Shown: positions 1 to 39,142 of the stretch, in pieces | How positions within the stretch are numbered: position 1 is the stretch's first letter | Layout: the number at the start of each line of letters is the position of its first letter | NCBI GenBank assembly: GCA_041938985.1 | Contig: JBGTUV010000001.1 | Span: 1-39,142, forward strand | Length of the DNA: 39,142 nt | Origin: Candidatus Nitromaritima sp. | Lineage (GTDB): Bacteria > Nitrospinota > Nitrospinia > Nitrospinales > VA-1 | Reading direction: 5' to 3' | Translations under genes and position numbers: made by a program | The notes under the pieces: generated by a model | What the model was told of the DNA's origin: nothing | Database searches by the model: none | The model's input: the letters and a program-made list of their open reading frames with translations, nothing else

Positions 1-167
1 AAAGTTCAACAAATAGTATTGGTCAAATTTTAGGCCCAGTATTAGGAACTTGGCTAGTCGCAGGTGGCTTTTTTTATCCATTTATAATTGCTGGAGGTAT
101 TGTTTTAGGCTCCATAGGATTGGTTTATTTTTTGAAGCGACCAAATAATGGTATTGATGGGTCTTGA
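1..167 (+). CDS. 3' end of a membrane transporter gene (MFS-like terminal helices), partial at window edge
   Basis: Frame 3 is open from the window edge to TGA at 165-167. The translation ...SIGQILGPVLGTWLVAGGFFYPFIIAGGIVLGSIGLVYFLKRPNNGIDGS is hydrophobic and Gly-rich. The family is called by resemblance only. Confidence 0.4.
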   Translation, partial: SSTNSIGQILGPVLGTWLVAGGFFYPFIIAGGIVLGSIGLVYFLKRPNNGIDGS

Positions 168-196
168 TTGGTCAAACAACATAATAAACTTTTGGA

Positions 197-1387
197 ATGA
201 ACCAAAGATATACACGTAAAAAAAGTAGTAAATCAGCTCTTCACAATGCTGCTGACAATTCGAAATATGTTGAATTGGTTCGTTCGGGAGAAGACTATTT
301 TATAAGACTGGAAAAGTTAATTGATAAGGCAGAAAAAGAAATCCATTTACAGACCTACATTTTTGAAAGTGATGAAACAGGAAACCGTATAGCCTCCTGC
401 TTGAAAAAAGCTGCTGAACGAAATGTGAAGGTTTATATCCTATTAGATGCTTATGGCAGCTCATCTCTTTCGGATAATTTCATAAAAGACTTGCGACAGA
501 GTGGAATATTTTTTCGGTTTTTTTCACCGTTATTTACTGTTAACAATTTTTATTTAGGAAGAAGGATGCATCACAAAGTAATTGTAGCTGATGCTAAAAT
601 TGCAATGATAGGCGGAATAAATATCGCAAATAAGTATCACGGTATAAAGAATGATGAGCCTTGGCTAGATTATGCAATTAAATTAGATTGCCTCGCTGCA
701 AAAGATTTACAAAAATTGTGTTGCGATTATTTTTTCAAAGACGGAAGCTCAAAAAAAATAAAACCTGTCTTACATTCTGCGGGGAAAACATTTGTTGGTA
801 TTAGACAAAACGATTGGCTTAAAAACAAAACTGAAGTATGTGACGCTTACACAAACTCCATCAACCAAGCCAAGAATGAAATTGTCATTGTCAGTTCTTA
901 CTTTTTACCAGGAAGAAGACTAACCAATGCTTTAATTAGTGCTTGTAAAAGGAAAGTAAAAGTAACGCTAATATTAGCAGGAATTAGTGATGTGCCTTTG
1001 ATACGTAACGCCACTTCATATTTATATTCATTGTTTTTAAAACAAAATGTGCTAATATATGAATGGAATAATTCTGTGGTACACGGCAAAGCAGCTGTGG
1101 TAGATGACAAATGGTCCACAATAGGTTCATTTAACCTCAATGACCTTAGCTGTTATGGAAGTATTGAAATGAATGTTGTAATACATTCTCAAGATTTCGC
1201 AAAAACTCTACTAAAAGATTTTGAAAATGTAATAGAAAAATGCAATCAAATTACCATCACAAAACTAAACAGTAGAATAAGTACTTTAAATAAGTTAAAA
1301 AAATGGTTAGCCTATCAAATTGTTAGAGCAACACTTCACATTTTAACTTTTCTACCACATATAAAATTAATCGAAAAGCAGCATTAA
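197..1387 (+). CDS. Phospholipase D family protein, cardiolipin synthase-like
   Basis: 396-aa ORF with two HKD motifs: RRMHHKVIVADAKIAMIGGINI and VVHGKAAVVDDKWSTIGSFNLN. Confidence 0.8.
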   Translation: MNQRYTRKKSSKSALHNAADNSKYVELVRSGEDYFIRLEKLIDKAEKEIHLQTYIFESDETGNRIASCLKKAAERNVKVYILLDAYGSSSLSDNFIKDLRQSGIFFRFFSPLFTVNNFYLGRRMHHKVIVADAKIAMIGGINIANKYHGIKNDEPWLDYAIKLDCLAAKDLQKLCCDYFFKDGSSKKIKPVLHSAGKTFVGIRQNDWLKNKTEVCDAYTNSINQAKNEIVIVSSYFLPGRRLTNALISACKRKVKVTLILAGISDVPLIRNATSYLYSLFLKQNVLIYEWNNSVVHGKAAVVDDKWSTIGSFNLNDLSCYGSIEMNVVIHSQDFAKTLLKDFENVIEKCNQITITKLNSRISTLNKLKKWLAYQIVRATLHILTFLPHIKLIEKQH

Positions 1388-1440
1388 CTTATGTTAACTT
1401 TAAAGAAATAGTTTCTATCAATTCTCAAAAATATATTTAA

Positions 1441-1884
1441 ATGATAAAAATATTAACTACAGGTGGCACAATTGAAGGTGTAGATTCTGCAAATAACGAC
1501 GGAATCAAAACATCGAACCTAACCGAAGATTTCTTTAAGTCAGCGAATGTTTCATTCTCTTATTCCTTTGAAAATGTCTTGAACAAAGATAGTCGCTCAA
1601 TAACAGATGAAGACCGTCAGCTTTTGGTTGATAAAATCAAGGCATCGAGCGCAGAAAAAATAATAGTAACCCACGGTACTTTCACAATGGAAGATACCGC
1701 AAAATATATCGGAAAATTAAACCTGAACAAAACAATTGTCTTAGTAGGTTCATTCATTTTGGGCACATCAAAGAATACTGACGCACCGTTTAATTTGGGT
1801 TATGCCGCATGCTCGGTTCAGTTTCTTAAACCAGGAGTGTATATCGCTATGAATGGAACAATCTTCAATTGGGGTGGCGAGTGA
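1441..1884 (+). CDS. Asparaginase-domain protein (short form); C-terminus possibly altered at a recombination junction
   Basis: N-terminal ILTTGGTIEG matches the asparaginase TGGT signature. The ORF ends exactly where the convergent ssb-like similarity stops. Confidence 0.6.
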   Translation: MIKILTTGGTIEGVDSANNDGIKTSNLTEDFFKSANVSFSYSFENVLNKDSRSITDEDRQLLVDKIKASSAEKIIVTHGTFTMEDTAKYIGKLNLNKTIVLVGSFILGTSKNTDAPFNLGYAACSVQFLKPGVYIAMNGTIFNWGGE

Positions 1885-1980
1885 AAAACGGGCTACTTTC
1901 TTTCCGCTTTCAAGGTTCGTAATGGTTGGTTCTTGTCCAACGTTTCCAATTAACTGTACGTGATTTTTAATAGTACTCAT
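1873..1980 (-). pseudogene. ssb: Truncated ssb (N-terminal roughly 36 codons of an ICE-type single-stranded DNA-binding protein)
   Basis: From the internal ATG at 1980 the translation MSTIKNHVQLIGNVGQEPTITNLESGKKVARFSLAT matches the start of an SSB OB-fold. After about 1873 the frame runs antisense through the asparaginase gene and loses all SSB character. Confidence 0.7.
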
Positions 1981-2040
1981 AATAAAAGATTTAAAGATTA
2001 ATATTTCCCTTTTCAATTCAACTGTGATTAAATTTTAAGG

Positions 2041-2698
2041 GGTGTTTGTTCTTTTCTTTCGTGCACCGCACAATGGATAGAGTGGGTTTTGTCAAGACTT
2101 TTAGGGTAAAATCAGGTGTGTTTGCGACGTAGTAAATTCCTTGGAATTTCAAGGAAGTAGAAACCTTATTTTTCAATAAAACTCAGTACAGTCTTGACAA
2201 GTTCCATAAGGGCATTAGCGATTCTTTTAAACGCGGTTGCGTTTGAGTGTACCGACAGTTAAGCGAAATAAGTGGCTGTGGTTAAATTAGAATTGGTTAT
2301 GTCGTGCCTGTTTTTCGACGCCCCGAAAAACAATAAAGGCTTTATCCATTATAAACCCCTTAAAATGTGTAAGACAGCGATTCGGTTTTTAAGGATTTTC
2401 GAAGAAGCACTCAAGAAGGGCTTACCGTAAATTCTGTTAAGAAAACCGAAGTGATGGCTTTCCGATGAAAGGCGGACTTAATTCACAATTTTGGCTCAGG
2501 AATGTAGTGTCCCTACCCAGCCTAAGCGGATAGGGTTAGCGGAATGGAAAGCTAAAATTATGGATTGTGTCCAAGATAGTTGTAGTGAAGCTCTTTTCCC
2601 AGAATGTAGCTTATCGCAAAATGAGGGAAATGTGCTGAGTGATTTTAGTAGTCGATTATCCCGTCCGTAACGTGCAAAAAAGTACGGACTTTTCTGTT
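2041..2698 (+). ncRNA. Candidate large structured non-coding element of unknown class (RNA, or an ssDNA promoter/ssi-type element)
   Basis: No ORF of 60 aa or more in any frame across 2017-3040. G+C is about 40% by hand count against about 27-33% in the flanks. Several perfect 7-11 bp helices are visible. The terminal hairpin plus T-run reads as a terminator only on the + strand. Confidence 0.35.
2663..2698 (+). terminator. Intrinsic-terminator-like hairpin
   Basis: GTCCGTA (2663-2669) pairs with TACGGAC (2683-2689) across a 13-nt loop, followed by TTTTCTGTT. Confidence 0.45.
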
Positions 2699-2781
2699 AA
2701 GGACAGAGCCTAAATTTTAAATTTTCTTGCTATCTCATTTTTAGAAACTAGACAAATTTAAAATTTGCAGTAGTTGCTACT

Positions 2782-2919
2782 TTATAAATGCTTTTTATTC
2801 AAGTACTTTTCAAACTCTGTATTATCTAAATCAGTATCTCTTTGATTGGTTTCGAAATTCCTGAGTTCATCATTACAACCATCAAATTTGGCTCTAATCT
2901 TTTTGATTTTTTCTTTCAT
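2782..2919 (-). CDS. Small ORF, 45 aa (MKEKIKKIRAKFDGCNDELRNFETNQRDTDLDNTEFEKYLNKKHL)
   Basis: ATG at 2919 and TAA at 2782-2784. It is below the ORF-track cutoff and there is no independent support. Confidence 0.25.
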   Translation of the reverse strand: MKEKIKKIRAKFDGCNDELRNFETNQRDTDLDNTEFEKYLNKKHL

Positions 2920-2993
2920 TTATAAAGGTATTTTCTACATTTTAATATGCAGATTTGAAAAAAGTATTCCACTATGCGAAAATCCTTTCGTAT

Positions 2994-3030
2994 AAAATTA
3001 AAAAGCCCGATTAGAATAAACCAATCGAGC
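2994..3030 (-). terminator. Intrinsic terminator downstream of the 50-aa ORF
   Basis: The minus-strand RNA GCUCGAUU...AAUCGGGC forms an 8-bp stem that needs one G-U pair, so it works only on this strand. It is followed by UUUUUAAUUUU. Confidence 0.55.
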
Positions 3031-3040
3031 AACTAATCAG

Positions 3041-3193
3041 TTATTTTCCTTTCGAACTACCTTTTGAACCTGAAGATGAATTTTTAGAACCTCCACCTGA
3101 TTTACTTGGTGCATTACTTCGTCCAGTTCCGGATGGCTTTCCAGTAGTTGATGGCCATCCGCCAGCATTTCCTTGTCCTTTACCTTTGCTCAT
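3041..3193 (-). CDS. Small basic Gly/Ser/Lys-rich protein, 50 aa
   Basis: ATG at 3193 and TAA at 3041-3043. The translation is MSKGKGQGNAGGWPSTTGKPSGTGRSNAPSKSGGGSKNSSSGSKGSSKGK, with 9 basic and 0 acidic residues. It has its own terminator and a TATATTTG box at 3277-3284 on the minus strand. Confidence 0.5.
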   Translation of the reverse strand: MSKGKGQGNAGGWPSTTGKPSGTGRSNAPSKSGGGSKNSSSGSKGSSKGK

Positions 3194-3320
3194 AATTTTT
3201 TATATATTTTAAAATTAATATTCATTTTTTCTGCATAATATTTGTTCAAATTACATCGAACTTGTTGTATCTGTACCAAATATAGTATTATCCCATCATC
3301 ATTGGTATGGAATTCTAATC

Positions 3321-4235
3321 TTAATTTTTATCTTCTTTTTTTGGCATCAGTTCTTCTATATCTGATAGTTCGTTTACGATTCCCTGCTCCTTTAATGAGT
3401 TTTCAATATTGATTTGAACAACATTGGCGTTGGCTTTCCAAACAACTTCCGTAATAAAGGCAATGGTAAGTTGTACTTTTAAATCGGTAGCAAAATCTAT
3501 ATTGGAATTTTTCCATTTGTCCCTATGTTTAGAATTAGCTTCTTGCGTTAAGTCGATTAAAGAGCCGTAGATTTTTCTATCTTCATCTAATATCCCAAGT
3601 TGGTGTTCTTTTTGTTCATCAATTTTAAGGTTCTTATGTTTTAGAATAGGCAAATCAGCTTTTGGTAAAACGAACAGTACATTTTTAAGTCCTGTAGATG
3701 GAATCCTAATAATTTTATCCTCAATTTTATTAAAGTCATCTATCCCATAGATATTTAGATTCATTGCTACAATCACATCTCTTTCTGCATCAAAACCTAA
3801 TCTTTCAATACCTCTGACCAAGTCATCTTTACGAAGAAGATACCTTTTTTTTCTGGCTGATAGAAATGCGTTAGGAATGTAATAATTAATGTTCTGGTAC
3901 ACTATCTGTTGGGATAATATAGTGTCCGCATTAAGATGCGGGATATCTCCGGATGTAAACGCAGATTTCTGAAACAGATTCATTGTACCATTTACACCGA
4001 AGGAAATAGTAGGTTGCCCATCAAAATTCTCGGCAGAATTCTGGATACTATCAAAATTTTCTAATGCTTTTATAATGGCATCTTTAGAATTGATTAGAAA
4101 ATCCGATTCTTTATCATAGTCAATATCTGCATTTAATCTTGCATCTTCAATAGCTTTTTCAATGGATGTTTCGAGAACATCTATAAATTTTGATGACTTG
4201 GCCTTTAGCTTCTTTATCTCTTTCTTCTTCTTCAT
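3321..4235 (-). CDS. Hypothetical protein, 304 aa, no recognisable motif
   Basis: Long ORF whose start lies 1 nt after the stop of the upstream gene. The N-terminus is Lys-rich. Confidence 0.8.
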   Translation of the reverse strand: MKKKKEIKKLKAKSSKFIDVLETSIEKAIEDARLNADIDYDKESDFLINSKDAIIKALENFDSIQNSAENFDGQPTISFGVNGTMNLFQKSAFTSGDIPHLNADTILSQQIVYQNINYYIPNAFLSARKKRYLLRKDDLVRGIERLGFDAERDVIVAMNLNIYGIDDFNKIEDKIIRIPSTGLKNVLFVLPKADLPILKHKNLKIDEQKEHQLGILDEDRKIYGSLIDLTQEANSKHRDKWKNSNIDFATDLKVQLTIAFITEVVWKANANVVQINIENSLKEQGIVNELSDIEELMPKKEDKN

Positions 4236-4236
4236 A

Positions 4237-5655
4237 TTATATTGTCTTTAAGAGATTTTTATCTTTCAACACTTTTTTCAAACAGAACCTGAAATAATTA
4301 ATGGATTCTTGCCAACGTAATAATTCCAATACCTCGGTCTGAGGTAAGGTAGGTTGCGCAGTGAAGTTATCGTAGGTATTATATTCCGTTAATTTATACT
4401 GCCTTAAAAAGAGCAGTGCTAGATATTGGCATATGTAAAAAGTAACGCGCCTTCTGTTCCCTAAATTATCTAATCCTGGGAAAGGATATGATAAATCAAT
4501 GGGATAATATCCTCTACCAAATTCATCCTTGAAACTACTAAACCAGGTAAAAATCTCTGTCATATTATTAGGTAACAGAACATATTTTGGTGGCTGATGC
4601 TGTGTATATGTAAACAGCGTTTTAATGGCTTCATAGTTTTTCTGATATATCAATAAACCACCTAATGCCAAGTGGAACTCAAAAAAACGTTTTCTTTCGT
4701 TATCCCTTTTATCTATTAATGACTGGTTATCGTATGTGTGGGTTTCAAAGTTATAGTTTGTTCCATACACGCGTTGTAATCCAAAACTAAAATATTGATG
4801 TGCCGTACCCCAATAGTTCCCCACAAATTTGGCATTGTTTGATATGAGTACAACATTTCGCCAAAGCTCTTTGTAGGTTTCGTTAGAGATTGGGGTTTCA
4901 AATATGCCTTGCCCCATCAGCCATATGCCACTTACAACAAAATATTCAAGACTTTGCAAGTCTTCATTTCTACCCTTAGCAACTTCCCTAATGATTTCCC
5001 TTATGCCATTGTGAAATTCGTGATTAAACTCAACTTTAAAGTTTTCAAATCCATCAGGTTTCTCTTCTTCTCTAGGCCTTATGAAGTTTGCACGGTAATT
5101 ATTAAATTCTTCTGTGTAGAACGTAACTAATGTTTCTTCCAGACCCTTATCCTGTGTTCTAATAGCGAATATTGCCAGTTCATTGATGATTTTGAAATAG
5201 AATTTGTCATCTTCATCTTTCTTCAACTTTCGGTATTTGGAAATAACATAGGTAAGCAAACGTGTAGACTTACCATTGTAGAGTGATACTTTATCTAACC
5301 AAATAATAAAAATCACAACCAATGCAATTGTTGAAAGCAATACTAAGATTCTAGCTGAGTTTTGCATCCACCAGTTACCCTTCCAAAAAAGAGGTTCGAG
5401 GTCTAATATTAGGAATATAAATGAGCCGATTGTAAGGAATAAAACCCACTCAAAAACTGTTATTCTTCTTGACCTTCCTGGTAGTATTCCAAGAAATTTG
5501 GTCTGCGGAAATTCACTTTCAAAAGCATTGGCCAAATAGTTTGATGAAAACTTATAACCAATATTGGATATTTTGTCTACGATAATAGGGTATGCTATAC
5601 CCAAAATTGCAATATCGATAGCGACACAAATTTCTATGATATATTTAAATTCCAT
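4237..5655 (-). CDS. Hypothetical membrane protein, 472 aa (N-terminal TM helices plus a roughly 330-aa soluble domain)
   Basis: Hydrophobic segments IIEICVAIDIAILGIAYPIIV, VFEWVLFLTIGSFIFLILDL and ILVLLSTIALVVIFIIWL. The gene is tightly packed behind the AbiE genes. Confidence 0.8.
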   Translation of the reverse strand: MEFKYIIEICVAIDIAILGIAYPIIVDKISNIGYKFSSNYLANAFESEFPQTKFLGILPGRSRRITVFEWVLFLTIGSFIFLILDLEPLFWKGNWWMQNSARILVLLSTIALVVIFIIWLDKVSLYNGKSTRLLTYVISKYRKLKKDEDDKFYFKIINELAIFAIRTQDKGLEETLVTFYTEEFNNYRANFIRPREEEKPDGFENFKVEFNHEFHNGIREIIREVAKGRNEDLQSLEYFVVSGIWLMGQGIFETPISNETYKELWRNVVLISNNAKFVGNYWGTAHQYFSFGLQRVYGTNYNFETHTYDNQSLIDKRDNERKRFFEFHLALGGLLIYQKNYEAIKTLFTYTQHQPPKYVLLPNNMTEIFTWFSSFKDEFGRGYYPIDLSYPFPGLDNLGNRRRVTFYICQYLALLFLRQYKLTEYNTYDNFTAQPTLPQTEVLELLRWQESINYFRFCLKKVLKDKNLLKTI

Positions 5656-5660
5656 TCACG

Positions 5661-6122
5661 TTAATTTACTAATAGTTCTACCGTCTTATACCAATAATAA
5701 AATATGGACTTATCCGGTTGTCGCTTTAATCTGTTCAAAAATGCCCAATCTGGATGTTTTATGGTCAGTTTGCCGGTATCCTGATTCTCATAATATTCTA
5801 TTTCAACTACTTCCTCTTGTAGCAGTATTGCATTCAAATAAGCGACTCTGGCTGATGCTGACAATGCTTCTTCAATTCTAAAATTTCCTGTCATCAAAAA
5901 CGCACTGCCAAAACTTCGTATGCCAGAACTTAAATCCGCAAATTTCTTTTTTGCTTCAGCAGTTGGATTGCGCTCTCGTCGTGCAATAATTGCACAGGTA
6001 TTTATAGAATCCCACAGCACATCTTTATCACTGAGATTCCTTTTACTAAAATTAGCATCCGAACTGCGATAAGATAGTTCTGCTTTCGCGAAAGCAGAAA
6101 AACTTTTTTTCACTGTGGCCAT
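5661..6122 (-). CDS. 153-aa ORF in the same frame as the AbiEii-like ORF (probable detached C-terminal part)
   Basis: Its ATG at 6122 lies exactly 216 codons after the ATG at 6770, so the two ORFs share a frame. Only TAA (6144-6146) and 7 sense codons separate them. Confidence 0.55.
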   Translation of the reverse strand: MATVKKSFSAFAKAELSYRSSDANFSKRNLSDKDVLWDSINTCAIIARRERNPTAEAKKKFADLSSGIRSFGSAFLMTGNFRIEEALSASARVAYLNAILLQEEVVEIEYYENQDTGKLTIKHPDWAFLNRLKRQPDKSIFYYWYKTVELLVN

Positions 6123-6143
6123 ATCCGTAATACTTTCAAATAG

Positions 6144-6770
6144 TTATGACAAGTCAAACAATTGTTTACAGATTTCCATTGCAAACAGCTGGTCTTGTTT
6201 ATAGTAGGGAATACCAATAGTTTCTGGTGCAAATGCAGTTAGCTTATCACCACAAATGGCATTAACCGATGGTGTCATTACAGTTGTTACTGTTCCATCA
6301 ACAGAGAGCCAAGGTGTTTCAATTGGTGATTCGATAATTTCTGGGTAGTGTGGACTATCAAAAAGAATGTCTAATAGAATAGTTCCTGGCACGTTTGGGT
6401 TATACACCGACTGAAACTCTAATGTGTAATGTGCCTTTGGCACACCTTCTTTATAGCTTCTACGTTCGTTCAATACGTGTTTTGTAAAATGTGAATTGGC
6501 TATTACCGTATCTAATATTGCCTCTAATTCTTTACGTTCGATACTCGAAATAATATCAATATCAATGGAAAAACGATTTCCCTCTTTCAACAAAAGCACA
6601 ACTGATGTACCACCTTTGAACACAAAATCAAGTCCAGCTAATTTTAAATGTTCCAACAGGGACAATGCGTGAACCATTTTTTCTAAAATAGTAACGTTAA
6701 TGGACTTATGTTCTTTTTTTAAACGAAAGTTATCCAGCCATTCCTTTGTAAAACTTTTTTTATCAATCAT
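6144..6770 (-). CDS. AbiEii/AbiGii-family nucleotidyltransferase toxin, N-terminal portion (208 aa)
   Basis: NTase motif FVFKGGTSVVLLLKEGNRFSIDIDI. It overlaps the upstream AbiEi-like gene by 8 nt and ends just after an LFDL motif. Confidence 0.75.
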   Translation of the reverse strand: MIDKKSFTKEWLDNFRLKKEHKSINVTILEKMVHALSLLEHLKLAGLDFVFKGGTSVVLLLKEGNRFSIDIDIISSIERKELEAILDTVIANSHFTKHVLNERRSYKEGVPKAHYTLEFQSVYNPNVPGTILLDILFDSPHYPEIIESPIETPWLSVDGTVTTVMTPSVNAICGDKLTAFAPETIGIPYYKQDQLFAMEICKQLFDLS

Positions 6771-7530
6771 ATGGTATATCTTCTAAGAAACCTGGAATGT
6801 AATTACTTATAAATTGTTTGATTTCCTGTTCTTTTTTACGTCGTTTTGCATAGCTGAACATCCTGGTAAAATTAATGCTGTACCTGTCTATGATATTTTC
6901 ATAGATATGTACCACTTCAGGACCTTGGTAAAAATGAAAGAGGTTTTCATCTGCAAATAGGTCAACCATTATCTTTTCTAGTGTGGCTATTGCTACAACG
7001 TCCTTCTTGTTTTTTGTTTTCTGAATGGGCGCCCTAGTCACCAAACGCTTAATAACAACTGGCACATTACTTTCTGAAATGTAAAACTGAATTTCCTTCT
7101 CATCTGGATTTAGGTAAAAATCCATTCTCAGATTATCATTGAGGTAATAATAGAGTGAGTCTATAAACTCTTTTTCTACCTCGACAATAATTATTTGATT
7201 GGAAGTTTGGTGTTGGGTAAACTCATTAAGCCATTGGGTTTCCCAGATTGCATATTTTATATCCTCAAAGCGCTCGTTGGTCTTGCGAGCGATTTTATAA
7301 ATATTATCTGACAGAAGGGCTTTATACTTAGGCTTATAGGAAATAACATATAGCCCACGTCCTATTGTTTTAATGATATCCTTTTTTTTAAGGTCATAGA
7401 TTCGCCAACCAAACGTATTCTCTTTGAGGTCTGGTTCAAAATCGAGATAAAAGTCATATAGTTCATTCCTATTGAATGAGCTACGGTCCTTAAAGGCTTC
7501 TATAAGTCTATTTTCTATAATTTTTGGCAT
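6763..7530 (-). CDS. AbiEi-like antitoxin / transcriptional regulator
   Basis: N-terminal winged-helix-like segment ...WRIYDLKKKDIIKTIGRGLYVIS. It sits immediately upstream of the NTase and overlaps it. Confidence 0.7.
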   Translation of the reverse strand: MPKIIENRLIEAFKDRSSFNRNELYDFYLDFEPDLKENTFGWRIYDLKKKDIIKTIGRGLYVISYKPKYKALLSDNIYKIARKTNERFEDIKYAIWETQWLNEFTQHQTSNQIIIVEVEKEFIDSLYYYLNDNLRMDFYLNPDEKEIQFYISESNVPVVIKRLVTRAPIQKTKNKKDVVAIATLEKIMVDLFADENLFHFYQGPEVVHIYENIIDRYSINFTRMFSYAKRRKKEQEIKQFISNYIPGFLEDIPYD

Positions 7531-7565
7531 AACTAAAAATCAAAACTTCGCCAAAAATACAAAAA

Positions 7566-7620
7566 AGTGGTAAATATTTGAAAACAAATTATTGCCACTA
7601 TCAAAATTAAGTGGTAAAAT
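7566..7620. promoter_or_regulatory. Candidate abiE operator: three AGTGG(T/C)AA boxes
   Basis: AAGTGGTAAATATTTGA at 7565-7581 and AAGTGGTAAAATTTTGA at 7609-7625 are direct copies. ATTGCCACT at 7591-7599 is an inverted copy. All lie in the 114-nt gap upstream of the AbiEi-like gene. Confidence 0.45.
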
Positions 7621-7644
7621 TTTGATTAATGGTTATCAACGTGA

Positions 7645-8400
7645 TTACTGCTTAAAGTTCAATATTGATAGAAATTCCAAAGATTTTGATTGTATTTTTT
7701 CAATAACAATCTTGTCTTTATCGGTCTCAAGCAATGCCCAGTATTTTTGTTCGTTCCAGATATGTTCTCGTTGTAAACCAGAACCAAATTGCGTGATAAA
7801 ACCCCAAAACCACAAATCATCCCAAATTTCCATCTGCTCAGATGAATAGCTTTGTTGTAAAACGGAATTGATGTTATCAAAATTCCATTTTTCTGATGAG
7901 TCAAGTTTATAAAAGATTGCTTCAATCACGGTATCTACAGGCAAAAAGAATTTTTTACTGGAATCTATCTTTTGTGGTGCATCATTCCAAATTCGTAATG
8001 ATTGGTCGTAACTACCACTATGAATGTGATAGATGGTCTTTGTAAACAATGCAGATGTTTTCTTTCCCCAGCCATCTTGTTTCAACATTGCATTAAACAG
8101 CAGTTCGTAATTACATTCTTCACACTCTTTTTCTGTGAGAAACTCAACAAAATTGCGAAAGCCTGTTAAGAGATGTTGGTTGGCATATATCTTTTGAAAA
8201 AAATCTGAGAGCCTGTTTATATTTGGTCTGCTTTGGGTATTTACGATATGATGTAGAAGGGAATATACTTTTTCTTGTGTACTGCTATATGACGACAAAA
8301 AACGGTAATATGATTTTGTCTGTACAGTATGGTTAAATTCACGGTTCTTTTCCAGGAATTTGAATAGGCTGTCTAATGATTTAGTTAAAGAGTGTTTCAA
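7645..8400 (-). CDS. HhH-GPD-superfamily-like protein (putative DNA glycosylase/lyase), 251 aa
   Basis: GWGKKTSALFTKTI followed by FLPVDTVIEAIF resembles the EndoIII GVGRKTANVV...AVDTHI pattern, with the Lys and Asp retained. The apparent start is TTG, and there is no in-frame ATG for about 100 codons. Confidence 0.5.
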   Translation of the reverse strand: MKHSLTKSLDSLFKFLEKNREFNHTVQTKSYYRFLSSYSSTQEKVYSLLHHIVNTQSRPNINRLSDFFQKIYANQHLLTGFRNFVEFLTEKECEECNYELLFNAMLKQDGWGKKTSALFTKTIYHIHSGSYDQSLRIWNDAPQKIDSSKKFFLPVDTVIEAIFYKLDSSEKWNFDNINSVLQQSYSSEQMEIWDDLWFWGFITQFGSGLQREHIWNEQKYWALLETDKDKIVIEKIQSKSLEFLSILNFKQ

Positions 8401-8402
8401 AC

Positions 8403-8864
8403 TTAGGGGTATGAATCAAGTTGAACAGTTCCATCGGCACTTACCCAGTAATGACTAATTCCTATTTTGTTTAGTTCTGGAATTATCCCTGCAATTGCAC
8501 TTCTAATTTGCTCGTCCTCTGGGTGGGCAATGGCTATTGTCGCTTCAGGATGTGCGACTTTGGTTTCGAGGCATTTAATTATAGCTTTTCCCAAATGTGA
8601 TTTAATTTGGCCTGAATTAAAAAATGGGCGTTTTTTAGTGGGTGAATCGTTATGCGCTTTCGCACCTTTTACTTCTACGAATAACTTCCTGTTATTTTTT
8701 ACCGCAACAATATCATAACCTCTGGTTTGTCCCAAGCAGAAACTTTCTATTGCATAGCCTTGTTGTACCAAAAAAGGCATCAATAATTCAATAGTTCTAT
8801 TTTCAGTAAGCTTTTCCACAACTATAGTCAATAATGTACAATATACTTTATTATTTGTTTTCAC
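8403..8864 (-). CDS. PD-(D/E)XK-type nuclease-like protein, 153 aa
   Basis: GYDIVAVKNNRKLFVEVKG fits the D...(E/D)xK core. The start is GTG. Its stop lies 2 nt before the next ORF's start codon. Confidence 0.55.
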   Translation of the reverse strand: MKTNNKVYCTLLTIVVEKLTENRTIELLMPFLVQQGYAIESFCLGQTRGYDIVAVKNNRKLFVEVKGAKAHNDSPTKKRPFFNSGQIKSHLGKAIIKCLETKVAHPEATIAIAHPEDEQIRSAIAGIIPELNKIGISHYWVSADGTVQLDSYP

Positions 8865-8880
8865 CTAAAAGTTGAAAATT

Positions 8881-8915
8881 AAAAAGAAAAAATCCAGTTT
8901 AGATAGGTACTGGAT
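8881..8915 (-). terminator. Intrinsic terminator after the DUF932 gene
   Basis: ATCCAGT (8892-8898) pairs with ACTGGAT (8909-8915). On the minus strand the hairpin is followed by TTTTTTCTTTTT. Confidence 0.6.
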
Positions 8916-8928
8916 AAACCTTTTAAAG

Positions 8929-9765
8929 CTATACCAGGGCATAGACTTCATCAAAGAGTTTCTTGTCCAACCGCTCTTGTTGGCCAAAGCTTTTCTTTAA
9001 CGTGTTGTGCAAAACTGCGTTGAAGGCGTTATAACCTAACCATAAATTCGGTTCTTCATTGAGCAATAAGGCTTCATAGTTTAGAATTTCTATGACTTCA
9101 CGCGACTTCTTCGATGGGTCGCTGTTCTTGTCGCTACATTCATAGCGGAACAGTTTGGTTCTGTCAAGAATCGCTTTTACAAATTCCTTGGTGTCGATGA
9201 TTTTAAATTCCTTCATCTTGTCAAATTTCTTTGTGATGGTATAGAACTCATTGTCAAGAAATTTATCGAAAAGATTGTTCAGCCTCGGCATTATAAGGTC
9301 TGTATTGTTTCTGCTGTGCTTAATCGAAAACTCGATTTCGGCCTGTGAAACGTGAAGTCCATTGGAACATACTTTTCGATAGAATCCAAAGTGGCCAGAG
9401 GTCTTTTCACTACCATCATACGAGTTCTTGAAACGAAGCATTGGTAGTATCAAATCCTCATCATTTTTGACCGTAAACTGACTTTTGTCGTCAATGATAA
9501 AGTCAGTAATAAACGACCTATCATTCTTATTGATGGTGCGTTTGTGGTAGTTGAGTCCGGCATCAGTCAACATTTCTTCTGCTTTCTTGAAGAACAGTTG
9601 GTTCGGGATGTGGCCGTAGCTGTTCGATACCACATTAACAATTTTTCCATTTGAAATGATGACGTTTTCAAGTCCACGTCGAGATTCCATCTGCGTTAAG
9701 GTTTTTAAAGATTTCATTTCTGATGGAACAAAAATTTCATCCTGTTGTAAATTTTGTAAATACAT
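8929..9765 (-). CDS. DUF932-family protein
   Basis: RFKNSYDGSEKTSGHFGFYRKVCSNGL matches the DUF932 core (NSxDGS...VCxNG). Confidence 0.8.
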   Translation of the reverse strand: MYLQNLQQDEIFVPSEMKSLKTLTQMESRRGLENVIISNGKIVNVVSNSYGHIPNQLFFKKAEEMLTDAGLNYHKRTINKNDRSFITDFIIDDKSQFTVKNDEDLILPMLRFKNSYDGSEKTSGHFGFYRKVCSNGLHVSQAEIEFSIKHSRNNTDLIMPRLNNLFDKFLDNEFYTITKKFDKMKEFKIIDTKEFVKAILDRTKLFRYECSDKNSDPSKKSREVIEILNYEALLLNEEPNLWLGYNAFNAVLHNTLKKSFGQQERLDKKLFDEVYALV

Positions 9766-9782
9766 AGCTTTTCAATTTTAGG

Positions 9783-9944
9783 TTAAACATTTTGTGATAG
9801 CACAGCGTAATACTCTGGATGCTTTTCTCTGTAGTAGGCCAGATGACTTTCGGCACCTTCAATCCTGTAATTTTCTTTACTGGATTGATAATGTGCCTCG
9901 GCTTCTTGCACTGAAATCTTCGCCTTTGTTGATACTTGTTTCAT
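9783..9944 (-). CDS. Small ORF, 53 aa (MKQVSTKAKISVQEAEAHYQSSKENYRIEGAESHLAYYREKHPEYYAVLSQNV)
   Basis: Its ATG sits at the same position relative to repeat R1 as the ParB-like ATG does relative to R2. It ends 17 nt upstream of the DUF932 gene. Confidence 0.45.
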   Translation of the reverse strand: MKQVSTKAKISVQEAEAHYQSSKENYRIEGAESHLAYYREKHPEYYAVLSQNV

Positions 9945-10097
9945 AATGTTGAAATTTTAGTTAAACAATATTTGAGCAGTACCCAAACGGAAGCTAAAAT
10001 CACAGCTCAAAAGGAAACGGAATAAATGAGAAATGGAATGCGCGCAAGGGCTTTATGCCGTAGTCTTTTGATGGGTGTATTTTACGAGTTTATCTTT
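9939..10097 (-). repeat. Leader/promoter repeat R1 (partner at 11981-12139)
   Basis: By-eye alignment is roughly 85% identical over about 155 nt, with one variable patch of about 20 nt. It contains hairpin 9971-9977/10005-10011 and two AAACGGAA boxes 30 bp apart (9985-9992 and 10015-10022). Confidence 0.85.
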
Positions 10098-10145
10098 GCG
10101 CTGATATTGATTGATACTTTTACTTTGAACCTCTATGATGTGGTC

Positions 10146-10180
10146 ATAAAAAGAAAAAGGGCCGACACGAATGCCGACCC
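10146..10180 (-). terminator. Intrinsic terminator after the ParB-like gene
   Basis: The minus-strand RNA GGGUCGGC AUUCGU GUCGGCCC needs G-U pairs, so it is strand specific. It is followed by UUUUUCUUUUU. Confidence 0.65.
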
Positions 10181-10198
10181 TTCTTCAAACAACAAAAG

Positions 10199-11986
10199 CT
10201 AATCGTTGAGTTCCTGAATTTTCTTCTCAAGAACTTCGATGCGCTCTTTCAAACGTGCTTCACGCTTGTCTCTTTTCTCAGAATATGCTTTCTCAATTTC
10301 AGCAATCTTCGACTTGTAATATCCTTGTATTGCATTATAGAATGATATATTCGTTAGATTGTTGACGTGGTTGCTCTCGCCAAAATGGACTTGTCTCGTG
10401 AGGATATAGCGAATCAATTTGTGGAAGACTTCCTTTTTGAACTTCTTCTTGAAATTCTCGACCATTTCAACTTTGGTCATTTTGGACGTGTCGCCCAAGA
10501 ACTTTGAGAAATACTTTTGCTGGCTCACATAATCCACATTATTTTCAAAAAGCGATATCGAGAATGCCACCATTTCGTCTGTGGAAAGTGTCTTCTTCGT
10601 ATCGATGTAATTGGTCTCACGAATCATCTGGACAACTTCTTCAAACTGCTTGTTGTTCTCGATGTGCTTCTTGCGGATTTCCCTTTCGTTGATTTTCACG
10701 ATTTGTTCTTCAGGTGTACAATCTGCCATTTTTCTATTGGCCAATGGTGCTGAATATTCAGTTGATTCGTTTTCTGATTTCTCAATCACTTTTACGAAGG
10801 CACTTTTGTGCTGGTATGTTTCAGGATGGAAGACGATACCGTTTACAAAACCATTATCCTTTGCAGAATTATACGTTTTCAATGCTTGTTCGTAATCCTG
10901 CATCGCTTCATCCAATTCCGCCTTTAATTCATCTTCTGAATAATCGTAATGCTGATATTCAATCTTAATGGCTTCGATTGTAGGTTCGATTGGATTTTCG
11001 ATAATTTCAACATCATCTAGTAGATACACTTTAAATCCATTTTTTTCCAGTTGGGAAATAATAAGCTGATTGCTTTCTTCGTCTGCCCAATACCGGCGAA
11101 TTTCAGGAAATAAAAGAATGTTCTCTTTTTTGGTTTTCTCAATCAAGTTCAAGAACGATTTGGATTTCTTTGTCTCAAAACAAGCCGATTTAGTGCAAAC
11201 CATTTTACCTTCGCCAAAAAGATTCCCTTGATTCGCAGCATTAAATGGACATTCTACACACGAACCCGCTTTTGGCACCAAAGTCTTATCTGCAACATCA
11301 AAGGATGCTTTTTCTAAATCATAGGATTGGTCTTTAATCATCCTGTTTATTTGATGCGCATTAAAAGTTTCACCCATTGTTTCCAGCATCATCTTTTGTT
11401 CCTCTGGTGTAAAGAGCGCAACACTGACACCTAAGGAAATGGTCATTTCGCCATTGCGTACAAAATGTTTGAACCCGTCAATCAATCCAGCCAACTTCAA
11501 ACGTTGTCTTATGAAATTGTCCGTTCTTCCCAGGCGTTTAGAGATTTCAGAGGGTTGATACTTGTCACTCAGATAAGCTATCGCTTCGGCTTCTTCGGTA
11601 GGCTCTACGTCCTTTCGTTGCAGATTTTCGATGATTTGAACTTCAAGCACTTCGTCGTTTTCATAAGTTCTTACGATACTGGGAATCGTTTTCTTGTTCG
11701 CTATTTTGCTTGCGCGAAACCGTCTTTCACCCATTACGATGATAAAGTCCTTTCCAGATTTGCGAACCGTTATTGGTTGCAATACCCCAAATTCCTTGAT
11801 GCTATCCGAAAGCTGTTGTAGCTGCTTATCATCAAAGGTCTTTCTCGGTTGCTTAGGGTCAGGCTTGATTTTGCCAATGGGAATGTTCTCAATTTGAAGT
11901 GCCGGAACTTTCTTTCCGTTCAATTCTTTCTTCGCAGTAGTCGTTGTACTTCTACGCTTTCTTGTGGTACTCGCTTTTGTTGTCAT
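10199..11986 (-). CDS. ParB/Spo0J-like N-terminal domain protein with a long C-terminal extension (ICE-type)
   Basis: IPIGKIKPDPKQPRK...VLQPITV...VMGERRFRASKIA is a ParB N-terminal domain with the GERR box. A Cys cluster GSCVECPF...CTKSACF follows. The likely ATG is at 11986; the ORF-track start at 11995 is TTG. Confidence 0.85.
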   Translation of the reverse strand: MTTKASTTRKRRSTTTTAKKELNGKKVPALQIENIPIGKIKPDPKQPRKTFDDKQLQQLSDSIKEFGVLQPITVRKSGKDFIIVMGERRFRASKIANKKTIPSIVRTYENDEVLEVQIIENLQRKDVEPTEEAEAIAYLSDKYQPSEISKRLGRTDNFIRQRLKLAGLIDGFKHFVRNGEMTISLGVSVALFTPEEQKMMLETMGETFNAHQINRMIKDQSYDLEKASFDVADKTLVPKAGSCVECPFNAANQGNLFGEGKMVCTKSACFETKKSKSFLNLIEKTKKENILLFPEIRRYWADEESNQLIISQLEKNGFKVYLLDDVEIIENPIEPTIEAIKIEYQHYDYSEDELKAELDEAMQDYEQALKTYNSAKDNGFVNGIVFHPETYQHKSAFVKVIEKSENESTEYSAPLANRKMADCTPEEQIVKINEREIRKKHIENNKQFEEVVQMIRETNYIDTKKTLSTDEMVAFSISLFENNVDYVSQQKYFSKFLGDTSKMTKVEMVENFKKKFKKEVFHKLIRYILTRQVHFGESNHVNNLTNISFYNAIQGYYKSKIAEIEKAYSEKRDKREARLKERIEVLEKKIQELND

Positions 11987-12139
11987 AATACTCAAATTTT
12001 AGATTAAACAATATTTGAGCAGTGAACCAAACGGAAGATAAAATCTTGGCTCAAAAGGAAACGGAATAAATGAGTAGGGGCAGAAGCGATGGCTTTATGC
12101 CGTAGTCTTTTGATGGAAGTATTTTACGAGTTTAACTTT
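11981..12139 (-). repeat. Leader/promoter repeat R2 (partner at 9939-10097)
   Basis: Same architecture as R1. AAACGGAA boxes lie at 12029-12036 and 12059-12066, again 30 bp apart. Confidence 0.85.
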
Positions 12140-12402
12140 CGGGAATATTGTATGATAAAAAACTTCTTACCAATGCTTTTAATTTTAATACATATCTCTA
12201 GAGGAAGCAGAAGTCTGAGGTAAGATTTTGTCCCATATTCATACTTTTTTTGGGATAAAAGCAAAGTACTTTAAAACTGTAATTCCTTGAGTGGAATGAT
12301 AAAAATCACTAGACTTTTCTAAAGAAAAGACTTTTTCATTGCAATTAATATCTAAAAATCACAAATGATGTCATTTCTTATTAGCATCCAAAAAAAGACA
12401 AA

Positions 12403-12424
12403 ATGTTGTACCTATGTTGTACCT
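12403..12424. repeat. Perfect tandem 11-mer ATGTTGTACCT x2
   Basis: The copies at 12403-12413 and 12414-12424 are identical. They lie about 60 nt from the tRNA 3' end. Confidence 0.6.
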
Positions 12425-12451
12425 GTCCATTTTTTCGCTTAGTTTTTTCAA

Positions 12452-12480
12452 TAAAAAAAGCCGAAGATAAATCTTCGGCT
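12452..12480 (-). terminator. Intrinsic terminator of tRNA-Leu
   Basis: AGCCGAAGA (12459-12467) pairs with TCTTCGGCT (12472-12480). On the minus strand the hairpin is followed by a U-run. Confidence 0.7.
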
Positions 12481-12484
12481 TTTG

Positions 12485-12566
12485 TGCGGGTGAAGGGACT
12501 CGAACCCCCACACCTTGCGGCATCAGATCCTAAGTCTGACGTGTCTACCAATTCCACCACACCCGC
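12485..12566 (-). tRNA. tRNA-Leu (anticodon UAG)
   Basis: The reverse complement GCGGGTG..TCAGA CTTAGGA TCTGA..TTCGAGT..CACCCGCA folds as a cloverleaf. It has a 7-bp acceptor stem, a long variable arm and anticodon TAG, and is 82 nt long. Confidence 0.85.
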
Positions 12567-12600
12567 ATAAAGTGCAATTTAACACTTTTTATTTGGTTTA

Positions 12601-12640
12601 ATCCTAAGTCTAGCATGTCTACCAGTTCCATCACATCCGC
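12601..12640 (-). pseudogene. Degenerate copy of the 5' half of tRNA-Leu
   Basis: It aligns to 12527-12566 (anticodon loop to 5' end) with about 6 mismatches. Similarity continues about 15 nt into the upstream flank. No 3' half is present. Confidence 0.6.
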
Positions 12641-12718
12641 ATTACCGTGTGATTTGATCACTTAGGGGTGCAAATATAATTATAATTGCTAAATCCAAAA
12701 GCACTTATTTAATTTTTT

Positions 12719-13219
12719 CTAGGGGCGCAACCACTGCTTCATTTTAGGGAATTCAGGGCCTTCTTCTGGGAAGTGTGCCATCCCGAAATATCGCAGTAGT
12801 GGCAATCCAAAAAAATCGGCTGCTGCATAACGCTGCAAGATCCAATCTGCCTGACCCTTGTAGCCCTGCTTATGAAACACCACCTCTGGGGGGATTGCCA
12901 AATGCAAGGCCACCGCATAGCTCCATAACATGGCTGTCATCTCTTCTCCCCCTATTTCCGGATTATCTTCTAAAACCTCTTGCCCTAAGGCAGCTCTTTT
13001 ATTGGCCTCAGTGACCGCGTAATGACCCGCCTCGTGCAAGACATCGCCTACGGCTACAAGTGCACTTTGGTCTATCCATAACTGCCCCTTGTGCAAACCC
13101 ACTCCGGGTAAAAAAGAGTTAAAAGCAAAGGGGGCTAAACGGTACGGAATACCTATCTGCTCAAAAAAAGGCAATACACGTTCAAAGAAATCAGAATCGC
13201 TAAGAGAAGAATCGCTCAT
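12719..13219 (-). CDS. Hypothetical protein with an HExxH motif (HEAGH)
   Basis: 166-aa ORF with an ATG start and the motif VLHEAGHYAV. The family is unknown. Confidence 0.6.
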   Translation of the reverse strand: MSDSSLSDSDFFERVLPFFEQIGIPYRLAPFAFNSFLPGVGLHKGQLWIDQSALVAVGDVLHEAGHYAVTEANKRAALGQEVLEDNPEIGGEEMTAMLWSYAVALHLAIPPEVVFHKQGYKGQADWILQRYAAADFFGLPLLRYFGMAHFPEEGPEFPKMKQWLRP

Positions 13220-13289
13220 TGTTAAGGGTCTGCTTAAACACCCAAATTAATACAATTTTTGATACCTTAGTGAGCCTTAAAAATTTCAA

Positions 13290-14675
13290 ATGAAAAGTGC
13301 CAAAGACTATATAGAACAACACAAAGACCGATTCTTATCGGAACTTATAGACCTTTTAAAAATACCTTCGATCAGTGCAGACTCTGCCTACGAAAAAGAT
13401 GTGATCGCCACTGCGGAGGTGATCAAACAACGTTTGTTAGAAGCTGGTTGTGATACCGTAGAGATCTGTGAGACTCCCGGTTATCCTATAGTTTACGGCG
13501 AAAAGATCATCGATCCGACCTTGCCAACTGTTTTGGTTTACGGACATTACGATGTACAACCACCGGACCCCCTTGATCTTTGGGACAGCCCACCCTTTGA
13601 ACCTGTCATTAAAAAGACCGAGCTGCATCCGGATGGAGCCATCTTTGCGCGCGGGGCTTGTGACGACAAGGGCCAAATGTATATGCATGTCAAGGCCTTG
13701 GAATACATGACCAAGACCGATCAGTTGCCCTGCAATGTAAAATTCATGATAGAAGGCGAAGAAGAGGTTGGCAGTGAAAGTTTGGGTTGGTTTGTCACGC
13801 GGAATCAAGAGAAATTGGCCAACGACGTTATCTTGATCAGCGATACGGGAATGATAGCCAATGATATTCCTTCAATAACAACAGGACTTAGAGGCCTAAG
13901 CTATGTGGAGGTTGAAGTCACCGGTCCCAACCGCGACCTGCACTCTGGGCTTTACGGAGGAGCCGTGGCGAATCCGATCAATATCTTAACCAAAATGATC
14001 GCCTCCTTACACGATGAGAACAACCACATCACCATACCGGGCTTTTACGATAAGGTAGAAGAACTCTCCGCAGCCGAGCGAGCAAAAATGGCCGAAGCGC
14101 CCTTTGATCTAGAAGCCTACAAGGATGCGCTAGACATAGACGCAGTTTACGGCGAAGCTGGCTATACCACCAACGAACGCAATTCTATTCGCCCAACTTT
14201 AGACGTGAACGGCATTTGGGGAGGTTATACCGGAGAAGGTGCAAAGACCGTTATTGCCAGTAAAGCATATGCCAAGATATCTATGCGTTTGGTGCCTAAT
14301 CAAGATTGGAAAGAGATCACCGAGCTTTTCAAAAAGCATTTTGAGGCCATTGCCCCAGCCGGAGTTCGTGTAGAAGTTAAACCACATCACGGGGGCCAGG
14401 GTTATGTCACGCCTATCGACTTTCCGGGTTATAAAGCAGCAGAAAAGGCCTATGAATCTACCTTTGGGAAAACACCTATTCCGCAACGTTCCGGAGGGAG
14501 CATCCCAATAGTTTCTCTTTTTGAACAAGAGCTTGGAAGTAAAACTTTGCTAATGGGCTTTGGACTAGACAGCGATGCCATCCACTCGCCCAACGAACAT
14601 TTTGGGATCTGGAATTATTTAAAAGGTATAGAGACCATTCCAATGTTCTATCATTATTACGCCAACAACAATTAA
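13290..14675 (+). CDS. M20-family dipeptidase
   Basis: Motifs VYGHYDVQPPDP, ARGACDDKGQ and MIEGEEEVGSES are typical of the M20 (ArgE/DapE/PepV-type) metallopeptidase fold. Confidence 0.8.
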   Translation: MKSAKDYIEQHKDRFLSELIDLLKIPSISADSAYEKDVIATAEVIKQRLLEAGCDTVEICETPGYPIVYGEKIIDPTLPTVLVYGHYDVQPPDPLDLWDSPPFEPVIKKTELHPDGAIFARGACDDKGQMYMHVKALEYMTKTDQLPCNVKFMIEGEEEVGSESLGWFVTRNQEKLANDVILISDTGMIANDIPSITTGLRGLSYVEVEVTGPNRDLHSGLYGGAVANPINILTKMIASLHDENNHITIPGFYDKVEELSAAERAKMAEAPFDLEAYKDALDIDAVYGEAGYTTNERNSIRPTLDVNGIWGGYTGEGAKTVIASKAYAKISMRLVPNQDWKEITELFKKHFEAIAPAGVRVEVKPHHGGQGYVTPIDFPGYKAAEKAYESTFGKTPIPQRSGGSIPIVSLFEQELGSKTLLMGFGLDSDAIHSPNEHFGIWNYLKGIETIPMFYHYYANNN

Positions 14676-14694
14676 ACTTCATAAATTGACAATT

Positions 14695-15108
14695 ATGCAA
14701 TTCAAAAAATCTCATTTAACTGCAATCATACTTTGTTTGTTTACTGCGCTAACTGCCTCTGCGCAAATGGGTAGTGCCGACCAAAAGAAAACCTTTAACC
14801 TCACCATTACACAAGAGGGTAAAGAAATAAAAATGGAATGCCGCGCAGGCTGTGCTTGGGAGAGTCTGAGCTTTGAAAGCCCAAGGCGCGGATTAGCAGT
14901 AACTGTAGATCAGTTCGGAATGGTTGGCAAAAGACAAACCGCCAGTAACCCGGATGAATTAGCAGAATTCTCCTTTAGCATTGCCAAAGTTCGCGGCGAG
15001 TACAAGCTTACCGGCATAGATGGGACCGCTTGGGAATCGCTCACCTTTACTTTACCAGAAGACAACTCTAAAGCTATATTGAGCTCCGGAGGCGTAAGAG
15101 TTAGATAG
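14695..15108 (+). CDS. Small secreted protein with an internal duplication
   Basis: The likely ATG is at 14695 (the track start is TTG). The signal peptide is MQFKKSHLTAIILCLFTALTASAQ. The motif AWESL(S/T)F occurs twice. Confidence 0.55.
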   Translation: MQFKKSHLTAIILCLFTALTASAQMGSADQKKTFNLTITQEGKEIKMECRAGCAWESLSFESPRRGLAVTVDQFGMVGKRQTASNPDELAEFSFSIAKVRGEYKLTGIDGTAWESLTFTLPEDNSKAILSSGGVRVR

Positions 15109-15115
15109 GTAAGCT

Positions 15116-16369
15116 GTGATATTTTCGTACCAACCCCATGAAAACTGGTCACGGCTACAAAAGTGGAGCTTCCGCTTTGTAGCGCTCTACGGTTGGGGCT
15201 ATATCGTTTTAATGTTTGGCGGCAACCGCATCCTAGAACCCTTGTTGGTTTGGGCGGGTCGCGACATTTTGGGTATGGAAGGACGCTTGGAGTTCTTCTC
15301 TACCGGAAGCGGTGATACCTCTATGGCTTTTGCCAGCCTTTTTGTATTACTATGCCTCTCTTTAATTGGTACCGTCATATGGTCTGCACTAGACAGAAAA
15401 CGCCCATCTTACAACGCCGCCTTTTACTGGCTCACCGTTGTGCTGCGGATCTTCTTGGTGTTCTTCATGTTCACCTACGGATTTGCCAAGATCTATAAAA
15501 CACAATTTGCCGGGCCCTCGCTAATAAGACTTTTACAACCCGTGGGCGATATGTCTCCAATGGGCCTGGCTTGGACCTATATGGCCCAAAGCGAAGGCTT
15601 CAATCTCTTTACCGGGCTAATGGAAGTATTGGGTGGGCTGCTACTTATTCCAAAAAGAACGCAAGCCTTGGGCGGTTTGGTAGTATTTGGAGTGATGCTG
15701 CAGGTCTTTATGATGAACATGTTTTACGACATTCCTGTAAAGTTATTCTCTGCTCATTTAATGCTTTTTGGCTTGTTTTTGTTTGCTTCGGATTGGAAGC
15801 GGTTCAGTCACATTTTCATTAAGAACAAACCCACAGAAGCTCTTTCATATTACAAACCCACAAAAGACCCAACCTATCACGCGGTGATGATGTGGTTCAA
15901 AGTGGCTGGAATGCTTGCCTTGTTCGCCATTATGGGTTACCAGGGTTATTCGTCAGAGCGCAGTTATGGAGACAAGCGCCCAAAACCGCAATACTACGGC
16001 ATTTGGGAAGCCGAAGAATTCATTAAGAATCAAGATACCATAGCACCCCTAATAAGCCGTTCCGACCGTTGGCGCTATTTGGTGATCGACAGAAAGGGAT
16101 ATGCGCTTGTCAAAAAAATGAACGACAGTTTGGAGCGCTTTAGTTTTGTTTTAGACTCGAGTGGAACAAACTTGAGTTTACGCAGCCGCTCCGATACCTT
16201 AAGTGATCCTAATTTTGTGATCAAACAAGTGGATTCTTTACAATTGACCCTGCAAGGTGTGCTAGAGCAAGACAGTTTAATGATCCGTTTTCGCGCCCGC
16301 GACCTTTCACAGTTCCGCCTTATCAATCGTGGCTTTCACTGGATAAACGAAACTCCATACAATAGGTAG
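15116..16369 (+). CDS. Multi-pass membrane protein, function unknown
   Basis: 417-aa ORF with several hydrophobic helices. The start is uncertain (GTG at 15116). Confidence 0.6.
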   Translation: MIFSYQPHENWSRLQKWSFRFVALYGWGYIVLMFGGNRILEPLLVWAGRDILGMEGRLEFFSTGSGDTSMAFASLFVLLCLSLIGTVIWSALDRKRPSYNAAFYWLTVVLRIFLVFFMFTYGFAKIYKTQFAGPSLIRLLQPVGDMSPMGLAWTYMAQSEGFNLFTGLMEVLGGLLLIPKRTQALGGLVVFGVMLQVFMMNMFYDIPVKLFSAHLMLFGLFLFASDWKRFSHIFIKNKPTEALSYYKPTKDPTYHAVMMWFKVAGMLALFAIMGYQGYSSERSYGDKRPKPQYYGIWEAEEFIKNQDTIAPLISRSDRWRYLVIDRKGYALVKKMNDSLERFSFVLDSSGTNLSLRSRSDTLSDPNFVIKQVDSLQLTLQGVLEQDSLMIRFRARDLSQFRLINRGFHWINETPYNR

Positions 16370-16408
16370 AGACACTGGGAATAGCTTTTTAAATTGTTAA
16401 ATTTTTCC

Positions 16409-16451
16409 TTCTACAGTTGTAGAATTAAATTATTATTCTACATTTGTAGAG
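16409..16451. promoter_or_regulatory. Two BlaI/MecI-type operator dyads (TACA-N-TGTA)
   Basis: TTCTACAGTTGTAGAA at 16409-16424 and TTCTACATTTGTAGAG at 16436-16451, directly upstream of the blaI-like gene. Confidence 0.6.
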
Positions 16452-16469
16452 AAGAAAGAAGCAATCCGT

Positions 16470-16835
16470 ATGTCCTTATCAAAATCAGAAGAGCAACTCA
16501 TGCAGATCCTTTGGGAGCAGGAAAAAGCCTATATGAACGATCTTATAGCCGCTTATCCGGACCCAAAACCTGCACAAACCACTATAGCTACCCTTTTAAA
16601 GCGCATGCGCGACAAGGGCTTTGTAGAGTACACTCAAATTGGGCGTGCCCGAGAGTATTATCCGCTAGTGGCCAAGGAGTCTTATTTCTCTAAACAGATG
16701 CGAGGAATGATCCAGAATTTCTTTGACAATTCTGCTGCGCAATTTGCCTCTTTCTTTGCCAAGGAAACTGACCTCAGCAAAGAAGAATTGGAATCATTAA
16801 GAAGTCTTATCGATCGCGAGATCAAAAACAAATGA
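16470..16835 (+). CDS. BlaI/MecI/CopY-family transcriptional repressor
   Basis: 121 aa with an N-terminal winged helix (SEEQLMQILWEQ...TIATLLKRMRDKGFV). It has an ATGA overlap with the M56 gene. Confidence 0.85.
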   Translation: MSLSKSEEQLMQILWEQEKAYMNDLIAAYPDPKPAQTTIATLLKRMRDKGFVEYTQIGRAREYYPLVAKESYFSKQMRGMIQNFFDNSAAQFASFFAKETDLSKEELESLRSLIDREIKNK

Positions 16836-18445
16836 TCATGGAACTCTATGTTTTAAAATCAGCGGCCTGTTGGGCCTTGCTTTACGGCTTCTACAAGCTG
16901 CTCTTAGAGCGGGAAAGCATGCACCAGCTTAAGCGTTGGTACCTTCTAGGCGGATTGGTCCTTGGGGCCTTGATTCCCTTAGTAACATTTACAACATATA
17001 TCACTGCGGATGCCGATGCAGCTACTGTAATTATATCGGCTGCAGAAGGTACTTCCACTGCCACAGGATTTTGGTCTACTTTAGATTATGTCTCCCTTAT
17101 TTGGACTATCTACTGGCTAGGCTTTGCTGTATTCGCAGTGCGTTTTGTGTGGAATCTCGGCAAATTATTGAGACGTATTTGGGCCCATCCGAAGCAATCA
17201 CAAAGACCTTTGTTCTATGTATTACTCGCAAGGCCAGTACAACCACACACCTTTTTTAAATACATTTTCGTAAACAGCAAACGCTTCGCACAGCGGGCAA
17301 TTCCCAAGGAAGTATTGCTACACGAACAAGCCCATGCGCAGCAATTGCACAGCGCCGATGTGTTACTGGCAGAAGCGCTACAAGTGGTCTTTTGGTTCAA
17401 CCCATTGGTCTACCTTTTAAAACACAGCATTTTACTCAATCACGAATTCTTGGCAGACGAGGCTGTACTAAATACAGGCGTGCCCAAGAGTCAATATCAA
17501 AATACTTTACTGGCCTATTTGAACCCACGGACCTGTCCGGACTTGGCCAGTGCCATTAATTATTCATCTATCAAAAAACGATTCACACTCATGAAGAATT
17601 CATCACCTAAAAGGGTCCAATGGGCAAAAAGCCTGTTACTTCTGCCCCTACTCGCAATCTTGCTCTACAGCTTTAGCACCACTAAAGAAGTATTGTTAGA
17701 AGAGGAGATCCCGCTAACGGAAACCGCAGAAACCGGTTTTAATTACAAGACAACCGAGGTCTTTGACACCAATGAAGAACTGCGTATCAACATACAAGGC
17801 AAAACCGTGTATGTGAACGGAACCAAAACGAGCCTACGCGACTTTAAAAAAGCAGTAAACGCCGCTACTCGTAATTGGAACGAGGACGATTTTGAGAATT
17901 CGACCTTAGACTTGCGCATTAAAAATGTGGATAGGGACTTTATGCAAAAGCTCAACGATGCCTTTAAAAAGACCGACTTTTACAAGGCCAATCCGGGGCG
18001 TTATCAGTATGGAATTAATCCTCCACCACCACCTCCACCACCACCACCAGCTCCTAAAGCAGATAATGTGATTATCGAAGAGGTAGAGCTCGAGCTCCCT
18101 CAACCAGACAAGACCACAGATGTGATCATAGAGGTTATAGAAGAGGAAGAAAGTGGCAAGACCACGCGCCGCGTAAAGCGCAAGGCTGTGCTGGATTCAG
18201 ATCTTGATGAAGACGAGGAGATCGTCATTGAAATTGAAGAAGTGAGCCCTCCGCCGCCTCCACCGCCACCAAAAAAGCCTATAGAGGCCATTAAGGATCT
18301 TATAGCTCAAGGAGCCAGTTTCTATCTGGACGGCAATAAGATATCCGCAGATAAAGCACTCGCTTTAGTAAAGGCCGATAAGATCAACTATATCGATGTG
18401 GAAAAGGTAGATAACAATCCGCCTAAAGTGCTGATGAAGCAATAA
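16832..18445 (+). CDS. BlaR1-like M56 peptidase / signal transducer with a Pro-rich C-terminal region
   Basis: N-terminal TM helices and the HExxH motif LLHEQAHAQQLH. Two poly-Pro tracts are present. Confidence 0.8.
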   Translation: MIMELYVLKSAACWALLYGFYKLLLERESMHQLKRWYLLGGLVLGALIPLVTFTTYITADADAATVIISAAEGTSTATGFWSTLDYVSLIWTIYWLGFAVFAVRFVWNLGKLLRRIWAHPKQSQRPLFYVLLARPVQPHTFFKYIFVNSKRFAQRAIPKEVLLHEQAHAQQLHSADVLLAEALQVVFWFNPLVYLLKHSILLNHEFLADEAVLNTGVPKSQYQNTLLAYLNPRTCPDLASAINYSSIKKRFTLMKNSSPKRVQWAKSLLLLPLLAILLYSFSTTKEVLLEEEIPLTETAETGFNYKTTEVFDTNEELRINIQGKTVYVNGTKTSLRDFKKAVNAATRNWNEDDFENSTLDLRIKNVDRDFMQKLNDAFKKTDFYKANPGRYQYGINPPPPPPPPPPAPKADNVIIEEVELELPQPDKTTDVIIEVIEEEESGKTTRRVKRKAVLDSDLDEDEEIVIEIEEVSPPPPPPPPKKPIEAIKDLIAQGASFYLDGNKISADKALALVKADKINYIDVEKVDNNPPKVLMKQ

Positions 18446-18467
18446 AATAGACCCACAAATGAATGAG

Positions 18468-18492
18468 AGCCTCGATTTATCGAGGCTTTTTT
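18468..18492 (+). terminator. Intrinsic terminator
   Basis: AGCCTCG (18468-18474) pairs with CGAGGCT (18481-18487), followed by TTTTT. Confidence 0.7.
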
Positions 18493-18584
18493 AATGCTTT
18501 ATTATGTAACAAAAGCATACAAATTGCGTTCTAATATTCTCGGATGCAGTCCACTACTGCGGCGAACACTTTAATTCATCAATC

Positions 18585-19685
18585 ATGTTACAATCATTTT
18601 TCATTTTCTGCTCCGGAGCAGATACGGACATCTTAGACCAATGTGCTCCCGGGGAGCGCACCAAATATGCAGGAATAGGTGCCACAGTCTTCTTTACCGC
18701 AGTTATGGCTGCCATTGCAGCAACCTATGCGCTTTACACCGTATTTGACAATTATGGCATTGCCGTGGCCTTTGGATTGGTTTGGGGCTTGCTCATCTTT
18801 AATCTGGATAGATTCATCGTATCGACCATAAAGAAACGTGGAAATTTCTGGGACGAATTGGTTCAGGCCACGCCCAGACTCATTCTGGCTGTGATCATCG
18901 CCGTGGTCATTGCAAAACCCTTAGAGCTCAAGATCTTCGAAAAGGAGATAGATCAGGTCTTATTAGAAGAAAAGAATCAAATGACCTTGGACAATCAAGA
19001 TCAGATCGCTTTGCAATATCAGCCCAAGATAGCCGAACTCAACGGGCAAATTGAGACCCTGAAGCAAGAAGTTGTCAGTAAGGAAACTAGCGTCAATGCG
19101 CTTTATGAAACTTATATAGCAGAAGCAGAAGGGCGTGCCGGTACCGAGCTGGTTGGCAAAGGGCCAGTATACAAGGAAAAGCGTGAAAAACACGATGCAG
19201 AATTGGCTGCTTTGACCGAGCTGCGAACTACCAATGCCGCTAAAATTGCCGATCTGGAAACACAGATCACTGCCTTAGAAACTCAATACGACAATAAGGT
19301 CACTGAGACCCAACCGGTAATTGAGGGCTTTGACGGCCTTATGGCTCGTGTAAATGCTCTAGAGAAGCTTCCGTGGTTGCCATCATTCTTTATATTCTTA
19401 CTATTCCTTGCGGTAGAAACTTCACCGATCTTCGCAAAATTGCTTTCTCCCAGAGGGCCCTATGATCATAAACTCGAGGAACAAGAAGGCGCTATTGCCT
19501 CCTGGGCAGCGCAGCAAAAAGAACAGCGAAAGATACTATTGAGCACAGACCTGGCGCTTAACAATCGTGTCTATGGAGATATAGCCGAAGAGCAAGAAGC
19601 CTACGACTACAAAAGAAAAAAGGCCCGCGAACTTATGCAGTTACAGGCCGATGCATTCTTTGAAAAACAAAAACGTCTGTTGTGA
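18585..19685 (+). CDS. DUF4407-like membrane/coiled-coil protein
   Basis: The N-terminus FCSGADTDILDQC...KYAGIGATVFFTAVMA has TM helices, followed by a long coiled-coil middle and a C-terminal TM. The family is called from memory. Confidence 0.6.
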   Translation: MLQSFFIFCSGADTDILDQCAPGERTKYAGIGATVFFTAVMAAIAATYALYTVFDNYGIAVAFGLVWGLLIFNLDRFIVSTIKKRGNFWDELVQATPRLILAVIIAVVIAKPLELKIFEKEIDQVLLEEKNQMTLDNQDQIALQYQPKIAELNGQIETLKQEVVSKETSVNALYETYIAEAEGRAGTELVGKGPVYKEKREKHDAELAALTELRTTNAAKIADLETQITALETQYDNKVTETQPVIEGFDGLMARVNALEKLPWLPSFFIFLLFLAVETSPIFAKLLSPRGPYDHKLEEQEGAIASWAAQQKEQRKILLSTDLALNNRVYGDIAEEQEAYDYKRKKARELMQLQADAFFEKQKRLL

Positions 19686-19919
19686 TTAGGCAGCGATGCT
19701 GATCTCGCCCAATCCAAAGGTATTGATAGATTGATCCCACTGCAGCTGAACAGTATTGGATTCTACCAAAGTAAAGTTGTTGTAGGCTAAGTAAATACTT
19801 AGTAGTCGGCCTGGAATCTGAAGGCTAGCCTTTAGATCTAGCTCCAAATTTTAGGAAAAGATATTAACCACAGGATCGCCGCTACGCTTAAGAACGTAGA
19901 GGGTTTATTTATTTCTGCT

Positions 19920-20372
19920 TTATGAATTAGAATGCTCTAGATTCTTTAATAGTTTATATACGATACCCCGAACACCTTTTTTGCGAGAACCGTTAAAATC
20001 GTAAATATTGTTTACTCTTACCAATTCTGTACTATTAATTATTTCTTTTTCAAGAAAACCAAAATCCATCAACTCGATGCTAAGCTCTGTCTTCAGCAAT
20101 CCTATATAATCAAATTCATTGTTTTTAAGGACAAATCTCAATCCCAATTGTAAGGCATGATAGTAGCCCAGGCACTTTTTGGAATATAACACCTTTACTT
20201 GTTCCTTGTAATGTCTTTCGATGGTGTCTAAAATAGTTATTGTAGCATCATCACTGCCGTCGTTGACAAAACAAAAACTGTAATTTGAATTTTCATCTAA
20301 AAACCTTCCGAATGGAATTTTATCAATCAAGCCTTCTTGATTTCTGCAATAGATTATAATGGTACTGCGCAT
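19920..20372 (-). CDS. Short glycosyltransferase family 2-like protein (possibly truncated or degenerate)
   Basis: IIIYCRNQEG...FCFVNDGSDDATITIL resembles a GT2 N-terminus. It is only 150 aa and no clear DxD motif is seen. Confidence 0.45.
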   Translation of the reverse strand: MRSTIIIYCRNQEGLIDKIPFGRFLDENSNYSFCFVNDGSDDATITILDTIERHYKEQVKVLYSKKCLGYYHALQLGLRFVLKNNEFDYIGLLKTELSIELMDFGFLEKEIINSTELVRVNNIYDFNGSRKKGVRGIVYKLLKNLEHSNS

Positions 20373-20537
20373 GAAATAAAATATGTTTTTATTAAGAATA
20401 CTCTTTTGGAACTTTTAAATCACACTTAAACTGGTACTACAGCTACGAACCTTAAATAGTTAGAAGCTATAAACTTGACTTTTAAATTTTAGAATATCAA
20501 AAAAGTCCAAAAGAAATGACATATTATAATTTAGTAA

Positions 20538-20669
20538 AAACCTTGGGTTGTTATCTAACGCTATTATTGCCCCGCATAGACCTAGGCACACCTTATAGAA
20601 TCACTAACGCATCTTAATCCATTAACACGAATCAAACAAAAATAAGATGATACCTTTAACCCAAGGTTT
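20538..20669. repeat. 12-bp perfect inverted repeat pair bracketing about 108 nt
   Basis: AAACCTTGGGTT at 20538-20549 and AACCCAAGGTTT at 20658-20669. Confidence 0.5.
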
Positions 20670-21285
20670 GGTTTACTAAATTATCGATACAATGGCTTTA
20701 TTCTCCAAGCATTGCTCAAATCGCCGTAATGTGCCATTACAATTAAAAAAATTCTTTTCAACTGTTATATTTAAATTTCCAACTACCTCCTGCTTCTTAG
20801 TGATGAACTGAATAATTTCATCTATTTGATTTGAAGGTATACTGCTGCCTTTAAGTAGCACATAATTATCTATGCTTTTTAGAACGATTGGCACGTGCAC
20901 AGAATTTTTGTTAATTGCTCAAAGATAGATTTCAGCAATAATTCAACTCGCGGTATTTCGATTAATAACCAGTCTGCACAGATGAATGGGCATTAAAAGG
21001 CAATTAATTGTTTCGAGCTTTGAAGAGAATACCTCACAGGGATTTGTCCTAACGAACTAAAGAGAATTGTTCGCTAAATGAGATGCTCGAATCAATGATA
21101 AGTATGCAAATATGATTCTCTTGTGGTTTATTGCTCAGACAATACCTTCAAAGAGATCGTTAGGGACATTTTCATAAAAACATTACTCTGTTTGCAATTT
21201 ATCAATGATGAGCAACTCTATTAAATAAGTAAACCACAAATTATTTTAATCAATATACACCCTAGAATAGGACAAATTTATGTGA

Positions 21286-21993
21286 CTATAATAAGTTTAA
21301 TTTTCTCATTAATTCTGGTCTATTTGACCTAGATATAGGAATAACATCGCGCTCAATAAGAACACTGTTATCTTCAATATCAGTAATCTTAGAAATATTT
21401 ATAACATAACCACGATGAACTCTAACAAATTTATTAGTCGGAAGTTTTTCAAGTAATTTCTTGACTGTAACATGCACAGAATAGTTTTTATTCAAAGTTT
21501 TTATTAACACATAATCACCGTTGGCCTCTATAAGATAAATCTCATCTATCACAATCTTGACTAATCTTCGGTCAATGTTTATAAATAAAACATCATTATC
21601 CTTTTCAATCGCTTCTGTAGAATTTTCCATACTAATCCTACCTAACTTTCGCGATATTTTATCGATAGTCTTGATGAATCGCTGTGAGTTTATTGGCTTT
21701 AAAAGATAATCTTCAACACACGCATAATTATATGATTCAAGCGCAAAATGTGGATTGCTTGTAATTAATACAACCTGTGTATCTGTTTTTAAAGAGTCTA
21801 AAAAATCAAAACCGGTAAATGAAGGCATTTGAATGTCTAAAAATATTACATCTACCTTGCTTTTATTGGTATACTTCAGGGCCGCTACCGCATTGTCAAA
21901 TTGTGCTACTACATCAAGACCACCTATCTGCTGACAAAGTTGTTCAATAACGGCTCTAGCGGTAGCCTCATCATCAATAATAATACACTTCAT
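21286..21993 (-). CDS. LytTR-family response regulator
   Basis: Receiver motifs IIIDDE and FLDIQMP. The C-terminal LytTR domain includes VHRGYVINISKI. The likely ATG is at 21993. Confidence 0.85.
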   Translation of the reverse strand: MKCIIIDDEATARAVIEQLCQQIGGLDVVAQFDNAVAALKYTNKSKVDVIFLDIQMPSFTGFDFLDSLKTDTQVVLITSNPHFALESYNYACVEDYLLKPINSQRFIKTIDKISRKLGRISMENSTEAIEKDNDVLFINIDRRLVKIVIDEIYLIEANGDYVLIKTLNKNYSVHVTVKKLLEKLPTNKFVRVHRGYVINISKITDIEDNSVLIERDVIPISRSNRPELMRKLNLL

Positions 21994-21999
21994 AAGCAA

Positions 22000-22317
22000 T
22001 TATTTGTCTTTTAAAAATACTTCTATCTTGTTCAATACGGCAGCAAAAGCTTCACTGTGCTGATAATCACCTCCTTTTAGGGCATCTTCGTGTGTTACCG
22101 CTACAGCTCTTCCTTCCTTCAGGCCTAAAATACTAATTTTATGCTTAAGCTTGTGAACCATTGCAGCCGCGTGCTGCCAATCTTTTTCTTTCATTAACTG
22201 CTGATACTGCTCGAATTCTCCGGGGAATTCCTCTTTAATGATCCCAACGAACTGGGCGATCACTTCCGGTTGACCGTCTGAGATCTCTTTAAGGTAATCT
22301 AGATTAGGCTGCTCCAT
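22000..22317 (-). CDS. Hpt (histidine phosphotransfer) domain protein
   Basis: AAMVHKLKHKISILGL contains the Hpt phospho-His helix. The likely ATG is at 22317. Confidence 0.7.
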   Translation of the reverse strand: MEQPNLDYLKEISDGQPEVIAQFVGIIKEEFPGEFEQYQQLMKEKDWQHAAAMVHKLKHKISILGLKEGRAVAVTHEDALKGGDYQHSEAFAAVLNKIEVFLKDK

Positions 22318-22331
22318 AGCAATCAAAGGTA

Positions 22332-23480
22332 CTATTTTGGGTGGGTAAAATAAAACGCGGCCCCTTCACCCTCGCGACTCTCTAACCTGATCTGTCCGCC
22401 GTGATCTTCTACGATACGACTTACTATAGCCAGACCTATACCACTTTTAGTAGAGTCGGCATCGAGCTTTTGGAATACTTGAAATACTTTTTCCTGATGT
22501 GCCTTAGCGATACCCGGACCGTTGTCTTTGACATAGAACTCATAATGAGATCCTAGATCTTTATATCCGACCTCCAGACAATCTCCAGAGCGTTTTAGCG
22601 CCGTCAAAGCGTTATCCATCAAATTCTGAAAGACTTGACTCATGCGTAAGCGATCTGCACGTACTTGGGGCATCTCGTGAATGACAATTTGAACACCCAA
22701 AGGTACTAGCAGCATGCTTTTTACCTCATCGATGAGTTTGTTGAGATCTGTTTTCACCAAACTCTCCTGTAATTCTCGCAAATTGGAGTATCGCAAAATA
22801 CCGGAGATCAAACTGTCCATTTTTTCCAAACTTGAGTAAATGTAAGGCATATGGGTAGCCGCTTTTTTGGGCTCATCGCTGTCTAAGTCTTCTTCTATCC
22901 ACTGCACTAAGCTGTGAATATTACGCAAGGGTGATTTCAGATCATGAGATACAATATGAGCATAATCATTAAGATCGTTATTATTTCGTTCTAATCTTTT
23001 TGTTAAGAGTTTTTGTTCTTCGTAATCGGCAGAAGCTTTTAGGGAAACTCCAAATTTACGGATAATAGGATCCAACTGCCTTAACTCTACTGAACTCCAA
23101 GGCTCATTTCTGGGGCTATGAACCGATAAAATACTATCATTTGTAATCGGAAACACAATTATAAAGCCCCCAGAAACAGGAACTGGACATATATCTTTAA
23201 CTCTTTTATTTACCGAAACGCAGACGGGTTTATTCTCGTTTAATAAACCGTGTATAAAATCCATATCAACTTCTTCCTTGGGTCTATAAGGCCCAGGTAT
23301 AGCATATCGCAATCTTAATCTGTTATTGTGTAGCTGTACTATCCACCCTGCTTTGAGCATCTTGCGGCTTAAAAACACTTTCATAAAATGGTCGCAATTG
23401 TCCCGGTAATTCAAAGATTTCCCAATTGCCATAGACAATTCATAAAGACTAAAAATTGTTTGTAGAGTTCCTCCAGACAT
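22332..23480 (-). CDS. Sensor histidine kinase (uncharacterised N-terminal domain, HisKA and HATPase)
   Basis: H-box HIVSHDLKSPLRNI, G-boxes DNGPGI and GIGLAIV. Confidence 0.8.
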   Translation of the reverse strand: MSGGTLQTIFSLYELSMAIGKSLNYRDNCDHFMKVFLSRKMLKAGWIVQLHNNRLRLRYAIPGPYRPKEEVDMDFIHGLLNENKPVCVSVNKRVKDICPVPVSGGFIIVFPITNDSILSVHSPRNEPWSSVELRQLDPIIRKFGVSLKASADYEEQKLLTKRLERNNNDLNDYAHIVSHDLKSPLRNIHSLVQWIEEDLDSDEPKKAATHMPYIYSSLEKMDSLISGILRYSNLRELQESLVKTDLNKLIDEVKSMLLVPLGVQIVIHEMPQVRADRLRMSQVFQNLMDNALTALKRSGDCLEVGYKDLGSHYEFYVKDNGPGIAKAHQEKVFQVFQKLDADSTKSGIGLAIVSRIVEDHGGQIRLESREGEGAAFYFTHPK

Positions 23481-23482
23481 CG

Positions 23483-24583
23483 CTATTCAAATAGTCCCAC
23501 TACAGTGGTCTTATTAAAAAATTCCAAAAAGCCTTCGCCAAATGAAGAAATTTCTCCTAAACTAAGCGCACCACGAATGGTAGGATCAATTTCTTTATTT
23601 CTTAAAGCGATAGAAACTGCTTTTGCTTCGCGCTCAAAGTCATCACCCAAAAAAAGTACTCGCGATATACAATCAATTATAATAGCCGCGGTAGGCTTTC
23701 CGGCTTGATCTGCAGCTTCTGCTGCGGCTTGTCCAGCTGCTATGATAAGCGGGTCAATCTTTCCCTTTAAAACATTTAAAAAGGTGTTTTCAGCAACTTC
23801 ACCTACACAAATCAAATGGCCTTGCTCATTTACCGCGATCGGATCGCGAACAATACATTCAGAGCCTTCACGTACCATCCCAAAAGGGTATCCTTTGGCA
23901 ATATCAAAAAATGCTTGACTGTCAAAACTCGCTCCAGAATCGGCCTCTACAAGCTCCCTGTAAACCTCAAAGGCAGGTTTCCAATTGATCTCTTCGACTA
24001 TATTGGCATTGGTCTTGGTAGCAATAAAAGGACCCCCCAGCTTTTCCCAACCGTGCTTCACTCCCAAATGCGTGGTCTGGTTCAGCAAACAATAAACAGC
24101 GGCATCTTCTAAGAAACCTTCACGACTAAAGATACAGGGCGCTTGTTGTAAACTCAGACTGCCAGCTCCTCCTCCAAAATAGCGGATTTCACTTCCATAG
24201 CTGCGATAAAGCTCAGAAAGGAATCCGGAGATACCAGAAGCCAGACCATCTACCAAGGCAAATACACAATAATCACTACCCAAGACTTCAGGATGCTTTT
24301 CAAGGGCATAACTTACGTCCGCCAAACCACGGACCGTGTGAATTTTCTGTAGCCCCTTGAGCTGAGTCACTATAACACCTAGATTTAGTAACTTATCGTC
24401 AAAGATTAGTTTTGGAAAGATCCCACCAATATACTGACAGGTTGTTTCGTTAAGCGCAGTCATTAACTGAGCAACATCTAAGGGCGTGTTTTCGGCCACC
24501 ATGACTACAAACAATGTATCTGGAGCTGCATTTTGTTGCATCGCTTGAGCGATCTCGCGGGGATTTGGATTCTCGAATATCAT
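23483..24583 (-). CDS. FIST-domain signalling protein
   Basis: 366 aa with no TM segment. Its length and the C-terminal GALSLGEISSFGEG fit a FIST_N/FIST_C architecture. The call is from memory. Confidence 0.6.
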   Translation of the reverse strand: MIFENPNPREIAQAMQQNAAPDTLFVVMVAENTPLDVAQLMTALNETTCQYIGGIFPKLIFDDKLLNLGVIVTQLKGLQKIHTVRGLADVSYALEKHPEVLGSDYCVFALVDGLASGISGFLSELYRSYGSEIRYFGGGAGSLSLQQAPCIFSREGFLEDAAVYCLLNQTTHLGVKHGWEKLGGPFIATKTNANIVEEINWKPAFEVYRELVEADSGASFDSQAFFDIAKGYPFGMVREGSECIVRDPIAVNEQGHLICVGEVAENTFLNVLKGKIDPLIIAAGQAAAEAADQAGKPTAAIIIDCISRVLFLGDDFEREAKAVSIALRNKEIDPTIRGALSLGEISSFGEGFLEFFNKTTVVGLFE

Positions 24584-26304
24584 TTTTTCTTGCTTAGGGT
24601 AAAGTAAAAAGTCGTGCCTTCGCCTGGGGTACTTTCTAACCAGACTTCTCCATCGTAAAATTCCACTACCTTTTTAACCAAGGCCAGTCCTAATCCGTTG
24701 GATTCACCGTCTGGATTTAGGGATTGAAATATCTTAAATATCTTCTCGTGGTATTCCGGAGGAATTCCCTGTCCATTATCGGTCACACTGAATTGGTAAA
24801 AGGTTTCTTTATCTTCGGAGCAGATCCTTACAAAACCTTTCTCCTTATCGTTGTATTTAATTGCATTCACCATCAAGTTTTGAAACAGTTGTTGCAACAT
24901 TACCCGACTGGCCAAAACCACTGGAAGCCGCTTCGGAATTTGAACTTCTATGCGACTCGGAATATATATTGTTTTGACAATATCACAGACTAGTTCTCCT
25001 GTGTCCACAACAGAAAAATCTTCGTCGCTTTGATCTATAGCTGCATATTTAAGAACATTAGAAATTAATTTTTCCATTTTATCTATAGTACTTTCTAAAA
25101 GATCAAAATGTTCTTTTGACTTAGTGTTCAAAGTATCGAAGTTGTCTTCTCGTATCCAAGCCGTAAGTGCATTTATACTTCGCAATGGAGACTTCAAGTC
25201 ATGAGATACTACATGAGCATATTCACTGAGTTCGTTGTTAGACCTTTCAAGTTGTCGCAACAATTTTACATTGCGCATTTCACTTTTTTTGCGTGCTTCA
25301 AAATCTAAAGCCGAATTCAATTGCAATGCAACCAAATTAGAAACAGTATTTAATGTTCCCAATTGGAATTCGGTAAAATAATTTTTCGACTGATGTTCAG
25401 CATCAATAACTCCAACTAATTCACCATTCAATAGTATAGGAACCGTAATTTCAGATAGCCTAATCGCATCATCAACTATATATCTGTTATCTGCGGTGGT
25501 ATCAGGTATAATTTCCCCGATGCCCGATTTTGCAACCGTTCCAACAATACCCTTACCAAGAGGAATTTCTATTGGATTTACTATAGTTCCATAGTCATTC
25601 AATTTTGCGCCAACAGCTGAAATTTGTTGCAAAGCATTCATCTCCGGACGCTTAATGTACACTATACAATCGTTTGTGCCCAAAAAGTCAGCAACCCTTT
25701 TTGCGATTGCTGTACCTATTTCAATGAGATTAACTTTTCCTAATATACATTGAGAAACTTCAGAAATAAAAGACAAAGCATTGGTTTCGTTGAGCTGCTC
25801 TGTTATGTCTCTTACAATACCTTGAGCAGCTATGGGTCGCTTTTTATTGTCTAGTACTACCGAGGCATTGATCTGTACCCATCGGACACCTTGATGACGG
25901 GTTAACACGCGAGCCTGATAATTGGTAAAATATCCTTTCTCTGTTAGCACTTGAAAGGACTCCATAGCGTAGACAAAATCTTCTGGATAGATCAATGAGG
26001 TAACATTGACCTTTTCCTGCTCATAATCAAAGCCGAAGAGTTTGGTCGCTGCCTCGTTCATTCGCAAGATGTTCCCACCTAAGTCCATCACCACGTAGGC
26101 ATCGACTATATTCTCGAAAATTCCTTGGAGCTGGGAATCTCTTTCGCCCAGAAGCACCTCCAGTTTTTCATTGGCCTCGTGCAATTGCTCCGTGCGCTGA
26201 TAGAGCTCAGCGGCTTTGTCCTCCAGGATCTTTTCTGCCTGTTTCCTGGCAGCTTTCTCCCGTTCGAGTTTTCTTAGAAGGAGTCTATGCTCGTTGTTAT
26301 CCAT
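24580..26304 (-). CDS. Coiled-coil/PAS/GAF sensor histidine kinase
   Basis: A PAS-like region (FENIVDAYVVMD...), a GAF-like middle, the H-box HVVSHDLKSPLRSI, then DNGQGI and GLGLALV. It has an ATGA overlap with the FIST gene. Confidence 0.8.
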   Translation of the reverse strand: MDNNEHRLLLRKLEREKAARKQAEKILEDKAAELYQRTEQLHEANEKLEVLLGERDSQLQGIFENIVDAYVVMDLGGNILRMNEAATKLFGFDYEQEKVNVTSLIYPEDFVYAMESFQVLTEKGYFTNYQARVLTRHQGVRWVQINASVVLDNKKRPIAAQGIVRDITEQLNETNALSFISEVSQCILGKVNLIEIGTAIAKRVADFLGTNDCIVYIKRPEMNALQQISAVGAKLNDYGTIVNPIEIPLGKGIVGTVAKSGIGEIIPDTTADNRYIVDDAIRLSEITVPILLNGELVGVIDAEHQSKNYFTEFQLGTLNTVSNLVALQLNSALDFEARKKSEMRNVKLLRQLERSNNELSEYAHVVSHDLKSPLRSINALTAWIREDNFDTLNTKSKEHFDLLESTIDKMEKLISNVLKYAAIDQSDEDFSVVDTGELVCDIVKTIYIPSRIEVQIPKRLPVVLASRVMLQQLFQNLMVNAIKYNDKEKGFVRICSEDKETFYQFSVTDNGQGIPPEYHEKIFKIFQSLNPDGESNGLGLALVKKVVEFYDGEVWLESTPGEGTTFYFTLSKKK

Positions 26305-26839
26305 TACTGGAAATTACGAATTTAACCTCAGATCCGTCTTCTTTAAGCATGTCCATGGTTATAGTCGCTTCTTGGTTGAAGTGTTTAAAGGTTTGTTCCA
26401 TCAATCCCAAACCAAAATTATACATCGATCTAGAAGAGCTGTAAACCATTACAAGGTGGTTCGCACTTTGTTCTTGGATGTCAAAAGTAGGGAGCTGAGC
26501 GTCCGGGTAGATCTTTCTCACTTCCACGTGAATGTGATTCTCGATAGAAGCAAGCATTTCGATAGGATCCTTGTACAATTCCAAAAAAGAAGGGTATTCT
26601 CTTTTAATGACCTGAAAGAAATGCTCTGCAAAAACGCGCTGCAAGGTGCCGACATCTATTCCTGTCTTTGCACTGAGATGCATTAAAAGCTGTAGCATCT
26701 CTCCAAAATCGTAAGTTCCAACAGCGGTGTAAACCCCACCTGAAGGTAAATCTGACTGATCGATGATATAGTCTACGGTCTCTAGGCCAAACTTTTCTTC
26801 GACCAATTCTATAAGTTCTGTAAATATAATTCCTTTCAT
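26297..26839 (-). CDS. H-NOX (heme nitric oxide/oxygen-binding) domain protein
   Basis: N-terminus MKGIIFTELIELVEEKFG, candidate proximal His in IENHIHVEV (H104), the P..P.F pattern and the YxSxR motif (YSSSR, residues 133-137). It overlaps the downstream kinase gene by 8 nt. Confidence 0.85.
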   Translation of the reverse strand: MKGIIFTELIELVEEKFGLETVDYIIDQSDLPSGGVYTAVGTYDFGEMLQLLMHLSAKTGIDVGTLQRVFAEHFFQVIKREYPSFLELYKDPIEMLASIENHIHVEVRKIYPDAQLPTFDIQEQSANHLVMVYSSSRSMYNFGLGLMEQTFKHFNQEATITMDMLKEDGSEVKFVISSNG

Positions 26840-26849
26840 GGATGATGTG

Positions 26850-27269
26850 TTACGTCAAAACAGGTTTTGTGAGTTCGTTATTTTCCCAATAGGCCAAAAC
26901 AGCGCCCATTCGGTTTACATAGTCTTGGTATTGCAAGGGCTTTAATATGTATCCGGCAACGCCAATCTCATAGCAGGCAAAAAGGTCTTTTTTGTTACTC
27001 GAAGTAGTTAGTACAACTGTCGGTAAGAATTTAAGGCGATCGTCTTTCTTTAGGATCGCCAAAAATTCCAGACCATTCAATCGCGGCATATTGAGGTCTA
27101 GAAATACGAGATCTGGTAAACGGCGGGCATCTTTTAAATACTCTAAAGCGTCCTCGCCGTTGTTTACGGGGATCACCTTGTGCTGGGTGCTGAGTTTTTT
27201 AAAAGCCCTTTCTAGCTTCATGATCTCTATTTGATCATCTTCTAGTAATAGGATTTCTAATGTTTTCAT
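26850..27269 (-). CDS. Single-domain CheY-like response regulator
   Basis: ILLLEDD, VFLDLNMP, VVLTTS and GYILKP. The likely ATG is at 27269 (the track start is TTG). Confidence 0.8.
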   Translation of the reverse strand: MKTLEILLLEDDQIEIMKLERAFKKLSTQHKVIPVNNGEDALEYLKDARRLPDLVFLDLNMPRLNGLEFLAILKKDDRLKFLPTVVLTTSSNKKDLFACYEIGVAGYILKPLQYQDYVNRMGAVLAYWENNELTKPVLT

Positions 27270-27441
27270 AGGGGTATCATGGATATGCAAAAGTGTTAAA
27301 TAATACAAATTTTGCCGTTTAAGTTTCGACGAATACGCCGTTTAGTGCCGACAGGTGGTAATTTGGGTACGATTAGTGGAAAAATCGGCCCGTTGAAAAA
27401 CTACAGTTTACGTAACTTTATTTCGGCTAAAATAAGAAGCT

Positions 27442-30400
27442 ATGACCCAAACTGCAAATGCAGCTATCCTTAAGGAAATAAAGGCCCATTATGGCCTGGA
27501 TGGAACCTTAGACTTGCTCTACGGAGAATACACTCAGAATTATCATTTTAAAACCAGTAATGCGCAAGACTTTTTAGTTAAGCTCGGACCCGAAAATGCA
27601 GCTCAGGATACAGCCAAATTTGAGCAAGAGCTGCTCTTGTATCTCACCCAAAAGCACAGCGGAATAAAAGTTCCGGTTCCAATAGAAACTAAGACAGGCG
27701 AATCTCATTGTACCATCGCCCTTAACAGTGGCCAACACTCCTTACGCATTATTAGCTGGATTCCTGGAAAGTTATGGTCTGCCGTAAATCCGCATACAAA
27801 ACAACTCAGATACGAACTTGGAAAAGCGAGCGGCGGACTTTTAGAGGCGCTACAAAGTTTTAATGCGGATGCTTGCAGTCTGAATCCGAAGTGGGAACTC
27901 AATAAGGCTGACTGGTGCCAAGACGAACTCCACAACTTCAATACTGCCGAAAGGCAATTGTTGGCATTTTTCTTAGATCGATATAAAGCCGACAAGGCTG
28001 CATATCAAAAACTGAGAAAACAATGGATTCACAACGACTTGAACGACAATAACATTCTGGTCGATATCAAAAAAGAACAGATAAACGGACTAATAGATTT
28101 TGGCGATGCGAGCTACGGGCAGACCATTAACGAAATTGCTGTGTGTAGTGCTTATCTTATCAGTGGATTCCCTGATCCTTTAGATACCCTCAACCCTTTT
28201 TTACAAGGAGTGCATGAGGTATTCCCACTGCAAGAAGAGGAATTGCAACACCTCTACACCTTGATCGGTATGCGTTTGGTTCTGAGTGCAGTGCATGGCA
28301 AAATAAATGCCTTGGCAGAACCTGACAATCAATACCTACAAATAAGTCAAAAGGCCGTATGGGAAAATCTAAAACTTTGGAGCGCCATCCATCCGAGATT
28401 TGCGCATTACAGTTTCAGAAAGGCCTGCGGGTATGATGCCCACCCACAAACTCAGGCCTTTAAGACCTGGGCGAATCAGCAGCAAAGAAGCTTCGACGAA
28501 ATATTTCCAACAACAAGCTTTAAAGCAGCACAGCACCTAGACCTCAGCGTTTCTAGTTTGTGGATAGGTACTCAAGAATTATTCAACGATCTGGAATTGT
28601 TTGAGTTTAAGATCGATAGATTACAGGCTAAAAATCCAGATAAGATCATTGCCGGAGGCTATCAAGAACCGCGCCCCCTTTATACCGATCCTGCCTACGA
28701 TACGGTGGGCAACTACGGCGCACAAAGTAGAACCGTACATCTGGGTGTTGATTTTTGGCTGCCCGCTAATACCCCTGTACACAGTTTACATGCAGGAGAA
28801 GTTGTGATCGCTGTCAATGACCAAGGCAACAAAGAATACGGCGGCTTAGTGGTCCTAAAACACAAGGAAGAAGATCTGGAATTTTACACGCTCTACGGAC
28901 ACTTGATTCCAGAGACTGCCTTAGCACATCAAGTGGGGGACACCATAGCCGCAGGTGGTTTAGTGGGTATGCTTGGAGCCGCTCACGAAAATGGCAGTTG
29001 GTCTCCTCATTTGCATTATCAATTTATGTTAGACCTTTTAGATTATACCGATGATTTTCCTGGGGTCTGTTATGCACATCAGCGCGGAATATGGCGTGAC
29101 CTCTGTCCAGATCCGAATCTGTTTTTCAAAGATCCCGAACTGAATGGTGATGAAAAGAACCAATCCGATGAACTGCTAAAAAAACGCAAAGAGGTATTGG
29201 GCTATAGCATGAGTTTGTCTTATGACAGCCCCTTGCATATAGTTCGCGGACAGGGCGTTTATTTGGTAGATTCCTGGGGACGCAAATACATAGACACCGT
29301 AAACAATGTTGCTCATGTTGGGCACGAACATCCGCAGGTAGTGGAGGCTGCTCAAAAACAAATGGCAGCCTTGAATACCAACACCCGCTATTTGCATAAG
29401 AATGTGATCAAGTTTGCAGAAGACCTCTTAAAGACCTTTCCTAAGGAGCTTTGTGTAGTGCATTTTGTGAATTCGGGCAGTGAGGCCAATGAGCTTGCTG
29501 TTCGAATGACAGAAGCGGTGACAGGGTCTAGACATATGCTGGTATCAGAAAGCGGATACCACGGCAACACCAGAACCTGTGTGGATCTGAGTCACTATAA
29601 ATTCGCGCGAAAAGGAGGTTATGAGCCTCCGGCTACTACCCACGTTTTTCCAATTCCTGATGCCTTTAGAGGCAATCACCGCGGAGCCGAAGCAGGCTTA
29701 GCCTATGCAGAGGATCTGGGGCGAAAAATTGAGGTCATTGAAAGTCAAGGAATAAGACTTGGAGGACTGCTCTTGGAATCTGTACTTAGTTGTGGCGGGC
29801 AAATACCACTACCTCCTAACTTTTTAAAAGCAGCTTACAAAGAGGTAAGAGCTGCCGGTGGCCTCTGTATAGCAGACGAGGTGCAAGTGGGTATGGGTCG
29901 CTTGGGAGACAGCTTCTGGGGGTTTCAGCAATACGATGTGGTTCCAGACATAGTGACCATAGGCAAACCATTAGGCAATGGGCACCCCGTAGCCGCGGTA
30001 GTTTGTACTGCGGAGGTGGCATCAGCTTTTAACAACGGCATGGAATATTTCAACACCTTTGGCGGAAACCCGGTGTCTGCCGCCATTGGATCTGCAGTCT
30101 TGGCCGTTATTGAGCAAGAAGATCTCATGCAAAACGCCCAAAGTGTTGGCGATCAACTCCTCAGCGGACTAAGAGCCTTGCAAAAAGAGTATCCTATCAT
30201 TGCAGATGTTCGGGGCAAAGGCTTCTTTTTAGGCTTTGAACTGTGCGACTCCAACTTAAAACCCCTTACAGCACAGGCCAAATACCTGGCCAACCGCATG
30301 AAGTATTACGGTTTTTTAATGTCTGTAGACGGCCCGGACGACAACGTGGTCAAGATAAAACCACCCATGGTATTTAGCCCGCACAATGCAGAGCAATTGC

Positions 30401-30447
30401 TACACTATCTAGAAAAAATCCTCAATGAAGATCCAATGTACCCTTAG
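27442..30447 (+). CDS. Tri-domain fusion: APH-type kinase, M23 peptidase domain and class III PLP aminotransferase/phospho-lyase-like domain
   Basis: Kinase motifs [13 protein letters not shown] and [11 protein letters not shown]23 motifs HLGVDFW (HxxxD) and SPHLHYQ (HxH). Class III motifs [27 protein letters not shown] and [12 protein letters not shown] (PLP Lys). Confidence 0.8.
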
Positions 30448-30850
30448 TATCACCTTGAGCCGCTTGTAAAATACTTATACGCTTTAAATTTTCTTTTAAA
30501 ACGGTTTGCGACGGTGCAATAAGATCATGCATAGCGCAGGGATTTTCGTAATCACATTGGTGCAGACCTAGTACGCAGCTTCCAAAGGTATCTCTGCCTT
30601 CTACTATGAGAATAACCCGATACACTGAATTTTGCTTTTGTTTGTGACTCAGATAAAAACCTCCGTTAGGTCCTTTTATTCCACTAACCAGATTAGAATG
30701 TGCAAGCTGCTGCAATATTTTAGATAGAAATGCTTTCGGCACATCAATCTCCTTTGCCAGATTAGACGCTAGTATTTTGTTCTGCTTGTCGCTATTGGCA
30801 GCCAGATGAATTAGCGCTTTTACGGCATATTGAGCGGATTTAGACAACAT
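30422..30850 (-). CDS. Rrf2-family transcriptional regulator (NsrR/IscR-like, three Cys)
   Basis: MLSKSAQYAVKALIHLA wHTH N-terminus and the Cys triad CVLGLHQCDYENPC. The likely ATG is at 30850. Its 3' end overlaps the convergent fusion gene by 26 nt. Confidence 0.8.
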   Translation of the reverse strand: MLSKSAQYAVKALIHLAANSDKQNKILASNLAKEIDVPKAFLSKILQQLAHSNLVSGIKGPNGGFYLSHKQKQNSVYRVILIVEGRDTFGSCVLGLHQCDYENPCAMHDLIAPSQTVLKENLKRISILQAAQGDTKGTLDLH

Positions 30851-30905
30851 ATATTCTTCTTCTTTTTTTGCATTAAAAGATAAAAATATCCTTTTATCCT
30901 TTTTT

Positions 30906-30919
30906 ATGACAATTGTCAT
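30906..30919. promoter_or_regulatory. Perfect 14-bp palindrome ATGACAATTGTCAT in the divergent promoter
   Basis: Read directly from the sequence. It lies between the Rrf2 gene and the cytochrome c/nosZ operon. A tandem ATCCTTTT x2 lies just upstream at about 30884-30899. Confidence 0.4.
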
Positions 30920-30966
30920 ATTTTAACTACTTAGGCCAATCTACTTTTGAATCAAAATCAACAACT

Positions 30967-31473
30967 ATGAGAATTTCAAAAGTCTTCATTTCATGTCTCT
31001 TAGCTTCTTTTTTGATTGGATGTGGCGAGACAGAAGAAAAAAAAGAATCCAATCAAATCAAAATTGGAGGCAATAAAACCGAAACTCCTAAACAACAACC
31101 ACAAACCTCTGCAATTTCTGCCGAGAAAACAATAGATCTTAATAATAAAGGAGTCGGCCCGATAAAATCACTTACCCTCAGTGAGACCATAGATCAAAAC
31201 ATGGTTGCCAAAGGTGCAGAGGTATTTAAATACAAGTGTACCGCTTGTCATAAGATAGGCAGTAAATTCATTGGCCCAGCTCCAAATGGCATTTTAAAGA
31301 GACGGTCACCTGAATGGGTTATGAACATGATTCTGGACCCAGAGGGTATGGTAAATAATGACCCATTAGCCAAGCAACTTCTTCTTGAGTACAACGGCTC
31401 CCCTATGGCAAATCAAAACTTGACAGAGGATGAAGCCAGATCCATACTAGAATATTTCAGAACACTTCAATAG
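30967..31473 (+). CDS. Lipoprotein c-type cytochrome
   Basis: Lipobox LASFLIGCG and a single CXXCH site (CTACH). The likely ATG is at 30967. Confidence 0.75.
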   Translation: MRISKVFISCLLASFLIGCGETEEKKESNQIKIGGNKTETPKQQPQTSAISAEKTIDLNNKGVGPIKSLTLSETIDQNMVAKGAEVFKYKCTACHKIGSKFIGPAPNGILKRRSPEWVMNMILDPEGMVNNDPLAKQLLLEYNGSPMANQNLTEDEARSILEYFRTLQ

Positions 31474-31497
31474 CTAAAACATCAAAAAACAACAACA

Positions 31498-32073
31498 ATG
31501 AAACTAATGCGCAACTTATTGTTCGTCTTGTGGATCTTTCCTTTACTGATGGCCTGCAACAACAGATCAGCGGAAAGCAACGCCCAGGATGACAAGACAA
31601 CAACAGAAACGACAGACCAGAACCGCACAGGACAAGCTTTTATTGAAGACGATGAGTCCAAACCTACTGTCCTAGACATAGCCATCGGCTCCAAAGACCA
31701 CACTACGCTCGTAGCCGGGGTGCAAGCCGCACAATTGGAGAATGCCTTGGTAAACGCAGGTCCTTTGATGGTATTTGCTCCTACCAATGACGCCTTTGCT
31801 GCATTGCCCGAAGGCACTTTAGACAACTTGCTTAAACCAGAGAATAAAGACCAATTGGCTTTTATTTTAAAGCATCACGTCACTCCAGGTAATTACACAA
31901 AAGAATTTCTGAAAAAATTTAAGAAGCTTGGTCAGGCCAGCAATCTCAATATCACCGTAGAAGTAAAGGGTGATGATGTCTATGTAGGCGGCGCAAAAAT
32001 TCTGGCAAGTGTACCAGCAGGTAACGGCATTGTACATGTTGTTGATAAAGTGATTATCCCAGAACAGAATTAA
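31498..32073 (+). CDS. Fasciclin (FAS1) domain lipoprotein
   Basis: Lipobox LLMACN and the FAS1 motifs HTTLVAGV...MVFAPTNDAFAALPEGTLDNLL...ILKHHV. Confidence 0.8.
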   Translation: MKLMRNLLFVLWIFPLLMACNNRSAESNAQDDKTTTETTDQNRTGQAFIEDDESKPTVLDIAIGSKDHTTLVAGVQAAQLENALVNAGPLMVFAPTNDAFAALPEGTLDNLLKPENKDQLAFILKHHVTPGNYTKEFLKKFKKLGQASNLNITVEVKGDDVYVGGAKILASVPAGNGIVHVVDKVIIPEQN

Positions 32074-32090
32074 CACTAAAAACAAAACCA

Positions 32091-34049
32091 ATGAGATCAT
32101 TAATTAAAGGATTAGCAGCTACTTGCTTAGCTGCAATCATCTTAACAGCTTGCAACAATCAGAGCTCAAGTAAAAATGGAGCGTTATCATCTAGTGCAGC
32201 AGAGAAAGTATATGTCGCTCCCGGTGAGCAAGATGACTTTTATGCATTCCTCTCTGGCGGATATAGTGGAAACCTAACCGTTTATGGTTTGCCTTCAGGA
32301 CGCATGTTCAAGGAAATACCAGTGTTTTCACAATTCCCCACATCAGGTTATGGTTACACCGAAGAAACCAAACCGATGTTAAATACATCCTTTGGATTTG
32401 TTCCTTGGGATGACCTACACCACCCTGACATTTCTCAAACAAATGGTGAGTTAGATGGTCGATGGATCTTCGTTAACGGAAACAATACTCCGAGGATTGC
32501 GCGAATTGACCTCACAACTTTTGAAACAGTAGAGATCATTGAGGTACCTAACTGTGCGGGCAATCACAGCTCATCATATGTAACAGAGAATACAGAATAC
32601 GTCGTTGCGGGAACGCGCTTTGCCGTACCTGTTCCGCAAAGAGATATGGCGATCAAGGATAAGAAAGGAAACTTTAAGGGAGCTTTGACCTTTTATAAGG
32701 TTGACCCAGAAACAGGACACATGAATCTGGCCTTCCAAGTGTTGATGCCCGGCTTTGATTACGACAAGGCTCACCCTGGTAGAGGGAACTCTCATGGCTG
32801 GTTCTTCTTTACTACCTACAATACAGAAGAAGCAAGTACCTTAATGGAGGTAAACGCTTCTCAAAATGACAAGGATTTTATCGCTGCGTTAAACTGGCAA
32901 AAAATAGAGGCATATGTCAATGCTGGTGGTGGAACAAAAATGCCAACTAGTTATATGCATAATGTATATGATGAGACTAAGCATATGGCAACTTCGACCA
33001 CAATTACTGAAGTCCTAACGGTTGATCCTACCGAGGTGCCTGGAGCAGTGTATTTTTTACCTACTCCGAAATCACCTCACGGATGTGATGTGGACCCAAC
33101 AGGTGAATATATTGTTGGAAGCGGTAAACTATCTGCGGATGTTACAGTGCACTCTTTTACCAAGATGATGTCGGCAATTGAGAATGAAAAATTCAGCGGA
33201 AACGCTTACGGGATTCCTATCCTTGATTATGAAGCAATTTTAGGCGGAAGTGTAAAAAGCGGCGGACTAGGACCATTACATACCGAGTTTGATGCAGAAG
33301 GAAATGCTTACACCACCTTCTTTATCTCATCCGAAGTAGTAAAATGGAAACTAGGTACATGGGAAGTAGTTGATCGCAAACCGACTTTCTATTCAGTAGG
33401 TCACTTGATGATTCCTGGTGGTAATTCTAGAAAACCCTTTGGAAAGTATGTTGTTGCGATGAACAAAATCACCAAAGATCGGTATCTGCCAACTGGACCA
33501 GAACTGGAACACTCTGCACAGCTATATGACATTTCCGGAGATAAGATGCAACTTTTATCTGACTTTCCGACTCATGGTGAACCGCATTATGCAGCAGGAT
33601 GTCCCGCTGAATTACTCAAAGGAAATTCCAAAAAGATTTACAAGCTGGAGGATAACAAACACCCCTACGCTGTAATGTCGCCTGCAGATACTCGAGTAGA
33701 ACGAAACGGCAACGAAGTACATGTTTATATGTCAATGATTCGCAGCCACTTTACTCCTGATAATATCGAAGGAATAAAGGTTGGTGATAAGGTTTATTTT
33801 CACATCACTAACCACGAACAAGACTTTGACGTACCTCACGGGTTTGCAATGATTGGTGCTAATACATCGGAAGTCTTAATTATGCCTGGACAAACCAAGA
33901 CAATTGTATGGCAACCCAAGAAGCCAGGTGTATGGCCATTCTATTGCACTGACTTTTGCTCGGCATTACACCAAGAAATGCAAGGTTATGTGCGAGTCTC
34001 TCCAGCCAGTTCAAACATTGATTTATCCTGGTCCTTAGGAGAAGACTGA
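32091..34049 (+). CDS. nosZ: Nitrous-oxide reductase, clade II (Sec/lipoprotein-type)
   Basis: 652 aa with the signal/lipobox AAIILTACNN and no twin-Arg motif. The C-terminal CuA motif is CTDFCSALHQEM. nosL, nosD, nosF and nosY lie downstream. Confidence 0.92.
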   Translation: MRSLIKGLAATCLAAIILTACNNQSSSKNGALSSSAAEKVYVAPGEQDDFYAFLSGGYSGNLTVYGLPSGRMFKEIPVFSQFPTSGYGYTEETKPMLNTSFGFVPWDDLHHPDISQTNGELDGRWIFVNGNNTPRIARIDLTTFETVEIIEVPNCAGNHSSSYVTENTEYVVAGTRFAVPVPQRDMAIKDKKGNFKGALTFYKVDPETGHMNLAFQVLMPGFDYDKAHPGRGNSHGWFFFTTYNTEEASTLMEVNASQNDKDFIAALNWQKIEAYVNAGGGTKMPTSYMHNVYDETKHMATSTTITEVLTVDPTEVPGAVYFLPTPKSPHGCDVDPTGEYIVGSGKLSADVTVHSFTKMMSAIENEKFSGNAYGIPILDYEAILGGSVKSGGLGPLHTEFDAEGNAYTTFFISSEVVKWKLGTWEVVDRKPTFYSVGHLMIPGGNSRKPFGKYVVAMNKITKDRYLPTGPELEHSAQLYDISGDKMQLLSDFPTHGEPHYAAGCPAELLKGNSKKIYKLEDNKHPYAVMSPADTRVERNGNEVHVYMSMIRSHFTPDNIEGIKVGDKVYFHITNHEQDFDVPHGFAMIGANTSEVLIMPGQTKTIVWQPKKPGVWPFYCTDFCSALHQEMQGYVRVSPASSNIDLSWSLGED

Positions 34050-34101
34050 TAGGTAAGACCAAAGCAAATTTAGATTAGTGCTTATTACTTATCCTTAATT
34101 A

Positions 34102-34130
34102 GACGGGAGCGTCATTTCAGCGCTTCCGTC
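34102..34130 (+). other. Stem-loop between nosZ and the next gene
   Basis: GACGGGAGCG...GCGCTTCCGTC forms a stem with one G-U pair. The T-run is weak, so it may be a processing or attenuation element rather than a full terminator. Confidence 0.3.
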
Positions 34131-34143
34131 TTACAATAAGATT

Positions 34144-34737
34144 ATGAAAAAATCACGATTCACCATGTTATTGGCAGTACTTCTGCCCCTGCTACTATTT
34201 GTATTCCCTTTGTGGAAAATCACCTTAGAAGCCCCTCAGTATCCTACTCCCTTAGGGATGTATATTCATATCAATGATTTTTCTGACGCCAATCCACACG
34301 ATATTAAAAATATCAATATTATGAATCACTACGTGGGGATGAAGTATATCCCAGATGCCATTCCGGAGTTCAAAATCTTCCCTGCGGTTATCTTAGTATC
34401 ATCCGCACTTGGATTACTATTGGTGTTGTGGGGGAGACATAAATGGTATCTGGTTTGGTTTTCAATAATGGTTCTGTTGAGCATAGCCGGAGTATATGAT
34501 TTTTATCTCTGGGAATACGATTACGGCCATAATTTGGACCCAAAGGCAATTATGAAATTCACCAATCCTGATGGCAGTGTTATGGGTTTCCAACCTCCGT
34601 TGTTCGGATCTAAAGATATTCTAAATTTTACAGCTCACTCTTATCCTCAGTTGGGGGCATATTTTCTCGCATTGGGAATTGCACTCGCCGGCTTAGCTTT
34701 TTGGTTTGGCAAGAGAGAAAACAAAAAATCTATCTGA
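34144..34737 (+). CDS. nos-cluster membrane protein (possibly NosB-like)
   Basis: 197 aa with about four TM helices, located between nosZ and nosL. The family name is uncertain. Confidence 0.55.
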   Translation: MKKSRFTMLLAVLLPLLLFVFPLWKITLEAPQYPTPLGMYIHINDFSDANPHDIKNINIMNHYVGMKYIPDAIPEFKIFPAVILVSSALGLLLVLWGRHKWYLVWFSIMVLLSIAGVYDFYLWEYDYGHNLDPKAIMKFTNPDGSVMGFQPPLFGSKDILNFTAHSYPQLGAYFLALGIALAGLAFWFGKRENKKSI

Positions 34738-35175
34738 ATGAAAACTGTCATAATCCTCTTGAGCGGAATAATCTTGTTAGCCTGTAATCCTTCAGTAAGA
34801 TCCATCGATTATGGTATCGATAGCTGTCACTACTGCAAAATGAATATAGCTGACCCTAGATTTGCAGCGCAGCTTGTAACTGAGAAGGGGAAAATTTTCA
34901 CTTACGACGCCATAGAATGTATGGTCAATGACCTAGCCGATTCCAGAGAGTCTCACGCAGCCCTTGTGGTAATGGACTACAACAATCCCAATCAGTGGAT
35001 TAATGCTTCAGAAGGGCATTATGTAATAAACAACAAGATTCAAAGTCCTATGGGTGCACATTTGGCTTGTTTTTCTTCTAAGGCCGACGCATATACTACA
35101 CTAGATATTCCGCAAGATTCCATTTTGGACTGGAATACGCTTGTAACCAAACGTTTTACTTTAGAAGGCCTGTAA
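34738..35175 (+). CDS. nosL: Copper chaperone lipoprotein NosL
   Basis: Lipobox ILLACN and the motif DSCHYCKMNI. It lies upstream of nosD. Confidence 0.8.
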   Translation: MKTVIILLSGIILLACNPSVRSIDYGIDSCHYCKMNIADPRFAAQLVTEKGKIFTYDAIECMVNDLADSRESHAALVVMDYNNPNQWINASEGHYVINNKIQSPMGAHLACFSSKADAYTTLDIPQDSILDWNTLVTKRFTLEGL

Positions 35176-35176
35176 A

Positions 35177-36436
35177 GTGAAAAAAACAGCTGCTCATTTT
35201 TTAGGGATCCTAAGCGTAATGATCATCTTGATTAGCTGGCCACTAAAAGTTAGTGGACAAATAATTAATCTAAATACTCGTATGGAATATCAAACCATAC
35301 AAAATGCTATAAATGGTGCAGGCCCACACGAGTCTCTTCTAGTCAAAAATGGCACATACAAAGAATATGACATTACCGTAGACAAACCCTTGTGTATCAT
35401 GGGCGAATCAGAGGCTGTAATTGACGTTGCAGAAAAAGGATACGGTTTTAAAGTCGTCGCAGACAGTGTAAGCTTGCAGGGCTTAACTATACAGAATACC
35501 GGTCAAAGCTACACCAAAGACTTTGCTGCCATTTATATATCGAGAAGCTCTGATTTTGAATTACAGAACAACCAACTGCAAAATGTAACTTTTGGAATGC
35601 TGATTGAAAAATCAAAAAATGGCACAGTATCCGGAAATTTGATCTATGGCACCCAAAAAGATGAGGCCGCGGCAGGAAACGGTATACATCTTTGGGACTG
35701 CTCCAAAGTGTTGGTTTCTAACAACGAGGTGTTCAATCTAAGAGATGGTATTTATTTTGAATTTGTGAAACAAAGTGTTGTACAAGGAAACAGTAGTCAT
35801 GATAATATAAGATATGGCCTACATTTTATGTTCTCTAACCATAACGAATATCATTACAATACCTTTACCAACAATGGGGCTGGAGTTGCCGTTATGTTCT
35901 CTAAATTCATTACCATTAGTCACAATACTTTTAATCTGAATTGGGGAACAGCTGCTTACGGTTTGTTATTGAAAGAGATTTATGACACCACCATTACTTA
36001 TAATAAATTTGTTGAAAACACTGTCGGAATAAATGTAGAAGGCTCAACACGAATCGATTATCACCACAATAACTTCATTAAAAATGGTTGGGCGGTAAAA
36101 GTACGAGGGGCTTGCTACAACAACAGTTTCAGATTCAATAACTTCAAATTCAACTCTTTCGATGTTTCGTACAATTCTAATATGAATGACAACAGTTTTA
36201 ATCAAAACTACTGGAGCAATTACAACGGTTATGATTTAAACAGAGATGGGCTAGGTGATGTCCCATATCGCCCGGTTAAATTGTTTTCTTACGTAGTAAA
36301 TGAAACGCCCGAAACAATAGTGCTATTAAGAAGTTTATTTGTGGATATTATCGACTTTTCAGAAAAGGTTTCGCCGGTTTTCACACCAGAAGAACTCATA
36401 GACGAACAACCTCTAATAAAAGCGCTTGACCTATGA
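35177..36436 (+). CDS. nosD: NosD, periplasmic beta-helix accessory protein
   Basis: GTG start, signal peptide and repeated Asn/Gly-rich parallel beta-helix turns. It overlaps nosF by 4 nt. Confidence 0.85.
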   Translation: MKKTAAHFLGILSVMIILISWPLKVSGQIINLNTRMEYQTIQNAINGAGPHESLLVKNGTYKEYDITVDKPLCIMGESEAVIDVAEKGYGFKVVADSVSLQGLTIQNTGQSYTKDFAAIYISRSSDFELQNNQLQNVTFGMLIEKSKNGTVSGNLIYGTQKDEAAAGNGIHLWDCSKVLVSNNEVFNLRDGIYFEFVKQSVVQGNSSHDNIRYGLHFMFSNHNEYHYNTFTNNGAGVAVMFSKFITISHNTFNLNWGTAAYGLLLKEIYDTTITYNKFVENTVGINVEGSTRIDYHHNNFIKNGWAVKVRGACYNNSFRFNNFKFNSFDVSYNSNMNDNSFNQNYWSNYNGYDLNRDGLGDVPYRPVKLFSYVVNETPETIVLLRSLFVDIIDFSEKVSPVFTPEELIDEQPLIKALDL

Positions 36437-37143
36437 TTCAAATTCAAAACTTAAATAAACGTTTCGGAAAAAATCAAGTCCTGCTTGATCTAAATTTACA
36501 ATTGGAACAAGGTGGTATCACCGCCATTTTGGGTCCAAATGGTTCTGGAAAGACAACCTTGATTAAAAGCATATTGGGGATGGTACAACCAAATTCTGGA
36601 GAGATCATTATAAACGATAAGTCCATCTCTAGGGCCTTTATTTATAGAAAGCAAATTGACTATTTACCACAGCTAGCGAATTTTCCAAATAACCTCAGGC
36701 TGCGTGAAATGTTGCACATGATAAAAGATCTGCGAAATGAGCCCATTTACAGAGACGCAGAACTGATTAAATTATTTCAACTTGAACCACACCTCAATAA
36801 AAAGCTCGGTCAACTATCCGGAGGGACTCGTCAAAAGGTGAATCTCACTTTGTCTTTTATGTCAGACAGTCCTTTGATTATTCTCGATGAACCAACATCG
36901 GGGCTTGATCCTGTCTCCCTGATAAAATTAAAAGAACTCCTCATTTCAGAAAAGAGGGCTGGAAAAACCATATTACTTTCATCCCACATTACCAGCTTTG
37001 TAGAAGAAATGGCCGATCAAATCGTATTTCTCCTTGAGGGGAAAATTTACTTTAAAGGTACCATTGAACAGCTAAAAACCGAGAGTAACACAACTAATTT
37101 CGAGCAAGCAATAGCTTGGGTCTTAAACCAACAAAATGTTTAA
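36433..37143 (+). CDS. nosF: NosF, ABC ATPase
   Basis: Walker A GPNGSGKTT, signature LSGGTRQK, Walker B LIILDEPTSGLD. Confidence 0.85.
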   Translation: MIQIQNLNKRFGKNQVLLDLNLQLEQGGITAILGPNGSGKTTLIKSILGMVQPNSGEIIINDKSISRAFIYRKQIDYLPQLANFPNNLRLREMLHMIKDLRNEPIYRDAELIKLFQLEPHLNKKLGQLSGGTRQKVNLTLSFMSDSPLIILDEPTSGLDPVSLIKLKELLISEKRAGKTILLSSHITSFVEEMADQIVFLLEGKIYFKGTIEQLKTESNTTNFEQAIAWVLNQQNV

Positions 37144-37918
37144 AATTATAAAGTATAGTTTTTTCGATCTGATGCGTAGCCGATGGAGTTACGCATATTT
37201 GGCGTTCTATTTTTTACTTGCTATAGTTTTACTTTTTCTGAATAACGATTTGTCAAAAGCGGTTATCACTTTAATGAATGTGATTACCGTTCTGGTACCC
37301 CTAATCGGAACTGTGTTTGGAATTATGTATTACTATGACTCCAAAGAATTTACCCAATTGCTACTCGCACAACCCATAAAGCGTTCTAGTATCTTTTTGG
37401 GTCAGTATTTTGGCGTGGCAGTCTCGTTGTCTATGAGCCTGTTGATTGGCCTTGGAATTCCATTTGTCATTTACGGCCTATTTAGCTCTTCAGTGATTTG
37501 GGATTTCAGCTTACTACTCGTTACTGGAGTGTTCTTGACATTCATCTTTACAGCAATTTCATTTTACATCGGACTCTGCAACGAAAATAAGATCAAAGGC
37601 TTTGGCTATGCTATTGTTATTTGGCTGTTCTTGGCTGTGATTTTTGACGGCATACTGCTATTACTTATGGTCTATTTCAACGATTATCCTTTGGACAAAT
37701 TTGCGCTTGGAGCCTCAATGTTAAATCCTATTGATTTGTCTCGAATACTCATCCTTCTGAAATTAGATATTTCAGCACTTCTGGGCTACACAGGGGCTGT
37801 TTTTCAAAAATTCTTCGGAACCAGATTAGGGCTATTTGTAGCACTCAGCATGCTATCTTTCTGGGTTGCAGTTCCAGCCTTACTAATACAACGAAAGTCT
37901 CTCCGAAGAGATTTTTAA
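37136..37918 (+). CDS. nosY: NosY, ABC-2 type permease
   Basis: 260 aa with about six TM helices. It overlaps nosF by 8 nt. Confidence 0.8.
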   Translation: MFKIIKYSFFDLMRSRWSYAYLAFYFLLAIVLLFLNNDLSKAVITLMNVITVLVPLIGTVFGIMYYYDSKEFTQLLLAQPIKRSSIFLGQYFGVAVSLSMSLLIGLGIPFVIYGLFSSSVIWDFSLLLVTGVFLTFIFTAISFYIGLCNENKIKGFGYAIVIWLFLAVIFDGILLLLMVYFNDYPLDKFALGASMLNPIDLSRILILLKLDISALLGYTGAVFQKFFGTRLGLFVALSMLSFWVAVPALLIQRKSLRRDF

Positions 37919-37965
37919 TCTAGTAGTTTTCGTAAATTGAGTCTTCATTTTTAAGCCTATCCATT

Positions 37966-38403
37966 ATGAATAGAAGATTGTTTTTGTGCTGTTTTTATTT
38001 CTTTATTACAGGTATCAGTTTGGCTCAGTCAATTTTTGACAGAGACAAAGCAGCCATTATACAAGTCATGCAAGATCAATCTAAGGCATGGTCTGCCCAC
38101 GACCTAGAGGGCTTTATGGCGGGATATTGGAAGAGTGATTCCTTGAAATTTTACGGCAGTGGCGGTTTGGTAAAAGGTTGGCAAGCCACCTTAGATCGCT
38201 ATAAAAAGAGTTATCCTACTGCAGACCATTCAGGGACGCTTAAATTTACCATAGACGATGTGAGCCCTGCCGGAACTGATTCCTACACGGTTATGGGTCG
38301 TTATCATTTAACCCGCAAAGTGGGCGATGCCAATGGAGTGTTTTTGGTCGTATTTAGAAAGATCAACGGGCAATGGAAGATCGTTGCCGACATGTCCTGT
38401 TAG
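37966..38403 (+). CDS. SnoaL/DUF4440-like (NTF2 fold) protein with signal peptide
   Basis: 145 aa containing ...AWSAHDLEGFMAGYW.... The fold assignment is by resemblance only. Confidence 0.5.
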   Translation: MNRRLFLCCFYFFITGISLAQSIFDRDKAAIIQVMQDQSKAWSAHDLEGFMAGYWKSDSLKFYGSGGLVKGWQATLDRYKKSYPTADHSGTLKFTIDDVSPAGTDSYTVMGRYHLTRKVGDANGVFLVVFRKINGQWKIVADMSC

Positions 38404-38862
38404 ATGAAACCGCGCATTCGCAAAGCCACTTATAAGGATCTGGAAGTCTTGCAAACTTTCAAATTGGGTTTGATTGCTGCGGAGTTGCCCATGGACCCTA
38501 CCATTCATCCAGAAACTACGAGCTATTACGAGTTCAAACCTTTAATTGACGGACCAAACTCAACCCTTTTAGTCGCAGAATTAGATGGCGAGATAGTCGC
38601 CTCTGGCTACGCCAAGATATTAGAAGACCGCAAGTATCTAAAACACACCCATTACGGTTATTTGGGTTTTATGTTCGTGCCGGAAAAGCACCGTGGCAAC
38701 GGCTATAACGGTATGGTCACAGAGGCCTTAATTGCTTGGTGTAGAGCCCAAGGCTTAGCAGAAATTCGCCTAGATGTATATTCGGTTAACGCCGCAGCGA
38801 TAAGGGCTTATGAAAAAGCTGGCTTCAAACCACATTTGCTCAATATGCGCTACGACCCTTAA
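38404..38862 (+). CDS. GNAT-family N-acetyltransferase
   Basis: GFMFVPEKHRGNGYNGMVTEALIAW fits the acetyl-CoA binding motif, followed by NAAAIRAYEKAGF. Confidence 0.75.
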   Translation: MKPRIRKATYKDLEVLQTFKLGLIAAELPMDPTIHPETTSYYEFKPLIDGPNSTLLVAELDGEIVASGYAKILEDRKYLKHTHYGYLGFMFVPEKHRGNGYNGMVTEALIAWCRAQGLAEIRLDVYSVNAAAIRAYEKAGFKPHLLNMRYDP

Positions 38863-39142
38863 AACTTCCTATCGGGATTAAAGGGCGTTAGATCCATAGA
38901 GGTCTTCTTGTCGGATATCAGTTCTGCAATCAGTTTCCCTGTGGCAGGCCCCATACTCCATCCCATCATGGCATGACCAGTAGCCAAGACCAAGTTTGAA
39001 CATTTACCCGAACGGCCTATATATGCCATTCCATCTGGTGAGACAGGGCGCAATCCGCAGGCAGCTTCAGCCTTCTCCTCCTGATTCAAAGTAACTTCTG
39101 GATAATATTTCGTGGCCGCCTTGGCAATAGCCTCTACCCTTT
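38859..39142 (-). CDS. FAD-dependent oxidoreductase (D-amino-acid dehydrogenase-like), C-terminal part, partial at window edge
   Basis: ...VLATGHAMMGWSMGPATGKLIAELI... is typical of a DAO-family C-terminus. The frame stays open to the window end. Confidence 0.6.
   Translation of the reverse strand, partial: RVEAIAKAATKYYPEVTLNQEEKAEAACGLRPVSPDGMAYIGRSGKCSNLVLATGHAMMGWSMGPATGKLIAELISDKKTSMDLTPFNPDRKF

Follow-up and report, generated by a model that had tools for sequence, protein, structure and literature searches.

What is the long stretch of DNA without substantial open reading frames (ORFs) that lies directly upstream of a broken ssb gene in the window, that is, in the whole 39,142-nt stretch of DNA analyzed here? 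It could encode a structured RNA, act at the DNA level during transfer of an ICE, or simply be the residue of a gene. To our knowledge, the conversion of incoming ICE single-stranded DNA (ssDNA) to duplex and the accompanying early gene expression are known for very few systems, namely the F-like plasmids and ICEBs1, and we know of no such establishment mechanism described for Bacteroidota. Promoters of Bacteroidota, moreover, differ from the sigma-70 code that is mimicked by the Frpo elements of F-like plasmids. The features with which the argument begins are the following.

1441-1884, + strand: truncated asparaginase gene, whose asparaginase match covers the N-terminal part only
1884-1980, - strand: 5' fragment of ssb, about 33 codons, whose Pfam SSB match covers residues 18-49 only
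1981-2650, + strand (the template strand of ssb): the structured element in its entirety, as delimited by conservation
2469-2642, + strand: core of a repeated module formed by hairpins SL2 and SL1, the module measuring about 175-200 nt in all
2663-2697, + strand: hairpin with a T run ('terminator'), not part of the conserved block
12484-12566: tRNA-Leu, beyond the ParB-like gene

The ssb fragment is fused to the truncated asparaginase gene, and this fusion is the deletion scar at which an ICE remnant ends. On the other side of the element all genes lie on the - strand and include ORFs of 45 aa and 50 aa (the latter Gly/Ser/Lys-rich), proteins of 304 aa and 472 aa and, further on, genes for AbiEii/DUF6577, DUF932, and a 598-aa ParB-like protein. 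Metagenome contigs that carry exactly the same proteins exist in two states, one deleted and 100% identical to the window, the other intact and 97-98% identical to it (contigs L008 and L015). In the intact state the region precedes a full 114-aa ssb, downstream of which are found RadC or DUF6876, a DUF5712 protein, a methylase, and a T4SS coupling protein (T4CP); ssb is transcribed toward the DUF5712/T4CP mob genes, which are 1.4-2.9 kb away. The gene context and the intact relatives with mob genes identify positions ~1884-12483 of the window as an ICE remnant. The host ICE in this window is thus a deleted remnant, and the truncated ssb of the original prediction is real here but peculiar to this copy, as intact relatives carry the element in front of the full-length gene. 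Because the ICE has lost the 3' part of ssb together with its mob and tra genes, the window copy is probably a non-functional relic of a functional family. That family is widespread in marine Flavobacteriaceae, and cultured strains with intact copies exist; candidates are Maribacter sp. IgM3_T14_3, Lacinutrix neustonica HL-RS19, Tenacibaculum holothuriorum S2-2, and Cellulophaga baltica B2M06, among others.

The extent of the element was defined by comparison. With the intact SSB as query, one genome per species was scanned and at least 475 relatives were recovered; the best 80 loci were used, and these represent many genera of Flavobacteriaceae along with a few bins of other Bacteroidota. In nearly all 80, a stretch of ~660 nt that runs up to the ssb start codon aligns to window positions 1981-2650 with 79-92% nucleotide identity. 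Conservation per column, expressed as the major-allele fraction among 68 distinct sequences, is 0.86-0.97 from -670 to -1 relative to the ssb start and 0.3-0.45 beyond -690, with a sharp edge at about -670. Within ssb itself, the corresponding fractions are 0.96 for first and second codon positions and 0.79 for third codon positions, so that the columns of the element are more conserved than the third positions of the adjoining gene. The conserved block hence spans window positions 1981 to ~2650 (+ strand, ~670 nt) and replaces the limits of 2041 and 2698 first proposed; its distal edge is sharp. Searches with blastn of the region against 72,556 plasmids and 50,697 phages returned no match.

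The element does not code for protein. As had been noted from the sequence, no ORF at positions 2017-3040 reaches 60 aa; the longest has 59 aa (2491-2670, + strand) and the next 52 aa. Pfam searches of the six-frame translations of the element gave no match even at E <= 1. A small ORF in region B, the ssb-proximal part of the element, is seen in many loci and was considered as a conserved gene; this candidate was rejected, as the frame differs between loci (MELVKT... in some, MPLWNL... in others, and likewise ...FTLKVLTKPTLSIV... or ...LFPKSLDKTHSIHC...) and some loci lack the ORF altogether. That the frame changes while the nucleotides are conserved indicates that selection acts on the nucleotides. 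The element is therefore non-coding and under purifying selection, and a decayed gene is rejected, both for the unmatched six-frame search and for the frame switching of its small ORFs. The G+C enrichment that first drew attention to the region stands only in part: at 40.3% for 2041-2698 it does exceed the 26.2% of the next stretch (2699-2820), but it merely equals the mean of the whole window (39.6%) and lies about 5 points above that of the ICE remnant (35.3%). The + strand over 1981-2650 (A202, C104, G152, T212) is rich in G and T.

The element is composite. A profile search with nhmmer found 140 copies of the module in 96 loci, one to four per locus and all in the orientation of ssb, sometimes in tandem with a period of ~215-225 nt. 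In the ssb-anchored genome loci, every module copy lies on the side of ssb that faces away from the mob genes, and extra copies occur 54-225 nt upstream of varied cargo genes, which encode an AraC/glyoxalase regulator, a methyltransferase, NOV_C-like, DUF1905, and DUF6577 proteins, and a conserved protein of 53-64 aa. Metagenome contigs match a 20-base pattern of the module exactly at least 120 times; of 80 such loci that were retrieved, 77 carry a total of 127 modules, all on one strand within each locus. Region B (1981 to ~2465), which is also present in 41 of these 77 loci, is single-copy and always adjoins ssb. The idea that it consists of diverged module copies was rejected, given that it is single-copy and that the module HMM finds one copy only, and the 39-kb window likewise holds a single module copy even at E <= 50. 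In more distant ICEs (ssb 68-80% identical), a different spacer of ~390 nt separates the module from ssb. The internal loops of the module contain four nearly invariant GGAATG motifs, which appear on the sense strand as a repeated CATTCC motif with two copies 10 nt apart. Integron-like cassettes in which the module would be an attC analogue were considered, given the repetition of module-gene units, and set aside, since tandem copies occur without genes between them. An oriT or parS function was judged unlikely: the module comes in several copies, at a distance of over 1 kb from the mob genes, and its covariation is that of a single strand.

The same block is highly structured. With RNA parameters, the single sequence folds at -191 kcal/mol (z -3.45) on the + strand and at -152 kcal/mol (z -3.81) on the - strand, in each case better than its shuffles. 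Consensus structures were computed with RNAalifold for both strands after removal of gappy columns; when these were kept, the ssb-sense alignment gave zero pairs, and the structure emerged once they were removed. The consensus on the + strand comprises six hairpins and possible closing helices.

2082-2207, + strand: HP1, a long imperfect hairpin with 45 consensus pairs, 9 of them changed on both sides, mostly in the apical part
2209-2305, + strand: HP2, 34 consensus pairs, every one of them present in the window copy, 13 changed on both sides
2306-2340, + strand: HP3, which holds the helix GTTTTTCG/CGAAAAAC, 12 consensus pairs, 2 changed on both sides
2367-2463, + strand: HP4, 35 consensus pairs, 12 changed on both sides
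2474-2572, + strand: SL2, module hairpin, assessed in the module covariation test
2589-2636, + strand: SL1, module hairpin, assessed in the same test
2032-2049/2351-2366 and 2072-2081/2341-2350, + strand: possible long-range closing helices, predicted by the consensus fold

Four of the helices first read by eye recur in this comparative consensus, namely 2089-2099/2190-2200 and 2137-2143/2150-2156 (both in HP1), 2310-2317/2324-2331, and 2511-2515/2531-2535, and compensatory changes occur in or beside them, most clearly in the 2137/2150 and 2511/2531 hairpins. The fifth, 2358-2365/2387-2394, is absent from the consensus fold, in which positions 2351-2366 are predicted to form invariant pairs with 2032-2049 instead. 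The predicted long-range helices compete with that fifth helix, and covariation is silent on them either way, as every one of their pairs is invariant.

Across the element, 67 of the 212 predicted pairs show compensatory changes on both sides. The aligned cells at predicted pairs on the + strand comprise 11,865 Watson-Crick, 1,510 G·T, and 116 A·C combinations, such that ~11% of paired cells are G·T. For the module, 55 diverse copies aligned in the + orientation were compared with 500 shuffles by counting pairs: 92.0% of cells form a standard pair (85.6% in shuffles), 24 pairs are changed on both sides (16.5±1.9 in shuffles), and 140 cells are changed on both sides (46.8±5.2 in shuffles), and none of the 500 shuffles reached any of these values. 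When the 3' partners were slid out of register, only 34-51% of cells paired. Region B, examined with its own version of the test, gave 37 pairs against 15.1±2.2, a value reached by none of 300 shuffles, and has 1017 G·T cells against 64 A·C. Homologues thus carry the compensatory changes expected of genuine helices in both parts of the element.

The + strand is the one that folds, in agreement with the original prediction. The consensus energy of the full element is -353 kcal/mol on the + strand versus -272 kcal/mol in the ssb sense, and the 1,510 G·T cells vastly outnumber the A·C cells; the module by itself forms the same two hairpins on both strands, but at -73 kcal/mol on the window + strand versus -40 kcal/mol in the ssb sense. 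Even the differing ~390-nt spacers of the distant relatives fold better as template strand (-112 to -125 versus -84 to -87 kcal/mol). The asymmetry in energy and the G/T richness of the + strand are, however, two views of one property. The element accordingly has a covariation-supported secondary structure of six hairpins that folds much better on the + strand. As to the nature of the folding molecule, none of the six hairpin loops, as read from the consensus, is a GNRA or UNCG tetraloop. Folding energy does not clearly discriminate RNA from DNA: the single-copy z-scores are -2.8 with RNA parameters and -2.2 with DNA parameters.

Transcription signals and known RNA families were then sought. 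With Rfam 15 at gathering thresholds, the tRNA-Leu alone was matched in the whole window, and in a permissive scan of positions 1800-3300 the best E value was 0.2, for JA01 and at a site not within the element, with RAGATH-32 at 13.5 bits; no covariance model, including those for ROOL, GOLLD, HEARO, OLE, tmRNA, RNase P, and the group II intron, matched the element. The element accordingly matches no known RNA class, as had been surmised. The terminal hairpin at 2663-2689, which had been read as a terminator, fares differently. The terminator-like + strand hairpin of the window copy (2671-2686) lies outside the conserved block, and among 104 distinct module flanks just 2 have similar hairpins, both of which fall inside a neighboring module, against a background of 7.5%; a 3' terminator was for this reason rejected as a feature of the family. 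Promoters were equally elusive. The Bacteroidetes -7 box TAnnTTTG has no conserved match inside the element on either strand, and no hairpin rebuilds a sigma-70 -35/-10 pair or a Bacteroidetes -33 TTTG/-7 TAnnTTTG pair. Isolated TTGACA hexamers are present but lack a partner at the right spacing, and promoters in the 3' arms of the hairpins, searched for by eye and by pattern, were discarded as 5-of-6 near-matches that are not conserved. Of 98 flanks on the gene-proximal side of the modules, 4 carry TAnnTTTG in antisense and 2 in sense (background ~5%). Only 26 of 66 loci show such a box in the 1 kb that lies upstream on the antisense side, its positions are not conserved, and the + strand of window positions 1-3180 has no match at all. 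A -7-like box, TAAATTTG, is found at 2753-2760 on the ssb-sense strand, outside the conserved block, and such boxes occur in the window at chance frequency (43 found, 47 expected). No canonical promoter is thus conserved on either strand, although non-canonical signals may exist. The original proposal of a discrete + strand RNA that ends at the terminator is not supported, in that the terminator is specific to the window, no canonical + strand promoter is conserved, and the modules always lie upstream of genes and share their orientation.

The interpretation that we favor, to which we give about an even chance, is that 1981-2650 is a cis-acting, folded ssDNA element of the transferred ICE strand, analogous to Frpo, ssi, and sso elements and serving early transcription, priming, or both. 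According to this model, the ICE would be nicked at an oriT adjoining the mob genes, and the strand that first enters the recipient would be the template strand of ssb and the neighboring early genes. On the entering strand, six hairpins would fold just upstream of ssb, and extra copies of the ~190-nt module would fold upstream of the cargo genes. The folded DNA would recruit RNA polymerase or a primase, and this recruitment would lead to transcription of early genes and/or priming of the complementary strand before the DNA becomes double-stranded. Frpo/ssi have this role in F-like plasmids, as do sso elements in rolling-circle plasmids and ICEBs1. We infer the identity of the folding molecule as DNA rather than RNA, the recruitment step, and the identity of the transferred strand; the last is suggested by the position of the relaxase-like gene, relaxase genes as a rule entering last, and by analogy with F. 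An Frpo/ssi-like ssDNA function had been offered initially as an alternative, and position, repetition, orientation, and folding strand all fit it better than they fit an RNA, while the expected promoter pair in the hairpins and homology to the Frpo of F were not found. The G·T pairs weigh on the other side, as such pairs are ordinary in RNA and costly in DNA, and so does the slightly better z-score with RNA parameters. We also entertain, as a real possibility though short of an even one, that the element is no promoter mimic but represents a new class, either a ~650-nt modular structured RNA of Flavobacteriaceae ICEs or an ssDNA signal whose GGAATG internal loops are read by an ICE or host protein, e.g. 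a primase. Such loops might form self-paired G·A/A·T 'zipper' motifs, as in (GGAAT)n DNA.

Among the other explanations, the one with most in its favor, which we nonetheless consider rather unlikely, is that the + strand is transcribed into a large structured RNA of at least 650 nt or into modular antisense RNAs, directed in either case against ssb and the cargo-gene leaders. It might be a new ICE-borne RNA like ROOL or GOLLD, or an antisense repressor that silences early genes in the resident state. The + strand is indeed the folding strand, with ~11% of pairs of the G·U type; the covariation is significant; RNA-parameter energies and z-scores are slightly better than those obtained with DNA parameters; and the predicted architecture, with multiple hairpins, possibly multiple branches, and invariant motifs in internal loops, is that of large RNAs. 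Even the terminator-like hairpin fits, but in the window copy alone, as 102 of 104 homologous flanks lack it, and no canonical + strand promoter is conserved in the element, beside the modules, or within 1 kb upstream. The unmatched Rfam scans and the lack of GNRA or UNCG loops likewise argue against an RNA, and there is no obvious reason for an independent RNA gene to be always antisense to, and upstream of, other genes.

That location and orientation would be natural for a duplex regulatory region, with promoters or operators, or for a long sense 5' leader of ssb and the cargo genes whose module was duplicated along with gene cassettes. The CATTCC repeats on the sense strand could be read in the same way, and a promoter at the 2753-2760 box would place the whole element within the leader. 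Yet that box is outside the conserved block and of a kind present at chance frequency, no canonical promoter is conserved inside the element, and operators or promoters do not give rise to compensatory changes in stems of 35-45 bp. A sense leader would, moreover, use the strand that folds clearly worse and on which the wobble pairs become C·A mismatches, and we deem this explanation improbable. More improbable still is a decayed gene or a selfish MITE- or REP-like palindromic repeat without function for the ICE. Such an origin is suggested by the repeated, hairpin-forming, and sometimes tandem nature of the module and by the fact that the host ICE in the window is itself a dead remnant. Against it stand the absence of protein similarity in any frame, conservation above that of synonymous sites across many genera, the finding of no more than one module copy across the 39-kb window when the threshold was relaxed, and a region B that is single-copy and never leaves ssb. 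The modules also keep a uniform orientation, both in the metagenome loci (77 of 77) and in every module-bearing ssb-anchored genome locus.

Whichever molecule folds, the element is a concrete, widespread, and testable candidate, as judged from the at least 475 SSB relatives and the at least 120 exact pattern matches in metagenomes. If it acts as DNA, the principle of ssDNA promoters and origins would reach a further phylum, in which recognition follows another logic, and the element would serve as a marker of both the leading region and the cargo-insertion zone in these ICEs; should an ssDNA signal read through its GGAATG loops prove correct, it would be the first establishment signal described for conjugative elements of Bacteroidota. 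If it acts as RNA, it would found a new family of large structured RNAs.

How, finally, does the element compare with known systems? The Frpo/ssi elements of F-like and IncI plasmids (Masai & Arai 1997, Samuel et al. 2024, PMC11541004) are hairpins that mimic duplex promoters, and they are located in front of leading-region genes, in the case of SSB immediately in front; there are approximately two per element, and the genes are encoded on the T-strand (PMC11541004). In plasmid F, genes for a methylase, antirestriction, ssb, a ParB-like protein, psiB, and DUF932 are all directed toward oriT, and a 479-nt non-coding Frpo region lies directly upstream of ssb and has a second copy, 89% identical, 5 kb beyond. 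The parallels are considerable. Both elements are non-coding, a few hundred nucleotides long, and directly upstream of ssb; both have homologous copies in one orientation upstream of other early genes (one to four per locus here, two in F); and both are accompanied by a common gene set (ssb, ParB-like, DUF932, and methylase) that is transcribed toward the mob/oriT side. In both, the template strand is favored for folding, which here we infer to be the transferred strand as well. The two nevertheless share no sequence homology, as blastn and nhmmer searches of the F leading region with the element found nothing better than E ~1, and no stem of the element reconstitutes a -35/-10 or -33/-7 promoter. 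Their shapes also differ: F has one near-perfect hairpin of ~330 nt in its 479-nt region (-119 kcal/mol in all, DNA parameters), whereas the element has six medium hairpins with GGAATG internal loops (-92 kcal/mol over 670 nt, DNA parameters). The host here, further, is a member of the Bacteroidota with a different promoter code, and the carrier is an ICE rather than a plasmid.

Among the large RNAs, ROOL, GOLLD, HEARO/omega RNA, and OLE resemble the element in size range (~650 nt), in a multi-hairpin structure supported by covariation, and in residence on mobile elements, but their covariance models do not match it, and its repeated module upstream of genes and want of a conserved promoter or terminator set it apart. 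Antisense RNAs of the FinP type, which acts against the traJ leader, are shorter than 100 nt and come with a promoter and terminator of their own; a transcript of the element would resemble FinP as a structured RNA antisense to the leader of a transfer or establishment gene, except that a promoter and terminator are not conserved. MITE and REP repeats are dispersed in both orientations irrespective of the genes around them, unlike the module, whose orientation is uniform in each locus.

Closer in scale to the module are the single-strand origins (sso) of rolling-circle plasmids and of ICEBs1, whose sso1 measures ~200 bp, contains three stem-loops, and works as a single-strand origin in one orientation only (PMC4595007). 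Elements of the sso kind are active only when single-stranded. The module, with its ~175-200 nt and two covariation-supported hairpins, resembles sso1 in being intergenic, orientation-specific, ICE-borne, and built of several stem-loops. It differs in number and place, as sso1 is single-copy and lies just downstream of the relaxase gene while the module is multi-copy and on the ssb side, and a general blastn search of the plasmid collection disclosed no similarity to sso families. By these comparisons, the prospects appear evenly balanced that the element works in the manner of the Frpo, ssi, and sso elements without being a member of any of them by sequence.

Units made up of the module, i.e. 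the repeated distal part of the conserved non-coding element, and a cargo gene recur upstream of ssb in intact copies of the Flavobacteriaceae integrative conjugative element (ICE), at the following positions:

L042, 2766-5529: repeated module-cargo gene units
L053, 3112-5548: repeated module-cargo gene units
L059/L091, 2700-5530: repeated module-cargo gene units

Because these units are repeated upstream of ssb, the module suggests itself as a marker, or perhaps even a promoting factor, of the cargo-insertion zone of the ICE. In intact ICEs, a conserved protein of 53-64 aa (MK..SE..ISLQEAEEHY..SSENY...YYRDKHPLYY) is often encoded after a module.

Four GGAATG motifs are nearly invariant in all module copies (window 2502-2545 and 2604-2632), and in both hairpins of the module it is internal loops that hold them. 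Two of them stand opposite one another in hairpin SL2, where they could form A-U/U-A pairs flanked by G·A. (GGAAT)n DNA is a self-pairing motif, and this possible arrangement in SL2 resembles it.

In divergent relatives of the ICE (L089, L094, L095, L086, L120, L159, L173), the module is separated from ssb by a spacer of about 390 nt that differs in sequence; its template strand is again the better folder, and a short ORF within it (MKSYK...) again lacks a conserved reading frame. In five further loci (L105, L110, L115, L127, L158), stretches of about 100 nt match part of the module and adjoin opposite-strand ORFs; these may be remnants or members of a separate subfamily.

Several other features of the window are the following:

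1441-1980: truncated asparaginase gene and truncated ssb, junction at about 1884
3005-3030, - strand: terminator-like hairpin after the 50-aa ORF
3041-3193, - strand: 50-aa Gly/Ser/Lys-rich ORF, beginning MSKGKGQGNAGGWPSTTGKPSG
5661-6770, - strand: AbiEii toxin gene, as two ORFs of 153 aa and 208 aa

The asparaginase gene, reduced to its N-terminal domain (147 aa), abuts an ssb cut down to about 33 codons; this junction, found identically in many TARA metagenome contigs, is the scar of a deletion that took away the half of the ICE with the mob and tra genes. In the genome of the window, the AbiEii toxin gene is probably a pseudogene, since the near-identical metagenome contigs L001 and L007 carry a single 369-aa gene in place of the two ORFs. 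The 50-aa ORF had no family match; 242 blocks of the public collection contain its sequence without any change.

In plasmid F (L097), the 479-nt non-coding region upstream of ssb folds into a near-perfect hairpin of ~330 nt and is repeated (record positions 58164-58642 and 63552-64011, 89% identity), the second copy lying upstream of the gene that precedes a DUF932 gene. The F leading region and the Flavobacteriaceae ICE are also alike in gene content, with ssb, ParB-like, DUF932, and methylase genes common to both.

Follow-up and report, generated by a model that had tools for sequence, protein, structure and literature searches.

The locus studied here raised the question of what is encoded by two genes, one for a 472-aa membrane protein and one for a 304-aa protein, that lie directly behind a pair of AbiE-type genes. 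An earlier note, based on the DNA letters alone, had proposed that all of them form an extended defence module of a kind not known as described. We followed up this proposal in the window, i.e. the whole analysed stretch of 39,142 nucleotides, and in related loci.

The AbiE pair, its promoter and its inactivated toxin gene

Five tightly packed open reading frames occupy the minus strand from 7530 to 3321, and all frames and junctions were found as claimed in the note. The first, abiEi (6763-7530, minus strand), encodes a protein of 255 aa which by family assignment is a DUF6577-type antitoxin and transcriptional autorepressor; it matched the PADLOC model PDLC02235 at 1.3e-92 and Pfam DUF6577 (PF20217) at 1.1e-76. 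The nucleotidyltransferase toxin gene abiEii (5661-6770, minus strand) follows in two pieces which cover positions 1-198 and 209-343 of PADLOC model PDLC02299 (2.8e-82 and 7.9e-36, respectively), with an additional match to Pfam PF08843 at 1.5e-17. The identification of the upstream genes as an AbiE pair was thus confirmed for both members.

The toxin frame is not intact. The N-terminal part of abiEii (6144-6770) overlaps abiEi by 8 nt and ends with an in-frame TAA at 6144-6146, which is codon 209; beyond a 21-nt gap the frame reopens at the ATG at 6122 and continues to 5661. A locus with 95.7% identity (L068) carries AAA (Lys) at codon 209 and an intact abiEii of 369 aa, and the abiEii orthologues are intact open reading frames of 367-369 aa. 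The abiEii gene of the window is a pseudogene that arose by a single AAA to TAA change. With its DUF6577-type AbiEi, its PF08843-type AbiEii, the 8-nt overlap and a promoter bearing repeats, the pair is nevertheless a bona fide member of the AbiE family. It differs from AbiE systems, which consist of two genes by definition, in the nonsense codon of the toxin gene and in the addition of the 472-aa and 304-aa products, which match no AbiE model; in related loci, the same downstream slot is filled by other cargo.

The promoter and operator region (7531-7644, minus strand), as read from sequence, contains the direct repeat TTTACCACTT twice, at 7609-7618 and 7565-7574, an inverted AGTGGCAA at 7592-7599 and a Bacteroidetes-type -7-like box, TAttTTTG, at 7552-7559. 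These direct and inverted repeats, which contain CCACT, are conserved and overlap the Bacteroidetes-type promoter; autoregulation at this site is putative. A comparison of eight AbiE-linked loci, including one from Gramella, revealed that about 95 nt 5' of abiEi are nearly invariant, and the Gramella locus kept this block even though it is only 73% identical overall. This stretch, which includes the repeat-bearing promoter region of the note, is conserved in every related locus. Promoter repeats are the route of AbiEi autoregulation in the Streptococcus agalactiae system (PMC13064643), and AbiEi presumably binds to the operator repeats here. A scan for sigma-70 promoters, a type which is wrong for Bacteroidetes, gave 19 sites where 21.8 were expected. 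The first terminator-like hairpin with a T-run past the 304-aa gene was found at 3005-3030 (minus strand) and possibly marks the end of the transcription unit. As it lies within an insertion of about 660 nt that is specific to the window in comparison with L068, it does not belong to the ancestral module. An Rfam search at the gathering threshold returned a tRNA-Leu as the only match.

Two open reading frames for one membrane protein

The 472-aa frame (4237-5655, minus strand) begins 5 nt beyond the end of abiEii and is followed after 1 nt by the 304-aa frame (3321-4235, minus strand), so that stop, one nucleotide and start form the junction TAA-t-ATG at 4233-4239 (minus strand). The earlier note had regarded them as two separate unknown genes. 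A homologous protein of 754 aa (P0010), however, is collinear with both: its residues 1-460 align to the 472-aa frame with 50% identity and its residues 476-751 to the 304-aa frame with 42% identity. Most relatives are likewise single proteins, of 741-796 aa, and nearly all have a length of 730-800 aa and carry the 304-aa domain at their C-terminus. As the two frames align end to end with single Bacteroidota proteins of about 750-770 aa, a conserved gene fission has taken place, and the two products are the N-terminal and C-terminal parts into which an uncharacterised membrane protein of Bacteroidota has been divided.

Both halves are real genes under strong purifying selection, with dN/dS values against orthologues of about 0.05 for the 472-aa frame and 0.09-0.10 for the 304-aa frame. 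In the family tree the split forms are monophyletic, and each of the 11 split loci that were examined retains the geometry of stop, one nucleotide and ATG, which implies translational coupling. Two other accounts of the split were rejected. A recent frameshift or sequencing error does not agree with a monophyletic group with 69-95% identity and purifying selection on the halves. Programmed +1 frameshifting that would re-fuse the halves was dismissed because the 11 loci end the first frame with either TAA or TGA and differ in the codon before it, while only the junction geometry is retained.

The N-terminal half was described in the note as a bundle of transmembrane (TM) helices with a helical domain of about 330 aa, and our analysis agrees with this description. 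Three hydrophobic segments are located near residues 15, 77 and 112, and an all-helical domain comes after them; three N-terminal TM helices are likewise present in the AF2 model of P0010 (pLDDT 87.5). Hydropathy and charge bias predict an N-out/C-in topology, in which the positive-inside rule places the C-terminal domains, including the helical domain of about 330 aa, in the cytoplasm. No structural match was found for this helical domain. Conservation within the family peaks in the first TM helix, with a top-residue frequency of 0.86 versus 0.58 in the HK97-like core of the C-terminal domain described below; this helix is nearly invariant and contains conserved acidic residues. This gradient fits a conserved effector joined to a faster-evolving sensor. 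The membrane part could also be a mere anchor.

A domain with a predicted capsid-like fold

The 304-aa product is soluble and has a Lys-rich N-terminus, as noted earlier. The note could place no motif in either product, and at the level of family models this holds: both frames gave zero matches in Pfam, NCBIfam, PADLOC and PHROGs (PADLOC-DB v2.0.0; the antiphage models of NCBIfam were included). Structure prediction, in contrast, assigned to the 304-aa protein an N-terminal helical hairpin followed by an HK97 (capsid/encapsulin)-like fold (AF2 model with pLDDT 89.4 and pTM 0.82). The fold search was performed with two separately built AF2 models, one of the fused homologue P0010 and one of the 304-aa protein of the window. 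Against the PDB, Foldseek found 28 matches at E ≤ 1e-3, and the best 50 matches were all encapsulins or major capsid proteins of phages, with 8rvj at the top (E 2.4e-5, TMt 0.45). Against BFVD, 32 matches at E ≤ 1e-3 were obtained (best 3.9e-6), and the named proteins among the top matches were almost all capsid or head proteins. Foldseek probabilities were 0.9-1.0 over alignments of about 300 columns, while TM-scores reached only 0.3-0.47, with rmsd values of 6-10 Å and sequence identities of 6-14%. The model presents helices, a long beta-hairpin, a long helix, an alpha/beta domain and a long C-terminal hairpin in this order, which we take to correspond to the N-arm, E-loop, spine helix, A-domain and P-domain sheet of HK97. 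A capsid-like fold of HK97 type is thus predicted for the 304-aa domain.

The likeness to known proteins is therefore one of predicted fold: the best matches are the encapsulins 8rvj, 9fy6 and 9bkx and the phage capsid proteins BB1, Douge, HK97 and SaPI1, and the helical segment that precedes the fold recalls the delta-domain of HK97. Capsids and encapsulins differ from the protein of the window, which is tied to an anchor of three TM helices and to the helical domain of 330 aa, and sequence relationships to them were not detected. No membership in capsid or encapsulin families such as Pfam Phage_capsid, Linocin_M18 or the PHROG head proteins was observed, and the split-protein family is not among the encapsulin families of Andreas and Giessen. 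A sequence-profile search of the PDB gave one match at chance level (E 0.55). A phmmer search of 1.84 billion representatives found the family only, with no other architectures and no capsid proteins, and none of 50,697 phage records was matched at E ≤ 10 when the 304-aa protein was searched by tblastn. IMG/VR contained just one relative. The examined neighbourhoods hold neither a head-morphogenesis module (portal, protease, terminase) nor encapsulin cargo. By these searches the split protein is not of phage origin among the records covered, and assembly of its capsid-like domain into a closed shell seems unlikely.

Distribution, proposed function and alternatives

The family is small, comprising 259 clusters at 50% identity in the phmmer search. 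Some 35 loci, spread over at least 10 marine Flavobacteriaceae genera, share the block of abiEi, abiEii and the two frames as a conserved unit together with its promoter. Linkage to AbiE is real but limited to this one clade of marine Flavobacteriaceae; the majority of the family is stand-alone, and AbiE was absent from the surroundings of about 32 members that were sampled. The AbiE-linked clade resides mostly on conjugative elements: the window and its closest relatives are surrounded by genes of integrative and conjugative elements (ICEs), namely those for ParB, DUF932, SSB, RadC and the coupling protein TraG, whereas the Gramella copy occupies a non-ICE site and abuts a Wadjet system. Most family members lie outside any ICE that can be recognised and share no conserved neighbourhood. 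All-against-all clustering of neighbour proteins yielded no conserved partner for the stand-alone members.

Defence genes, for which the note had suggested a survey, are located next door in 7 of the 17 stand-alone loci examined, so that a general residence of the family in defence islands is only partly true; the immediate neighbours in the other 10 are housekeeping or uninformative genes, e.g. those for FolD, DnaK, Cmk and DnaB. One member is inserted between hsdMS and hsdR of a type I restriction-modification (RM) operon (L030). Further neighbours are an HTH protein together with a PD-T7-4-like DUF4145 protein (L024), a STAND NTPase (L019), PDC-M19B (L041), SIR2/PDC-S65 and TIR/PDC-S35 (L018), and BnzB of Bunzi (L035).

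By guilt by association we infer a defence role, and we give an even chance to the reading that the family represents a candidate for autonomous defence in which a membrane module bears a capsid-fold sensor, predicted to be co-transcribed with AbiE and acting by the following mechanism. The N-terminal half would be anchored in the inner membrane by its three TM helices and display the helical domain in the cytoplasm; the C-terminal half, made by coupled translation across the stop-N-ATG junction, would dock onto it via its helical hairpin. The capsid-fold domain may serve as a mimic or sensor that engages parts of the assembling phage head (capsid protein, scaffold or portal), upon which the membrane module would execute the response: it would either damage the membrane, as in abortive infection (Abi), or sequester head assembly there. 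Capsid sensing and an effector function of the membrane module are both hypothetical. In evolutionary terms, an autonomous and sporadically distributed gene, often in defence islands, would have been acquired, in a single clade of marine Flavobacteriaceae, at the site immediately after a DUF6577-type abiEi/abiEii pair, where an AbiEi-controlled promoter would drive it, mostly as cargo of conjugative elements. AbiE would act in parallel as a toxin-antitoxin or Abi module that also stabilises the element; in the window, where the toxin is dead, AbiEi would be left as regulator of two intact downstream genes.

Precedents exist for parts of this mechanism. Ccm of SaPIbov5 is a capsid-protein homologue which co-assembles with and redirects helper-phage capsids (PMC8569155), and is thus a capsid-fold protein of a non-phage element that interferes with phage head assembly. 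Unlike the present family, which is membrane-anchored and lacks capsid sequence similarity, Ccm is soluble, is a recognisable homologue of its target capsid protein and serves satellite packaging. CapRel SJ46, Lit and PifA share the proposed logic of sensing a late structural phage protein and then killing or arresting the cell, but have no capsid fold themselves. Capsid sensors and single-protein membrane Abi effectors resemble the family in combining a sensor with a membrane part in a single polypeptide, which is split here, and in their sporadic distribution in defence islands; homology to the family was not found (PADLOC, Pfam and NCBIfam negative).

Several alternatives have to be weighed against this reading. 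The resemblance to capsids may be spurious or convergent, with an unrelated alpha/beta domain in a protein that is perhaps still defensive by another mechanism. TM-scores below 0.5, the large rmsd values, the low identities and the failure of profile and sequence searches to find any capsid or encapsulin relative speak for this, as does the fact that the models are predictions. HK97-fold families, however, typically show no detectable sequence similarity to each other, and with two separately built models the best 50 PDB matches and nearly all named BFVD matches are HK97-fold proteins, at the probabilities and alignment lengths given above; we regard a spurious resemblance as unlikely. If its function were not defence, the protein would be a membrane component that works for cell physiology or for the mobile element, for instance in conjugation or entry exclusion, in tying a capsid-like assembly or compartment to the membrane, or in a housekeeping membrane function. 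The ICE genes around the window copy and its closest relatives and the housekeeping genes beside several stand-alone members are consistent with it, and HK97-fold proteins do form encapsulin compartments in cells (PMC8346489). This reading is improbable in our judgement, given that most members lie off recognisable ICEs in non-conserved neighbourhoods, that a type I RM operon harbours one of them and that STAND, TIR, SIR2, Bunzi and PDC genes adjoin others, that no conserved cargo or partner gene of encapsulin type was found and that the family is small. Moreover, a membrane tether of about 450 aa per protomer is hard to square with a closed shell.

As a further alternative, AbiEi, AbiEii, the membrane protein and its partner could form one obligate machine, i.e. 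the extended AbiE system of the note; in one version the task of sensing or of generating a signal would fall to AbiEii, and the membrane/capsid-fold protein would be one among several swappable effectors, as in CBASS. The tight junctions of 5 nt and 1 nt, the single conserved promoter and the movement of the block as a unit to the non-ICE site in Gramella favour such a machine, as do the other effector-like proteins which related pairs carry in the same slot. These are RES (1-nt junction) with HNH_5, a KAP NTPase, an OLD-like TOPRIM protein, and a methyltransferase with a helicase-nuclease (RM). About half of the related DUF6577-AbiEii pairs, however, are plain two-gene units. Each module also outlives the other: AbiE is retained where the membrane gene is truncated (L073-75), and in the window the membrane genes are intact and under purifying selection despite the abiEii pseudogene. 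The roughly 32 members without AbiE have an identical domain architecture, so that neither group possesses an extra sensor domain. An obligate machine thus has little probability, and the operon looks like two autonomous modules under AbiEi control. Of the extended defence module, the conserved block and the defence neighbours in the wider family stand, whereas the link to AbiE holds for one clade only and an obligate coupling of the membrane protein to AbiE is improbable.

A broader joint reading, which we offer tentatively and as rather less than probable, combines a new immune class of Bacteroidota, i.e. a domesticated HK97-fold domain on a conserved three-helix membrane module, with DUF6577-type AbiE pairs as regulated operon heads that recruit interchangeable defence cargos. 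Through molecular mimicry, the immune class would sense the assembly of phage heads or poison it, and its response would take place at the membrane; the cargos of the operon heads would be the split protein, RES with HNH, the KAP NTPase, RM genes and the OLD-like protein. If the prediction is correct, cells would possess an HK97-fold protein distinct from virus capsids, gene-transfer-agent capsids and encapsulins, which is fixed permanently to the membrane and resides in defence islands and conjugative elements. It would add exaptation into immunity as a third fate of the capsid fold and offer a concrete, testable case in which defence works by structurally mimicking a core phage protein. The novelty claimed in the note agrees with our literature search on DUF6577, on HK97 and defence, on membrane-anchored capsid-like proteins and on AbiE with a membrane or capsid partner, in which no description of the protein family was found. 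The family also offers an entry into phage defence of Bacteroidota, the marine Flavobacteriaceae among them, for which the number of characterised systems is small, and the variable downstream cargo slot of AbiE operons in Bacteroidota bears on the recruitment, co-regulation and ICE-borne spread of defence genes.

In most relatives, the module is directly followed by a further gene for a PF12640-like protein of 263-271 aa, which is absent from the window, L061, L062 and L068. It was compared with the UPF0489/peptide-arginase-like proteins (PF12640; FlmR/OhkR, PMC12703449), and its PF12640 match is marginal (27.3 bits versus a cutoff of 27). In the neighbour survey of family members, this UPF0489-like gene recurred only in the AbiE clade and beside the stand-alone member L026; it is also part of the RES and HNH cargo behind a related AbiE pair (L085).

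The AbiE operon and the split protein behind it

The five ORFs that the earlier note had placed in one operon were recovered on the minus strand with overlap, stop and gaps as described there. abiEi (6763-7530), matched by both PADLOC (PDLC02235, 1.3e-92) and Pfam (DUF6577, 1e-76), overlaps the N-terminal part of abiEii (6144-6770) by 8 nt. This part ends in an in-frame TAA (6144-6146), and the C-terminal part (5661-6122) resumes in unchanged frame 21 nt past the stop; the two pieces correspond to positions 1-198 and 209-343 of the PADLOC AbiEii model PDLC02299 (344 positions). A 5-nt gap separates abiEii from the 472-aa ORF (4237-5655), which is joined to the 304-aa ORF (3321-4235) by the junction TAA-t-ATG. 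On these profile matches the upstream gene pair is AbiE, an already known kind.

In locus L068, a Leeuwenhoekiella palythoae MAG with 95.7% identity to window positions 3299-12600, abiEii is intact and encodes 369 aa. Compared with L068, codon 209 of abiEii in the window (5661-6770, minus strand) carries a single AAA→TAA exchange at 6144-6146, and the toxin is therefore inactivated; as judged from this comparison, abiEii is a pseudogene here, and abiEi and the 472-aa and 304-aa genes are intact. abiEii was also found as two ORFs in loci L008 and L013, which may reflect real frameshifts or assembly errors.

About 95 nt 5' of abiEi were nearly invariant in all AbiE-linked loci, even at 73% coding-DNA identity. 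This block contains two direct TTTACCACTT repeats, one inverted AGTGGCAA and a TAttTTTG -7-type box, an arrangement consistent with autoregulation by AbiEi, which acts via promoter repeats (PMC13064643).

The 472-aa and 304-aa ORFs had been regarded as two unknown genes. Neither product matched Pfam, NCBIfam, PADLOC or PHROGs, but together they form one protein collinear with P0010, a fused homologue of 754 aa whose residues 1-460 share 50% identity with the 472-aa ORF and residues 476-751 42% with the 304-aa ORF. Homologues of the former were overwhelmingly single proteins of ~750-770 aa from Flavobacterium, Sphingobacterium, Hymenobacter, Bacteroides, Chitinophagaceae and other Bacteroidota. 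For the 304-aa protein, an exhaustive phmmer search of 1.84 billion representatives yielded only 259 clusters; among the 150 matches listed, full-length members carry this domain C-terminally in proteins of ~730-800 aa, and the remainder are shorter fragments or possible alternative splits. On the evidence of these homologues, the split protein is a member of a small, Bacteroidota-restricted family.

Split forms were monophyletic in a neighbour-joining tree. The stop-N-ATG geometry was retained in all 11 split loci examined, with variation of the stop codon (TAA/TGA) and the codon preceding it; termination-reinitiation coupling is therefore favoured, and programmed frameshifting at the fission junction is disfavoured, as only the geometry is kept. 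Against orthologues, dN/dS was ~0.05 in the N-half, and the C-half gave 0.09-0.10. Judged by sequence comparison, the fission is old and selected.

Linkage to AbiE and other genomic contexts

The family alignment was used to scan one genome per species, and the loci were analysed by phmmer, jackhmmer and clustering. The extended module proposed in the earlier note is kept as a block in ~35 loci, which share the order abiEi, abiEii, 472-aa plus 303-aa genes or a fused 759-aa gene, and optionally a 263-271-aa gene, but the other ~32 sampled members, all fused (741-796 aa), had neither AbiEi/AbiEii nearby nor a common neighbour. AbiE-linked members constitute one clade of the family tree and come from Leeuwenhoekiella, Winogradskyella, Altibacter, Flagellimonas, Nonlabens, Mesonia, Dokdonia, Zunongwangia, Gillisia, Maribacter and Gramella. 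Most lie on conjugative elements, beside genes for ParB, DUF932, SSB, RadC, a DNA methyltransferase and a TraG-like coupling protein; the Gramella copy adjoins JetABCD/Wadjet instead. Of the close clade, L073-75 retained AbiE with a membrane gene truncated past ~98 codons. In two Pricia genomes (L077:695-2697 and L079:1879-3769) the membrane gene is reduced to an N-terminal remnant of 70-112 codons, which in both lies directly 3' of a conserved ORF pair (102-134 aa and 418 aa).

The UPF0489-like fifth gene of most relatives is missing from the window and from loci L061, L062 and L068. Its 263-271-aa product matched Pfam PF12640 marginally (UPF0489; peptide-arginase-like FlmR/OhkR N-domain). 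It stands directly after the 303-aa or 759-aa gene, overlapping the module end in most relatives (L001-L016, L047-L059, L064, L007), and has relatives elsewhere (L026:9243-9977 and L085:7122-7913).

Genes 3' of the DUF6577-AbiEii pair were examined in contexts of AbiEii homologues at 56-70% identity. They comprised RES (335 aa, 1-nt junction) and HNH_5 in L083 and L084, RES, a UPF0489-like 263-aa gene and HNH_5 in L085, an N6-methyltransferase and a helicase-nuclease in L086, OLD-like TOPRIM and HNH proteins in L088 and a KAP NTPase in L089; nothing related followed the pair in L087, L090, L091/92 and L093. Because the contexts differ among related pairs, the pair is autonomous, and the slot directly 3' of abiEii holds variable cargo. 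Across the L083-L089 pairs (58-70% identity), Bacteroidota AbiE operons seem to recruit interchangeable defence-like genes.

The immediate neighbours of 17 stand-alone loci were scanned individually, and the association with defence islands that the earlier note had raised was found in part: defence or candidate-defence genes adjoin seven (raw count), but the others have housekeeping neighbours (FolD, DnaK, Cmk, DnaB, others) or unknowns. In L030 (2-8748) a fused 762-aa member interrupts a type I RM operon, with hsdM-hsdS on one side and hsdR on the other (gaps of 13 and 27 nt). Further neighbours are an HTH protein and a PD-T7-4-like DUF4145 protein upstream (L024, gaps of 5-7 nt), an nSTAND3 NTPase 25 nt downstream (L019), PDC-M19B (L041), SIR2/PDC-S65 and TIR/PDC-S35 (L018), BnzB of the Bunzi system (L035) and a UPF0489-like gene 5 nt upstream (L026). 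The family is nearly absent from phage genomes: tblastn against 50,697 records gave no match, and IMG/VR contained a single relative. By these raw counts, the pattern is that of a sporadic, horizontally moving gene enriched, not universally, in defence contexts.

Predicted fold and candidate function

AlphaFold2 was run on the fused homologue P0010 (pLDDT 87.5, pTM 0.75) and separately on the 304-aa protein of the window (pLDDT 89.4, pTM 0.82). The fused model showed TM helices at residues 3-30, 67-83 and 100-127, an all-helical domain (~130-460), two long helices (463-518) and an alpha/beta domain (535-735). Hydropathy and the positive-inside rule predicted an outside N-terminus with everything past TM3 cytoplasmic. 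The membrane N-terminus and soluble helical region recognised earlier were thus recovered, but the 304-aa product, to which no motif had been assigned, is predicted to be HK97-like. In the Foldseek check that had been suggested, the C-terminal part of the full-length model matched, apart from an encapsulin, HK97-fold capsid proteins almost exclusively, and the helical domain had no credible match. The 304-aa model gave 28 PDB matches at E<=1e-3, and the best 50 were all encapsulins or phage major capsid proteins: 8rvj on top (E 2.4e-5, TM 0.45), then among others 9fy6, M. tuberculosis 9bkx, Borrelia phage BB1, phage Douge, HK97 and SaPI1. In BFVD, 32 matches reached E<=1e-3 (best 3.9e-6), and nearly every named protein among the top matches was a major capsid or head protein. 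TM1 was by far the most conserved segment of the fused family (top-residue frequency 0.86), with E8, C10, Y22 and P23 invariant and D14 nearly so; conservation was lowest in the HK97-like core (0.58) and the helical hairpin (0.53).

HK97 proteins are ordered as N-arm, E-loop, spine helix, A-domain and P-domain sheet. The 304-aa model runs through N-terminal helices, a long beta-hairpin, a long helix, an alpha/beta domain and a long C-terminal hairpin, an order which we take to agree with that of HK97. A spurious fold match could be argued from the Foldseek TM-scores of 0.3-0.47, the 6-14% sequence identity to the capsid and encapsulin matches, and searches with Pfam, PHROGs, a PDB profile, phage tblastn and phmmer, none of which linked the family to any capsid or encapsulin. 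Set beside the near-uniform structural matches it appears unlikely, and a true HK97-like fold of the C-terminal domain is quite probable.

We propose that the AbiEi-controlled promoter would drive the operon, the N-half would insert in the membrane, and the C-half, made by translational coupling, would dock by the helical hairpin to reconstitute the ancestral protein. By mimicry, the cytoplasmic capsid-fold domain would engage head components as they assemble during infection by a tailed phage, and the conserved TM module would execute the response, either membrane damage (abortive infection) or sequestration of head assembly at the membrane. SaPIbov5 Ccm (PMC8569155) sets a precedent for interference by a capsid homologue, and CapRel (PMC9712102) is among the precedents for capsid sensing. 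A defence role of any kind seems somewhat favoured; a capsid-mimic sensor with a membrane effector specifically is put forward tentatively. An obligate multi-protein system that depends on AbiE, perhaps with exchangeable effectors, would suit the conserved linkage and the variable cargo slot, and is made improbable by fused members living apart from AbiE and by the abiEii pseudogene. Similarly improbable is a non-defence function, in the mobile element or in physiology; conjugative elements and housekeeping neighbours speak for it, the neighbouring defence genes against it.

Pfam (2025), NCBIfam (2026), PADLOC (2023) and PHROGs contain no curated model for the family, no relative has a solved structure, and no paper on it was found in the literature, as the earlier note had supposed for the combination. 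Apart from viruses and encapsulins, no HK97-fold protein tethered to the membrane was found described either, and the family is not among encapsulin families 1-4 (PMC8346489). It is therefore rated as new as a kind, with a candidate function and a predicted fold.

Other features of the carrying element

Compared with L068, the window has a ~660-nt insertion 3' of the 304-aa gene (2640-3298, minus strand), with an ORF (3041-3193) for 50 aa, rich in Gly, Ser and Lys (MSKGKGQGNAGGWPSTTGKPSG...) and matching no family, followed by a terminator-like hairpin (3005-3030). Upstream of the operon, 7645-8400 and 8403-8864 (minus strand) form a cassette of a 153-aa NOV_C / PD-(D/E)xK nuclease-like protein and a 251-aa protein that matches no family. 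It moves as a unit, upstream or downstream of the AbiE module depending on the conjugative element (ICE), which points to a further small mobile module, perhaps one for defence.

The stretch 1874-2639 (~770 nt) is 87-94% conserved across ICEs, mostly lacks ORFs of at least 60 aa, had no Rfam match and has a truncated SSB gene at its end (ORF 1768-2016, minus strand). ICE homology breaks off abruptly at 1874, abutted by an unrelated plus-strand ORF (1441-1884), which suggests a deletion or rearrangement of the element. At the other side, a tRNA-Leu (12484-12566, minus strand) coincides with a rise in G+C from ~0.33-0.39 on the ICE side (below ~12.5 kb) to ~0.45, and is probably where the conjugative element carrying the module has integrated and has its boundary.
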